Assembly: GCA_026023565.1 (NCBI GenBank)
Contig: JAPETS010000005.1
Span: 868,001-932,000 of the forward strand
Direction: 5' to 3'
DNA from: Cirrosporium novae-zelandiae
Taxonomy: Eukaryota
Length of the DNA stretch: 64,000 nt
Shown: positions 1-64,000 of the stretch, in pieces
Position numbering within the stretch: the stretch's first letter is position 1
How the letters are laid out: every line of letters begins with the position of its first letter
The notes under the pieces: generated by a model
Told to the model about the DNA's origin: nothing
What the model saw: only the letters and a program-made list of their open reading frames with translations
Database searches by the model: none
Program-made: the position numbers and the translations under genes

Positions 1-792
1 CTACACTTTTTGCTATGGAGTTGGGGAAGCTCGGCTGTAGATCGTTTCTAGAGATCGGAGACGTCATCATCCGATCTTCATCTTCATCCGCTAGACTAAT
101 TTGGTCAAAAGGTTAATCTCAGATTATAGATAAAGCTTAACGCATCTACATGTACTTCCTCCACTACCTTATTTGAGATACTGTCCGGTGCTACTGTATA
201 CATGAGCTCTCTTGTCCCCCAGTATAAAGTACCTGCAAAAACAAACCCTTGAAGGTTTCACCACCTTAACGTTCTATCTGGATTGCGCCACTCGCGCCAC
301 GGGTCCAATTGACGTTATTGCCGACATTACATCCGGGTGCCCTGAAAGCTTAGGCTATGACTGGTGGCTTGTACGGACTTATTCCTTAGCTAAAATTTGC
401 ATAGGCATACCGATTCTACCCTCTCGCTATGCCCTCGTGACAGGGTAGCAATATCGTTTTGCCACGGCTTGTATTTGGTGCCACCGTCAATAATACTCTG
501 TTTAAAAACCCAAACTTCGAACTATAACAATACATGATCTAGAATGAGCATAAAATACACTGCCAGGCGATTTCATAGGATTAGGCGAAGACTCTTGATT
601 AAGAGATGACTAGAGAATAAGTAATTGTACGCAGCCTATGATAGGCAATACTGACTATAAAAAGTACACCTCGCCCTATACTAGTGAAGGAAGCCAAGCC
701 TATATGGCTTTCATCAAGGAAACATCTGATGATATCTATCGCATTTAGCCGCATAAAGCGAACCAAACTGTCTCGTTTGGCTTACCGTTCGT

Positions 793-2507
793 CTACCCCC
801 TCTTTTCTGGCTTTCGCCCATATACAAAATAGACCTTATCATACGCATGGATGTCCTTGGATCTTATCTGTTTCATCACCAGATTCTGATTTGCTTTTGC
901 CTTCTCCTCACTCCATCCTAATACTCGAGTGAAGAGTGCTAGACTATAGGATTCCACGGCTCCCTGGAGCTGGATGGACTGATAGCGACCGACTTCTTTC
1001 AGAGTTTTGTCCTGGGGCCACGGACTGTATGGACACTATATTTTCTTTGTCAGGGATTGACTTGAAATGGGGATTATTATTTCCATGGAATAGTAAGCGG
1101 ATGAAATAGGCTTACGATGTACACTTTTTCAACGACATCCTGGAAGCCAGCATCTTCCATCCATCCCTTGAGCTTATGAGCAACTCGCAACGGTATACCG
1201 GCTTGCTCACTAGCCTGAACCATGGAGTGAAGGCTAACGTTACCATTTCAGGGTCAGTGTTTAAAGTAGAAGGTTAAACTCATGGAAGACGCAAGGCTGA
1301 CAATTCCATGTATGGAGTCCCTTCTTTCAGGCTTCCATCATCGCTATAAGTCCAAACACTTCCTGTTGAAAGCACGTTACTAAGCTTTCACGAATGTCTT
1401 GGTGACATCTCCTACCTTCTTGCAACTCAAGGTAGCCACCAGGTTTTGTATGCGTATATGCCTGGGATATGAGCTTTGGCCAGTCTCTGACGGCTCTTTT
1501 TACAGATTGATAATTAGTTCTGTACTCTCGTGGGACTTTAATGACGTACCCTGCAATTGTTCGCCCATGGATGAATTCAAAATAATCAGGCTTATGCGCC
1601 CAATCTTCCTCGAAATCATCAATCACGAATTGACAATTCGGCGGTACCCAATTCGGTTGGATAGGACTGATATCATTGCCCATGACTTCAGCAGAATGAT
1701 GCTTACTGCATTATAAAAATTATTGAAGCCCACTAAGCTGTGCTTACTATCAGGGGCACGCAGGTCGTGCATCATGATCAGGTATTTAGACTTACTCGGC
1801 CATGTCAATAGCCCAGATTCCGGTTCCGGTTCCGAGGTCAAGCACGGTCTTTGGATTGTATAAAGGCGATAGGTAGAGTTCGCCCTTCATTAGGAGAAGA
1901 AAACTAAACACGTTAGAAAACATTCAGCGAGAAATGGGCTACTTAAGACAGCCTACATGTGATGTGTCTATAATAAGCTTGCACGATTTGATCAACAATG
2001 ACACGGGTCTTGCTACAGGATGAGTACTGATCGCCATATATGACCTACAAGATCTAGACGGTTCTGCTCTGCTTCATCGTTTGGGAGCCTTTATTGGTTT
2101 AGTAAATGAACACACTAATTGTCTCAGGGGATAGGCAATTATCAATTCCAAATACAACTACATACATGTATTTGCTACTCTGAATCACTCAAACAATTCA
2201 TCAGCGAGCGGCAATGGACATATTTGGATCAGAGACAAGCACAACGCGAAACGCACTTCATTATAAGCATGATAACGTCGCCCATTTTCATAGACATAAT
2301 TCTTCACGTTCGAGGCGATGGATGTTGTATCAGTGCCAGCATCAGAATAAAAACCCTCGTCCTGCTGGCCTGCTGTCGGCTTCAAAACGTATGAATGCGA
2401 TGGTTAGCCTTTGCTTGGAATATAGGAAGTGATTCAGATGTTGAACATACATCGATAGAAAGGCCTTCAGCAGCATTAGCGAAAACCAAGGTTTGATTCT
2501 GTGGCAT
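793..2507 (-). CDS. LaeA/TAM-like class I SAM-dependent methyltransferase (multi-exon)
   Basis: Manually spliced exons: MPQNQTLVFANAAEGLSID|PTAGQQDEGFYSDAGTDTTSIASNVKNYVYENGRRYHAY; VLDLGTGTGIWAIDMAE (SAM motif I); DISPIQPNWVPPNCQFVIDDFE; KPGGYLELQE; WMEDAGFQDV; PWPQDKTLKEVG; ends VYGRKPEKRG* at 793. Exons are separated by GT..AG introns. Confidence 0.9.
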
Positions 2508-3506
2508 GACGAGATGAAAAAAGCCTTATCGCAGATTATAATTAGTTGTAATGAATTGAGTTTCGTTTTGACGGGGTTTGAGTGTTGGAGAATTGTGGGG
2601 GGTAGACGAACAAGAGGTCGGAGGTGGTGGCTGGTGGAACCAAGCAAGGTTTGGCCCGAAGGATCCAATGGGATCTTATTCCTTGAGTCGAAATGTTCTA
2701 CGAAGTACAGTACATTGAAATAACGCTGCATACTTGAGTACTATCAGTCGAAGTTTAGTTGTTATCTAAACACTAAAAGTAGAAAGAGCCCTCATTAATG
2801 TAAATTAGATTGAATTGGTGTCTCGGCCAAAGGAATCACGAAGTTCTTGGACGATAAATTGGAAGTTTTCATGGATTAATTTAGTACGGGAGGGAGGGAA
2901 ACTTGGTTCTTTTGAAGAAGGGGGTAAGTAATTAAATGTGTTGAAAGATCCCTAACTTATACCAGAAAATTAATAAATCAGAGAGCACTTCACGAATGCA
3001 CTGAACACTGACCGTACTGGCTACCTACCTACTGTAGGTAGGGATACCCGTATGGACCTTCATGCTTTACAACTCACTCATTCTACTCCTAAGACACCTA
3101 TTGCCGGTTCAACACCTATTGAATATTCATACTCAAGATGGAAACGATGCGATAGGTTTCCAAAAATGGTATATATATTTGAATATGAATAATCGTTATC
3201 TCTATTATAGCTAAGCCAACTAATCGTTTTCAACTTATATTAAAATCTCTCATATTTATCATGAATAAAATTATAAAAAAAATATATAACTCTATCAATA
3301 GTGTCCTCAGTATATGGAGTTCACCAAGCTCACCAATAAGCCCATTGATTTGATACAGGGGTTGAACCACCAATCAACCCAAGAATGGAGACAGCTGAAT
3401 CAGGCCTGCATGAGCCTAAGAGAACCCCTCAGAATCACACTTGATTGAAACCAAGGTAAGGCTCCAAAGCACATAACGACTACAATCCAAAACCTCAAAA
3501 ATCAAA

Positions 3507-4130
3507 ATGGCCGACAAAATCAAGAACTACTTCCTAGCTCTAAGCTGGGATGACCCCCCAAACGGCCCCATAGGCTCTCGGAAATATCGTCCGGGCCCCA
3601 GACAAAACTGTGCCGCCTCTATCCGCACACACACACCCCGATTCCGACATACCCATAAACCTCTGCTCCTCAAAGACCGGGGTATACTGGTCCCCGGGCC
3701 AAGACCATCGAAGGGAGCTTCGGCGTGTGGGCGGAGTTCCTTCAATTGCTCGGAGTAGGCGTCGACATCGGAGTAGATTTTAAGGACACACTGATGACAG
3801 AATATACCAGTTCGAGCGCATGGATCCAGAAGAGTTCTTTCCGGATGAAGAGGCGATTCGGAAAAGAATGGCGAGCTCGGCTGTGAAGAATTCTATTGAG
3901 AAGAGTAGATTCAGAAAGGGGGTTTATATGATTGTGGGGATTAAGATGGTTGCCCGGGCCTAAGGTGAAGAGTATGGTGAAGTATATGACTGGGAGGAGG
4001 AGAGATGAGATGTCTTTTGAAGGGTCCACGGACTTTGTGTTTGCTTTTCGGTTGAGAAAGGTGAAGGGTCAATCAGAAAGGATGAGGTGAAATAGGATTG
4101 ACTATAGGAAAGATACTTTGCTTGGGGATC
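3507..4130 (+). pseudogene. Fungal gasdermin-like (HET-Q1/RCD-1 family) pore-forming cell-death protein, frameshifted
   Basis: Reading across frameshifts (~3573, ~3693, ~3790, ~3954) gives NYFLALSWDDPPNGPIALGNIVRAPDK...GSFGVWAEFLQLLGVGVDIGVDF...YQFERMDPEEFFPDEEAIRKRMASSAVKNSIEKSRFRKGVYMIVGIKMV...SFEGSTDFVFAFRLRKVK. The I.LG.(I/V), (Y/F)(M/V)(I/V).G(I/V) and FA(Y/F)R(L/V)R motifs match fungal gasdermins. Confidence 0.75.
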
Positions 4131-4261
4131 AGGGTAGACGAGGTCCCTATTTTTTCTGAGACGTTTACTAGGCTTGGGCTTAAGGGATCGAGGGAGATGC
4201 TTCAGCGGAGAATTTTGGGTTGGAGGAGGTGGTAGCCTCGAAGTCTTTTCTAACTGCGTAG

Positions 4262-4350
4262 CAGAGGGAAGGGAATGGGTCCAACCAGACTAAGCTTTTT
4301 CATAGACCGACCAGACCGTGGGCAATCAAGGCCTATTTGGTCTATCGCGT
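4262..4350 (+). mobile_element. Solo left end of hAT-type MITE
   Basis: CAGAGGGAAGGGAATGG...CCAGACTAAGCTTTTTCATAGACCGACCAGACC...CTATTTGGTCTAT is closely similar to the left end of the element at 8247. Confidence 0.65.
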
Positions 4351-4929
4351 ATATATCTATATAACTATATAGGTTACCTAAGGTATATTTAGAATACTTA
4401 AGATATTACTGGTAGAATTATAGATTAGATAGCAGATTAGATAAGGTCGCGTAACGGGGGGGGGGGGGATACGATAAGGAGTGATGATGATGACGATGAA
4501 TATAGGGGTTGAAAAAATCTTTTTGTCCGCATGTCGCCCCTTTTGGTCATGGCGGATGAGATGGACTCCTAAGGAAGGCCTTCCAGACGAAAAGAATTTT
4601 ATTTAAAGGCCTCAGAAACATTTTTTTTTCTTATGAGTTTCGCTTATTTTGGAACCCGAGTGCCAGTAGACTAACAACCACCTCGACCTCCCCCTTCCGA
4701 CTGAGATTAGAATCTTAGAATGAGATGTCTAGGCAAATTGTCAGTCCTGATTTCGGTAGCGAAGTCGATATTACATCTTCAAGCACTATATCTCCCCGCG
4801 ATCGATTTGCTACACTTCGGTTTGAGAAAGTTTCATGCGGTAAAATGATAAATCCAAAACCATCGGATGGATTCTCACAGAGTTAGAGCACGTTTACTTT
4901 GGCTAGGTTAACATAACCAAATGAATTAA

Positions 4930-5981
4930 TTAATTGTCCATGTAACAGTTAGCTAAAGCATACTTAATATCCTCTCGAATCTTGCTCGGTGGAAACCTAC
5001 GAAAGTACTGAAAAGGCGCAATCAAATCATACCCATCTCTCTGCCTGTTGCATTCTACAAACAACCGAAAAAGAGAGGTGATACCCTCGTACCTTTTAAG
5101 CTCGTCGGACGTATTCAAGTTTGGAATCTCTTGCTGTGCATATCCAATAATAAAAGCTGCCAAGGCAATGGCAACTGGGACTGCAAACGAAGTCCCTGTC
5201 ATACGTCTGCTCGCTCCTGCTACTCTAGCATCGGGCCAGCAAGATTTAATGTGCTGGCCTAGAATACTAAAGTTTTCATGGAGTCTTGTCGGGGATGGAT
5301 TACACTGCGATTTGTTGCCATTTGAATCGGTCGAATGTATGCAAATCACTCCATGCTGTGAAGCAGGAAAAGTCCTCGGCGAGTTCCCTCCGTCGTTTGA
5401 TGCTGCAGCGAAGACGATCTTGCCGTTATACACTACCTCTTTGATCTCGTCCCGAATCTGGGAGATTTCTTCTTGGAAACCGAAAGACATTGTAATCATG
5501 TCCACTTTCCAAGTCCTCTACGAATATTTAAACGCCTGTGTCCTGTAAGAATGTCTGAATAGCTTAGGATAGGATTCCACATTACATTTAAGATCTGCTC
5601 GATATCATCGAGCTCGCGGGTTTTAGTTACTCGAGCATTGTAGATATCTACATTTGGTGCCAGATCAAGGATGATTCCTGCTATGTGAGTTCCATGGCCC
5701 GAGAGGTCCCCGCCACGTTTTTCTTCCACAGCCTTATGGATCACTTCTGCTCCATTACCCGTCGCACCAGCGCTCTTTAGCTTTCCTAGATGCTTATACA
5801 ACAGTATTGTAGCAGTTTGGAAACTCGAGATAAGACTCCCAAAGCCTCCATCTGGTTTCTTGGTTTTCACTTTCAGGAGCTCGGTAAGTTTATGGGTGCT
5901 GGGAAGAATGGTGAGGAGGAGCTCCAGAGTTTCTTGGGTCCCTGAGAAGGATTGTGGCTTCGTGGTAGGTATATCTGCCAT
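4930..5981 (-). pseudogene. Subtilisin-like S8 serine protease (HET-Q2-like), degenerate
   Basis: Has GHGTHIAG (catalytic His), FAAASNDG (oxyanion Asn) and GTSFAVP (catalytic Ser). There is an intron at ~5536-5585 and an in-frame TAG at 5518-5520 (AFKYS*RTWKVDMITMSFG). No catalytic-Asp (xILDTG) motif is seen upstream. Confidence 0.8.
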
Positions 5982-6254
5982 GCAGGACTAACGGACTGCA
6001 ACGGTGATAGCAAAACCACGAGACGAAGTTCATCTATCTCAGCCTCACTTCGAAGGTAAAGGTAGCAAGCCGCAAGCTATCGGGATTAATGTTCAGCCTG
6101 ACTATCACACCTTAAAGGTGGGGCACAAAAGAGGAATATCCAATCAATATCCTCAGCTAGACCGCTCACCTAGCCTTCTGAATTACTAAAACGGTCGAGA
6201 AATTCATTTCATGTTGGACATCATAGCATTCAACCGCTTTTGAATATCTATCTG

Positions 6255-8202
6255 ATGGCAACAAACGGAGCCGGCCCTACGATAGCTGGTAAGGCAACTG
6301 GGTGTCGCGACTTCTCTTTTAACTGTCACGAGTTGCTTAGGGTGAGCAACAGTGCGCAATATTGGACGAGCCTGCTAGACCAACTCGGGCGATTTCAAAT
6401 CTGGTCTTCAAATATTGGTGTCTTTTCAGACCTTCGTGTATCACTAGATTATCGATTTAGAGATGTCTCAGATGTCCGAAATTTGATACTCCAGCTCCTC
6501 ACGAGTATTAATGATTGTCTTCGACAGTGTAAGCACCTATAGTCCATCATTGTGTATCCAGCTCACAGTACTTCAGTGAAAGAACACTGCCATATTGAAC
6601 CATTAGCCTCTTCTGACAAAGCTCAGGTAGCTTGTGATTTGGATATAGCAGCCGGCGGCTTCAAGTATTGACTGGCTTCATCGCCTATCAAATTCAACCT
6701 GTAAAGCCAGCTCCTTGGGTCAGAATGAACGAGCCAAAAAGGTTCTCCTTACTGATCCGGCTGATACATCGAAGGATCTTACGCCTGAATGGATATACTT
6801 GTATTCAGGAATGATAAAGAGAGAATTTCTAGCTCTCATTGAAAATCTTCGAACGCGCTTGGCCCACAGTATGGTGTTAAGGCGTAAAAGAATAATGTAC
6901 TGGCAGTCCAGATGCCAACGATGGAGAATTCACCAAGAGTTCTATCTCCAAAAAGCTCCGAAAAAAATACACGTACCTCGGATTGCTCCCAAGGCGAGCT
7001 TTGGTGGTCCCAAAAAGGCACAAGAGGTTAAACCTCTAGCACAACGTATATATGCTCCCTCACAACTCACCGCCACCATACTTCAGCCTAAGCGACTGAA
7101 GAAAACAAAAACCCAATCCACAGTTTCATCCGCTCTCACAACGCCCTTGAAGAATCAAGATAAGACTATCATCCCCCCCCCCCCGCCGTATACCGCAAGA
7201 ACAGGAAAGGACTTTGTGTGTGACTCTGTTGTATCATACTTAAGTGTGTTGAGGATTTGAATGCGCATAAATGGCCGTGAGTTTGTTCGAAGAGCTCCCT
7301 TGAACAGCTGCCAAAATCCATAGAGACAACATGTGTAGAAAGATCTTGATCTATACGTCTGTTTATTGGATCCCTGCGATACTTCTCTAGAGCCGTACTC
7401 CCAAGCAAGGAATAGCTCGAACACATGCGAACGGAGCATGCCATAAGGTGGGACTGTGGTGCACGAGACCATGATCCCTCGGTCTTTTTCTCGCAGGAAG
7501 AATTCAAAACCCATATGCAAACTAACCACCCGGGGATATTTGAGGACGAGATTCTAGATTATATTGCGGCAAGCAGTGTTCGTCCTCTGGAGAACGTGTT
7601 CAATGAAGACGGCCCTTTTTGTGGCGAGCCACCGATGAATGTGACTATGCACATTGGTGACCATCTAAAATACCTAGCTTTCTATACACTCCCGTCTTTT
7701 GAGGAAAACAATAACAACGCAGACCAAAAAAGTTTTTCAATATAGCAACAGCTTTTTAAACGAATCTCGTGGCACTATTAAACGACCAGTGTTTTCTGTT
7801 GACGAACTCCTTTGGGATCATTCAGACTTTCCGGAAATTACATATAGTGCAGAAGCACTTACATTTGACCCATCAGTGCCGGACGAAGAAGTGCCAGAAA
7901 TATATCTTCAGCTTCCCGGTAATAGATTGGGAAATTGGTGGGGCATTCTTGCCACTGATCAGAAGCATAAACGACTAGATATGAACGACACAGCCTACGA
8001 TAAGATCATCTCCTTTCTTTATAACGTCGGTGCTCGGTATTCTCACCTTCAGCAACCTAGCGGCTTTCCATCAGCTGGGTACTGGTTCTTTTTGATAATA
8101 AAGGTAATTTCATACCTATATCGTTTCGTAAAACAAGATGATGGATTAACCAAAGCTAGAGGCGCGAAATATATTGACCAGGTCGGTTCAGGGAAGAATT
8201 GA
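6255..8202 (+). pseudogene. Degenerate fungal protein with N-terminal helical domain (RFxIWxxNIG...SLDYRF) and C2H2-type Zn fingers
   Basis: Pieces in different frames: LGRFQIWSSNIGVFSDLRVSLDYRFRD; LRTRLAHSMVLRRKRIMY; IIPPPP..GKDFVC; HMRTEHAIRWDC; FKTHMQTNH; PFCG..HIGDHLKYLAFYTLP. Several frameshifts; the 3' end is cut by a MITE. Confidence 0.65.
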
Positions 8203-8246
8203 GAGAAGCAGACGGTACAATGTGTTAAAGAGATGGAAAAGGTGCA

Positions 8247-8621
8247 CAGCGAAGGGAATTGACTAGACGGACTAGACTAGACTAAGCTTTTCTATAGACT
8301 AACCAGACCTTGATTACTTAAGGTCTATTTGGTCTATATAAATACGAATTATAGGGTGAGAGGCATATTTTGGGGGGTGTTGAAATTTGTTGGGCATCGG
8401 AACTCGGTATTTTATTTCGTATAGTAATCATATCACGTAGAGATAAGATAACGTATTATAAATATAGGTGTAAATTCTTTTCCGCGTTCCGTGCGGCCTG
8501 TGTTATATAATTGTATTATATGACCAGATAGTCTATAGACCGACCAGGCCGAGCCTCTCCGTCTGTAGACCGGCCAGACCGAACCCCATGGTCTGGTCGG
8601 TCTGGTCCATTCCCTACCCTG
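8247..8621. mobile_element. hAT-type MITE (~375 bp), no TSD
   Basis: Imperfect TIRs CAGCGAAGGGAATTGACTAGAC / GTCTGGTCCATTCCCTACCCTG, subterminal AGACC/GGTCT repeats and an AT-rich core. Confidence 0.75.
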
Positions 8622-9315
8622 TCGGTTATGGGAACGATTTCAGAGAATTGGATATTTGGCCAATCTTGAAGAGGCTATCCGTATTGGAAAAATAATCGTT
8701 GGTATTGTTTCTGATGATTATCCCGATCGGGCTATGTATCTAAATAATCTAAGCGTTTGGTTATGGGAACGATTTTAGAGAACTAGACAGTTTGCGGATT
8801 TTGAAGAGGCTATCCGTATTGGAAAACTACCCATAAGCTATAACAGCCATTCCTCTCGACAACCTTGGCCTAGCTTACCTATTAAAAAATCTTAGAACCT
8901 TGCTCTATAATCGATTTGAGCAGACTGGATCAATTGAAGATGTAAATCGAGCCATCGAAATTACCGATGAAGCATTAAAATCCACACCTTCTAACCATCC
9001 TAACCAAGTTAGCCGATTGAATAAATTTAGAACTTGGCTCAGTCGGCGATTTGAAAAGACTGGAACGATAAGCGATCTTAACCGGGCGACTGAGGTTGTT
9101 AATATAGCAATTCAGGAAACCCCTTTAGATCACCCAGAACGACCTAATCGTTTGAGCAGCTTGTCACGGATAGAAAGCTTCAGGGAAAGGGTCAAGGAAA
9201 GTCAAAGGGACTAAGCCTAAGTAGTAGTGCAAAAAGCATGCGGATATGAGCGCTGAGATAGGTGTGGCGGGAAGTATGTCAAAGGTTATCATAACATGGG
9301 AAGTTCCTTATAGCA
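8622..9315 (+). pseudogene. Fragment of TPR-repeat protein of the type found in fungal TPR-CHAT (caspase-like) proteins
   Basis: About 45-aa repeats: RLWERFQRIGYLANLEEAIRIG..DDYPDRAMYLNNLS; RFEQTGSIEDVNRAIEI..TPSNHPNQVSRLN; RFEKTGTISDLNRA..TPLDHPERPNRLSSL. A CAG>TAG stop lies at 8776. No start codon and no CHAT domain are seen. Confidence 0.7.
9162..9296. mobile_element. Possible degenerate solo-LTR-like insertion in the TPR fragment
   Basis: Begins TGTCACG and ends CATAACA (a G>A decayed CGTGACA). Removing it restores RLSSL-GSSL. No TSD is visible. Confidence 0.35.
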
Positions 9316-10553
9316 ATGAGAGAGAGAGAGAAAAAAAGGGAAAAACTAGCTTTTCAGTTTAATATATTACTTACTTGCAGGTCCTAAAATTGGGGCACAG
9401 TTAACGCTACGGCAACGTACAAGTAAAGCTTCCAGAGTTGCTACTGTACATATATCTACGCTATCCGTATTACCAATCCTTGACACACACAGATAAGTCT
9501 GCTGCCAAAGCAAAAAAAAAAAATACGACGTTGTTGTTGTTGTTGTCGTTCGTAATAGCAGTGTAGTAACAAATCCACCATAAGCAAATGTATAGTACAG
9601 TATATTTAACATGTATATGAGGTTGCGAATTTGATATCATAAGTACTATAAAGCTAAACATCAGGGGGGCCGGGAGGGTGAAGGATTCCTCCTTTGAAGA
9701 AGCAGGGGATTGTGACTTGTTTTTTTTTCATAATTATTACCTGTTCAGGAGGGGATGAAGTATTGTAGTTGTAGTTGTAGTGGTACTGAGTAGTTGTCAG
9801 GTTCAGAATGACCTCTGATTTTCGCCTTAATTACTGTAAGAAGGTCGACTACACTCACTCCTTCGTGTGGGGGTTTCTTGTCACAGGTATTATTGTATAC
9901 TGACTAGGCTTAAGGAGATGGATCCTTAGAAAACATCGATATTGCGTATCATATCTGTAGAGTATTGTAGGCGTAATAGTAGAGTGGGGTATTTGCCGTT
10001 CTTAATCCATCGTGTTGCCTACGCCTACCTGTAAAAGCTCATAGACCTTAGATGTAAAAGGATGTACCATTAGGTATTCTCGCCTAAGCCGGGAAGTAAA
10101 AGCCTATCTATCTAAAAGCTTATCTTAAGACTAAGAATAATCATAGCGTTTAGCCCCCAACACAACCACACACACACACACACACATTCTCTCTCTCTCT
10201 AGGGAAGTACCCGGGCCTTAAAATTCCACCAAGTCCTGAATACAATGTTGGGAAGGAAAATTGGAAATAGAATAATGGCTATGCAAGGGACTAAGGGGCT
10301 AAGGGATGCGAGTGATGGATGGTTATATGTGAGGTGAATAGTGTTTTATAGGGATGGATCTGTTAGTGGTGTTAGCTTGGCTGGATGGGCGAGGTAAAGG
10401 ACTGGAAGGTACCTAATTAAGTATATTTTCCATAACATGTACGCAAAGTACAAGTACAAAATCCCTGTAAAAAAAACAAAACCCCGTTTTTCGCCTAACC
10501 GCTCGCTCACTCACTGCAATCACTTAAAATCAACCACCAAAGCAAAAAAAAAA

Positions 10554-10672
10554 ACATACAACAGCCGGTATTCGCTGGTCGTCACCGACCCAACTACTAA
10601 CCGGCCGGTCTCAAGTTTATGTATGGCAGAGCGGACGGGATGCCCAGTTCTCTTGAGCCTGTGGTCGTATGT
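10554..10672 (-). rRNA. Dispersed 5S rRNA gene
   Basis: 119 nt, ACATACGACCACAGG...GCATCCCGTCCGCTCTGCCAT...TTAGTAGTTGGGTCGGTGACGACCAGCGAATACCGGCTGTTGTATGT. The ends are complementary, a T-run Pol III terminator follows, and an AT-rich element lies about -25 to -30 upstream. Confidence 0.97.
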
Positions 10673-11088
10673 GCTGGATGTAGGCTTTGTTGGGGTATAT
10701 GTATGATTAATTGATTTGGGATTTGGGATTTGGGATTTTGGTAAGGAGGGGGGAGGGAGAGAAAAGAGGGGAGGGCAAAATCGGGGAGTTTATTACTGAC
10801 TGTATTTATAGTTAGATACATGGTATTTGGGCCCCTGGTATTTCTTAATTTTGAATTATAAGTTTTGAGGATTATCGTATTTCACTAATGCTTTTTTTTG
10901 GGGGGGGCATTCCAAATAATAACATTCCGTTCCTCGCTAAGATCCATCTTGGCCCGAAAGGAGACTCATTAATCTCATGTCCTGACTGAGCCTATCTTGG
11001 ACCCAACCTACTAGGTTCCAAGAAAATACTATTATAAACTCCATTAGGTATTCGATTCAAGAAAGAATATTCCTTGGACATTCGCTAA

Positions 11089-11826
11089 TCACAACCAATC
11101 CACCACAACATTCTTCTCAACATACCTTTTCAGCTTTCGCAAACAAGTCGTCTTATGGCTTGCATTACAGGCTTCCGTCTCCACATGCTGAAACAGTCCA
11201 CTGACTTTAGTAAATGTCCTTTCACAACTAGGACATTCGAGAGGGGAGCTGGAGTCGAATGAACGGTAGTTATGGCTCCCGCAATAGTCGAGAGCATAAG
11301 CGAGGACAGAACCCTTGGAGATTCCGCAGCGACAGGTTCCGGCCTCGAGATGAATGAACATGGAAGAGATTGTTGGGAATGTTCGGGTGCAGCCATAGCA
11401 TTCAAGTGTTCGAGGTCTATGGGTGACTTTGTGCTATTACAAGCACTCTAGTTAGAGATCCATTGGAGAATGAGAGGGAAATGAGGGATGACTTGGACAT
11501 ACAGCTCGGAGATTATCATAGGAATCGAAGCAGCGTGAGCAGGTTACGCACATATTGTGCTCAGTAATATTGTGGTCTCTCAGGTCTTCATCGTCAGAAA
11601 AGTCGAGATAACATTTCTTGCACAAATTATGGCGAGAGGAAGCATTAAGGTGAGTTTCCCGGGCAGCTTTAGATACGAACAAACGTGTGCAACGGGAGCA
11701 CCAAAAGTGGACAGCAGAATCTCGATAATGCTGAAACAACGCATGAGAATTTATAAAATAGCGCTCGCACGTCGTGCAATACTCTGCTTCATCTTCATCA
11801 CTATCGTAGCCGTAGATGTACGGCAT
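11089..11826 (-). CDS. C2H2 zinc-finger protein (2 exons)
   Basis: Repeated CxxC..F..L..H..H units (CTTCERYF, CSRCTRLF, CKKCYLDF, CVTCSRCF, CYGCTRTF, CPSCERTF) and the family motifs HLEAGTC and LFQHVET. Intron at ~11437-11502. Confidence 0.85.
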
Positions 11827-12380
11827 TGTGAACAGCGGGGTGTTTAAAAGAATTATTTGTTAGAAGCAATATCTGAAAACAAGATGCGGTTTTCAGTTAT
11901 TCACAGATGAATGCGATATGCCTTCTAGTACTAGCTTCATGGAAGATTAAATATGTGGTTGGTGGATCATTGTTAGATCAACACTGGAAAAGACTGGAAG
12001 GTCTGAAGATATACTAGGGTGTCTCGCTTATATTACCCGATTCAGCTTAAAAGCCAGGTAATCCAATTCAATTTCGAGGAGTTAACTGTGGAAAACAGTT
12101 CAAGCGGCTGAAATTTACGGAGATTAAGTTGTCACCTTGGTGGAAACGAATGCGCCTTATCAATGAATTGGTTGGATAATTCCCAACTTCGCCCGAGGGT
12201 AAGAACTTTACTCAAAAAATCTCTTGTAAGAGAGCAACAAGTTCCCCATACTATCATTAAGACATTGAATGCTACTTATTTCAGGTTGATTTCTTTTAAT
12301 CCCGATGCTATACTATGATTGGCCCTATGCACTTCTTTGTTATAATATATTTTAGAAAGCTTTTTCAAGTACATACATGA

Positions 12381-14357
12381 TCAAGATCTTCCAAATCCAA
12401 ACCATCCCCTTTTCTGCGCTGGTTTTTGCTCATCCTTCTTATCTTCTGCTGGGTTTGCTTCCTCCAAACCATTCTTACCCCTCCCTGGATAATCAATATA
12501 GGTCCATGCCACATCAAAGAATAATGGCTTGACCGGAATAGGTGTAAGTTTTGGCGGCCAAGTCACCAGATTGGCTGGATCGACTTTCCCATCGGATGGG
12601 TATTCTTGTAGAGAATTAACCAATGGAGATTGCATTACCGTATTATTGGCCTGCTTGTTCGAAGGTTTTGCAGCAAGGGAGGAGATTTCAACGAGCGCAT
12701 GATGTTTGCAAACGAGGTCTTGGAGCAATTGATTTAGGAAAGAGGCATGAGAGTGCGTCACCTCGAGCTTTGGAGGTGAATCAGCTCCCATGGGAGAGGA
12801 TTGGAGGGACGAGAGGCAGGTTTTTGAGAGATCAGAAGCATGAGCGAAAAGTGCAAGAGCATTTTTCTCGTTCAAGGAGATGAGATGAGAGCGGCCGATA
12901 GCTAGGCATCTACAAACTGGACGTAAGCACATTACCCAACACCACAAAATTCCAATTCAACATACCTTTGGGCTTGAAAATAAGCACGCTTGCCATCCAG
13001 TTCTGTCACGAAGGCAGTGTCGGCTGCTACACCTGGCAACTCTTTTACATCATCTATACTTTGGATAATGCCGTTATATAACACAAGCCGTTCGCGCAAT
13101 CTTGCCAATTTCTTCCCCTTTGCTTCTTCTTTCTCTGCCGGTGGGTTTCCGTCTTTTCGTACCTTTCGTTGTTTCCGATTTGTCTCATGCTCAAGTAGGG
13201 CTCCATCGTTGCTCCCACACAGAATGCGATTACGCCCAACTCTCCACTCTATCATGGCATAATTCACAGCTGTTCTGGTAACTTGCAAAGACTGCATCCT
13301 CTGATCCTCTGAAGCGACACCTTCGGCGGCAAGTTCATCGATTGCAGATTTTGTAGCATCTGCAGCATCTTGGCTGCAACCTATGACATTATCATAGGCC
13401 GCTGCTTTTTCTTGAAGGGAAAGCTCTTGAGATTGAGCCTCTTGTAGAAAATGAGATAATTGCGCTTCCGCTGCTGAAACAGATGCAAGACATTGCGCAA
13501 TGGATGCATCTTCAATGTTTACAGTTCGAGATCTCCATGAAATGGTTTTCAGTGCATCGCCTTGTTCGCTGGCCCCTTTCTTCACCCCTCCTGCTTCATT
13601 GTTCAAAGCATCCTGATCGAACTCTTTAATCGCCTCAACAAGCTGTGAGTCGGTGGTGGGAAAGAATTTCTGGGCAATTGTAGGAATCGCCAAGGTTCGT
13701 GGTAATCCATGTTGATAAGCTGCGTATCGTATGCTTGGCTCCACAGTATTGGAGAGTAAATTATTTGCAGAATCATTTTTGATAGCAATAGCAAGCACAG
13801 AATATATGACCCTTGCAGTTGAATAATGCTTAAGGCACTTCTCCCAGCTTTTTTTCTCAAAATCTACCGCACCCCAAAGAGAGGACGCATATGCTTGTGC
13901 TTCAAGGTAACCCGCATTAGCTGCTTGAGAGGAGTCCAGTTCTTTCACAAGGACGCATAGTTGTTCTGCATACAAAGCAGCTTGATGAAGTTTGGAGATT
14001 ATATGTGTCCTCGTGGATCCAGTAATGGAGGATGTTTCCGTTGAATGTGTAGACTTCATGTGCATGGCAAATGCCCAGGCACGTTCAGACTGAAGTAGGA
14101 GCAGGTGGGCATACCTAGATTTGGTAAGTCATGCTATTGCTGAGAAAAGGGTCCCAAGAAGCCTACTCATGATTGCGCGAGACATCTTCAGAGGTTATTG
14201 GTTCCTTGGGCGTGTACTTTCGGCCTTTTGGAGTTGTACAACCAAGCTTCCTGCGAACTTTGAGTAGGCGGCGGGACAATTGCTGGTGATAGGAATTATA
14301 GTCTCCTAGGAGTAATGCACTTTCTCTGTGCCCTGCGACGAAGGTTGTAATATCCAT
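12381..14357 (-). CDS. SRP68: Signal recognition particle subunit SRP68 (3 exons)
   Basis: MDITTFV..LLLGDYNSYHQQLSRRLLKVRRKLG; LLQSERAWAFAMHMKS; VEPSIRYAAYQ; C-terminal PIPVKPLFFDVAWTYIDYP...KRGWFGFGR. Confidence 0.93.
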
Positions 14358-14878
14358 TGTAGACTTTGATGGTACAAGGATTGTTTTGCTGCGGGCCAAC
14401 TTTCTGTAAGTTATTATCTTGGTTTGTGGGGCAGCGAATATTTCAGCCTGAGGCATCGATGACTATACCCTTTGAGTTTCCGTTGGCCGACAGTAGGACC
14501 AATTTTTAGCTTAAGCATGTACTATACACTCTAATATAATGTCCTCACCTTCTTCTTTCCACACTCACCTCTCCACTCCTTAACGGTGCCATCGGATGGC
14601 AAAAAGACGTCGCCTCTCCTATCTGAGATAATTTCCTTCGAATTTTTTAAACGTGAGAGGGTGGTGCGGGTATTCAACCCTCGGCTATACTGGACATCCC
14701 GAACAACCTTGCCAAACTTCTTTTATGACTGAAGAGTTATCCGTTATCTCCTATATCTAATTTCCGTCATTATAATACTTCCCGCCAAATTTAGGAGATA
14801 GAAGAGGGCTATAACATACTCGATGCGTATTGTCATACTACTGCAGACTTGAGAGGTCAAAGAAAGCTGTACAAGGGC

Positions 14879-17800
14879 ATGCTAGAGCGAGCAGCAGGGC
14901 ACCTGGAAAATGGAGCTCGATGCTGCATGCGCATCCCGAGAGGGTCAGCACGCAGTCGTGGGGCACTCCAACCCCATTTCTGGTATAATGGAGCAGATGG
15001 TGTTGATCTCCCGACTTGGTGGAAATTCTTGTGGCGGCAGCAAAATATTCAATCAGATAAACCCCGAAGAATACCGAAGAGACGCCCACATCAGACCCAA
15101 GGGTGTCCTTCAGACAATCTCGTCTTTCTTGATTTCCTCTATCCCAAACAGGCTTTAGCTGTATTTGAGCGTGTCTCTATAGCAGCTTTAGAACGACCTC
15201 CGCCCGATGTAATTAGAAAACAGAGTGGGCACAAGCACAGGAACTATAGTTCATACGCTCCTGATAACGTCAGGGACTCTAAAGACCGACAAAACTCAAG
15301 CCCTGAAAATCAGTCTTCTAATACCACTGCGGATGACCAGCTACAACCGCTCAGAGAACCCAATCCGGGACACGGGACAACGCATAAGGACATTGTTTCA
15401 TCATTTTCAGACCATGGTCTTGCTAATTCTAACCCTTCAATGTCAACTTCAGATGAGCCGTATGCTCCATCTGATAGGAGTATCCATGTTTTGCCTGAGT
15501 CTCCTGACGATGAGGTGGAAAATCCAGAAGTCAAGCACTACCTTAGCCCAAAAGTCGCGTTTACTCTATTACAAGAGCGTTTAGGCTCCTCCAAACACAA
15601 AGATGAATATGAAGAAATATGGCAACTCTTCTCCCATGCCCAAACCCTGGTTGATGATATAGCTAAGGATAAGGTCATCAAGTATCTGAGCCGCTCCGCA
15701 CGGTCGGTGGATGCTCAACGATCTATCAATATTTTCAAATCCATGTCACGTCCTTTAGATGGAGAGTTTTGGGACGACTCCTCTATTTCTATTTTGTATA
15801 GACATGCTATCACAGCATGCATCCGGATCGATGATAGTGCTTCGGCATTCGCATTTGACAAAGAATTCCGAACCCTTACTGGGAAGGACTCTCAACAGTC
15901 TTTTGCAACAGATTTATTACTACCCTATGCTATTCAGCGAGAAGATTGGACTGCTGCCCAGGCCGTATATCGACTCTACCTTACTGACGATCAATGGAAT
16001 AAGATTCTAAGCGCTAAATACCCTATACATACAATACAAAAATTAGCTGACTATGTTTCCAACGAGCTTTCCAACGAGCTTTCCAACGAGCTCTCGTCAG
16101 CCGTTAAAGATTATGCTTTCTTTAGGAGCTTCGTGCTGAAGTATGCGAGGTTCTTGCAGAAGTCATCTTTAATCACATCTTTCACTGAAGACGAGATCAA
16201 ACGCCTACTCCAAGTTTATGACAAATTAGTCGGAAATGATAGGAAGTCGGCTGTATATCGGTACCGGATAATGTCAGAACTCATGGAACATGGTAAAGGC
16301 TGGATAGCACAGCGCTTGTACCTAGCTCATCGAGGGGAAGAAGTAAAAAAGCCAAAATCAGAACCAACAATGCCGCTTCTAGGGGCTTTGTTAAGTCACT
16401 TCATATCGAAAAAGAATACGAGATGCATTAATTTCGTTCTGGAAGACTTTACCAAATTTCACAAGCATCCAGATGTACAAGCCTATACTGCTGCTCTTGG
16501 TTATTTTTCCCGCATTGGCGACGTGGAAGGAGTTAAACGGGTTTTTGAAGACTATCGCTCGCATCTCGGTGACCCGACTGAATTACATATTATATCGCCG
16601 TTGTTATATGTTTATAACAGAAGAGGCGATGTCGCTAATACCATCAAAGAATTTAACAGAATCTCTTCCGAATTCCATCTAGTCCCTAATATCGTTTGCT
16701 GGAATATTGTCCTTGGGGTTTATGCTAGAGTGGAAGATATTCGTAGTGCATATGAATGCTTCCAAAAGATGAGGGAAGCAGACATCGATCCTGATTCCTA
16801 CACTATTAGCACTCTTGCATACCTTTGTGCCGGCAGGGGGGACGTGGAAGGCGTACAGGAGTTATTGGATATCGCTAAACAAAAGGCCATCCCATCAAAT
16901 TCACATTTTGTTAATGCTCTTGTCCGAGCGCTTTGTGAAGTTGGAGACCCCGAAACGGCCGAACAGGTTGCAAGTGCCACCTTGGACGAAGCAAAGCCTT
17001 ATGAGAAAACTATGATATGGAATACTATTCTTTATTCTTATACTCTTAGGAATGATGGTTATGGATTTGAGCGAGTCCAACGAAATATGCGTGAGAATGG
17101 GGTATTGTTTGATAACGTGACTTATGCTTCGGTCTTACAGATGTTAGTCAACCAAAGGAATGTAGATATGGCTTACAGGGTCCTCCGAAAAGACATGCCA
17201 AAAGATAAAGTGCCTGTCACCGGCCATCATTACGCCATAATCATGTCAGGGCTCCTGATGAGAGACAATCCTCCCCTTGTTTTTTATGCCTACAAGCGCA
17301 TGTTGCGACGATCGATTTTACCAAGTTTCGAAACCAAGATGGCTTTACTTGGGGCTGCGGCAGCATATGAACATCAAAGACATCCCCTCCATGGTTTGAA
17401 GCAAACAGAAAAAATTCTAGAAGATTTCCTATCGCAACTGAATCCTGCCGAGGCGATCCAGGAGATGCCACGACGAACAGTCGGTGGAGTGCCCCCAAAC
17501 CAAGGCTATCCCGCCATGCTGTTTCAGCCTTTAATATTCGCCCATGCGAAACTGAGGCATTTCGGCAAAGTCATGGCCCTCCTCAATCGGTCCATCGAGG
17601 TAACCCGTCAACACTCTCCTGGTGAACCTATGCAACCTCTTCAACTTATCACCAGTGTTATGGCAGTTCTTTTCAACGAGAAACTATTCAAAGAATTATT
17701 CCTGTGTTGGGAAATAGTCCTTAAAGCGGCCAAAGATTCAATTCTCACCTGGAGTGATATATCTGCTCTTCAAAACTCCGACGAGGTTGATATTAATAGC

Positions 17801-18307
17801 CCAGCTGCACTCTCCCATCGCTATATTCTTTCTACAGCATTCAACTACGTCCTACTCTCTTGCGGCGCAAAGGGTCGTTATACCAATATCGCCCATGAAA
17901 TAGCGCGTCTCAAACGCAATGGGTTTGACCTTGACAATCGCAATTGGAACGTTTACATCGAAGTCCTATCCAAGTCTGCGTCGCTCCAACACAAAATGCG
18001 CGCCTTTGAACTTTGTGAATCGAAATTGGTCTCCAACTGGGCTGGATGGCGCAAGCCTCCAGGAAAGCGTATAACAAAACATATTGAGAAGAGCATGACG
18101 GATCTACAGCCTTGGAGACTGGCACCTACCTACCGAACGATGGTGAAACTGGCAAGTGTCCTCATGAATCTTAGGGTTGAAGGACACGATGACGATGGAG
18201 AAGTAATGTTATGGCTAAGACAACATGCATGGAGGACAATGATGGCTGTTATGGCGATGCCGAGGGTCGATGATGCATATCAGAGTAAATGGTTGAGCCA
18301 GTGGTAG
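14879..18307 (+). CDS. cya5: Mitochondrial PPR protein, COX1 translation factor CYA5/PET309-like
   Basis: Single 1142-aa exon with N-terminal MLERAAGHLE and FLDFLYP motifs, tandem PPR motifs (PNIVCWNIVLGVYARVED, PDSYTISTLAYLCAGRGD) and a C-terminal P.YRTMVKLA motif. Confidence 0.85.
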   Translation: MLERAAGHLENGARCCMRIPRGSARSRGALQPHFWYNGADGVDLPTWWKFLWRQQNIQSDKPRRIPKRRPHQTQGCPSDNLVFLDFLYPKQALAVFERVSIAALERPPPDVIRKQSGHKHRNYSSYAPDNVRDSKDRQNSSPENQSSNTTADDQLQPLREPNPGHGTTHKDIVSSFSDHGLANSNPSMSTSDEPYAPSDRSIHVLPESPDDEVENPEVKHYLSPKVAFTLLQERLGSSKHKDEYEEIWQLFSHAQTLVDDIAKDKVIKYLSRSARSVDAQRSINIFKSMSRPLDGEFWDDSSISILYRHAITACIRIDDSASAFAFDKEFRTLTGKDSQQSFATDLLLPYAIQREDWTAAQAVYRLYLTDDQWNKILSAKYPIHTIQKLADYVSNELSNELSNELSSAVKDYAFFRSFVLKYARFLQKSSLITSFTEDEIKRLLQVYDKLVGNDRKSAVYRYRIMSELMEHGKGWIAQRLYLAHRGEEVKKPKSEPTMPLLGALLSHFISKKNTRCINFVLEDFTKFHKHPDVQAYTAALGYFSRIGDVEGVKRVFEDYRSHLGDPTELHIISPLLYVYNRRGDVANTIKEFNRISSEFHLVPNIVCWNIVLGVYARVEDIRSAYECFQKMREADIDPDSYTISTLAYLCAGRGDVEGVQELLDIAKQKAIPSNSHFVNALVRALCEVGDPETAEQVASATLDEAKPYEKTMIWNTILYSYTLRNDGYGFERVQRNMRENGVLFDNVTYASVLQMLVNQRNVDMAYRVLRKDMPKDKVPVTGHHYAIIMSGLLMRDNPPLVFYAYKRMLRRSILPSFETKMALLGAAAAYEHQRHPLHGLKQTEKILEDFLSQLNPAEAIQEMPRRTVGGVPPNQGYPAMLFQPLIFAHAKLRHFGKVMALLNRSIEVTRQHSPGEPMQPLQLITSVMAVLFNEKLFKELFLCWEIVLKAAKDSILTWSDISALQNSDEVDINSPAALSHRYILSTAFNYVLLSCGAKGRYTNIAHEIARLKRNGFDLDNRNWNVYIEVLSKSASLQHKMRAFELCESKLVSNWAGWRKPPGKRITKHIEKSMTDLQPWRLAPTYRTMVKLASVLMNLRVEGHDDDGEVMLWLRQHAWRTMMAVMAMPRVDDAYQSKWLSQW
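16058..16093 (+). repeat. 12-bp coding tandem repeat (SNEL x3)
   Basis: TCCAACGAGCTT repeated three times in frame. Confidence 0.85.
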
Positions 18308-19359
18308 TCCTGAAGTGTTAGCTAGACTAAAATCTAAGTACCCTTTCCACTCTTACCATCTGTGATGATGGCGAGATGGCGAACTTGCGGTCGTTATTCA
18401 TACAAGGGATAGACTGGTTGGTGAGGTGGTTTTGTATTGTGGTCTTCCTCCCTAATAGTAGATACCCTGTATGATAACTGCAGGATATACGCTGTACTCC
18501 CACAACGACGTAACATATACGCACCATGTATGTATGTATTAGTTTGCCCTAACGTCTTCCTTATTTGGAATAGCATGGACGCCTTATCTAATAGGATATT
18601 AAATGCCTCAGGCATCACATCTACTCTCTTCTCCAATCCTTGAGATAATTGTCAACCACAAACTAAATCTCCCAACTCCCAAGCATCTGCAACTTCATTT
18701 TGTTTCAAACCTCCAGTCACAGCTGGAATTTTTCCGAATCAACTTCCGGGCGGGCACATATTCCAGCCAGCTTCACTTTGTCACAATGCAACATTAATTC
18801 GGATATATCTCATTCGCCAAGCGCAACTCCAAACTCGTTCTAGACTACAGTGGTTGAAATTTCCCCGAAGTTCCCCAACCCCGGATTTAGTAAAAGGACC
18901 AAGGCTCCCCAGTTTTATCTGGATGGAAAGATGCTTAACCTATTAAGTACTTGTGGCCTCTCATGTACCTACGTACTCCCACATCTATCTCCGCACAATG
19001 GCACCGGATTATTTATTCCGTGCCAACACTGCCAGTTACACATGCGAAGTCTCAAATCATGGCATTGGAAAGACCCATTACTACGTATCTATTTGGCTTG
19101 TTCGCAATTCAGCCCCAGGTAACTGCACCACCGGGATCACATTCAACTTGGAGATGCCCACAGGTACTCTACAGGCCATTGCATCCTTGCTTCAACGTGC
19201 TCCGACTTAATTATTTTCCCGATTTCCCCATAATTTGATCCATCCATCTGACCGTCTTACTTTTTTGAGGAGTTATGGAAACCTTTAAATACTTAGTAGG
19301 TGCTTCTCGGATTCTAAGAGCACTTCGATGGGAAATTCCTTCAAGAGCTTTCTGGGAAA

Positions 19360-22300
19360 ATGGCGTTAATCCGGAACGTCGTCCTCCAGGCTTTGCTTTT
19401 TACTTTAACTTGTTTGATTTCTAGCCAAGGAGCACTTTCTGAAAGTGATTCTGTTTCTCAATGGCCTCTGCATGACAATGGGTTGAACGAAGTTGTCCAA
19501 TGGGATCATTATAGCTTGGAAGTCAATGGAAAGAGGATCTTCATTTTCGCGGGCGAATTTCATTATTGGAGAGTCCCTGTGCCAGAACTATGGGAGGATA
19601 TCCTACAAAAAATAAAAGCTGCAGGGTGCAACGCATTCACATTCTATGCGCATTGGGGCTACCATCACCCAAACCCAGATACTCTTGACTTCAGCAATGG
19701 AGCTCATGATTTTACTAAGCTGTTCACAATTGCCAAGAAATTAGGACTATATGTTATCGTTAGGCCCGGCCCATATATAAATGCGGAAGCAAATGCTGGT
19801 GGGTATCCACTTTGGTTGACAACCGGCGACTACGGGACTCTTCGAAACAACGACACTCGATATACGGCAGCCTGGAAACCATACTTTGCCAAGGTCTCCG
19901 AAATCACGAGCAACTATCTGATCACGAATGGTGAGAATGCCATTGCCTACCAAATTGAAAATGAATACGGTAAACAATGGCTTTCTACATCAAAGAAGAC
20001 ACTCAACGAGTCTGCAAATGCCTATATGACGATGCTCGAAGAAATTGCTAGAGAAAATGGTATTGATATTCCACTGACTCACAATGACCCGAACATGAAT
20101 TCAAAGTCATGGTCAAAAGACTTTTCAAACTCGACAGGTAATGTTGATATTGCAGGACTCGATTCATATCCATCAGTAAGCCCTCGTCACCATATACAAA
20201 GCATCATTTGCTGATTGATAGATAGTGTTGGAGTTGCAATCTTGATGAATGCACAAGTACAAATGGCGAATATATGGCTTATAAGGTGGTGGCTTATTAT
20301 GACCACTTCCAAGAAGTGTCTCCCACCCAGCCTGAGTTCATGTTCGAGTTCCAAGGAGGCTCATATAATCCTTGGGGCGGACCTGAGGGTGGATGTCCAG
20401 AGGACACAGGTGCTGAATTTGCAAACCTCTTCTACAGACATAATGTTGCTCAGAGGATCACTGCTATGAACCTTTATATGTTCTACGGAGGAACCTCTTG
20501 GGGGTCATTTGCTGCACCCGTCGTGGGCACATCCTACGATTATTCGTCACCGATTTCCGAGGATCGGTCGATTGGTGACAAGTACTACGAAACAAAGAAT
20601 CTTGCGTTGTTCCTTCGAACTGCTCGAGATCTCACGATAGCGGATGTAGGGCAGAACAGTACGAATATGTCAACCAATTCTGCAATTCTTACAACTGAGC
20701 TTCGTAACCCTGATACTGATGCTGGGTTCTATGTCACCATTCATAGCAACTCTTCGTCATCTACCACAGATACCTTTAAGCTCACTGTCAACACTACTGC
20801 TGGAGAATTGACAGTACCCCAAAAGAGTGGCCACATCGTACTCGATGGACATCAATCTAAGATTATTGTGACAGATTTCACATTCGGCTCCCATAGTCTC
20901 CTATACTCCACGGCCGAAGTTCTTTCCTCCTCTATTACAGACAATAGCACTTCCATATTAGCTTTATGGGTCCCTACAAGCGAATCCGGGGAGTTCTTTA
21001 TAAAAGACACTAGTTCCGGAACTGTTGCAAAATGTGATGGCTGCTCAAATATTGGTTTCCACAAGGAAACTGGTGGCCTCCTGGTAACTTTTACGCAAAC
21101 GAAAGGCATGAGCATTCTATCTATAGACAGTGGCTCCATTCTAGTCATTCTTCTCGACAGAACATACGCGTATAAGTTCTGGGCCCCGGTCTTGACACTG
21201 GATCCTTTCGCTCCTGAGGATGAAATAAGTAAGCTACATTAACACACTTAGCCTAACTACTGACTAATATATCACCCAGTCCTCGTTCAAGGCCCCTACC
21301 TCGTCCGTGACGCCTCAATCAGTGGAAACACCATTGCCCTAACAGGTGACTCATCCAACACAACCGCAGTCACTGTCTTCGCCCCATCAAACGTCGGCTC
21401 AATCTCTTGGAACGGGAAGCTCCTCTCAACGAAAAGGACAGGCTATGGAGCCCTCATAGCAACTATTCCCGCCATCTCCACTACCTCCATCAATCTCCCC
21501 GCCCTCGACAACTGGAAAGCCCATGACAGCCTTCCAGAACGGCTGGAAACCTATGACGACTCTGGTCCTGCCTGGGTCGATGCAAATCACACCTCAACCC
21601 TCAACCCCGCGAAACCAGCCACATACCCTGTCCTCTACGCCGACGAATACGGCTTCCACAACGGGATCCACCTATGGCGCGGCAAGTTCAGCGGTCCTGC
21701 AAGCGGAGTATTCCTCAACGTCCAAGGCGGCACAGCCTTCGGATGGAGCGCCTGGCTCAATGGCATTTTCATCGGCTCCTTCCTTGGCTCCTCCTCCCTC
21801 ACAGCGGGCAATGCAACCCTCTCATTCGGAAACGCAACCGTATATACCAACACCACGAACACCCTCCTCGTAATCCAAGACAACACCGGCCACGACGAAA
21901 CAACAGGTGCCCTAAACCCCCGCGGCGTCCTTAACGCAACTCTCCTTTCCCCATCCTCCAAAAATATAACTTTCTCCTCCTGGAAAGTTGCCGGCACCGC
22001 CGGTGGTTCCACCTCCACCCTCCTAGACCCCATGCGCGGCGCCCTCGCCGAAGGCGGCCTCACCGCCGAACGGCTCGGCTGGCATCTCCCAGATTTCACC
22101 CCCAGCACAAACACAAACTGGACCACCTCTTCCCCAACCACCGGCTTCACGGAACCCGGCATCCGCTTCTACCGCACCACCTTCAACCTCTCCCTCCCCG
22201 CAACCGTAGACACATCCCTCGCATTCCGCCTCAGCGCCCCGGGAGCCCAGACTCTGCGGGCACAACTCTTCGTTAACGGATACCAGTACGGTCGGTTCAA

Positions 22301-22532
22301 TCCGTATATCGGCAGTCAGGTTTTGTTTCCGGTGCCGGTGGGCGTGTTGGATTATCGGGGGACTAATGTCGTGGGGTTGGCGGTTTGGGCGCAGACGGAG
22401 AAGGGAGCGAAGGTGGGTGTGGAGTTGGTGGAACAGTTTTGTGTTGGGAGTGGGTATGAGTGGGAAGGGGTGGTTAATGGGACTGAGTATTTGAGGCCCG
22501 GGTGGAGCGAGGAGAGGGAGGTTTATGTGTAA
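19360..22532 (+). CDS. lacB: Secreted GH35 beta-galactosidase (LacB-like, 3 exons)
   Basis: Signal peptide; [24 protein letters not shown] (acid/base); EFQGG (nucleophile); [16 protein letters not shown]-terminal jelly-roll domains ([10 protein letters not shown]). Introns at ~20175-20226 and ~21228-21279. Confidence 0.93.
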
Positions 22533-22758
22533 AATATATATATATATGGGTAGTCAAAGAATGATATACAATGCATACAGCTACGAAATGAAAAAGTAAG
22601 AGTATACAAAACATACAAAAACAAAACAATTTTTTTTTCATCACTTACCGGTTTTTAATATTATGGAGGTTTTTGGATGTCTTAAGTAATTACCTAGGTA
22701 ACCTACACTTACGTTAATTACCATGTAATTATGTTATTTTTGTTTGTTCATCTAGTCT

Positions 22759-23052
22759 TGTTTACGATTCCCTATTTGGTTAGACCACCAGGGCACATAA
22801 TTATATGCTCTAGGCTCACCTTATAAAGTGAGCCTTCTACCAGCGTTGTGAATAGACCAGTCCAAATAGACCGTCTACCTTAGACCGTCTATAGACCGAG
22901 CTTTTTGATAAACCGACCAGACCGACCCCCTTGGTCTGGTCGGTCTGGTCTATTCACAACACTGCCTTCTACCTTAGCTTAGAACTACCGCCAATACACA
23001 TATCACACGAAGTTACCCCTAGATAAGGCTCTTATCCTTAGGGGACGTAACA
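22759..23052. mobile_element. Solo LTR with 5-bp TSD (contains nested MITE)
   Basis: TGTTTACG...CGTAACA termini, AGTCT direct repeat at 22754-22758 and 23053-23057, and an internal TATAAA within a hairpin. Confidence 0.75.
22841..22964. mobile_element. hAT-type MITE, 124 bp, with 8-bp TSD
   Basis: TIRs CAGCGTTGTGAATAGACCAG / CTGGTCTATTCACAACACTG (19/20 match) and TSD CCTTCTAC at 22833-22840 and 22965-22972. Confidence 0.9.
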
Positions 23053-23338
23053 AGTCTACTGTAGTTTATATTTTTTAAACTTTTCTGTTTTTATTTCTTG
23101 CCTTCCTAATCAAACTAAACTAATTAGCTATTGGGGGATTGATTCCGAAAGGGAGATGTTAGATGCATTTGTCCGAGAAGAAAGATGAATTTATGAAAGT
23201 TTGACTCCATGCTTCATAATCTCCCTTGATGAGAATTTAGCTTCTCAGTTGTCCATGTCCCGTATATGGAGTTTCTTTTTTTATGTTTGTTTGAATATCT
23301 CCTGTGTATCCTTCTGTTTGGAAGCTTCTTCAAGGAAC

Positions 23339-24671
23339 TTATTCTGAGATGACGTTGGCTCCCAATCTAGGGACCCAGCGATCCCTTGAAAGCTCAATGG
23401 TGTAGGCCATATACGAGAGCCAAATGTATTTCTGCTTAATTTGGGATCCAAAATATAGGGAATCCAAATTACCTATGGCGCCCTTGAAGATGGGTGACTG
23501 GAACACGTTGGATGAGAGTTCCCGGGTCTTGTAGTCGAATATGGCTTTGCATTCTGGACATAGCCGTTTTTCGATATGGTTTAGTTTGAGCGATCTGAGA
23601 CCGGCTAGGTATGAGAATGGCCATATGATGGTTGATAACAGCATGCAGATTTCTGAGATATCTAAGCAGCATCTAGTTGCGACGACTGGTGGGTCTGGAC
23701 GGTGACTGCTCCAGTGGGTCCAGCATAAGTTTAAGGTAATAAAGCGCATTCTATGTCTGCTTGTGATAATTTTGACCGGGGTTATCACTTCTTCGATTTC
23801 CCTGTAAGCAATATTTCGGACCTTGCCGAGAGGTTCAGTGCAAAGTCGTATCGCCGCAGAAGAGCCTCTTGGGTATTGAAGCCTTGTGCTAGGCCTTGTG
23901 TTATACATTATGCCAGGAAAAGTATAGATGTCCCTAAAATCTCCTACCGCGAAGGACTGGTGCCTCTGCGTTTTGGATAAGAATGAGGACACATCATAGT
24001 ACCCCTCAATGGAGCAGTTACCAACAGGTGGGTCCGGCATTGGTGTAACGGGGGCAGACTTTAGATAGAAAATAAATTGGAACTCGGCGCGACCAAAGAA
24101 GACTTTGGCCGCTTCATCACTCACTTGGCGATTCACGCAAAGAATGCTGGAAAGGTAGGAATGGCCTTTTGGCTCGTTGCTGGGGCTAGATGTAACCACT
24201 ATGACGGGGCGTCCTTCACCATTAACGTGAACACCATCAAACAAATAGTAATGGTATATAATATCGCGGAGCTCGAGGGGTAGTTCGAATAGGCGGTAAA
24301 AGAAAGGCACTCTCCGCGGTTTGAGAGGCTGTTTTTCGTGAAAAGCTTCGATCGACATGGGGGCATTCCTAAGGTTCTGGATAGGTTCCCATGTATATTT
24401 TGGTTTCGAAAATTTCCATTTTACCCGGTACTCGAGTACGAAATCCCGCACGCGTGAATTAATAATTGCAGCTATTTGGTATTCCCGTTCCCCAGCTAGA
24501 TGTGTCCAATAGATCAGTAGTAGTTCCAAGGAACGGAGAGGTTAGCTCACGTTTGCTACCAGTAGCCTTGGCTGAGATAGTAGTCTTTCTGGTAATTCCA
24601 TGGGCGTTGGCGCGACCTCCATTAGCTGCTTTGCCAGCGGCTTTTTTCTTTGTCTTCCTAACAAATCCCAT
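23339..24671 (-). CDS. Chromodomain + F-box-like protein (2 exons)
   Basis: Basic NLS-like exon 1 (MGFVRKTKKKAAGK), an in-frame intron at 24496-24550, then the chromodomain EYQIAAIINSR..LEYRVKWK..YTWEPIQNL and the F-box-like LFELPLELRDIIYHY. Confidence 0.75.
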
Positions 24672-25282
24672 TTCTTCCCGAGTGTTAGAACCTAGGCTTC
24701 TAATGTACATGCAGGGTTAAAATACCTGGGTCTTGGCTTACCTAGCTTTTGGATCTGCAGGGTCTCTTGATGGCTACAGTAGGAGGAGAGTTGTAAATAT
24801 TCAACCAAGGAATGTACTGAGTACCAGAAATGTGGTGGATAAGTAAGTCTTTTCTAAGTTCAAAGTCAGTGAAAAGCATTAAATAGACGGTTCAACATGG
24901 ATAGTTTTTTATTGTTATTGTGGAATGCATGTGCAGGGGATAATGTAAACGATCGCACAGATCTACTTACCTCTTATTGATTATCGATGGAGTATGCGGA
25001 GCCTAGCATGGCTGGAACTGAAAGTTCAGAGTGAGTGAGATGAATTTATAAAAGACCGTTGTATGTGTTGGCTGGAAAAAAAAATTAGGTAGCTACGGCT
25101 CTGCCCGAAAGTGATGTGATGATGAAGTATTGCCGACCGAGGCTTTGAGAGAAATCCTTATCATTCTTGTTAATACCACTCCCAATTGATGACCATTATT
25201 TACTAAGCTCAAGTTCTATTGGAGTAAGATAGTATCTCTATTAGCGAAACACCTGGCTACGATTAAGGAGATATATTGAATC

Positions 25283-27669
25283 ATGCCTCTCTCCCCTCTC
25301 CTCTGGAGTTGGCTCGCCGTAATCCCAGCCTTAATCACAAAAAATAAACACAGACGCCCAGACTTTTCCATGCCTTCATGCCACGGGGTCGACATCGAAG
25401 AGCTCTCAATACAACAATTGGGCCAACATCTTCAAGCTGGGACATTCACTTCCAGGGAGCTAACCGAGTGCTATCTCAAGAGAATCCACCAGCTTAATCC
25501 ATATACTAGGTTCGTGTTTGAGTCTCAAATACGGTGTAGCATGGCAGCTACCTGAGCTTGAACATATTCAATTGTTGACTCTTGAATCCTGGCAACCAGA
25601 ACGGTCATTGAGATGAATCCCGACGCATTAGAAATAGCGGATGCGATGGACGAAGAAAGAGAGCAGGGAAAGGTTAGGGGGGCTATCCACGGAATACCGT
25701 TTCTGGTTAAGGATGTATGTATCCTAGTTATGCTTCTGGGGTTTTATGATATCCCTTGGATCTCCTTATACCAAGAAATTATGGTTCTATATACCCCTTT
25801 CTAATTGGTATTGTAGAACATGGCTACGAAAGACAAAATGCAGACGACTGCCGGTTCCTCAGGTATACTTCTGTCTTTAACGAGTGTTTTATCTGTCTGT
25901 CTAGAGACCTATTCTCATATCATATATACACTTTTGTTGCTGCCCTTACTGATGATAATCATTATTTAGTGCTTATTGGAACGACAGTTTCAGAAGATGC
26001 TCACATCGTTATGCTTTTACGAGCAGCAGGTGCTGTTCTTTTAGGGCATGCTAATCTCTCCGAATGGGCTTCGATGAGAGCGAGCTACTAGTATTTTACC
26101 GACTCCCTTATCCTACACGAGCTTTTGTATAAATCTTTTGATACATCATACTGACAGGTATAAGCTCAGAAGGTTATTCTTCGCGCGGAGGGCAATGCCG
26201 GAATCCATATAATCTTGCCCACCATCCTGGTGGGTCTAGCTGTGGAAGTGCCGGTGCCGTAGCCACCAATATGTGTGCATTTAGTTTGGGAACCGAGACG
26301 GACGGAAGCGTGAGCTTTCTACACTTCCACAACAAACAATCAAACAACCAGGCTTATTCATTTTCTGCAGGTCATATTTCCTGCTGATAGAAATGGGATT
26401 GTAGGAATTAAAGCTACAGTGGGCTCGATTTCCTGCGACGGTATCATTCCTGAGTCTAGTAGCCTTGACGCCGTTGGAACGTTTGGAAGGAGGGTGGTAG
26501 ATGCAGCAATTGCTTTGGATGTGATTTATGGTAATGGACAGTTTGCCGTGTTCATCAATCTTATGCTAATAGAGATTGTAACTCAAGATGAGAAAGTAAG
26601 CCATCGTGAGCGGCCTTCCTCAAAATCCATTATATCAGCAGTAAGTAGCAGAGAAGCACTCAATGGGGCCACGTTCGGTTTGCCGTGGAAAAGAGTTTGG
26701 GAGACCGCAAGCAAATCCCATAAACACAAATTAGAATACGACATATTAAAGATGGTGGTAACTCGCATCAGGGAGGCAGGTGCAGAAGTAATCGAAAGCG
26801 TAGATTTCCCAAGCGCCGATGAAATCATACCCCCAGCAGGCTGGGATTGGTAAGACCCCCCTCCTTTATTTACATAGCAGAGAGCTTTTAGCTAATTGAT
26901 GCTTCTTGCGATAGGGACTTCGAGACTAGAAAGGGCCATCCAGAACACTCCGAATTCACAGTTGTCAAAACCGAATTTTATAACGGCTTGAAGACCTATC
27001 TAGCAGGGTTGTCCACCAATCCCCATCATATCACGAGCCTAGAAGACATCATGAGGTATAATGTAGATCACACAACCCACGAAGGTGGCATTCCGGGTAC
27101 GCATCCTGCATGGCCCACCGGTCAGGACAACTTCGAGAAGAGCATGAAGTCCAGGGGTGTTGAAGACGAAACATATCGGAAAGCCTTGGAGTATATTCGG
27201 CGGAAAGCGAGAGAGGAGGGAATCGATACGGCAATGTCTTCAGAGGGAAGAGAGCTCGATGGACTACTGGTGCCGATTCAGGCTGAAGACGGTGTTGCTG
27301 TCCAGGTGGCTGCGAAAGCTGGTATTTTCATACTACCTTGCGAAAGAGAGACTATGGCTTAGTTTATCGTCCCTGAAAATATTCTGACTGCTCACAGGGT
27401 ATCCGATGATCACCATTCCAGTTGGTGTTAATCATAATGGTGAGTGCCTCCGTCCCCCAGATCGAAACTGTTTCTAGCAGAAGCAGGCTAATTGCTCTTC
27501 CTCGTGATGATTAGGGGTTCCTTTTGGACTAGGAATCATGCAGTCAGCGTGGAAGGAACGGGAATTGGTAAAATACAGTTCCGCTATCGAGGATTTGATT
27601 TCTGGAAGAAAGAAACCGAATTTTCTCAATCCCGATGCGAAGAATTACATGTATGTTGGAGTTCGGTGA
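25283..27669 (+). CDS. Amidase signature family enzyme (multi-exon)
   Basis: IHGIPFLVKD (catalytic Lys), GAVLLGHANLSEWA, PGGSSCGSA, LGTETDGS, GYPMITIPVG, VPFGLG; about 9 introns. Confidence 0.92.
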
Positions 27670-28539
27670 GCCAGATAACCAATAAAGCGGTCATGAGATC
27701 AGTTGTAGGATGCAAGGTTTCGATGGAGGATAGCCTTTCCCCTCAAGTTGAACCGCATTTCACCTCTTGTATTCTCTTTGTGATATTTATTTCGGGGCCG
27801 AGAAAAGTTTTGTACTTTTACGACTGGGAATGTTGAGTTACGCACTGCACCATGCTCTCAATATAACATGCAATACTAGGTTACTCAGTAACCCAGCTAG
27901 TCACCTTTTGATAATTCAACGTGGAACACGTTATGCGCCATATGTAAAGCTGAAGATTAATGACACTATCTGATATAATCCAGTAAAAACGTCACAGTCT
28001 CAGTCTCTACTACCATTAAGGAATCCCTATATTCTTGAGCCCTACCCAAGAAATATCGCACTTTCATTTCCCCCCACCTGTCCCTCCCTTGCTCTGGGAT
28101 CCCACATACCTACCGACCTCGATGTCCTGCCCTCTCCCGAGAATAATACAGTACACACGCAAATATCATCTCACTCACTAACTAATCAAAAAGCGTTAAC
28201 TTACTCATTCCACCACACTCACTTCATATATCATATCAAATACACAAGGTTCCTCACCAAATAAACTCATTCACCTTTTAATAAACTCGACCGGAAAAAA
28301 AAGGAAAAAAAAATTGAGATTCAGGGGGGGGGGGGGTAGGTTTTGATATCGGTAGTTCGGTGAAATCTACGCTACAGTAAAATAGGGAAATAGGGATAGG
28401 GATGTGAGGAACAGGGATGTGAGGGGAGAGCTAGAGGACGAAGATAATAGTGATAGTGATAATACTATTAAAAACCCTGACCAAACGGGCTTTTACACCC
28501 CCAAATTCTTAGTTCCCACGACCGCTATCTAGATTCCTT

Positions 28540-28587
28540 CTACTACTGCTACTACTAATACTACTGCTGCTGCTGCTACTACTACTA
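28540..28587. repeat. (CTA/CTG)n microsatellite
   Basis: Imperfect trinucleotide run. Confidence 0.8.
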
Positions 28588-29623
28588 CACCGCCATCTCG
28601 CGCTGTTTGACGACTACAGCTAGATCTTGCCCCCTGTTCCAGCATTCAGAATTAAATCAACACATCCAAATACCTATCTAAATTTTCCTCTAGCGGGAGG
28701 GGCCACATGATGGTGTGGAAGTAAGTCCTTCTTCTTAACTGGTTGATATCTTATCTTTGATTGGTTTGTAGATCCTAGGGTGGGTGGGTGAGTAGGTAGG
28801 CTAGGCTAAGTTAAGCTAGGTGGAACTGGATTTGGTAATTCTAACGGGGGGGAGGGGTGAGGTTGATTCAGTAGAGTATTTTGAGACTACAAAAAAAATC
28901 TCCTTTTCCTTCTCCTTTTCTTTTTCCTTTGACTTGAGTGTTGAATAGAAATGTAAAGCTAGGGAAGGGGAGATAGAGTTGTTAGGAGGGTTGGAGTAAG
29001 GGTTATTTTATTTTTATCGAATGTAGGAGGGAAAAAATAAGAGGAATGGAGAAAGATGAAGAAGAAGAAGTATGTCCCGTTATTTATATTTATATAGTAG
29101 ACGAAGCCTGGGACGTTATGGTGGGCTGGAGCTATACATTTTGAAGGTTATAGTATTTTGTTTTTTTTTTTTCAAATTCATCCCCACGTCCCACATTCCG
29201 CATATCATCATTAACCGCATGTCATTATTAACGTGAAAAGGTTGAAAAAAAAGGTTCGAGATTTTCAGCTGTGGGTATGATGATTTTGGGGGGATCTAGG
29301 GGACCTGGAGTGGTAAAAGTGAAAAGGGGTCTTTAGATCGCTAGTAGGGAAAAGGGCTGGGGGGTGAAGGGGGGTGCTTCTCTCTCGAATTATTAAGGCA
29401 ATACAACGAGTAGGTAAGGATGATATGATATAATCATGGCTGGAAAAAAAATAGAGTTATATTTTCCTATATATAATAAGGAAAGATGGTCTGTATTTAT
29501 AAGACAGGAAGGGAGTAATCTAGCACAAGCACAATCGAAGACCTATCGGTTGGCTGGCTTTGTGGAATATCTAATTAGTTAAATAATCCAACCCCCCCCC
29601 CAACGCTCCCCAAAACTGGCACT

Positions 29624-29655
29624 GGAAGAAGAAGAAGAAGAAGAAGAAGAAGAAG
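29624..29655. repeat. (GAA)n microsatellite
   Basis: About 10 GAA units. Confidence 0.9.
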
Positions 29656-30894
29656 CCATAAATTCCCCCAAAAGGATACTAAAAATCCAACAATCCTATC
29701 ACGATATTCTTTCATCACCTCCATTGCGATATCTAAGCCGACTGCCATCTCATTCCATAACCGCGACCCCCTTTCAACACGCTAACATTTTTTTTTTCAT
29801 GAAAATGTGAATGGGATAGCACGGCTTGCGAAATCATCGATATCGGTGGTCATGTTTCTTTTGATGGTAGGTAGATGAGTAGGTGCGTGGATGTGATGGT
29901 TGGTTTGAGGGGGGGTTATTCAATAGTTGGGATATCTGTCCAACATAGATAGGTCTATAGCTTCCTAGTGTGTATCTGTGAGTGGGTATCTCCACCATGC
30001 ATAAATTCTTCCCTCGAGCGGCTAGGATAATCGCTACGAAATTAGATTGCTTTTTTGCATGGGCTTTGCTTTCATATCCCTTCTGCTGCCAGAGATATAA
30101 GGGAGGACCAAGTCAGGGATTCATTGTTGAAAGACAATTGTAACTTCTTTCGTAATAAACTATAAAAATTGCTTAACTTCCGTTTCGTATCGAAATTATA
30201 GTTCTTAGTGTGCTGAGGTGCTGGATTGGGTTCATATGCTGATGAAAAGGTGGTTGGTAGGTGGACATGGTTGATGATGATTCATTTTATTGTCCGCATG
30301 TCGCCTTCAGGCTATAGCGGACATTGGTGGACATAGTTAAATTTATTTCATCTGATCGACTAACAATTGAAGAGTCGACTAACCAAGTGCACACAGCTGA
30401 GTAGTCTCTGGTGACAAATAAGTATCCTCCTACGCATAGTCGTTCAACTTTAGAGGCTGTTATCCATAAACTGTTGATCTCTCTTAACTTTTGGTGTCTG
30501 ATGCTTGCGCTTATTGGCACGCCACATGGTAGCAACCTAAAGTTGGTTGGTTTGTTGATAGAGGTATTTCCTATGGCACAACCAGGTTATATATTAAAAT
30601 ATTGGCCATCCGCTATCCACTAGTGGATGGCCATATCCGTTGGCTTAGAGGTTAAAAGTATTAGCCTGCCTCTAACAGGATTGTGGTTCCCGATACAGCA
30701 GTAAATATCATGCATTTTCAATGGTATTCCATGACCATAGGTGGCTGGTTGCATTGATGGGAATGAAGAAGAAAAAACGTTGTATGCTTAACCATAGTTC
30801 GTCGTGTCCATATTTCGAAGATTCTGAAGGACCAAAATTCGTGTAGGAACTGATCAGCGTACAGTATCTAAAGAATTCCTCGGTAGTTCCTTTT

Positions 30895-33800
30895 TTACTC
30901 TCTTTTAGCGACGCCGATATCGATTCCAAATCGTCTACTATCAATTTGCTCTCCATTACCGAGGACTTTGAATGGCCACCACCCTAGGGTTATCAAATGG
31001 CCATCCCAAATTCCGACCAAATCCTCGCTTTTCACGGCTTCAGGAGAAGACGCCTCCAGCGTCGCTCTTGCAATCCAAACCATCTCACTTCCGGCCAATA
31101 AGCTAACCTGCGCACCAATCGAGTTCGGTGCCTTTGTAATAATAGCTTTTGTATCTACTCCAAGAGCCACAACCGCAACACAGATTAAGATCGTTCCCAG
31201 AAGTGCTTGAATGGCCACTGTTGCCCAAAAGGTTTGAATCACACGAGAGGATGTGGCGTTGATGGTAGCAGTAATGTTGGATTGTGGTTCGGGGTCGACG
31301 TATGGTCGAGCAAGGTTGATCATTTGAGAAGCGCAGTGTTGAATTACCTTACCGCCTGCTTTAGCTAGGACTGGGGGAGAGAGGAAGTCTGCCATGTTCA
31401 AGGTTGGATTCTCGGATACCATGACATGAAAGATAGGGTCCATTTCATCGAGATTCCAGAGAGCTGCAAAACCATAATGGAGACTAGTCCAATTGCGGAC
31501 TGTGTCTTTATACTCGATTTTCTCAATATGTGTAATCGAGGTAGGTTCATAGGACGTAATTGCTAGGGGTAGTGTTTTTGGAACCCCAAATTCAATTCTT
31601 ATCGGTCTCTGCACTGTTATGTTGACTTCTACAGCTCTAAAGTCAAGCATACAGGAGAAACTTGAAACGTTAGTCACATTCACATAAGAGTTATAAAGCC
31701 ACGGAGGCGATCCACTTGAATTATCAATAACATTGGTTTCGATAACTTCAGCGAGAACAAAATCTGTCACGTTAATTTTTGCATCTGATTCCTGCACATC
31801 CGATCCTATGTCGAAATCCACAGAGCCCTCGTTCCTAAACCAGTGAATTTGGCCATCCGATGATGTCCCATTAAACATATCGGTCAAAGGAGCATTTGGA
31901 CAATCTGTCATATTGTTCTTGCAAAAGGCATACGGCACCTCGTCACTGTATCCGCCACCGCCCATTTTCCACGCATAGTCGTTCGTATCAAAAGTTTGGC
32001 AAATCGGAATTGCCTGAACAGCAGGAATCCGAAGATGGGCCTTGGCTCCAGATGACAAAATTTCGTTACTCTGCTGATCTGGAATAACATCGGAGAAATT
32101 GCTGAAAATAAGACCATCCATCAATCCCACAGGGCCGTAAGCCGAGTACATTTCTGATTGAGCAAACTGCACCATAACCCCAGCCTTTAACCGTAGCAGC
32201 AAATCTTGTGAGTTGGTAAGGTTTCGGGTTGCTAAGCGGTAAGTATCCAAATTATTTGTCAGACTGATGTCCGTCATTATTTCCGTTTGTATGTTTATAG
32301 GCCTTAGTTCGTCTACGAAGAGCGCTGCCGCGAGGATCTTTGTAGCCGGTAAGAGAAATATGAGAACTGAACTTGCAAAGAGGAGGGGGCTTCGTGCAGT
32401 CTTTAGGGAGTGATAACCGATAGTGAAGACCGAATGATTTATCGGATTGAACTTGTGTCCCGGAGCAGAAGACCGCTGCATGTTGATATAGGGCTGGATA
32501 CCTTGAACAGCGCTATCAGTGGCATTTGTTGCGTATCCTATAATTACGAGTAAAGTCGACGGGATATATAGCCAAGCAAAGGATTCTACTTCGTCATTCA
32601 GCCCAAATCCATTAGTTTCTACGTTTTTCTTCCACAAAGCTCCAAGGGTAGCTATCATAGCTGCTAAAGAGACCAGAAGAGCAATTCGCGAAGCCAAGAG
32701 GAGGATAAAAGGGCTGTAGGCCTTTGCCCGCGTTTCTTTGGCTTGGACATCTGAGAGATATTTTGGTAATTCCTAACATCCAATAACATAAATATGAGCC
32801 GCAGTGTTTGAATAGATCCGGTCAAAAGGCAATCGTGGGTGTTACTCACAGTGGATTCTGCTAAAGGATGTCGAACAAGAATAGCCGTTCCATTAGGTCC
32901 CCGTGCTGTTTTTACCAGCGCCCCTCTTAGATGTCTTCTGAGACTTTTCTCATCTAGCTCGCCTGTTTGCACTAAAGCCATCTCAAGGGCGGTACTTCTA
33001 GCTGTTGTTAAAGCAGTAGCTTCGATTGTTCCAGGATCAGATTGCAAGTCGGTCTTCGGCCGGAGAAAGGTTCCACAAAGAAGAGTCACAATAGCGAGAG
33101 AAATGAAAAGCCCCTGCAAAGTTCGGAGTGATGGCTGCCTAGTTCTCAGTACTTGGGTGGATGTGATTAACCATCCCTTGATATTGGAATCATTAGTGTT
33201 CACGCGATACTCCTTGTTGACAATTTGAGCCAGAAGCTTTTGCAACGTAGTTGCAGTATCGCTCGCTAGTATGGTGATATTTGAGGCGTACTCCTGCAAT
33301 CGGGTTTCATCCCCTCTTGATAGTAGAGAAAAAAAGGGATCTAAATCAAGGCCGCCCCAACGATTAACCAATCGCGGTACTCCAGGGTAATAGTTATTGT
33401 ACATTGTTGAATCGGGAGCATAGTAATTGACAAGTGTATGTGATAGTGGATGTTCCAGAAAGGCCTCCACTGGGAATAGTGTACCGTCGTTGAAAAATAT
33501 AGGACCAGTGTTACTCAGAGACAAATATTTATTAATCTTAAGGACGATAGATTCTGGATTCTTGATTTCGATATTCTGAGTTGAGTTTGCCCTGTCACTG
33601 ATACTGATGATACTAGCAGTTTGGGGATCCACCTTCACTTGCAAATCTTGCATTCGGAAACCAATCTTGCAAATCAAGCCCGAAATTTCCAAACTAGATT
33701 TGTTCAAGTCAGGCAGAATCCCATCAGGGGGCTGGTAAACAGCCATGGTTAATCGGAGGTCTGATTCAGCGTTCATGCCACAGTTGCTTGATGGGGTACA

Positions 33801-35244
33801 GTACTCTCCACCACAATTCCCGCCATTCTTGATCACCTCATCGGTACATGGTTGATAATAACATGATTTCTGGGGGCATTTCCACTGGCCACAGGTTGTG
33901 TAATTCATCCAAGCAGTCAAGTTGGATTGAACGAGCGCGGCTTGTGGATAGTCTCTTTGAAATATATTACAATTGGCTTTTGCGAGGTCGGTCTCATTTG
34001 GACGAAGTGAAACTAGAATAAGAGGACCATCGTAATCTGAGCCGACTTTCTCCGCGCTTGTTTTATGGTAAGTGACAGGATCACAGGTAACGTCTGTTGT
34101 AAATGCCCCCACAACGGCAGTGATGGTATGATTTGTATTATCATCTGCAGTAGCTTTTTCAAAATCGGCACGGGAAAGATTGAAGGATTCTAGTGCATAC
34201 TCTGAGGTGGTCCAATGTGGCATCGCGTAGTCCATGGCATCGACGCCCATAAAAGCTAGGAAGGAGTTCGAATCAAACATTGTTTCATTCCCAGTCAAAG
34301 AATCATTGACAACCAACTTTGAAGTCTGAATAAAGGATTGCTTCGAGGAAACAGATCGTAGTTGAGGGTCCAGAAAAAATAAGTAATTAGCAAATGGTGT
34401 TGATGCAACGCATAAGAACGACCCAAGAAATCCCAAAAAAATACCATAGTGACGTCTTCGCAAAGATCGATAAAGACTCATGATAGCCATGCTATCGATA
34501 TAATTGACATCAACCAAAGCATCTTCTGCCTTGGCCCAACAACCCCCTGCCATTATCGACCAAGGACCAACTTTCTTCAGGTCTCTGAGAATCATCTCCC
34601 ACAAAAACGCTAAGAATACGGCGATAATTGTTGGAAGATATCGGGCCAAGTTATAAATTGAGTTAGGGGCATGAAACCCGTGAAACTTTTGATCGAAATG
34701 ATCTAATATCTCAAGGACAACGATTAGGGCAATAAAGACGGCACAAAGAGTCAGAGTAGCTGGTAGACGAAGCATCGGAGGGACCCATTCTTTATACTTG
34801 TGAGATTGATGGCCAATTTCAAAATCACTCGCAGATATGCTCTTCCTGTGCATTAACAAAGATTGAAATGGCCCATCTGATCTTGAATTGACTGCTTCTT
34901 CTTTGAGGATATTTACTTGCGTTTGGGATTCACTTCCTACTGAGGACAAAGGTAATAATGGTATTTCCTCATACCGTTGTCCATCGGTTGTTGAATGACC
35001 CTTGCTACCGGTATCATGTATGCCTGCGGCGGACCTAGTGGACGTCTCTCCTAGTTACCCACTTGAGTAACATGGTTATAATAAAGCTAGCCAAACACTT
35101 ACTGATTAATTCCGGTTCTGATCTGGAAATATTTGCGGCATCCTCCTGTTTCTCCCGATGTGACGTATCAAAGATCGAGATACCATTGGCAAGCTCTCTT
35201 GAATGATTGTTGCTATGAGCTGACAGACGGAATCGTCCATCCAT
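30895..35244 (-). CDS. Large fungal multi-pass membrane protein, DUF3433-like (two internal repeats, 3 exons)
   Basis: Two copies of the module YLPTIIAV..W..DLKKVGPW / YIPSTLLV..DSAVQGIQPY, each followed by a glycosylated luminal region and a TM-(D/A)P.(T/S)I motif. Ends RRFGIDIG. Confidence 0.75.
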
Positions 35245-37267
35245 AACGGAAAATTGAAAATAAGAAACAGCAATTCATATATTTAGGTAAAAACATTAAT
35301 ATGAACACAATCAGTGGTTAAGCAATTCCGGAAAACCTACAAAGAATATAATGGGACTATATATGGAGGGTAACTCAAGATGAAACTAAATCCTACGCCA
35401 AGTGATGAGCTGAGCCTCGCATAAAGATTGTTGTACTGTACTGTTGAATCCTTGTTTGAATGAAGCATGGCAAACCCGCCTTCATTAGTGGGGTGTAGCG
35501 CCATCTTCTACTTTCTTCCACTAAGAACTTCTCAGACAGAGGATGGAAATGCGATGGAAAGGATGGAGCATTTCCTTCATCCAGCCGCCTACAAGTAGCA
35601 CAAGACTTCAAGATTAAGGTGGCTATGGCGGCCGCCAAGGTTGTACCAAGAATCATGTTGGCCTGTTTGAACTGTAGAGCCAACCGGGACTAGAATCCTT
35701 CATGTTGACAGTGGGTATCGTATCCAAGGCGGGGTTGGCTGGCGCCTTGAAGATATAATTCGAAAAAGGAAAGATCTGTTAACTAGTTAGAAAGTTAATA
35801 GGCATGAATAATTATTCCTTGCTTGTTTTCATATTAAAGATGTTAGGGATGAAGTGAAGATTAGCTACCGAGAATCTGTCTAAAGATCGGCGTAGTTATT
35901 ACATAATCAAGGCGTTTCTTACCTACCCCTAATTGATATTTCCGCTTGTCCCGCTACATTGGATAGCACTCCACGAAGAAGGAATTGCTTTAGTGACAGT
36001 ATAAAGGTGAAGCCCTGCTTCTGCCTGTTAGAGCTTACTTGCCTGGTCTTTGCAACGACCCAGGGGCAATATGATCTGTGCTTGAGAAATCATCAAAGTA
36101 ATGCTAGAATATTTCCCCTTGGGTTTCTTGAGGGGAGCTTTCGAAAGAAGAGGACTATCGAGAGGCAACCTTAGCAATATGGGGTTAGGATAAGCGGATA
36201 ATACTGACATTGTGAACCTTAGTATCCATGGCTTGAGTGGCAAGGATGCATGATTCTCCTGTGTTCCTTCAAGTGTCCCCCATTGTTCCAGTCCTGAGGT
36301 GCTCCCCAAAGGTCGACTAGTCTTCGTTTAAGTGTTCTTCCTATGTGAGAATAGGGGGACTGGGCCTTTTTAAGGCCAGCATAACAGTATGCAAGGTATG
36401 AATCGGACAACTCACATCCATGGTGGTTTCCTTTAACAACCCCTTCATCGGAGATGGTATGAAAAATGGTACTGAGTTGTTGTTTGCTGTGAAACAAAGA
36501 ATAAACAATTTTTGTGGTTATTGATAAAAGTTATGGATGGAAAAAGGAAAGAGAACAGATTCGATTCAAGAGATTCGCAGAGATTCAAATGCCCATATGG
36601 AATGGATTTCCGCCAACACTGATGCATTTAACATGATATCTCATAACTTACAGTTATGGTATCTCCTATCTAGAACATCGGGTAGTGATCATGACATTAG
36701 GTAATGTGACTTTGAATCTTATCTTGCCCCAATGGTAAATGTCTTAGTACAGACTTTATCCATGCCTCTCCTCAAGGCGCCTTGTGATTCTCACTCCGCA
36801 TAAGACTTTTCTAACCCTGTACCGGCATACTTCATGTTATCGGAGTGCTAGAATACTGAAGTTGCGGACGCATTAGAACATTACTGCTACTATAGTGGTG
36901 TCTGCTGTGATAGAACAAGCATATCCTAAAGGAAAGCTCAGAGAGAGATGGGGTGGATCTTGCAACACTGTCCGAAATGAATTTCTTGTTGTTAATAGGA
37001 GAAAGTTGAGGAATCTAACCTTTGGGCGCTTGTTAACTGTCAGGATCAGAACGCGTGACAGGGACAATATGAAGAAGAATGGGAGGAGGAAGGGGGGGGG
37101 GGGATGGATAGAGTAAAAGAGTACTGTCAATAGAACTATCCTAATACCAATCAGAACCACCCGTCCACTCACCGCATTACCTCCCAACCATCCAACAAGA
37201 ATCCCCCCAACGCCCCCAATGCCTCTCAGCCACCCTTTAAATATTAGATTAACTTTAGAATTATTCA

Positions 37268-37532
37268 ACGAGAGACCACCATGGCTCAGTGGTAAACCGT
37301 TCAGTACTCCCGGCGCATTTCAGAGTCAGGACAAAGGAGTACTGCGACCGACGACAACCACCCCCCGAGTTCGAATCCGACTGTCGACATCCACAACATG
37401 ACCGATGGGGGATTAAATGGTAAGGGAGGTCGAAGAACAACCCTCTCAGGATGAGCAGGTCTGAGGTGGGTGGGTTTTCATAAGATATCACAACGTTAGG
37501 GTTGGGGGTATCTAAACTCTTTGGTGTTTTTT
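37268..37532 (+). ncRNA. Putative Pol III-transcribed structured ncRNA (or tRNA-derived SINE), identity unknown
   Basis: A box TGGCTCAGTGG (37282-37292), B box GAGTTCGAATCC (37367-37378), upstream TTTAAATA (~37235), T6 terminator at 37527-37532 and four hairpins. No tRNA cloverleaf can be built. Confidence 0.55.
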
Positions 37533-39565
37533 ACTTTTGTTTTTTTTTATGTGTATATTGTTTACGTGATAAAGATTTTTGTAAATAGCTTCTAGATTCA
37601 CGTGTTTTTAACATCTGCTGACTTTCTTTGGACTGAGCTTTTCTTCTACCATCGTATTTGCGCCTTTTATTCTACATGTCATACATTGTACTGTATACAG
37701 TAAAAAGTGAATCAGTTGTTTGTCTTTTCCATCTTCTTTTCCTTGAGGGTGTTCTAATGTACAGGTGATAATTTCTCCTTCATTTTCTCCGTCACTAGTG
37801 CCTTTTTCTCATAACAATACACCTCAAAGTGCAAAACGCCATAAACAAGCTTATCTGAGATCTACAAGCTTTCTGAGTAATAACCCTCGGGGCGTTTAAA
37901 TCACAAAGCGAGCAAGCTCAGCTGAGATTTAGTAGCTTAACAATCAATGCTATTACACCTTTATATTGTCTTATATCGATACTCGTTTCCTTGCTTTGTT
38001 GTAATGTAACCATCTAGCGACATGTTTATTTCTATGGACTTCATATTTCTTTTCTAGTATCAGAAATTTCTGCCCATCTCGAACTACAAAAACCTTGAGT
38101 CGAAAACATCCATCAATTAGTTTGATCCCTCTCCCCAGGTGCTCCCCCCTAAACAGGTATCTCATAAAAACTTTGAGCGGTCTCAAATGCAAGGAGATTG
38201 CCTATTCTGAGGAAGGATCGATATGAGCTTCTCTTCAAAGGGAACCCTTCGGGTGACATCCCTTTGTCATAACCTTCCATAGTTCCAGATGCTCCAAAGC
38301 CAATAGCAAGGCAATCCTTGAGCAGATGACATTCTTCGGCGAAGGATATTCAACGCAGCATTCAATCTATGGTGACGTACAAATGCTGAACTATGGTCGG
38401 TTGAAGCTAGAGTAGGATCCCGTTGTTGCTAAGATTGGGGAGCGGTTTGAACAAAAAAATCGGAAGGAGGGTTCAACTGGCGTGGTTTGGATGCGTAGGA
38501 AGGAGTTTTCTATTGGCGTTCGTAATGGGCCCCGGATATTTTGAGGGTGTGGGCGATCCACTCTTCTTCCTCTAGGGAGCTAGTGATTTGTGGGATTGGG
38601 TTCATGGTTATGTCAGGATCGCAGCCTTAATCATGAATCCATGTTATATAACCAAAGATTGGGCTTGTAGAATCGCAATAAATTTATATGGTGCTGATTG
38701 TGTGCCAAGCAGGAATTAAAAAAAAAATTAGTAGCTAGCTTAGTAGTATATAGACATCGTTGTAGTGTGTACATTGATGTAGGAAGTATAAGGGGATGAT
38801 GTAAACTTAGCAATGTCGACAAGGCTTTCGCATGCTTCTAGGGGGGACAGGATTTTCAAATAAATATTCGTGACAGATAGCATGGCGATATCGAGCTAAC
38901 ATCATGATCAAGCCTAGTTACGTTGAAATCCGAATATTGGGGGTTCTGAAATAAGGAGTCTCTGACACTGGCTGCGAATATAAATAAGCAAAGTCAGCAA
39001 ACACCTCCTTTCCTGGCACCTGCGGCTCTTGCTAAAAATAGGGGTTTCTTATTAATTGTCCCTCTGGGCAAATATAAGCAAGCGAGGACAAGCAGGCACC
39101 TTTCTCGTTCTTTGTTATCTGGTGAGCCTAGTAGCATAGTTTGCTTGTTGGTTGTACTGGACAGTTGAATTGACTGAACAAATTGGGCACCGTGCAGGAG
39201 GTCACTTGGTACCTTGTTTGGAGCTTTTGATTTTTTTTGATTTTTTGCTGAATAAGTGGACTTCTTTCTAAGGACTGTAGGCTATTTGAATTCAGTGATG
39301 ATTTTAAGGGGCATTGCGGGTTATAGATTAATGACTTGTGCGGATAAAGGTATGGGAAACCGGTAGGTAAACAAAAAAAAGACAACTCACCTAGATCTAA
39401 AAATTGGAATTGGTGCATAATAATATATTGATCATGATTCTGATCCCAGCCAACCCAGCCAATCTCCCATTGACAGAAAACATATCTTTGACACATGTTG
39501 GATTGAGTGAAAGAGGGATGCCATTAGATATGCATATAAACATTGGTACAGTCTGTCCATATCTG

Positions 39566-40872
39566 TCACCTCCCTCTCCTCTCCGCCTCAACCTCTGCCT
39601 TTAGATCCTGAAGCACCTCCTCCCGAGTTCTCAAGTGCTCTTCCAATCCCTCTACCTGTTCCTTCACAGTCCGTAAATCATCCTCTAGCGCCTTTACTTC
39701 TCCCCCCTGCTTGCTTCTGCCCGTACCCTCTTCTACTTCACGCAACTCCTTCCGCTTGTAATCAAGCAGTTGTTCCAGCTCCCGTTTGACCAGTGCAGAC
39801 TTGGATGTATCTCTTCTCGAGCCCCGGTCATTCCCGGACTTCTGCGATGCTTCTACGCGGTCGATTTTCTCCTCCAAGTCATGAAGTTCACGCCTCAGTC
39901 TTACCTCCTCCCAGTCTTCTGTTGTTTTCTCTGACGAGAAATCCGTTCCTTTAGTGGGACCTCTTGAGCCACCTAATCCCATTCGGGAGAGATATGTGTC
40001 TCCAAATTTCGCCTTCCGCCCTGAACTTGTACTCTCATCGTATTTGTTGGAAGGACCATTATCTGCCAGATTGTAGGATATTTGACGGGATTCGAAGGAC
40101 GCGCGCAGTGAGGGTGGGATGGTACGGGGAAGGCGATAGCCGTCGTGACGTTGGGCGAGGAGGTGGAGATAGTAGAGACATGCGGAGTGAGATATTGTGG
40201 ACGATGATGTAGGATTTATGAGGTTCCATGCTGAGTTAATTTCTGTGTCTGGAACATCCAAGGATGAATAGAGGCCGTTTAAGGAGGAGAAGGTGATATC
40301 CCCCCTGCGATCTTTGTTTGCAGTGTAGATTTCTTCGTACTTGGACTTATCGGCAGGGGACATGTACCAGTCAAATCCGTCTTTTAAAGAGGGTGAGTCC
40401 AGGTCGTCATCTTCGACACGTTCAAATTGAGGCTGGGTGCCCGAAAGGGCCTGGGAAGCTTGGACAAGGTGAGCTTTTGATTCTGGGATAAGCCAATCCG
40501 GGAGGCGGGCGGGAACGTCGGCATATTCCTATATAAAGTTGGTTGATTAGTAGGATAATAACAAACGTCAAAGATGTATCAAAACTCTCCGTGTCCATCT
40601 CGGAATTAAGAGCGGAGGTGCTGTATGCATACCCCATTAACCAAATCAAAGATCAACCTCATGGCAACACAAAACTCCTCAAAGTCCAATTCCCCATCAT
40701 TATCCACATCCGCCAGATCCCAGATTCTTTCTAGTTGGTCATCTCTCAATTGACTGTTCTTCAACACGGTAGCTGCCTGGGCGCCACTCAGCCGCTGTGC
40801 ACCTCCGGACAACGAGCTAAAGATCTCCCAGTATCGATCGATTTCCCACTGTTCAATTTTTTTATTGGCCAT
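39566..40872 (-). CDS. END3: Actin cytoskeleton-regulatory/endocytosis protein End3 (EH domains, 2 exons)
   Basis: [63 protein letters not shown] coiled coil. Confidence 0.95.
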
Positions 40873-41060
40873 AATGGTAGTGATCGCCTTATGAATGGAT
40901 TAGTAACGGTTAGAATAAAGAATTAACAGGGGTTGGAGCTATCTTGAGCTGGGAGCTTGTATTTGAGCCTGTTTCTCGGGGATTTGAACATGGAACCATG
41001 CGTGGCTTGAAATTGAAATGTTTGTTAAGTTTGTCGGAGAAATGTGGCTGTACGCACTAA

Positions 41061-41106
41061 ACGCGTTCCTGATTTAGATTCGATCGCGTGGCGTCATAGA
41101 TCGCGT
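41061..41106. promoter_or_regulatory. MCB-like elements in the END3/SNF2 divergent promoter
   Basis: ACGCGT at 41061 and TCGCGT at 41084 and 41101, clustered upstream of a DNA-maintenance ATPase. Confidence 0.45.
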
Positions 41107-41302
41107 TTCCTGCAGGGGAAATTCGCCCTTTTCTACAAATTTACCACAATACAATCAATTGGAATTTCTTTTGATGATGAACCCTTTAGAAACATCATAC
41201 TCAAATAACATATTCTAAATTCTCGTTGGCCAAAGCGATCACGAATGCTAAGAAATCTATCAAGGCGCATCAGTTATAATTACTCAAGCATAGTTAACTA
41301 CA

Positions 41303-44199
41303 ATGCCTTCCACAACCAGCACCACGACCCCACGGAGTGATTCCCCTGATCCAATCGGTCACTTGCCTTCAACTGCCCCATCATCTCCTCCGTCAGAAAC
41401 TATAATACCCGACAAAATGAGCAATACTGAAGGTATCTCCGATGCCATGTTAGCCGAGGAGCGCAAGATGGCTGCCAAGAGCGAGAAGGAGGAGGAGAAG
41501 CGGAGACAGAAATATGATAAGAAATCGTCCAAGGAAGACGCTGGTGAGGTCGGAAGCCAGTTTACAAGATTAGAATATCTACTTTCACAGAGTAAGGTAT
41601 GTAATAATGCAACTACATTTGCTTGAGATGGGTGTTTGAGACCCTATCTATCACCTGTACCTATCACCTGTACCAATGCCTAATTGCACTCATCTCTCAG
41701 ATCTATGCAAATATTATGCTAGCAAAGTTGCAAAAGCAAGAACAAGATGCGGAAGCCAAAGATGCTAGTGAGAAAAAGCGCGCTGCAAAGCGGGAGGAGA
41801 AAGCCGAAAAAATTGCAACTGAAGCTCAAAGGAAATCAACCCGCAGTGCTACTACCAATGCCAATGGATCTAAGAATAGTAACGGGAAAGCTCCAACTCA
41901 GAAAAAGGGGCGGGGAAGACCCAAGAAGTCAGGCAATGCGACCATAAGCGATTACTTCAAAAAGGAGCAGCTGGAAGCTAAAGTAGGGAAAGAATCTGTG
42001 ACGGAAGCATTGGAACAGCAGGCGGAGGATGATAGTGTTCAGGCTTCGGAGGTAGGGGCTCAGAACCTACAATCTGCGAGACAGCCAAAGCTAGTTACTG
42101 GCGGTATAATGCGAAAGTATCAGCTTGAAGGCTTAGAATGGCTCTCTTCGCTATATGAGAATGGCCTCAATGGCATCCTTGCAGATGAGATGGGTCTCGG
42201 GAAAACGGTTCAAACGATTTCTCTAATCGCATTTTTAAGGGAAAAAGGAATCCCCGGTCCATATCTCATTGCTGCACCTCTTAGTACCTTGAGCAATTGG
42301 GTTGATGAGTTCAAGCGTTGGACTCCAGACATTCCAACAGTATTATACCATGGTAGCAAACCAGACCGGGAAGAAATTCGACAAACGAGAATGAAGGAAC
42401 AGAGAAGTTGGGATTTCCCTGTCGTTTGCACCTCGTACGAAATCTGCATGAATGACCAGAAGTTCCTATCGAAGTATGACTGGAAGTATATTATTATTGA
42501 CGAGGGCCACCGTCTGAAAAACCTCAACTGTCGTCTCATTCGCGAGCTTAAGCTCTACCGTAGTGCCAACCGTCTCCTGATCACGGGAACACCGCTACAA
42601 AACAACTTGTCGGAACTGTGGTCCCTACTCAACTTCCTGATGCCAGAGATCTTTGACACGCTAGAGACATTTGAGAGTTGGTTCGATTTCTCCGCTGTTC
42701 TAGATAAGGACGGACACAAAGAAATCATCGAGAAGGAGAGGAAGAACAGTTTGATTGCGAGTTTGCATGCGGTGTTGAAACCTTTCTTGCTGAGACGGGT
42801 CAAGGGGGATGTTGAAAGTTCGCTTCCTCCAAAAAGAGAATATATACTCTATGCCCCATTGACCGTGGAGCAAAAGGAGCTATATCACGCGATCCTAGAA
42901 GGGAGTAGTCGAACATATCTCGAAAACAAGGTCCTAGAAACGATCGCAGGAAATGGGAATAACAATTCTACAAGCGCCCAAAGTCCAAGTCTCAAGAGAA
43001 AGCTCGAGAGTGGCACGACGACACCAAGCAAAAGCGCAAAAACTAGTAGGGCATCTACTCCCATGGGATCCATGAAGCTGGGAAGAAATGGAAGGAAAAA
43101 ATTGAGCTACAAGGAAGTGGGTGACAGGGAGTATTTTAAGCAACTGGAAGAAACGCAATCACCATCAACACACGTAGAGGAAGAGGAAGAAAACGACTCT
43201 GAACTCGAAGCCGCCAGCAACATCGCCCTGGCAAAAAAACTGATTTCTCAAAAGAAACTAGCAAACCCGCTCCTCCAGCTTCGACTCGCCTGCAACACTC
43301 CCCACGCCTTTTACTGGCCCTACTCACCCGTCACGAACATCCCCACACATATCCCAACCATCCTCTCCGCCTCCGGAAAACTACTCCTCCTGCATCGACT
43401 TCTCCCCATGCTTCTCTCCCCCCCAGATGGAGGCCCGCCGCACAAACTCCTAATCTTCTCCCAATTCACCAGCGTCCTAGACATAATTGCAGAAACACTT
43501 CCTACAGAAAAATACCCCCACTGCCGCATTGACGGCAGCACATCCCAAGTCTCACGGCAAGCCCAAATCGCCCTCTTCAACACTACCTCCTCTAAATCGA
43601 CCCACCACATCTTCCTCCTATCCACCCGCGCCGGCGGTCAGGGCATCAACCTCGCCGCCGCCGACACCGTCATCCTCTTCGACAGCGACTGGAACCCCCA
43701 AATGGACCTCCAGGCCATCGACCGCGCCCACCGCATCGGCCAGACCCGTCCCGTCATCGTCTACCGATTCGCCACCCGCGGAACCGTCGAGGAAACCCTC
43801 CTAGAGCGCGCCGGCGGCAAAAGGAGACTCGAGAAGCTAGTCATGATGAAAGGCAAGTTTCGAAGCCTATTGACGCCTGTTTCTACGATTAGAACAGGCA
43901 CAGGACCTACCAAAGAAAGAGACGACGAACTAGAAGAACTAAGGACGCTTTTACTACGCCAGGATTCTGAGGCTTTTACACCCTCAAACCCTAATACACA
44001 GACAGCACAAGCACAAGCCGCAGTCCTAAGCGACGCCGATCTCGAAATCCTCACGGACCGTCGGCCGGAAGCTTATGAGCGTGCCAAGGAAGGTGGACAT
44101 GTCGGTGAGAAGTTCAAGGCTGTGCAGATGAAGAAGTTGGGGGATGCTGCTGCTGATGGGGGGGTTGGGGATGGGGTTTTGGATGCTATTGTTGGATAA
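41303..44199 (+). CDS. SNF2-family chromatin remodeller, LSH/HELLS/DDM1 subfamily (PasG/Irc5/MUS-30-like, 2 exons)
   Basis: QPKLVTGGIMRKYQLEGLEWL; GILADEMGLGKT; DEGHRLKN; LLITGTPLQNNL; LSTRAGGQGINL; DSDWNPQMDLQAIDRAHRIGQ. Intron at 41596-41700. Confidence 0.92.
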
Positions 44200-44399
44200 G
44201 GAAGGAAGGGGGTTGGGTTTTTGGGTTTGGAGTGGGATGATTAGGGTTTGGATGTATCTGTGTATAGAGGAAGTCCTGGGTACGTACATATGTATATGTA
44301 TATGTATTATTAGATAAACCAACCCTAATCCGTAATCCCTAGACTAAATCCATTCTCAAGATTTTTTTCTTCTTCAGTAGACTATTCCTCTTCTCTTCC

Positions 44400-44430
44400 T
44401 ACATACATACATACATACATACATACATAC
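44400..44430. repeat. (ACAT)n microsatellite
   Basis: About 7 tetranucleotide units. Confidence 0.85.
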
Positions 44431-45686
44431 CTGCATTTCCCATTGAATAAGTTTTCCCTTATAATAAAAAGTTCAAGATCAAAAAACCGATTCGGTTTAA
44501 TTTTTTTTTTATATATCTCTATTGAATTTTTCGGTTTCGGTTTCGGTTTGTCTTATACAGAGGGGTTTTATTGTATGTCATTTATTCAGGTAGTTGGGGG
44601 TAAAGTATATCTGTATGCGTGGTGTATGTATGCATGTATGCATGTGTATGCACTGAAGGTATTCTTCGTCCTTCCTGCTTCGAAGTACTCTACCCCCCTG
44701 CGCCCACTATGCCTCTTGTACCTCCCAACCTCTTCAGCCCTCTACTCTGGTCAAGCCCCTGCTCAGCCCTTCCCGAGGGGTGGGTGGGTGCTACTCGGGT
44801 ACTTACCAATACCGAACGAAGCACGAGGCGTGGGGAGTGGGGGCATTGCACTGTTCCAATTCAACATTCAAAATTGTGGGGGTAATTAGTGAATTTGGCG
44901 TGTTAGTTAGGGGTTTGATGGAAATACCTAGATAGATACCTAGGTAGATATCTAAATGGCAGGCTAATCTTTTATTTTCCGCCGTCATGAGTTTTCTTTG
45001 GCTCGGCTTAGCACAGTAGCACAGCACAGCACCAGCACGCCATACATTGTTTGGCTTATCTACATATCCCATTATATCCATTTCCATTTCCATGAATCAT
45101 TCATATAACCTTCCCAAAACAAACAAATAAAACACCAAGGGGGTTGACCGGTCGGGCTCATATAGTACGCCGAAAAGATTTCCGGTACACGCCTCATGAG
45201 TAATCCCATCACCCCAAGCATCCATAGTACCCCCCCCGAAAAAAGTTATTCCGGTGGGTAGAGAACAATTAACATTAACAAAAAGACCCCCCTTAAATGC
45301 TAGGTCCCGATAGCAAAAACCGATATATTTACAGTTCAAATCGAAAGGTGAAAAATGCAGGACGTTGCCATCAGTGTAAATATAAATCTCCGTCGCAATG
45401 CAAAATGCGAAGATGAGTCCAGGATGCTGATGTCCAATATGTAACGCCTGTGATTACGAATTATACTTTTTTGTTCATTATATCCAAGTCACGAGTTTCA
45501 ACCCGATTGTCGATGATGTCGTTTAGTTGCATAGTCTCATGAGAAATTATTGATGGTTTCAATATTGTTGGGTTCGGCGGAACTGATATGTTGAGGGTAG
45601 ATGGATAGTTGGAAGTAATCGTGGTCGAATCTCAGCAGATCATACAAGACATGAAAGTGTCGAGATGAAATATACAAAGGTCGTGT

Positions 45687-48028
45687 TCAACAATCCGAGT
45701 TGATCTTATGTTTTGGCCATCCGTAACCAGTTTCATCCCATGTCTTTTAACTCATTAGTAAAAAAAAATCAACGTTTGACGTAATACAAAGCCTCAACTT
45801 ACAGTCAAGTTATAATTCTCATAAGCCTTGGGATGGTTTTTAATATACTCTGTAGTTTCATACCCAGGAGGATCGCACGTAACCATCTCTTCTCCTTCTT
45901 TCTGATACCATCTCACATAATCAATGCGCATCATGGTCGGGAAGACCAGATCGTCATAATCAATTTCAGTCCACGACGCACTGAAGCCTAGATTTAGAAC
46001 AATGCTCATGGGCTCCTCGGAAATAATTCGAGCCTGCACATTGCCGTTCGGTCCAATGGCGTTTCCATTCATCCTATAAGACATGTCGTCGCCGACAAAC
46101 CAAGCGATTCCAGAACTGCCACCTGTACCAGGAGTATATTCGAATGAATACTTTTGGTATTCAACCCCATCGTACCAATCATTATTCAACATGGTAGTGC
46201 CGGAGATGGCCTGTTGAAAAGGTCCTCCTGTGTAACCGTTGATCTGAGTGATTTCAAGATCACGAAGTGCAAGATAATCATAGTTTGGATGCCACCATAT
46301 ATCATAGGGAGCAACCTGGTAGGACTGTGTTACAAGACCGATTCGACTGTTGACATCTGCACCCGCTTCAATGACATCGATTTCAGGAGCACCACGACCG
46401 GTTCCGGGAGATGGGTGATCCTCGCCGTCGCAGGTGCAAGAAGGGAGCTTTTGTCCTGGGAGGTGGGAAAGGCCATCCGACTGGGACTGGTTAGGGGTAA
46501 TACCAGCATCACAAGAATTATATGTATATGGCCAGAGGCCTTCTGTGCTTGCTCTATATCCCGGCCGTCCAAGGTTTCCCATTGTCCAGACTCCGGGCCA
46601 CAAACCTGGAACTCCGCCGGGTCCAGGAAGGGACAGAGAGACTTCCAAGGAACCACCCTTCATGCATACCTGGTTCCAGCTATTGAGCATACCAGATCGA
46701 TAACTCAGATCGTGATTGGCAAACTTGTCCAACTGGAAGATCAAGGTACCATCGTAGGTGGTGGCGGCGTCTGGATCATACCATTCAAGATCTTGTGTAG
46801 ACCCATACCAGAAGTCGGGTGCCGTCCAGTAGGGATCATCTCCAGGGTAGAACGTCCGGTTGTTTTTATTAAATTCGTCGCTAAATACTAGCTTGAGCGT
46901 ATCTCCGTCAACACCTGTCTTTGTCTTTGCTGACTCGGGCGTATCAGGGTCGATCAAACCGGTTCTTATGTTACTCAGTAATGGATATGTCTTATTGTTA
47001 ACACAATACCAGTCCGTGGCACAATCGACAGTATTGGAAAAATCAGATAGAGGATCATCGTCAGGATAATCGTAGGTGAGAATGTTCGAATACGTAAGGA
47101 TAGGGAACAAGACGAAGAGGAATAGCAAACCAAGAATCAAGAACATGCTGCCTATAAGAGAGCACAGCTGTTCGCGTGCGCAGTAGTCGCGCGCCCTTGG
47201 TCGGTACTTCACGTCATCATCGGGTCCAGGATTATGCATGTCATCATCTGCTTCCTTCTCGGACATGAAGAGAGGAAAGTTGTAGTCTGCGGGTGCATAA
47301 CGCTCATCAATGAAAGGTGTTAGGGTTTGTTCAGGAATCAGTCTCGGAGTACTCGTTCCTGAGCGAAATGGATTTGATGGCAGCAGAGGCATTGCGCTCA
47401 CACGATTACTGTTGGACATCCCCGAAGATTCGATGGTAATCGATGACACACAATTGCTGTTGGGGTACCTTGAATACCCTACCCCAATCAGTGATGAACG
47501 TGACTGGGATCCCGCCGAAGATGATTCATCTCTTTCATCTAGTCTTTGCCATAGTTGTCTGCCTCGAGATATTGGTGGAGCCGGGGAGGTTGTTAGCTCC
47601 GAGGATTTGGATGTACTAGGATCGCTCCTTGAATGACTAGGGTCCGAGGATTCGGTCGATGTGGACTCTCTTGTCCGTTCGGCGGGTTCTTCGCTATCAC
47701 TTCCGGTTATAGAAACAGCCGCGGAGTTGGTGGGAGGTGAGGGTGTGTTAGGTGTCCAAGATGCTCGCTCTGGCCGCAGTGACCCAGATGCTATTTCTGA
47801 AGTATTGTGGGCATGTCCAACTGCTGTCATGCTTGCCCTACGGGCCAGCTCACAATACGTTATCTTCGAGGGAACTCTGCCCGTTGAATTTCTGAGAGCA
47901 GCAGCAGCAGCATGGGCAGCAATGTTTGTAGAGCTGCGGCCAGCCTGATGTACAGCCTCCCCATCTGGATGTGCTTGCTCCGGTCGGAGAGCGACCGAAG
48001 CAGCCTTGTGTAAAGAGGGCATTGTCAT
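45687..48028 (-). CDS. KRE6: KRE6/SKN1 beta-1,6-glucan synthesis protein (GH16, type II membrane)
   Basis: Ser-rich N-terminus, EADDDMHNP, one TM helix, LIDPDTP, LVFSDEFN, GRGAPEIDVIE (ExDxxE) and RIDYVRWYQ. A short last exon encodes TWDETGYGWPKHKINSDC*. Confidence 0.92.
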
Positions 48029-50411
48029 TCAATGAATGTCGTGTGTCTATAGGAGAGGCTAACAGCCCATCTTGCTTATAACCACCAAGAATGCATCAAC
48101 ACCCCGCAATGTAACCCAGCACTCTGATAATATATTGTTTGATGCGTTGGAAGTAGAGCGAATAATTGGGGCGTTCAATTTAGCTGACGGTTGTTTGGCT
48201 AATGTGCAAAGTCTGAAAAGTGATATCTCACAATCCGCGATTCCGATATCGATATGGGGAAATTTCGTTGGGGACTCTAAGACCTGGTGGCTAATTATCC
48301 CCTCAAGTAGCGACTGAATCCGCCGAGAGAGATTGAATAAGGTTTCAAATATTTCCGTTGTTCCAGTTCAAGCTTCCCACTCTTTCATGTAATGCGACTG
48401 ACTGACAACCAGTTGCAATAAGACGATGATCGTAGGAGGAAAATGGGAATAGGTTCAGCGAATGTAAAGCATCAATGCCATGAAGGCTTCGAGGCAGGAT
48501 ATATGAATATAGGAACGAAGGATGGTAACAGAAAAATGGGTAGGGCAGCGGTGGTGGAGTAGTATCGACAAAGGTAGGATAAAGTTCTAATTGTTGGATG
48601 ATAAAGGAAGTGGCAGAGTGCGTGGACTCATCGTCATAGAACGGTCAGCAAAGAGCTCTCCAGACTTTTTTTACGCAGTAAAGCCTCCAAGCCTAAAGCC
48701 TGTAGTACTATTCGCTCACAGAACGAAGCTTTGGTCGCCTTTTTGGGGGGAACAACACCACAATTAGCTTGATGGCAAATCTTCAAGCCGAGTCATTGTC
48801 GTTTCAACCCCTCCCCCCCCGAAGTGGCCAGACATGCCAGAGAAGACCAAGCTCATCGGATTCCAAAAAGTTCATCGTGGGATGGGATGGAATGGAATGG
48901 ATGCGAGAATAGCCGAATTCAGGTATTCCCGTCGCATTGACCAGACAACATTGGAAGTCAAAGGTAGCGGTCCAATAAAGAAAGATTCTTATTGAAACCC
49001 TTTTAGATGATTGTTGTCAAAGGAAGACTAGATTTGCCAGGCTAAGATGCTAGGCTCTTCGGGGTGTTACTAGATAAAGATGAAAGCTGGAGAGTTATGG
49101 AAGAGTGACTGGGAGTAGAATTAGTTATCGAATAGTTTCCTATGGGGGGATGGAGGGGTGGTATACGCAATCCTTAACCCCAACTATTTAGGTACCCAAT
49201 AACAAACAAGGTTAACAAAGGATGAAAATGATCGCCATCAACCAGAGCAAGGGCCAAATTGAGATCAATCATCAAGTTCATTAATTACAGCTGAACCATC
49301 GCACTACGCCTACTATGTATATATAAATATATATCAACATCATCCTTAACTTGTACTTTATAGTACATAATAAATAAATGAGTCAATAAAATTTAAAAGG
49401 CTAGAGCAAAGGACCAAGGGCGATGGCACTATCCGACCTCAAAATTGCAAAGATTGTTCCATTGAATAATAATTTCAACTTAATTACTTGTAAGTGTCTT
49501 GTGCTCAATTCAAAAGTCACCTGGACATTTTAATGGACATTTTAAAACCCGATGTCCTACAAGTAGATAATAGTCATGGATAGTTCCATGTTTGGCGCAA
49601 TCCATCAAGTGGAGTTCTACGACGAATCAGAACTGAATATGATCCGAAAACAGTCAACTTTTAAATCCTTTAAGCATCAACTTGCCCAAAAGTACCCAGG
49701 TACCGAAGTTCTCACCTATCGCGCTATGTAACTTGACAAGCACCGCCGACCGGTTCACGCCACACAAAATATTTATCGCGACAACCACCGTATGACGGCA
49801 TCATCAAGGCTACTTTGGAATGTTTTTATTCTTATCATTATCCAAGGATTCCACCACTGGGGGATTTAACTAGGTTTCTAATCCTCTATGGCTGAAAATA
49901 TCCTCTTTTGGTGTGAAATTCAATTGATACCGAATAGCGGTGGAAGTTCAAGGCTATTATACCAAGGCTCCAAAGGCGCAAGGAGAAAAAAAAGGTTGAA
50001 ATAAATGTCCCTCTTCTTCCCACCCCCCAGCCTTACGACCTCTGCAACGTTTTTCAATCTTCTCCAATGTTTTTTTTTGACTCTCCAATGCTTTCAGATT
50101 CCGGTCCACTTGGCAGTCTTTTTCATTGCTTGACGCTGATGATGCCAAGGGTTCCCTCTGTCGGAGCTGCAGTTATCAGGCCCGTGGACATGCTAGCCCG
50201 CAAATTTAGCCTCACCGCCAGCTGGAAACTAAAGTGGGTGGGATTCGAACATGAGGCTGCCCGCCGCTGTCAATTTTAACCTCAAATCTTTCTTATCATG
50301 AATAAATCCATCCTTTGTACTGCATGCATTTTGCAGATAGATTACGCCTTTTAAATAATATATATCTGATGATTTGATGTCTGTGAACGAATTTCATTAA
50401 TTTCATTTTCC

Positions 50412-53194
50412 ATGGCCCTTGACAATGCCCAGGTGAAGGAACTTCTTCTCAAGCTTGAGGCGGACCGGATTGCCTACTTTGATACCTTGGCCCGTACCCA
50501 AGAACAATTATCGCAGACCTTGACCACCTTTGCCAACATTCCCTCGACATCCAATAGAATACTCGATCGTCCGCCCATCAGGTCTCCCACTTCAACCACA
50601 GCCCCTCAAGATGTTGATAGCTACAAGAAGGGTTCAACCTTCACCGGCGATGATGATGACAGCTCTATTGATGATGATAATGAATCGCTATTTGTTCAGC
50701 AGCCATTGCCACCTGATTTCTATGATGAGGCGGGACTTTGTGAACATATAAGGAATTACAAATGGGACCAGTTTGGCAAAAAGATATTAGATTCGCTGGT
50801 GGATATAGGTCCACACCTCGAAAACGGCAACATAAATCTATTCCCCGCTGTCGAGGGCCCGGTAGAAGATCGTTCCCATCTCACCCATCACCAGAATTTT
50901 GACATCGGTGCCGATGGTGCCCCATTGCTGGTCCGAAAGGCCGACGAGAATGCATCCAATGCCTTGAAATTCTGGAAAAACGCAAAAGTAAGTCATTATG
51001 CATATTTAGTTGGTCCCAACTTCTAATCACTCGGTTTCCAAAGAGCTTAAATGCAGACCCTAAAACGCAACGGCAAGCCGTTGGGAGAATAACGCAAGTA
51101 GCCCTTCCTTACATTGAGCTCTAGCTATTCCGAGGCCATGGCTTCGCAGGTTGCAGCGATAGAATCATCCTCTTATCCAATATGACCAGAGCCACCCAAT
51201 ATACCTGACTTCAATATCAACTAACATCCACAAAGGATAATTCGCGAACCTTCACCGATGTTATTTGCAGCGCTTCATTATGCGCTAAACAAACATTTTG
51301 ACATGGATGAAGTCTTTCGTCTCCTCGCAGATAATAGACCGAGCCGGGTAGGGTCATTCTGCTAGATGTTTACGGTATTGCCGGAGCACAGTGCTAACAG
51401 ATTGAACAAGGCTATAATGAATCGAGCATTTGAGAAAGATGAACGCCGGCAGAGGAGTTTTCTCTTCAACTTCGAGTATTTTACCTTAATTGGGGATGAT
51501 TGCAAACCAATGAAGTGGCAACAATCAGATGATCAATTACGCGGTTCCTCCAAGACACATCTACCCATTACTCGTTGCTCATCAGTTACGGCCCTATCGC
51601 TCTCTGGCCCCCCAATTAGCTCTGTCAAGAGTCGAGAAAGAAAGTCCAAGGGCGCCATTGGGCACGTTTTCGATCCCTTTGCGCCTTGGAGATTATTATC
51701 TGTACAATGTTATCCTGATTGGAAAAGTTCCCTCGATAGCCATGATTCTACGAAACACTATGTGAATGGACCTGAAGCATTTATGGTAACGCTGAGAGCG
51801 GAATTCAGAGATGCTCAGAAAAGAATGCTGGAAATTTACCGAAGAATTAACACTCTTGTCTCAATGCCCGTGAGTTGATCTAACGTTGCAGAATTGGTGT
51901 ATAATCTATACTAATCCTAGATTAGGCCGAATATCTCTTCAAGGAGGCTTCGAGGGATAAGCTGCTCTTTGAAGATGCTAATTTCACTTACTCTAGGAGG
52001 TACTTTTGGGCATATCAAACTTTGGGAGTTTTGAATGACAACATCCAAGCAATATGCAGCTCCTACAAAAATACCTTTACGGATGATGTCTGGAATGGCA
52101 GAAATAAAATCATCTGGCCAGGAACAGCTGACCAGTCAAGTCGTCATGCTCACTGGCGTAAAAAAATGAACGGTCTAAGAAAAGACATGGAATACGAAAT
52201 CGACCGTCTCGAAGAGATTATCGACCTCAACATCCAGAAGCAGAAGGATATTGATCGGCTTCGTGAATATGTTGGTGCCTATCTTCCCCGTGATGATTGC
52301 CCGCCCTTGCTTACATGTCCTTTTAGCTCTTCAGCGGGACATCCGTTCTGGAAAGTCGTAAATCCGTGGACCAAGCTGTGATAACGGTCAATCAAGGTCA
52401 TAATATTAAATTGTTGACCTTGATTACTATTTTTTTCCTCCCCCTGACCTTTGTTACTGTATGTCTCTTCGTGCAACCCCCTCCCTGATCATATGCTTAC
52501 CTAACACCAGTCCGTCTTTGGTATGACCAACATGCCTCAGGAGCACAATTTCGTTCCATTTGCGATTGTCACCGTCGTCATTTGTGTTCCAACATACTTG
52601 CTGATCGGCTCCCTCAACACAACCGAAGGTTTGAAGTTTTGGCAAGAGTTGTTCGCTGCCCTCTTCAAACATCCAGCAAATGCCATTGTCCGGCTAGCAA
52701 AACTCCCCGGGAAAATCTTCTATCCAGACGTCTCAAGAGCAAGTAGTCGGAGAGGATCGATGAGTAGCCTCTACGCAGAGTCAATCGACAGTGATTATGA
52801 CCAGAAGCCAGAACGTCTCCGTCATCGATCTCAATCCGCGATGAACGCCATTGCTGCTCGTACTGGAAAAATGCCGGTTACCCGACCGCGAACCGATACA
52901 ATGGAGACTGGAAAATCAGCCGAGGAATTATCAAAACTTGGAGAGCTCCAAGCCAAATCTCCCGATCGCTCAGATGCCACCGTTAGATTCCACGGGGTCG
53001 CTAACAACTCCCAAGCTGGTATACAAGAGAAGACGGACGAGATGGATTCACAGGAGTCCAAGGCCGACGGGACAACCGGGATGAAAATTGATGGACGAAC
53101 AGTGAGACCCCGAAAAAGGCTTGGGATGCTTAACAACTTATTTAGATGGAGTCAGTCGAATAGATCAAAGACCGCTGGGACCGAACTGTGCTAG
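50412..53194 (+). CDS. Fungal CorA-like Mg2+ transporter-domain protein (multi-exon)
   Basis: LLFEDANFTYSRRYFWAYQTL; LFSGTSVLESRKSV; NIKLLTLITIFFLPLTFVT-SVFGMTNM (CorA GMN-like) followed by a second TM helix. Confidence 0.8.
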
Positions 53195-53290
53195 CAGAAT
53201 AATATTTGAAATTTTTATTTTACCGAACACGTATCAAGGCCGTCAGCTGGAGCCGTAAGCTAGGAGCCGGCAAGATGCTACATGCAAATA

Positions 53291-53863
53291 TCAGATTTCA
53301 AGTGGAGGCCAGTTGCCATATTCCTCCCCAGTTGCCTCGACTCTAACCTTCTGCGCTGGTACCAGAACGAACATGATTCTTACTGGCTCGGTGCTTCTAT
53401 TGTGCCAACCATGATAGGTAGCTCGTTGAACGGCAACATCCCCTTCTTTCATTACCGTCTCTGTTCCGTCATCCAGCTCCAGCACCGCCTCTCCTTTCAG
53501 AATGACTCCGAAATCCAAGCTTATTGTCCTATGGAGGGGGCCTGTGGCGCCTGGCCCTATATCGACGATGCGGCAAGTCACCCCAGTGTTGCTTGCCAGA
53601 GTTATGGTCTTTCCATTGCACTCTTCCCATTGTCCCTGAACTTCGGCAGGTATAGTTTGGCTGCGCCATAGATTCGTAAACCTGGTGTCTGGCAGAGCGG
53701 GAGGGGAGACGCCCTTGGCCTCGGCAAGCTCGGCGGCCTTTTCCAAGGTATGTGCAGGGAGAATGGGCTCCTGGGGCTCCAGCACGCTGTCAGAGGCAAT
53801 TATTGCTTTGCCGTTGGCGTCGTGGCCGGTGATGACTCGGCGAGGGGGGGGAAGCGAGGACAT
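53291..53863 (-). CDS. Cupin-2 domain protein
   Basis: RRVITGHDANGKA; LHRTISLDFGVILKGE; GDVAVQRATYHGWHNRS. Confidence 0.9.
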   Translation of the reverse strand: MSSLPPPRRVITGHDANGKAIIASDSVLEPQEPILPAHTLEKAAELAEAKGVSPPALPDTRFTNLWRSQTIPAEVQGQWEECNGKTITLASNTGVTCRIVDIGPGATGPLHRTISLDFGVILKGEAVLELDDGTETVMKEGDVAVQRATYHGWHNRSTEPVRIMFVLVPAQKVRVEATGEEYGNWPPLEI

Positions 53864-54609
53864 GGTTTGTAGTCAAGGTGGCGTCAAGACTGGTTATCAA
53901 GATGGAGGGAACACGTAATAATTTAAGATGTGTTGAGCTTTTAGGGTGGAAAAGGGCCTCTCCATGTGGATGCTAACAAGCACATGTATTTATAGGCAGA
54001 CTCCTCTCCCCGAGTATGCAGTGTCACGCCGGGATGTTCGTCTTGGCTAGCGAACACCGATTTACACGTCCAGTAATACGACAAACATTTTTGGGAGGGA
54101 TTGTTGAAACCCAAGCGGCTTACCATAGTCTGGAAGTAGACGCAACACTCAATGATGGGGATGACATAACCGGCCCGTCTCACCTTTCCCCGCCATACAG
54201 CACTCTCAAGATAATAATCAGAACTTTAAATTGAAACTCCGTGAAACCCCCAAGTCGGTCTTGGCATTTACCAGAAATTATCTGGCTGCATGTCGTCTAA
54301 CCTGAGCTGAACATCCCTGCTTTGTGATATCTACCACAGTGCTTGGTACTGGCTAGCCAACCAGAGACAACCACCACAACCACCAACGGGTTAAATGTTG
54401 GCCCGTGTGCCCGCACGCCCGCACCTCCAATAAATAACTTTATATCCACCGCCCACCGCTCGCCCGCCCGCCCGTCTGTGCATTGTATGTGGATGAAACC
54501 AGGTTTCTATTTTCTATGCTATGGTTAGTTGTCCCCGGAATAAACAAATCATTGTTTCTTGTGTTCTTATGTGGGTTAGCTACCTAGCTACTCGAGTATA
54601 AATCGAGGG

Positions 54610-54650
<41 letters not shown>

Positions 54651-54651
54651 G
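54610..54651. repeat. (GTT)n microsatellite
   Basis: About 14 GTT units. Confidence 0.9.
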
Positions 54652-55255
54652 CAATCACCAAGACCTCACTTACCTTAGGTTTCCTGCCCTAGATACTATA
54701 ACCCGTGTGCCATATCTATCTTCTAGATAAAGGCCTCTGCTGGTAAGCAAGTATTATCTATGGATATGGATATGTGAGGGGACTCCCTGGCTAGAGGGAG
54801 ATAGGGGGCGGGGGGGGGGTCATGGTCGGGGATGTTAGATATTATACTGAGTATGTGGGTTATGTTAGTATAGTTGCAAGGGAAGATCATCGGATTGAGG
54901 TTGGGCTTTAGGGTTTTAGGGTTTAGATGCCCTGGAGATGTTTCAATGGATATATCTATATATACGTACAGTACATTATATCATCACCAACCTACCTTTA
55001 TCCATTATTTCCCTTTCCCTTTCTTTCTCCGTTATACACCTAGGTAAATATGTCACCAATGCAGTCACTACAATACACTTCCCTTTTCTATTAGAAGGAA
55101 GGGCTGAGAAAAGGAAAGCCAATAACCACTTTCATGTATCTATTTAGGTACTATACTATACCTAAGTAAATAAATTAAAAGGACGCGTAAGTTAAAAGGG
55201 GGCGTGAGATATATAAGGATATATCCCATATATAACCTAGCCGTGCTGTTAACCT

Positions 55256-55300
55256 CTTTCTTTTCTTTTCTTTTCTTTTCTTTTCTTTTCTTTTCTTTTT
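55256..55300. repeat. (TTTTC)n simple repeat
   Basis: About 8 pentamer units in an AT-rich intergenic region. Confidence 0.85.
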
Positions 55301-56072
55301 TTTTCCATTCCTTTTTTTTTTTCCTTTTTTTGGTCTTTAATAACAAATGGTAATTAACACCATATATCTATAATGGCATTACCATCCATTAGACCATTCA
55401 ACTATCAGCAATTATCCCTCCCCCCCTTTTTTTTTCCTTTTTTTTTTCCTTTTTCCTTTTCCCTTGTTATTAAAGCCCATTTACTCTACTCTTTCGTTTC
55501 TAATTATCACATACATGCCGTCTTACAATTATAACAATCATACGAAAAATTAATTTAATTTCTCTCACCAGAATATATATAGCACATAACACGTACAGCA
55601 CATAACACGTATAACAAGTACAACAAGGGATTGTACTATACAAGAAGTATATTACAGAACTCCCTAGAACTATATCCTCTATCCCCCCTTTCCCCCCACA
55701 CCCACACACACATAAAGCGAGTCCCTCCCTTCCTTCTTAGTTCCCTCCCTTCCCTCCCACAAGTAAGTCCAAAGTTCAAAAAAATTCCAGTTTTTCCTTT
55801 CCCTTTTTCCTTTTCCTTCTAAATTTTTAGAAAGTTTTTTTATCCATTCAAAAAAAAAAGAAAAAAAAAATAGTAGCAAATATCAATCTTATAAAAGAGA
55901 GAGGGCTTCCAAAATCAAGGGTTCTTTATTAATGAATTGGTAGTTATTATTATTAATTTCTAAAAAGAAGAAAAAAAAAACTCAATTTAAAATATCTCGT
56001 CATCCTATCAAAGGGGTCACACCTATTTATTATATGGAGGGGGTTGGAACCCTGGAGTAGAGTAACTGTTAC

Positions 56073-56260
56073 CAGGGAAGGGAAGGGAATAGACTAGACC
56101 GGTCTGACATGGTCAAAATAACCTCATGTTGGGGTGACACGGATCAGCAGTACTGTAAGGACGTTCACGACTGTTGCTGCAAGTAATAATCAAATTATCG
56201 CAGCAATAATCACCTTCAGACCGGTCTGGTCTGGTCTGGTCTGGTCTATTCCCTTCACTA
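56073..56260. mobile_element. hAT-type MITE related to the 8247 element, with different internal sequence
   Basis: Ends CAGGGAAGGGAAGGGAATAGACTAGACCGGTCTGA and TCAGACCGGTCT(GGTCT)4ATTCCCTTCACTA. No TSD. Confidence 0.7.
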
Positions 56261-56489
56261 TAGTACTAGAATTATAGTCCTAGTTGACCTGAACATATAT
56301 ATCCTATCAAAGCAAAAAGGGTTATTAGACTTAACCAACTATACTGATCAAGTCAAAAAAAAAAAAAAAAAAAAAAGATGCCAGTCTAACACCTCCCGTC
56401 CATCCAGGTAGGCGGCTTTACAAACCATGTCTCAACATATCCCGTATTTAACGCAAAAACAATAATCTTAGAACTCCCCCCCTCCCCAA

Positions 56490-58622
56490 CTAAAACCCCA
56501 TATACTCCCTTCCCTGCTTCGCATGAGCCACGTTTTCCACCTCCCCAATCGCCAACCACCCAGTCCCATCAGCGAGATTACTAACTTCGCCAAATCTCAG
56601 CTTGAGGTTCTTCATTGCTCTTGCTCGCTGCATGCCATCGAGATTCGGGTCTCCGGATAGATTTGGTGCGTAGGGGCTCTCCCTTGCCAGGGAGGATACG
56701 TAGCCGAGACATTCGGGCATGGTTAGTTTTCTGTTGAATACGACCCCTATTATGGCGGTCGCGAGCATGGCGCTCGAAGATATTATAAGCGCCATGACCC
56801 AGTGCCGAGAGCAGACGTAGACTGTACGTAAGTTCGTCACGTCGCCGATCATTGTTATTATTGCGGTTCCGTTTGAGATCATCGAGTCTATCTCTTCTGG
56901 GTTTTTTGTGCTATTTATCGCGATGGAGCTTCCATTTACGATCCTAGTGCGTATCATACCTGAGACATTGGTACCAAGGCTAAAAAATTCTTGAGGGTCT
57001 TGGAACTTGAACTCCGCCCCGGTGAGATACTGGATTGCCCCGTACATTATTGAATAAAGAAAAGCGTTCAAAATCTGTGCTAGACGAGGGCCAAAATCTT
57101 GCAAAGGCAATCGAAGGAAGCGACTTTCTTTTTTGTCCACATATGAGATCATTTTTGATTGTATAAAGGTTGGATCCTGACAATAAATGTAATTTTGCAT
57201 AATGTCGATAAATCCAAACTGCGCCGTGGCGTTTGGGAGTAACGCTCCAATTTCCTGTATAACACCAGTAATAGATAGCCTGGTGAGATTTGTAGGCAGG
57301 TGTGGCAAGGTTGATAAACGTTGTTCGATAACAGAGCAGTTTTTGGAACCAGTGGCTTTTGTGCAGTTGATTCTTGATTCAACATAGGCTTGTGATGGAG
57401 TACAATAGACATATGTGTCATTATTATACCCAGTCATGTCCAAGTAAAGAAGACTCCCTGCGTCAAAAGCGCTATTGGAAATATTAGATGGGAGATATTT
57501 GTATTTCTCGGGGAGATAAGAGCCTTTATAGCCAATTGCCCAAGGGTAATCATAAGTGACATTCCTGTAACTAACGTATGGTCCCTCTGGTCTAATGGTA
57601 AAAGGACCTCCGAGCGGCAGGGAGTTGATTTTTGTGCAATTTAATTCAAGGTATGTTGACTCTAGAGTAAAGGAAGAATTTCCTTCTGGGATTCCTGATA
57701 ACGGTATACCAAATAGGGAGGAGTATTGAATGGAGTTGCTCTGAGATACGTTCCTCCAACCTTGCTTTTCTCCAGACGAGGAGAGATTTGAATAGAATGG
57801 GATTTTCACGTTTCCCCAGATATCAGCAGGGCCTTGCTTCACTGACATGGGAGCGAGCAGCGAAGCACTAAATAAAGCCCCAAATGAAGAGAACCAATTA
57901 CCGAATAAAGGGGGGTTCTCTGCGGCAACTGCTGCTCGAGAGTTGATATAGCTTATATTAGCCGTCGAGGGGATAGGTATCTGAGTTGTAGAAAAAACAT
58001 GGAGGAGCGATTGTGCACCAAGGGGCGATAAACACCAAAGAAGGATGACGAGTATTCCGACAACATTGAAGGACCGGAGTTGGAATAGGGTTGTCATGGC
58101 CGCTCCAAAGCTCCTACTCCCCATCAGATGTTCTAAAAGTCCGAGGGTGGTGCCCCTTTGGAGCATCCATGAGGCGAACTTGATTGTTGCTCGACCGACG
58201 ACAGCTGCGAAACAGTAGGGGAATAGGGTGCTTGCCTAAGTTGATATTGATAAACTGATTAGTATATACATAAAATTAACTAAATACGTTGAGAAACCTA
58301 CTACTTTGATTACCTCTTGCAAGTTCTGATACTTATCCTGATCGACCTTTTTATCATCTTTAACTATCATCACCCCCGCAAGAAGGAGAAAAGGCAAAGG
58401 AATCATTACAAACGTAACATCAATTAGGGTGTCCGTAAACCAATCTTTCTTAGACTTTTTCAATAGGTAAGACACTGATGACCTGTGTGGTAGTGGAGGC
58501 CTGTTCTGCTGGTGGTCTGGGGACAGCAACCGGGTGTTAGATTCACTCGACGGGGTTCCCACCCATCCTTCATTGCGGCTTTGGATTTCAAATTCGGTCA
58601 AATGGATGTTTTTTCCTGACAT
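56490..58622 (-). CDS. Uncharacterised fungal glycosylated membrane protein (2 exons)
   Basis: Exon 1 has a TM helix. Exon 2 has FPYCFAAVVGR..LQRGTTLGLLEHL, LLWCLSPLGAQS, DIWGNVKIP, YSSLFGIP and P.CLGYVSSL..LDGMQRAR..LRFGEV, motifs typical of a widespread Pezizomycotina hypothetical family. Confidence 0.75.
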
Positions 58623-59467
58623 TTTGAATCAGTGATGAGTATAACAATTGTAATACCGAAGACAACGTATAAATATTCTAGTCAAACATACAACCTTCAA
58701 GTATGCGAGGCTTTTCGGGAGTTCCACAACCACTATCGCAAGGCTGAGAAGCCTTCAATATTGTTTATGCATCAATAGCTAAAAAAAAGCTTCTACTCCC
58801 TAACTTCGTGTTCCTAGAGCTGGCAGGAACTGGGAGTTGAACAATATACCGAAAATTGGTTGCTTGCAGCATCGAGCCTACCACTGAAATAAAATACGAT
58901 AAATACAAGGCAAAACAAGTGGAATTAATACATCCAAGCAAAAAATAAAAGAGAAGAGGGGAGTGAATACGCGAATCTCACATTTTTTGGTTCTTTTCTC
59001 TACTATAGAGAAGAAAGGGGTACAGGTTATGTTGAAAGGCAGGCAGATAGGCGAGATTAGAAATCGGATATCCAATCGCTGTGTAAACTAACAAGCAAGA
59101 TAGCTATATTCGTGGTTTTGATATAGGCATGATATTGGACACGGCTGCCACATTTGGGGCTGGACTTGTGTGTTGCTAGGAAGGGGCCTTGAGGATGGTA
59201 CGACAGAGCTTAGTCATGGCGAGGATTGGAACAGAAAGGAGAAAGGAACTTGGGCGTGGCTTGAGATAAAGAACCGCCAAGGCTTTAGAGGACGAGCTGT
59301 AGATAATAGAGAAGGGGTAATTCATGTACATTAAGTAAATTAAAATACAAATGTAATTAGTCGGTTGGTAGAAGAGAACCATCAAGTCGTAAGACGTTGG
59401 TACAAGATATCACGATAAACCTAAATCCCGTGTTATATACTCATATACTATTTGAAATAGGGTATCA

Positions 59468-60614
59468 TCAAGAAACTCCAGAAACCCCCTTGAACACGCG
59501 CTGAACCACCCCTTTCTCGAGGTCAACGACACTATCATGATCCGCACCTGCCACCCACTCACTGCGGTAATCCAAATATTTACGTACCTCTTCCTCGCGC
59601 CAACAACTGTCAAACCAACCCTGTCCCTTGTGGCTGCAAAGAACATCTTTCTCTGGGAAAAAGACGCGCACCTCGAGCTCTACATGGCCTTCTTGCTGCC
59701 GTTTCTGTTCTTGTTTGGCAATCTTAAGTATAGCATCGTCCTCGTCTTCAAAAGCATTCCAAAGGCCCTCTCTTGCTTTTAGGCAGAGAAGTGCCTCATC
59801 GTTGGCACCGAGGGTACTTTCTGCAAATAGATTATCCATGACAAGAGCGGATAATGTTTCCTTGTATTCCCTCTCTTCCTTGTCAGCTGCAGTATATGCC
59901 CTTGCTTCGTCCGAGGGGAGTGCTGGCCTTGCCCCGGTCATGGAAGCGGAGATCGGCCCAGCACTAAATTGAAGTGCTGGGTTGATATTCCTGAGCACGA
60001 ATCTGTTGATACTGTCAAACTTTCCCACAAAATTTTCCGGTAGCATTCCCGCAAGTCGTAAAAATCCAACCCCCGAATGATCGTAATGAACCCAAGGGCT
60101 AAAGAGTGTGACGGAAGGTCGCTCAGGATCTAGGTAATGTCGGAGATGGATCAGAAAGTTTAATAGGTATATGGTACCAGCGCAATGGCTCAGGATGGAA
60201 ACATGACGAATTCCATGGTAGTTGAAGATGCGTTGGACGATTTCAAGCCATGCGGGAATGCGCTGGGCGAGCGGCACAGCGGCGCTACCTCCAAGACCAG
60301 GGCGGTCAAGACAGAGGAGGCGAATCTTGTGTTCCTGAGCGAGTCTATCATAGACTGTATTCAGATAGCGACTGCCATACATGCCAGGAATAATGAAAAG
60401 TGTACGAGGCGAGTCGAGGGAGCCGGCGAGAGAGTAAGAGACTCGGAGGGGGTCGGTGAGAAACTCGCAAGATGGGTCGGGCGGAATGACGATAGAACGA
60501 TGGTGCTTGAGTAAGGAGATTTCTTCGATGGCTCTAGCATTCACCGTTAGTATTAGTTCTGTCTCTTCTATCCAAGATGGGGTTTAGGCACCTATTTTTA
60601 CCTACGGTAGCCAT
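59468..60614 (-). CDS. Alpha/beta-hydrolase fold protein (5' exon uncertain)
   Basis: RVSYSLAG..PGMYGSR; LCLDRPGLGGS; nucleophile elbow LSHCAG; acid residue EKDVL; catalytic His in GADHDSV. Confidence 0.8.
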
Positions 60615-63263
60615 TTTTGGTACTCGTGAGGTGTTTTTAGGGTCTTAAAGTTGCTATTTTGACAGTCAAATGATGGACAAGTTAATGTTCAGTCCCAGTT
60701 AGACAATTCAACTGTGAAAAGACAATCCGTTATGTACTTCGGCATGTGGTGTTCATAGCGTCAACAGCGTTCAAGGCATTCTGGACTTGTTTGCGCTTCG
60801 AAGGATCTAAAACCCCTTGGCAGGATTGCCTTGCCAATCGCAATCAGAATAGATTGAACCATTCATCATGCAGGCGTGAATATCCGCAAAGATGCAGTAA
60901 ATCCTCACCCTTCATCGATTGTGGTTTCCAAATGTAGACACAATTGCAGATATGGATATCCTTGTACTGCATTCTACAAGGCTGAAAAGCCAAATTAGAC
61001 CACCGAGAGTACCACCGACCCCTGTCGATTTCATTCTGAATATGAATAGCGGTACTATAACGAGTTCTTTCTCCTTGACCCAGTGTAACAGGCCCATATC
61101 TTCAATCAAAGTGAAATGTTAGGTGTATAAACTAGGATGCTATCTGATTTATCAGGCCAACTGCTGGTTAAAATTATTTGCCATGTTTACTCATTGACCG
61201 GTTTATCAGCAAACATAATTAATTAATTCAAAGTGTTCAATCTCATAATTGTGTTCTGATACAATGTCTTAATGAAATCTATTCAAGCACTTTGATTTCT
61301 TTTCCTGTCAGATGGTGGTTATTTTGGTTCTTGTCGGTGACCGATTTTCTGCTGTACTGGTGGTAATCGTCCTTCTTTTCTGATTTTATTTTTTCTGGCA
61401 CCGAGTTCTGTGTGTTCCGGATATGCCCATGGTGCCTCTGTTTGAATGCCTTGAGTTGATTCCTATGCGTATCTTTTCGCCTAGTGGGTTTTACAATAAT
61501 GATGATGATTCATTTTGTTGCCCGCATGCTGCCTCCAGATTATGGCGGACATTACAATAATATAAAATATCCTATATTCTTCTTTCTAGCCTCTCCTAGA
61601 GTTACGTCAATCAAGATCTCAGTTAGAGAGTATCCAAATTGGTGGATATGTCTGTCGTTAGCCGCTGCCGCTACCGCCCCCGTTGTTTCCAACCAACAAC
61701 CCCAATTGTGACCACTAGGATCCAGCTAATTTCTCTTCTTCTAGAGCATTTTCGAAGGATAGACTGAAGCACTCGTCTACTATAGAATTGGGTCTCTTGA
61801 CCTTCCTATAGGGACTTTGAAATGGATGGGACGATGCTGAAGATGACTCCTTGCTCATCCATCCATCCTCTTACCAAGTCGTTGTTAATACGGTTCGACC
61901 CCTAACCAAGATACTCGATTTCATATCTTCTCAATTACCATTTTTGCTGAAAAAAGACCGGACTCGTGGTGTGTTTTCTAAAAAAAGGCGCCACCTCCCC
62001 TAGGTTGCCTGAGTTGCACCATTCATCTCCGCCATAAGAGCTAATATTTTTATCAATGGGTTAGAATCTGCCGAATTCGCTTCGCCTCAATCCAATATAA
62101 TAATTGAGATCCTCCAACCAACCCAAAGGTTCTCATTGAATCACGTCGACTCGATCTTAGTCTACTCTTTAATGAATTGTTGTGGCCATCTCCGGACATC
62201 TCATTTTTCTCTACCAGAGAATACTTCTAGAGCCATAGCATCTAAATGCTTTCCTTAATTTTCTTGAGATTGACCACGTCAACTAAATTAGAAATAATAA
62301 TTTCATTACACGTTAATTCTATAAATTTAAATTATTGATGTTCGCTCGTCGGTGTTGTGTTTGCTGTGTTTGTTGTATTTGCTGCTACAACAAACAGGCG
62401 GGGATTATTTGCAAACTCAAAGGGCGTTGATCTCAAGTCACTCTTTGAATGTCGTACCATTCCCTCTTTTAGCTTGTGAACGTTCCAGTCCCATTTTTCG
62501 CCAAGTAAATCTTTGGATCATCGCGATGTTACAGAAATGGCTGAAATAGATGTCATGGGCTGAATTGAAAATATGAGAGGCCATGAGAAGACCATGAAAA
62601 GGCCATGAAAGGCTGCCGAAAAAATAGAAGATTTGAAGTTTATGTTGTCATTGTGGTGCCACATATAATTTAGAACACTCCAAAATCCAAAGGGGAAAGT
62701 TCAGTCGCACTCCTAACCAGAAGAAAGTAATATGTAAAGATTCGAGGTAATTCCAATAATTGGGTTGGAGGAAAATGTCGCAACGGCTTGCATCTCCATC
62801 CATGTAGCTCCACTGTCAAAGATACATGCATGGAGCAATGGACATGCAACAATCAAATACTGAAATTCAATTTGTTCTTGATATTATAAACTTTTAAGCT
62901 GCTGCTGAAGCTCGTTGTCACTCGTACGATACCCGGACGATATCGACATGCCCCTCATTGACCCCTCCATCACATAGTCAACGATAATCTATATATTTAG
63001 ATGCCTTTGTCTCTTCATCTTTTATCTTTATCCTTCATTGCGTTCATTCTTGCAACTGCAGTATTATCTTCTTCAATTGATCTGCTTTCACTAGCTTCAA
63101 TTTCTTATATACTTCGTACTCTTCCTCTTCCCTCTTTGTAGTTTTAATACTGACGGACTCGTAGATCGAGTCAAGTCAGTCTTTACATCCTTCAAAATGG
63201 AAACCATGACCTGCAATCGACTGGAAAACTGCCATAATGATCAAGGTATATCAGGTAAACTGA

Positions 63264-64000
<737 letters not shown>

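Follow-up and report, generated by a model that had tools for sequence, protein, structure and literature searches.

In PMC8851545, 80% of 1,884 fungal gasdermin genes are reported to have a protease gene within 10 kb (63% S8, 19% CHAT), and 93% of 1,601 HET-Q2-like proteins to bear a long regulatory N- or C-terminal extension. The published surveys of such clusters rest on annotated genes, and the word "pseudogene" does not occur in PMC8851545. Gene callers depend on open frames and overlook relics of this sort, so that any tally of fungal cell-death modules and their turnover is biased. The locus described here, found in a window that comprises the whole 64-kb stretch of DNA analyzed, adds a documented pseudogenised case to the het-Q1/het-Q2-like gasdermin-protease clusters. 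It is a real, non-functional member of that already known class, and in our judgment very probably represents a decayed fungal gasdermin-protease cell-death pair in which the gasdermin is dead and the S8 protease most likely dead too. The event is ordinary gene loss, and its sole notable point is that the gasdermin is far more broken than the protease.

The gasdermin-like pseudogene, which belongs to the HET-Q1/RCD-1 family, occupies positions 3507 to 4261 of the plus strand, from a conserved ATG to the TAG of its last frame as delimited by alignment to P0001, an intact homolog of 281 aa. It adjoins, in convergent orientation, an S8 protease remnant on the minus strand (4930 to 5981), the tails of both genes being 668 nt apart and the spacer (4262 to 4929) containing a G run at about 4463-4473. 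This tail-to-tail arrangement is the one given in the initial annotation, which had proposed a decayed gasdermin and S8 protease pair, and that proposal is now supported by homolog alignment, profile and fold matches, and linkage. The spacer stretches 4281-4317 and 4384-4426 recur on other contigs of a deep sequencing run, and a 32-nt pattern taken from 4302-4333 occurs only once in the window. A tblastn search of the 64-kb window with P0001 gave no second gasdermin copy, and no repeats that would account for truncation or deletion were found, with a single 14-nt pair detected between 3000 and 6600.

In a frameshift-aware alignment, 187 of the 241 aligned residues of the pseudogene are identical to those of P0001, and a single-frame fragment at 3784-3960 alone matches P0001 with an E value of 1.2e-18, so the gasdermin similarity is not due to chance. 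The four motifs pointed out previously, GPI/ALGNIV (the slash as a break mark), FGVWAEFLQLLGVGVDIG, KGVYMIVGIK and STDFVFAFRLRK, were all recovered in shifting frames of 3507-4261 on the plus strand. P0001 itself matches RCD-1-1 with an E value of 5e-5 (phmmer), and a profile built from 72 family members matches, among PDB entries, RCD-1-1 (E 3.5e-26), RCD-1-2 (E 8e-26), the HET-Q1 pore 9uv9 (E 2e-20) and bacterial gasdermins (E 7.5e-5); the family numbers 1195 representatives at E<=0.001. An AF2 model of intact P0001 (pLDDT 82.7) has the RCD-1 pore as its best Foldseek match (E ~1e-12, TM 0.71 by target), followed among the top matches by bacterial gasdermin pores and the GSDMD/A3/E/B pores. 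The gasdermin-fold check suggested beforehand thus gave matches to RCD-1 and bacterial gasdermins by both the family profile and the model, and to HET-Q1 by the family profile. Pfam assigned no family to P0001 or to six fragments of the pseudogene, and Pfam cannot recognize this gasdermin clade.

The gene had been described as broken by about four frameshifts; that its frame is broken is correct, while the count rises to nine in the alignment to P0001. The nine breaks span 3573 to 4186 on the plus strand and consist of seven +1 insertions (3573, 3694, 3955, 4064, 4074, 4090 and 4133) and two +2 insertions (3785-3786 and 4185-4186). All nine were scored as insertions even though deletions were permitted in the alignment, three of the +1 insertions fall within 27 nt, and alignment to four further intact homologs (P0155-P0158) gave 8-10 breaks in essentially the same places. 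The window copy does not have the roughly 250-300 codons of unbroken coding frame expected of such a gene, and its first open frame retains just 22 gasdermin residues. As read from the sequence, most insertions are a duplicated base inside a run of 2-4 nt, in agreement with the earlier remark that several indels fall in short homopolymers. Consensus errors might also leave such a distribution in a gene whose frame is in reality unbroken. The concern over raw reads raised at the outset was addressed with an independent k-mer assembly: a Logan contig of the deep run matched all 2801 bases of 3300-6100 with 0 differences at a word depth of 354, so the frame breaks are not assembly errors. This support comes from contigs and not from single reads, and the run in question may represent the very sample behind the window; two further runs of the same study gave no contig matching the stretch. 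Errors would moreover have had to strike nine times in one 750-nt gene while sparing S8 as well as the neighboring genes with long open frames, which encode SRP68 and a 1170-aa PPR protein (a frame of 3.5 kb), and the 84-nt deletion and the substitutions described below are not error types. We hence regard a sequencing or assembly artefact as very improbable.

Beyond the frame breaks, the pseudogene has lost 28 aa (84 nt), corresponding to residues 154-181 of P0001, with the junction at 3956 to 3991 on the plus strand (GPKVKS joined to MVKYMT). The P0001 model places strands at 150-168 and 182-195 and a helix at 170-173, and the deleted residues make up the 150-168 strand together with the tip of hairpin 2. 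The second membrane hairpin had already been noted as short, and what is gone is now seen to be one of its arms plus its tip. The pore-forming fold with two membrane beta-hairpins is accordingly present in the P0001 model and incomplete in the window copy. The C-terminal tail region (VDEVP..ETFT.LGL..DASAE.FGLE) is present, frameshifted, and ends 12 aa short of the P0001 C terminus. Since each of the nine breaks is an extra base, no in-frame stop occurs in the read-through gasdermin frame aligned to P0001, and the sequence at one break admits a reading of AAA-TAG with a +1 shift after it, expression through programmed +1/+2 ribosomal frameshifting might be imagined. No motif is common to the nine sites, however, most zero-frame continuations are many codons long and meet neither a stop nor a rare codon, and with the hairpin 2 arm deleted a protein made by reading through would not be expected to form a pore. 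No filamentous fungus is known to us to use frameshifting at several sites of a nuclear gene, and we give this explanation next to no credence.

The mildness of the damage at conserved sites counts against the pseudogene reading. Among 33 strongly conserved columns, the window copy has four substitutions and four deleted positions, while intact members have a mean of 3.6 mismatches and a maximum of 10; P12L and T105P change near-invariant gasdermin residues. Because the conserved-column mismatches stay within the range of intact members and no stop is present, the substitution-level decay looks young despite the nine indels. The all-insertion pattern, with three +1 insertions within 27 nt, may reflect a clustered event of error-prone repair and not slow neutral decay.

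The protease gene is in better condition. Exon 1 (5586 to 5981, minus strand, 132 codons) starts at an ATG that coincides exactly with the onset of homology to P0002 (the "DIP" motif, near residue 617); it is followed by a 50-nt intron, GTAATG...CACAG, at 5536 to 5585, whose position is conserved in the family, and by exon 2 at 4930 to 5535, which includes the stop codon 4930-4932, matches Pfam Peptidase_S8 with an E value of 6.8e-7 and shows 57% identity to P0002 residues 738-930. The frame change inside the gene is due to this conserved intron and not to a frameshift; the 10 metagenomic loci that carry S8, L005 among them, are all split at about 733-738 of P0002, with a frame change. PF00082 scores 29.3 bits on exon 2, above the cut-off of 21.8, and 15.6 bits on exon 1, under it, and the remnant matches PDB subtilisins with an E value of 3e-6. 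By tblastn, the window S8 is placed on P0002 residues 691-930 only, and MAFFT traces a weaker similarity back to about 617. P0002 residues 1-615, including DUF7580, had no match anywhere in the window at E values up to 50, and the remnant is without the long regulatory N- or C-terminal extension, which in this clade is DUF7580.

Exon 2 retains the Asn box AAASNDGGN and the Ser box GTSFAVP (Ser codon 5188-5190), and exon 1 retains the His box, HGTH (His codon 5694-5696). The Asp box of exon 1, at about 5817-5870, is degenerate. Its Asp column holds Ile (LISSFQ) in tblastn and in one MAFFT run, and a 13-sequence MAFFT alignment gives KTKKPDGGFG at the box with the Asp one column off and shows the hydrophobic VA[IL]L of the preceding strand replaced by TKKP, that is, by polar residues and Pro. 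LD[ST]G is present in all eight distinct loci covering the region, as well as in P0002, P0003 and P0005, and a search of 5700-6300 on the minus strand gave no D[ST]G box in either of the remaining frames. Canonical splicing also leaves an in-frame TAG at 5518 to 5520 (minus strand), codon 6 of exon 2, where AFKYS-stop-RTWKVD stands for ALDYAIHVWKVD in P0002. As read from the sequence, this codon is spliced out only with the third-choice 3' splice site at 5518, a distal site that would give an open S8 frame of 327 codons, whereas the site at 5536 gives the TAG. Between the His box and the end of the remnant, 10 of 56 conserved columns are mismatched (12 intact homologs average 3.4 and reach 8 at most), and ahead of the His box four of eight conserved columns are mismatched; this excess over the intact homologs points to relaxed constraint. 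The S8 remnant is thus most likely inactive. On inspection of the 13-sequence alignment, the Asp of PDGG can be aligned to the catalytic Asp without gaps. As HET-Q2 D35A is reported in PMC8851545 to keep partial activity in Podospora, residual protease function would be possible by analogy.

Both partners had been called decayed, and both are indeed damaged, though unevenly: the roughly 250 codons of the gasdermin contain nine frame breaks, the roughly 330 of S8 none. Inactivation probably reached the gasdermin first, with the S8 protease domain staying under constraint for longer. This asymmetry, together with the fact that P0002 homology begins exactly at the ATG of the S8 ORF, so that the protease domain alone is retained, could also indicate that the haplotype is, or was until recently, of the het-Q2 type. 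In that case the regulatory N terminus (helical region and DUF7580) would have been stripped by a rearrangement, leaving a constitutively active S8-only protease; the adjacent gasdermin, thereby lethal, would have been knocked out, and the S8-only gene would then have served as an allorecognition allele against gasdermin-bearing strains and might now be decaying. In this scenario, early gasdermin inactivation forced by the S8-only protease would account for the nine versus zero frame breaks. Just such an origin has been proposed for het-Q2 (PMC8851545 and PMC10197012), and PMC8851545 reports that Q2L-6, when engineered to a protease-only form, activates its gasdermin; the relevant passage of PMC10197012 gives the origin model and describes no such decayed locus. 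The same asymmetry is, however, expected if the gasdermin died first for any other reason, and the strand ahead of the S8 Asp box is now polar residues and Pro, the canonical exon 2 carries a TAG, and the conserved-column mismatches number 10, above the maximum of 8 in the intact homologs. We therefore consider the haplotype scenario unlikely, though more probable than the artefact or frameshifting explanations. If it were true, the locus would be a natural snapshot of a het-Q-type allorecognition idiomorph being born, a het-Q-like incompatibility locus that arose independently would be, or have been, present in the species, and other strains or sister species should have the complementary gasdermin-bearing haplotype.

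The decayed-pair reading draws further support from linkage in relatives. Both genes have their nearest named homologs in Arthroderma sp. PD_2, namely P0002 (FQN49_000275; DUF7580 and S8, 933 aa) and P0158 (FQN49_000276; gasdermin-like, 277 aa), whose locus tags are consecutive, so adjacency is implied. Metagenomic loci were retrieved with a 7-sequence gasdermin alignment, a metagenome scan with P0001 alone having found nothing; in 9 of 13 such loci a convergent S8 gene comes right after the gasdermin, with a spacer of about 135-475 nt (from match ends to S8 ORF ends), and in seven of those nine DUF7580 lies upstream of S8 in the same orientation. Gasdermin and S8 pairs, the search for which had been recommended, are represented elsewhere by these nine loci and by the Arthroderma tags. 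As these sequences show, the protease partner in this clade typically carries DUF7580, a domain that received no mention in the literature searched. A model of the domain (L012:6039-8078) has a pLDDT of 49.5 and no Foldseek match at E<=0.001. The 47 weak Foldseek matches listed for it are almost all to protein kinases or pseudokinases, with E values of 0.007-0.05. That DUF7580 may be kinase-like is, from this model, a lead only.

The intact form in the relatives comprises a gasdermin of about 280 aa convergent with a protein of about 930 aa, in which an N-terminal helical region is followed by DUF7580 and then by the S8 protease at the C terminus. Once activated, the protease would, by analogy with HET-Q1/HET-Q2, cut off the short inhibitory tail at the C terminus of the gasdermin, and the freed gasdermin would insert its two beta-hairpins in the membrane, oligomerize to a pore and kill the cell. 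In this genome, the executioner is dead, given its 22-residue first frame, nine insertions and lost hairpin 2 arm, and the protease is reduced to its catalytic domain, with the strand before the Asp box replaced and a premature TAG in the predicted canonical transcript. The earlier classification as a het-Q-like, protease-activated module holds as regards the class, on the grounds of homology and S8 linkage, and activation by the protease is presumed by analogy. The uneven decay and the protease-only remnant fit the published, so far hypothetical model by which cluster rearrangement gives rise to an allorecognition system, and the species is a possible place to seek complementary haplotypes.

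Among known systems, HET-Q1/HET-Q2 of Podospora anserina shares with the window locus the gasdermin of about 280 aa, the short C-terminal tail and the S8 partner, and HET-Q2, like the S8 remnant, is protease-domain-only without a long extension. In Podospora, according to PMC8851545, the genes are idiomorphic alleles and both functional, whereas those of the window are adjacent, convergent and both damaged. The Arthroderma sp. PD_2 pair, which is related to the window genes by 57% identity over 194 aa in S8 and by 117 of 247 residues in the gasdermin, looks intact, and its protease has the N-terminal region and DUF7580 lost in the window copy. RCD-1-1/RCD-1-2 of Neurospora crassa (PDB 8jyz, 8jyx, 8jyy) give the family its strongest matches in sequence and in fold, but PMC8851545 describes RCD-1 as activated when antagonistic allelic variants interact, with no protease, and as being without S8 linkage. 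The bacterial gasdermin-protease operons (PDB 8sl0, 7n51, 9a84) share the gasdermin fold and the genomic pairing with a protease (PMC8851545), while their sequence similarity is distant (E 7.5e-5), their role is anti-phage and prokaryotic, and their proteases are of different architecture.

The window has a GC content of about 44%, short introns and closest named homologs in Pezizomycotina, and it reads like the DNA of a filamentous ascomycete. At 3507-4261 on the plus strand, fragments of a single protein are spread over three reading frames, and the four motifs quoted in the initial annotation all lie within this stretch. The 59-aa one-frame fragment at 3784-3960 matched an intact 281-aa protein annotated as "hypothetical protein" (P0001; E 1.2e-18, 76% identity), which was the sole protein with E<=0.01 among five candidates. 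A frameshift-aware dynamic programme aligned P0001 with the window DNA from a shared start Met through the tail, with identity at 187 of 241 aligned residues. This alignment places nine breaks in the frame, i.e., +1 at 3573, 3694, 3955, 4064, 4074, 4090 and 4133 and +2 at 3785-3786 and 4185-4186, and no in-frame stop in the read-through, and all nine breaks remained insertions when 1- or 2-base deletions were permitted. Alignments with P0155-P0158, which are also intact and share 75-52% identity with P0001, gave 8-10 breaks each at essentially the same sites. The "about 4" frameshifts initially annotated were therefore an undercount. The pseudogene further lacks P0001 residues 154-181 (28 aa), its C-terminus is 12 aa shorter than that of P0001, and the first open frame after the ATG retains just 22 gasdermin residues. 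Most of the insertions double one base within a run of 2-4 nt, and those at 4064, 4074 and 4090 fall within 27 nt. The restriction of the breaks across 3573-4186 to insertions (seven of +1, two of +2, no deletions) may reflect a clustered mutational event or, alternatively, an insertion bias in the mutation spectrum. The pseudogene has four mismatches and four deleted positions over 33 strongly conserved columns; the corresponding mean among intact members is 3.6, with a maximum of 10. With conserved-column counts within the intact range and no stop codons, the decay looks young as judged by substitutions.

The possibility that the breaks are a sequencing or assembly artefact is contradicted by an independent k-mer assembly of the public sequencing run X1, which may be the source sample of the window: in this contig-level comparison, one Logan contig spans 3300-6100 in a single piece with no differing letters, no gaps and a mean word depth of 354. 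The frames of neighboring genes are also open, namely those of SRP68 (12381-14128, minus strand), whose two ORFs look to be divided by an intron of ~45 nt, and of a PPR-repeat protein of 1170 aa encoded in one frame (14795-18307, plus strand). Because the X1 assembly is identical and the neighboring genes are open, the breaks are real features of the DNA and are confined to the locus. SRP68, the PPR protein and a GH35 beta-galactosidase fragment (19318-20214, plus strand) are ordinary housekeeping neighbors. Two spacer stretches, 4281-4317 and 4384-4426, occur once each in the window and recur on several other X1 contigs, and are therefore small dispersed repeats; an 11-G run lies near them (~4463-4473).

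The proposal that the broken gene encoded a gasdermin was borne out by profile and structure searches. No Pfam family matched the fragments or P0001 even at E 10, and Pfam models cannot see this clade. P0001 alone, however, matched Neurospora RCD-1-1 (8jyz_A; E 5e-5) and RCD-1-2 (5e-4). An exhaustive HMMER search gave 1195 cluster representatives at E<=0.001, mostly of 250-300 aa, and the profile A1, built from 72 of them, matched RCD-1-1 (3.5e-26), RCD-1-2 (8e-26), the HET-Q1 pore (9uv9; 2e-20) and bacterial gasdermins (7.5e-5). From A1, AlphaFold2 gave a model of P0001 (mean pLDDT 82.7) whose top Foldseek matches in the PDB were to the RCD-1 pore (E ~1e-12, target-normalised TM 0.71), followed by bacterial gasdermin pores and then the Trichoplax, GSDMD, GSDME, GSDMA3 and GSDMB pores. 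Strands 150-168 and 182-195 of the model form its second long hairpin, and the deletion of 154-181 takes out most of one arm plus the tip, in agreement with the short second hairpin noted initially. In a separate protein, P0030 (1308 aa), a gasdermin-like region (residues 1015-1263) follows Zn2Cys6, PHD, Myb and C2H2 domains, which reflects either a fusion or the merging of gene models.

Tail-to-tail with the gasdermin lie two S8 ORFs on the minus strand, 4930-5517 (195 aa; PF00082, E 6.8e-7) and 5496-5987 (163 aa; PF00082, E 0.01, under the Pfam cut-off). A frameshift between them was rejected: the frame change is a 50-nt GT..AG intron, and the gene is split at the same place in all 10 metagenomic loci carrying S8. 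The nearest of four proteins at E<=1e-5 among 911 candidates was P0002 from Arthroderma sp. PD_2 (933 aa), which comprises DUF7580 (PF24476; 251-513) and S8 (652-863). Its alignment with the window is confined to residues 691-930 (55-57% identity), starting at the His box and running to the end; a "DIP" motif near residue 617 marks the limit of weaker similarity and falls exactly at the ATG of the window ORF (5981), and residues 1-615 have no match in the window even at E 50. The His (HGTH), Asn (AAASNDGGN) and Ser (GTSFAVP) motifs are retained, and no frameshift was found over ~330 codons. The Asp box, which reads [VI]K[VI]A[ILV]LD[ST]G[ILF]D in all eight distinct covering loci and in P0002 and two further homologs (P0003 and P0005), corresponds to KVKTKKPDGGFG in the window. 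Alignments differ on the catalytic Asp column, which holds Ile or lies one residue off an Asp, but under either placement Thr-Lys-Lys-Pro takes the place of the buried hydrophobic strand; the other frames contain no D[ST]G box. From its sequence, the Asp box is degenerate. In addition, an in-frame TAG (5518-5520) stands six codons into the canonical exon 2 (AFKYS*RTWKVD against A[LI]..A...W.VD in homologs) and is removable only by a third-choice AG at 5518, which gives an open frame of 327 codons. Twelve intact homologs define 56 columns conserved at >=80% in the region that starts with the His box and extends to the end. The window protein departs from them at 10, mostly conservatively, whereas intact members do so at 3.4 on average and at 8 at most; upstream of the His box, it mismatches 4 of 8 such columns. 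The protease is damaged.

In seven of nine linked loci, the S8 domain has DUF7580 (P0002 251-513; 6039-8078, minus strand, in metagenomic locus L012) as its N-terminal partner. The consensus of DUF7580 looks like a degenerate form of the kinase catalytic loop and subdomain IX. The DUF7580 model was of low confidence (pLDDT 49.5) and gave no Foldseek match at E<=0.001; the 47 weak matches listed (E 0.007-0.05) were nearly all protein-kinase or pseudokinase entries, and the literature searched held no mention of DUF7580. In the window, the place expected for this part is occupied by a divergent neighbor (6247-8202, plus strand; several ORFs) that starts ~265 nt from the S8 ATG and has no Pfam match. 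As a lead only, an Atlas feature search with 7416-7745 returned Ascomycota hypothetical proteins, some with zf-C2H2_AcuF (score 0.90-0.94).

The initial claim that both partners had decayed holds in that both are damaged, but the damage is uneven: the ~750 nt of gasdermin carry nine frame breaks and two larger deletions, and the ~1,000 nt of S8 carry no breaks. If indels fell randomly across the two genes, the chance of all nine in the gasdermin would be (750/1750)^9, or ~5e-4. The gasdermin was probably inactivated before the protease. A published model describes a protease-bearing haplotype, in which a constitutively active protease is incompatible with the gasdermin, and would predict just such a protease-domain-only remnant, with an ATG at the domain boundary, beside a much more decayed gasdermin; we consider this unlikely here because the protease now looks dead. 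By analogy with HET-Q1/HET-Q2, the protease of an intact ancestor would have been restrained by its N-terminal part and then activated to remove the inhibitory tail of the gasdermin, which would insert two hairpins to form a lytic pore. Judging from the predicted products, the module is unable to fire in this genome: the executioner is untranslatable and without one hairpin arm, and the protease amounts to a damaged catalytic domain alone.

The linkage of gasdermin and S8 protease recurs among homologs, as had been proposed. The nearest named gasdermin homolog, FQN49_000276 (P0158), and the best protease homolog, FQN49_000275 (P0002), are both from Arthroderma sp. PD_2 and reported on a 50,014-nt contig, and we infer from the consecutive locus tags that their genes are adjacent. 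A gasdermin homolog (P0171) and a DUF7580+S8 protein (P0003), both on a 1,488,612-nt contig of Ilyonectria sp. MPI-CAGE-AT-0026, are possibly another linked pair. A metagenome scan with a 7-sequence alignment yielded 14 loci encoding gasdermin homologs, of which 13 were covered by a Pfam scan of ORFs of at least 125 aa (L005, a near-duplicate of L004, was omitted). An S8 gene directly follows the gasdermin on the opposite strand in nine (L002, L003, L004, L006, L008, L011, L012, L013 and L014); DUF7580 lies upstream in the same gene in seven, and the remaining two loci end earlier. Four loci are without S8: L001 extends only 56 nt past the gasdermin, L007 shows no family match, L009 carries a HET-domain (heterokaryon incompatibility) ORF after the gasdermin (1899-2408, plus strand), and L010 has a 752-aa ORF with no family match. 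The initial observation is confirmed, and its interpretation as a decayed gasdermin-S8 pair is supported. PMC8851545 reports that HET-Q2 activates HET-Q1 by removing a C-terminal piece of ~5 kDa and that, of 1,884 fungal gasdermin genes, 80% have a protease gene (63% S8, 19% CHAT) within 10 kb. The tail-to-tail S8 linkage in the metagenomic loci agrees with the clustering described there, and the present locus adds one more, decayed, example of this already known pairing.

Follow-up and report, generated by a model that had tools for sequence, protein, structure and literature searches.

A dispersed family of putative Pol III RNA genes with conserved hairpins in the ascomycete Cirrosporium novae-zelandiae

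The element at positions 37230..37550 of the window (the whole stretch of 64,000 nucleotides that was analysed, part of contig JAPETS010000005.1 of Cirrosporium novae-zelandiae) belongs to a multicopy family; in this ascomycete genome it has 14 matches, spread over 13 loci and 11 contigs. Thirteen loci is a lower bound, and two more searches of the genome gave no new locus; 11 of the copies are full length (237-476 nt). The preliminary description of this DNA had implied a single gene and missed the family, which the genome copy count revealed. Its central claim of a structured Pol III-type RNA gene without an Rfam family is backed by the promoter, the terminator and the conservation of stems over the dispersed copies. 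As judged from their alignment, the 13 loci have conserved putative promoter parts and terminator, compensatory stems, conserved loops and a variable middle (Table 1). We consider it somewhat probable that they code for a lineage-restricted, multicopy Pol III RNA that serves as a protein-binding scaffold and is comparable to Yarrowia RUF70 and Plasmodium RUF6.

The element is intergenic, its neighbours being two DUF3433 ORFs and END3, and no convincing gene was found in the interval 35.1-39.5 kb, in agreement with the gene-free interval described before. Both promoter boxes, reported as ~75 nt apart, are in place with 74 nt between them, which fits the anatomy of type 2 Pol III genes (A-B spacing of 30-95 nt expected). 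The TATA-like element announced before the expected start was also confirmed, as were the T6, T4 and T9 runs of the proposed terminator cluster (37527-32, 37535-38 and 37540-48). Taken as a single sequence, the promoter pair and the fold are not beyond chance: 12 of 60 simulated 64-kb windows also contained an A and B pair of this pattern, and 131 of 200 shuffles fold as well as the 271-nt strand (z = +0.46). The significance of the element comes from the copies (14 matches, 13 loci) and not from the single sequence.

Table 1. Features of the window copy, with their state in the other copies (L numbers denote loci)
Feature	Position	Strand	Remarks
Upstream TATA-like element	37232..37245	+	Core TTTAAATA at 37236-37243; ~-35 to -22 from predicted start; predicted TFIIIB site
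Predicted transcription start	37267	+	First A of AACGAGAG; pyrimidine-purine step; 15 nt 5' of A box; inferred
A box TGGCTCAGTGG	37282..37292	+	Intact in 12/13 copies; split by a 7-nt insertion in L006
Hairpin 1	37302..37344	+	9-bp stem; conserved 25-nt loop at 37311-37335
Variable A/C-rich middle	37345..37431	+	Contains B box; takes ~80-220-nt insertions in L010, L011 and L013
B box GAGTTCGAATCC	37367..37378	+	Found in 13/13 copies with a relaxed pattern; duplicated in L011
Hairpin 3	37432..37479	+	Irregular, long; top stem 37444-37450 with 37460-37466; conserved loop ATGAGCAGG at 37451-37459
Hairpin 4	37483..37513	+	~10 nt missing from window copy; they make up the upper stem of 9 others
Family terminator position	37518..37522	+	T5-T6 in 10/11 full copies; interrupted by C in the window copy
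T6/T4/T9 cluster	37527..37548	+	Predicted 3' end of window copy ~37530 (RNA ~262 nt); terminator use inferred

Conservation across the 13 copies climbs sharply at the predicted start, and the TATA-like element is spaced from it as in a U6-like gene of the same genome (L093). In 12 of the 13 copies, the upstream 14-mer of L093 has its best match at -33 to -36; at least 10/14 identity to it was found in 8/13 copies versus 1/273 flank controls, for a motif picked post hoc, once the likeness had been noticed. A reverse B box upstream of L093 resembles the element by eye and was not matched by nhmmer with E values up to 10. Upstream identity within the family is 0.58 in -35..0 versus 0.46-0.50 further up, the same profile as that of the dispersed 5S genes (0.55 versus 0.46-0.47), with tRNA genes at 0.48 versus 0.44-0.47. 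At the other end, the T5-T6 terminator abuts the last hairpin in all full copies except that of the window, where the T run lies 9 nt further downstream.

The four tandem hairpins of the preliminary description all exist as stems in the sequence, and comparison of the copies backs three of them. Hairpin 1 is conserved and covariation speaks for hairpins 3 and 4, while hairpin 2 as drawn is unsupported (its two parts have 71% and 48% of cells paired, where the alignment is poor). In hairpin 1, 94% of cells are paired (8 copies), with a double change in one of nine pairs (in L007), and its loop is nearly invariant in the 10 aligned copies and replaced in L010, L011 and L013. The top helix of hairpin 3 has 97% of cells paired and changes on both sides in 4/7 pairs; in its loop the A-T-G-A-G and A-G positions are invariant in 11/11 copies. 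The lower helix of hairpin 4 has 95% of cells paired, and one pair is changed on both sides in four copies. For the 3' domain as a whole (hairpins 3 and 4, 11 copies), 96% of 294 cells are paired and 7/28 pairs are double-changed, a result reached by 0/500 shuffles, and these pair counts lean towards the tested structure, which came from an overlapping alignment with hand adjustment. Slid controls reached at most 55% paired. Among the variant pair types, pairing is kept in 18/25, where 4.7-11.7 would be expected (P = 0.007 under the highest transition bias that we applied). The tree of the copies is star-like and most double changes occur in one copy only, which suggests that copies were selected separately. 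Invariant columns come in clusters (89 runs, with 128 expected; 0/10000), with 3-8 per 25 in the variable middle versus 14-18 in the first 75 columns.

A pseudoknot between the hairpin-3 loop and a downstream UUCAU can also be drawn; the copies speak neither for nor against it because both sides are invariant, and the simple hairpin base has one double change.

The copies have diverged considerably, with pairwise identities of 65-89% among the eight of ordinary length, against far more homogeneous 5S genes (0.95 over the first 35 nt). L005 is 3'-truncated, L012 is decayed, the A box is broken in L006, and in the window copy the first terminator and part of hairpin 4 are gone. The dispersed copies are intergenic, beside unrelated genes and with unrelated flanks; 28 ORF pieces from the 12 other loci (1-1.5 kb of flank each) fell into unrelated families or none, so no common gene neighbourhood was found. 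RIP has left no clear signature in the copies, where C-to-T and G-to-A make up 42/102 minority changes without a clear CpA excess (12 at 28 CA sites, 19 at 37 CC sites). No antisense stretch longer than 10 nt was found against 23 RNAs (U6, 5S, SRP, MRP and 18 tRNAs).

The Rfam and tRNA searches that had been proposed for this locus were run, and neither gave a match. In a sensitive Rfam scan of 13/13 copies there was no family match, no tRNA, no RNase P and no snoRNA above chance, and no self-cleaving ribozyme model (hammerhead, HDV-like, twister, pistol, hatchet) was matched. A cloverleaf with acceptor and anticodon arms was not called in any of the 13 loci, in line with the absence of both arms claimed for the window copy. 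The stated lack of likeness to 5S, U6, SRP and RNase P/MRP agrees with the missing Rfam match, and we rejected an identity as SRP RNA, RNase MRP RNA, U6 or 5S, for which the family copies match no model and normal genes sit elsewhere in the genome. An H/ACA snoRNA was rejected as well: the H-box pattern reported between hairpins 2 and 3 does recur (ANANNA in 8/11 full copies) but is paired within the base of hairpin 3, and no ACA lies 3 nt from the 3' end, 11/11 copies ending in AAC and then T. Of the four candidates proposed at the outset, a new ncRNA agrees best with the data, now as a 13-locus family, and a SINE is a real rival that lacks the hallmarks; a milRNA precursor and a C/D snoRNA are unlikely.

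No homologue was found beyond this genome in scans with exact patterns of collections poor in fungal DNA, from which absence is not implied. A strict 3'-domain pattern had no matches in the metagenome collection. A looser one had 112, of which the 80 scored with model R1 reached at best 10.8 bits (E 2.1), and a script screen found the 7-bp stem with a B box in none of the 112, which we took as chance matches. Viral contigs gave three chance matches to the loose pattern and none to the 5' pattern.

We can outline how a family of Pol III scaffold RNAs might work. Each dispersed gene would be transcribable by Pol III from its own internal A and B boxes and upstream TATA-like element, a layout like that of the SRP RNA gene of this genome, with TFIIIC presumably on the boxes and TFIIIB on the TATA-like element. 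Transcription would run from about 37267 to the first T run and yield a structured RNA of ~250-260 nt. This RNA would most likely be a scaffold or decoy for a protein in a small RNP rather than a base-pairing guide, the conserved loops of hairpins 1 and 3 acting as binding sites and the oligo-U end being available to a La-type protein. Copies would arise and die like dispersed 5S genes, several being retained for dosage. The scaffold role is suggested by the placement of conservation and by analogy with known RNAs.

An old, low-copy SINE-like retroelement is the strongest competitor, possible in our view and yet rather unlikely. Its degenerate tRNA-type head would be the promoter and hairpins 3-4 the signal for a LINE reverse transcriptase, with structure selected in several source copies for mobility and not for the host. 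The dispersed, SINE-sized copies with unrelated flanks, the star-like tree, the internal boxes of interspersed copies without a tRNA fold, the short-repeat insertions in the middle and the existence of decayed copies would all suit such an element, and low copy number is possible for fungal SINEs according to the cited part of PMC5063351. The genome has 31 reverse-transcriptase matches, most with in-frame stops, so the tail of a partner LINE may be eroded past detection; the 3' model was unmatched in 11 reverse-transcriptase loci, reaching just 1.5 kb past the domain. However, target-site duplications are absent, the longest exact flank repeat being <6 nt in 3/11 copies, 6-7 nt in 7/11 and 9 nt in 1/11 (old ones could have decayed). 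An A tail is lacking too, with the longest A run of 1-3 in the 40 nt behind 11/11 ends; these 40 nt contain 18-31 T and 3-12 A, in T-rich repeats like those behind 5S genes. Neither 5'-truncated copies nor 3'-only matches occur among the 13 loci. The head shares with tRNAs a longest common word of 13 nt (L007 with tRNA L019) and ≤9 nt for L002, in a comparison with 18 nuclear tRNA loci of 62 genome matches. Likeness also extends outside the transcript, as the window copy and L002 are identical at 29/31 nt of the untranscribed upstream element, which is common to the family, and L002 and L006 are 75% alike over 80 nt behind the terminator. This speaks against a SINE, because retroposition of a Pol III transcript would not copy these parts.

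The canonical C box of box C/D snoRNAs is RUGAUGA. A box C/D snoRNA with a Pol III leader of the snR52 type seems quite unlikely: removal of a 180-nt leader with the A and B boxes would leave 70 nt of RNA, bounded by a C-like box within hairpin 3 and by a D box just before the terminator. CUGA does lie 2 nt before the T run in 9/11 full copies, with AGGAUGA ~65 nt upstream of it in 9/11, and yeast SNR52 and RPR1 carry their boxes in a 5' leader, as stated in the portion of PMC5356446 cited here. Nevertheless, the C-like box is non-canonical in 11/11 copies, the canonical form occurring in none, and its first three bases take part in pairs of the covarying helix, the first one being double-changed in L011. 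The putative guide before the D box varies among copies and is paired in hairpin 4, the hairpin-1 loop of the supposed leader is conserved as much as the 3' part, and no Rfam snoRNA scored above chance. It is very unlikely that the loci are TFIIIC/Pol III-bound chromatin landmarks, comparable to yeast ETC sites, ZOD1 or tRNA-gene barriers, with the RNA as a by-product. The promoter boxes rank among the best-kept parts, the copies sit between unrelated genes, and such loci are known in yeast, again from the cited portion of PMC5356446. Against this, the 90 nt 3' of the B box equal the boxes in conservation, and they covary in the manner of RNA stems, G-U pairs included; a site that acts as DNA would have no need of this.

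Two further readings find even less room. According to the cited part of PMC3547838, Neurospora milR-1 to -4 are transcribed by Pol III and have both TATA-like elements and T terminators (pri-milR-1 ~170 nt), but a milRNA precursor cut by Dicer from one hairpin is highly improbable here, as the best ungapped 21-nt duplex has just 15-17 pairs in 11/11 copies and the loops are invariant while the stems vary, opposite to what a small-RNA precursor would show. That the family is a nuclear RNase P RNA in highly diverged form is scarcely credible: the size and Pol III promoter are compatible and the normal gene was not located elsewhere in the genome (RF00009 was unmatched among the 15 scored of 1845 candidates, a depth at which a normal gene could be missed, and three loci chosen by a short motif proved not to be RNase P), but the sensitive Rfam scan matched none of the 13/13 copies and the strand that P4 would need for its long-range pairing covaries with a nearby one.

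The Pol III genes of filamentous ascomycetes are usually considered to be those for tRNA, 5S, U6, SRP and RNase P RNAs plus a few milRNA loci, so a Pol III gene family of this kind would add a new RNA to that set. More tentatively, and with considerable doubt, we suggest that the family may represent an abundant fungal Pol III RNP RNA of a new class, a functional counterpart of vault, Y, 7SK or RUF6 RNA, of which we know none from filamentous ascomycetes. It would have about ten active copies and a dedicated protein on the invariant hairpin-3 loop, would have spread as a promoter-to-terminator cassette, and its relatives in other Pezizomycotina would be overlooked by present models. The paralogues already yield a structure model and a covariance model. 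Were the family a SINE, it would be unusual in lacking duplications and a tail and in keeping its upstream promoter, and it would bear on how Pol III genes spread in such genomes.

Among known systems, fungal tRNA-derived SINEs of the AfuSINE2 type (Aspergillus fumigatus, PMC5063351) are similar, in the portion cited, in size (140-493 bp), A and B boxes, low copy number and a body unrelated to tRNA. They are defined there by 4-14-bp target-site duplications and one LINE-like 3' end, neither of which is seen here, whereas this family conserves a TATA-like element and a T terminator. Helenus TRIMs with tRNA-like LTRs, as far as the cited part of PMC10886601 describes them, are likewise repeats of fungi in which A and B boxes persist in the absence of a tRNA fold, but they were reported from basidiomycetes and form paired or solo LTRs with 5-bp duplications, while our copies are single, end in T runs and have no abutting duplication. 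The SRP RNA gene (RF01502; L014 at C75) has a closely similar plan, with an AT-rich element near -35, an A box near +10, a B box near +80, a T run and a length of ~267 nt. Its one 26-column local likeness near helix 8 is not significant, since the alignment is no better than shuffles (4-93/100 score equally high, 11 copies) and there is no SRP model match, so we rejected an origin from SRP RNA. Plasmodium falciparum RUF6, or GC-rich ncRNA, is likewise dispersed, with ~15 copies whose internal A and B boxes do not belong to a tRNA gene (cited parts of PMC6974570 and PMC9262227); it lies beside var genes and regulates them, whereas the neighbours here have no protein family in common, and the likeness is one of analogy only. 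Likened by description, RUF70 of Yarrowia lipolytica is again a fungal Pol III RNA (~70 nt) with 13 dispersed copies, expression seen by northern blot and compensatory changes among paralogues, and in the cited passages of PMC2566860 and PMC5014426 it was not found in other ascomycetes and has no role assigned. RUF70 is described there as always behind tRNA-Trp(CCA) and without an internal promoter, whereas the present family, with no tRNA gene in its 13 loci, is ~255 nt long and carries its own A and B boxes.

The element at window 37230-37550, presented in the preliminary description as an unassigned structured Pol III-type RNA gene, is one member of a dispersed family. A nucleotide search of the assembly turned up 14 matches spread over 13 loci (both counts being lower bounds), with 70 to 87% identity over the matched parts. 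Searching again with the divergent copy L013 returned 18 matches, all within 11 of these loci, and a pattern search with the 3' domain (hairpins 3 and 4) returned nine, all known, with none in the reversed control. Full-length copies number eleven, and their first run of five or more Ts falls at position 237 to 476; L005 stops short of hairpin 3, and the decayed copy L012 still scores 27 bits with R1, the covariance model of the 3' domain. The eight copies of ordinary length are 65 to 89% identical. In L010, L011 and L013 the middle region is enlarged by insertions, with an internally duplicated B-box segment and short tandem repeats that bring them to 333 to 476 nt. The tree of copies is star-like, with L010 and L013 as the sole supported pair; these two could also fold an additional long stem, which differs between them in a compensatory way, and their hairpin-1 loop is a distinct, shorter one. 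ORFs adjoining the copies come from unrelated families (short-chain dehydrogenase, CHCH, luciferase-like monooxygenase, MFS, WD40, ribosomal S13/S18, and DUF3433).

The A and B boxes, TATA-like element, T runs, and four stems described for the window copy are all where they had been placed. Taken alone, its boxes and stems prove little, since 12 of 60 simulated windows also contained an A and B pair of the same pattern, and shuffled versions of the strand fold just as well (z +0.46). Across eight copies, RNAalifold recovered hairpins 1, 3, and 4. Hairpin 2 as first drawn is not supported among the copies. For the 3' domain, a hand-adjusted 28-pair model of an 11-copy alignment has 96% of 294 cells paired, and both partners have changed in 7 pairs (11 cells), a level that none of 500 shuffles reached; these figures lean in the model's favour, as it was drawn from overlapping data; slid registers reach at most 55%. 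Pairing was kept in 18 of 25 variant pair types over 25 of the 28 pairs (the test drops three in an ambiguously aligned helix), against expectations of 4.7, 9.3, and 11.7 at transition weights of 1, 4, and 10 (worst P, 0.007). The double changes are mostly private to one copy (L004, L007, L009, L011, or L013). Hairpin 1 is well kept among copies, the best-conserved stretches include its loop and that of hairpin 3, and the middle region is variable, with the invariant columns clustered.

Twelve of the 13 copies have an intact A box, and a B box can be recognised in all 13. Conservation steps up sharply at the family position equal to window 37267, which we take from this rise as the predicted transcription start. 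Upstream, between-copy identity is 0.58 in -35 to 0 versus 0.46 to 0.50 farther up, a step also seen at 24 5S loci (0.55 versus 0.46 to 0.47) and almost missing at 18 tRNA loci. A 14-mer at -33 of the U6-like locus L093, chosen as a motif after the likeness had been noticed, is matched at 13 of 14 positions by the window copy; in 12 of 13 copies its best match lies at -33 to -36, and 8 of 13 copies reach 10/14, compared with one each among 273 flank windows, 24 5S loci, and 18 tRNA loci. At the other end, T5-T6 directly follows the last hairpin in 10 of the 11 full copies. In the window copy, a C breaks the first T run and the first T6 comes 9 nt later; with hairpin 4 also shortened, this copy may itself be ageing.

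The main competing explanation, a SINE, appears less likely to us, though it is a real contender. Multiple copies, which had been proposed as its mark, do exist and their dispersal, divergence, and decay would be accounted for; the decayed state of the retroelements in this genome, and the close resemblance that a domesticated SINE would bear to the family, keep the reading plausible. In-frame stops, mainly TAA, interrupt most of the 31 reverse-transcriptase matches (L070-L081 and others), the pattern that repeat-induced point mutation would leave; in L070 a frame of 1080 codons is open. However, we found no A tails behind the copies and no target-site duplications at them, and a SINE leaves unexplained this absence of duplications, that of 5' truncations, and the kept upstream element and terminator. 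The window copy and L002 have 29 of 31 nt in common upstream, and L002 and L006 share 80 nt downstream at 75%; as both stretches lie outside the predicted transcript, they suggest that at least some copies spread by DNA-level copying or conversion.

What speaks for a C/D snoRNA reading of the 3' part is a D-like box, present in 9 of 11 copies; against it, the C-like box is non-canonical and partly paired, and the guide varies between copies. An H/ACA reading fails, with the H pattern paired, absent in 3 of 11 copies, and no ACA end, and a milRNA precursor is unlikely without a long duplex. As for known families, the window copy had no Rfam match at gathering level; at E values up to 10 it gave four weak matches (12 to 19 bits, far below their own cut-offs), and the 12 other copies gave none at E values up to 5. 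ARAGORN called no tRNA in it, nor tRNA genes in the family loci examined. Separate SRP, MRP, U6, 5S, and 5.8S genes were found elsewhere in the genome; a shallow family search did not locate the nuclear RNase P RNA gene, and a direct scan of the family copies for it gave no match. The RNase MRP match (L091) is unusually long, at 485 nt. At L093, a short spliceosomal intron apparently lies right in front of the ACAGAGA box of the downstream U6-like gene; both genes have a reverse-oriented B-box-like sequence a little upstream, and the locus contains no tRNA gene.

What the sequences show directly is the anatomy, the number of copies, their conservation, and their covariation. From these, Pol III would transcribe the window copy, starting near 37267 and stopping at the T run, into an RNA of about 255 nt that is left unprocessed and ends in oligo-U, and copy turnover would be like that of dispersed 5S genes, of which the genome has 30 dispersed matches, as in filamentous ascomycetes. 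On the whole, we lean slightly toward this putative RNA being a protein-binding scaffold or decoy rather than a guide, because the stems change while the loops stay constant, the middle region tolerates more than 200 extra bases, and no conserved antisense stretch was found to the RNAs compared (U6, 5S, SRP, MRP, and 18 tRNAs).

The assembly (G000) comprises 31.4 Mb in 128 contigs. For the neighbouring END3 gene, the last exon matches a protein labelled Cirrosporium novae-zelandiae at 100% identity, with next matches at 65% or less; Cirrosporium and Xylobotryum form an isolated lineage (PMC6712537). The two DUF3433 ORFs, adjacent to each other, are probably a single gene split by an intron or break, and identical tRNA and 5S match coordinates suggest that contigs C35 and C47 are a duplicated contig.

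Locations of the candidate gene and of other features in the window and the assembly
Feature	Location	Strand	Remarks
Window	G000:C74:868001-932000		
Putative Pol III RNA gene	window ~37230-37550		
5S rRNA gene, lone	window 10553-10672	minus	TATA-like element near -30
DUF3433 ORF pair	window 30895-34853	minus	587 and 729 codons, 5 bp apart, DUF3433 domain in each
1-kb stretch	window 55001-56000		low GC (0.32), strong GC skew (-0.40), unlike rest of window
U6-like genes (L093)	G000:C63:774556-775075	minus	two different genes in tandem, ~420 bp apart
tRNA match	C35 and C47, 26090-26189		same coordinates in both
5S match	C35 and C47, 81409-81528		same coordinates in both

Weak scans found no homologues outside this genome, and the literature covered (fungal SINEs, multicopy or novel Pol III RNAs, and the genus, with few subscription journals included) held no description of the family. 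Judged from its sequence, the family is a real multicopy element of Pol III type whose RNA structure is conserved, and it appears uncatalogued, leaving aside the 15 fungal motifs of PMC5640933. The SRP gene (L014) shares its gene layout but has no significant sequence likeness to it. Among the nearest kinds, by analogy rather than by sequence evidence, are Yarrowia RUF70 (PMC2566860) and Plasmodium RUF6 (PMC6974570 and PMC9262227).
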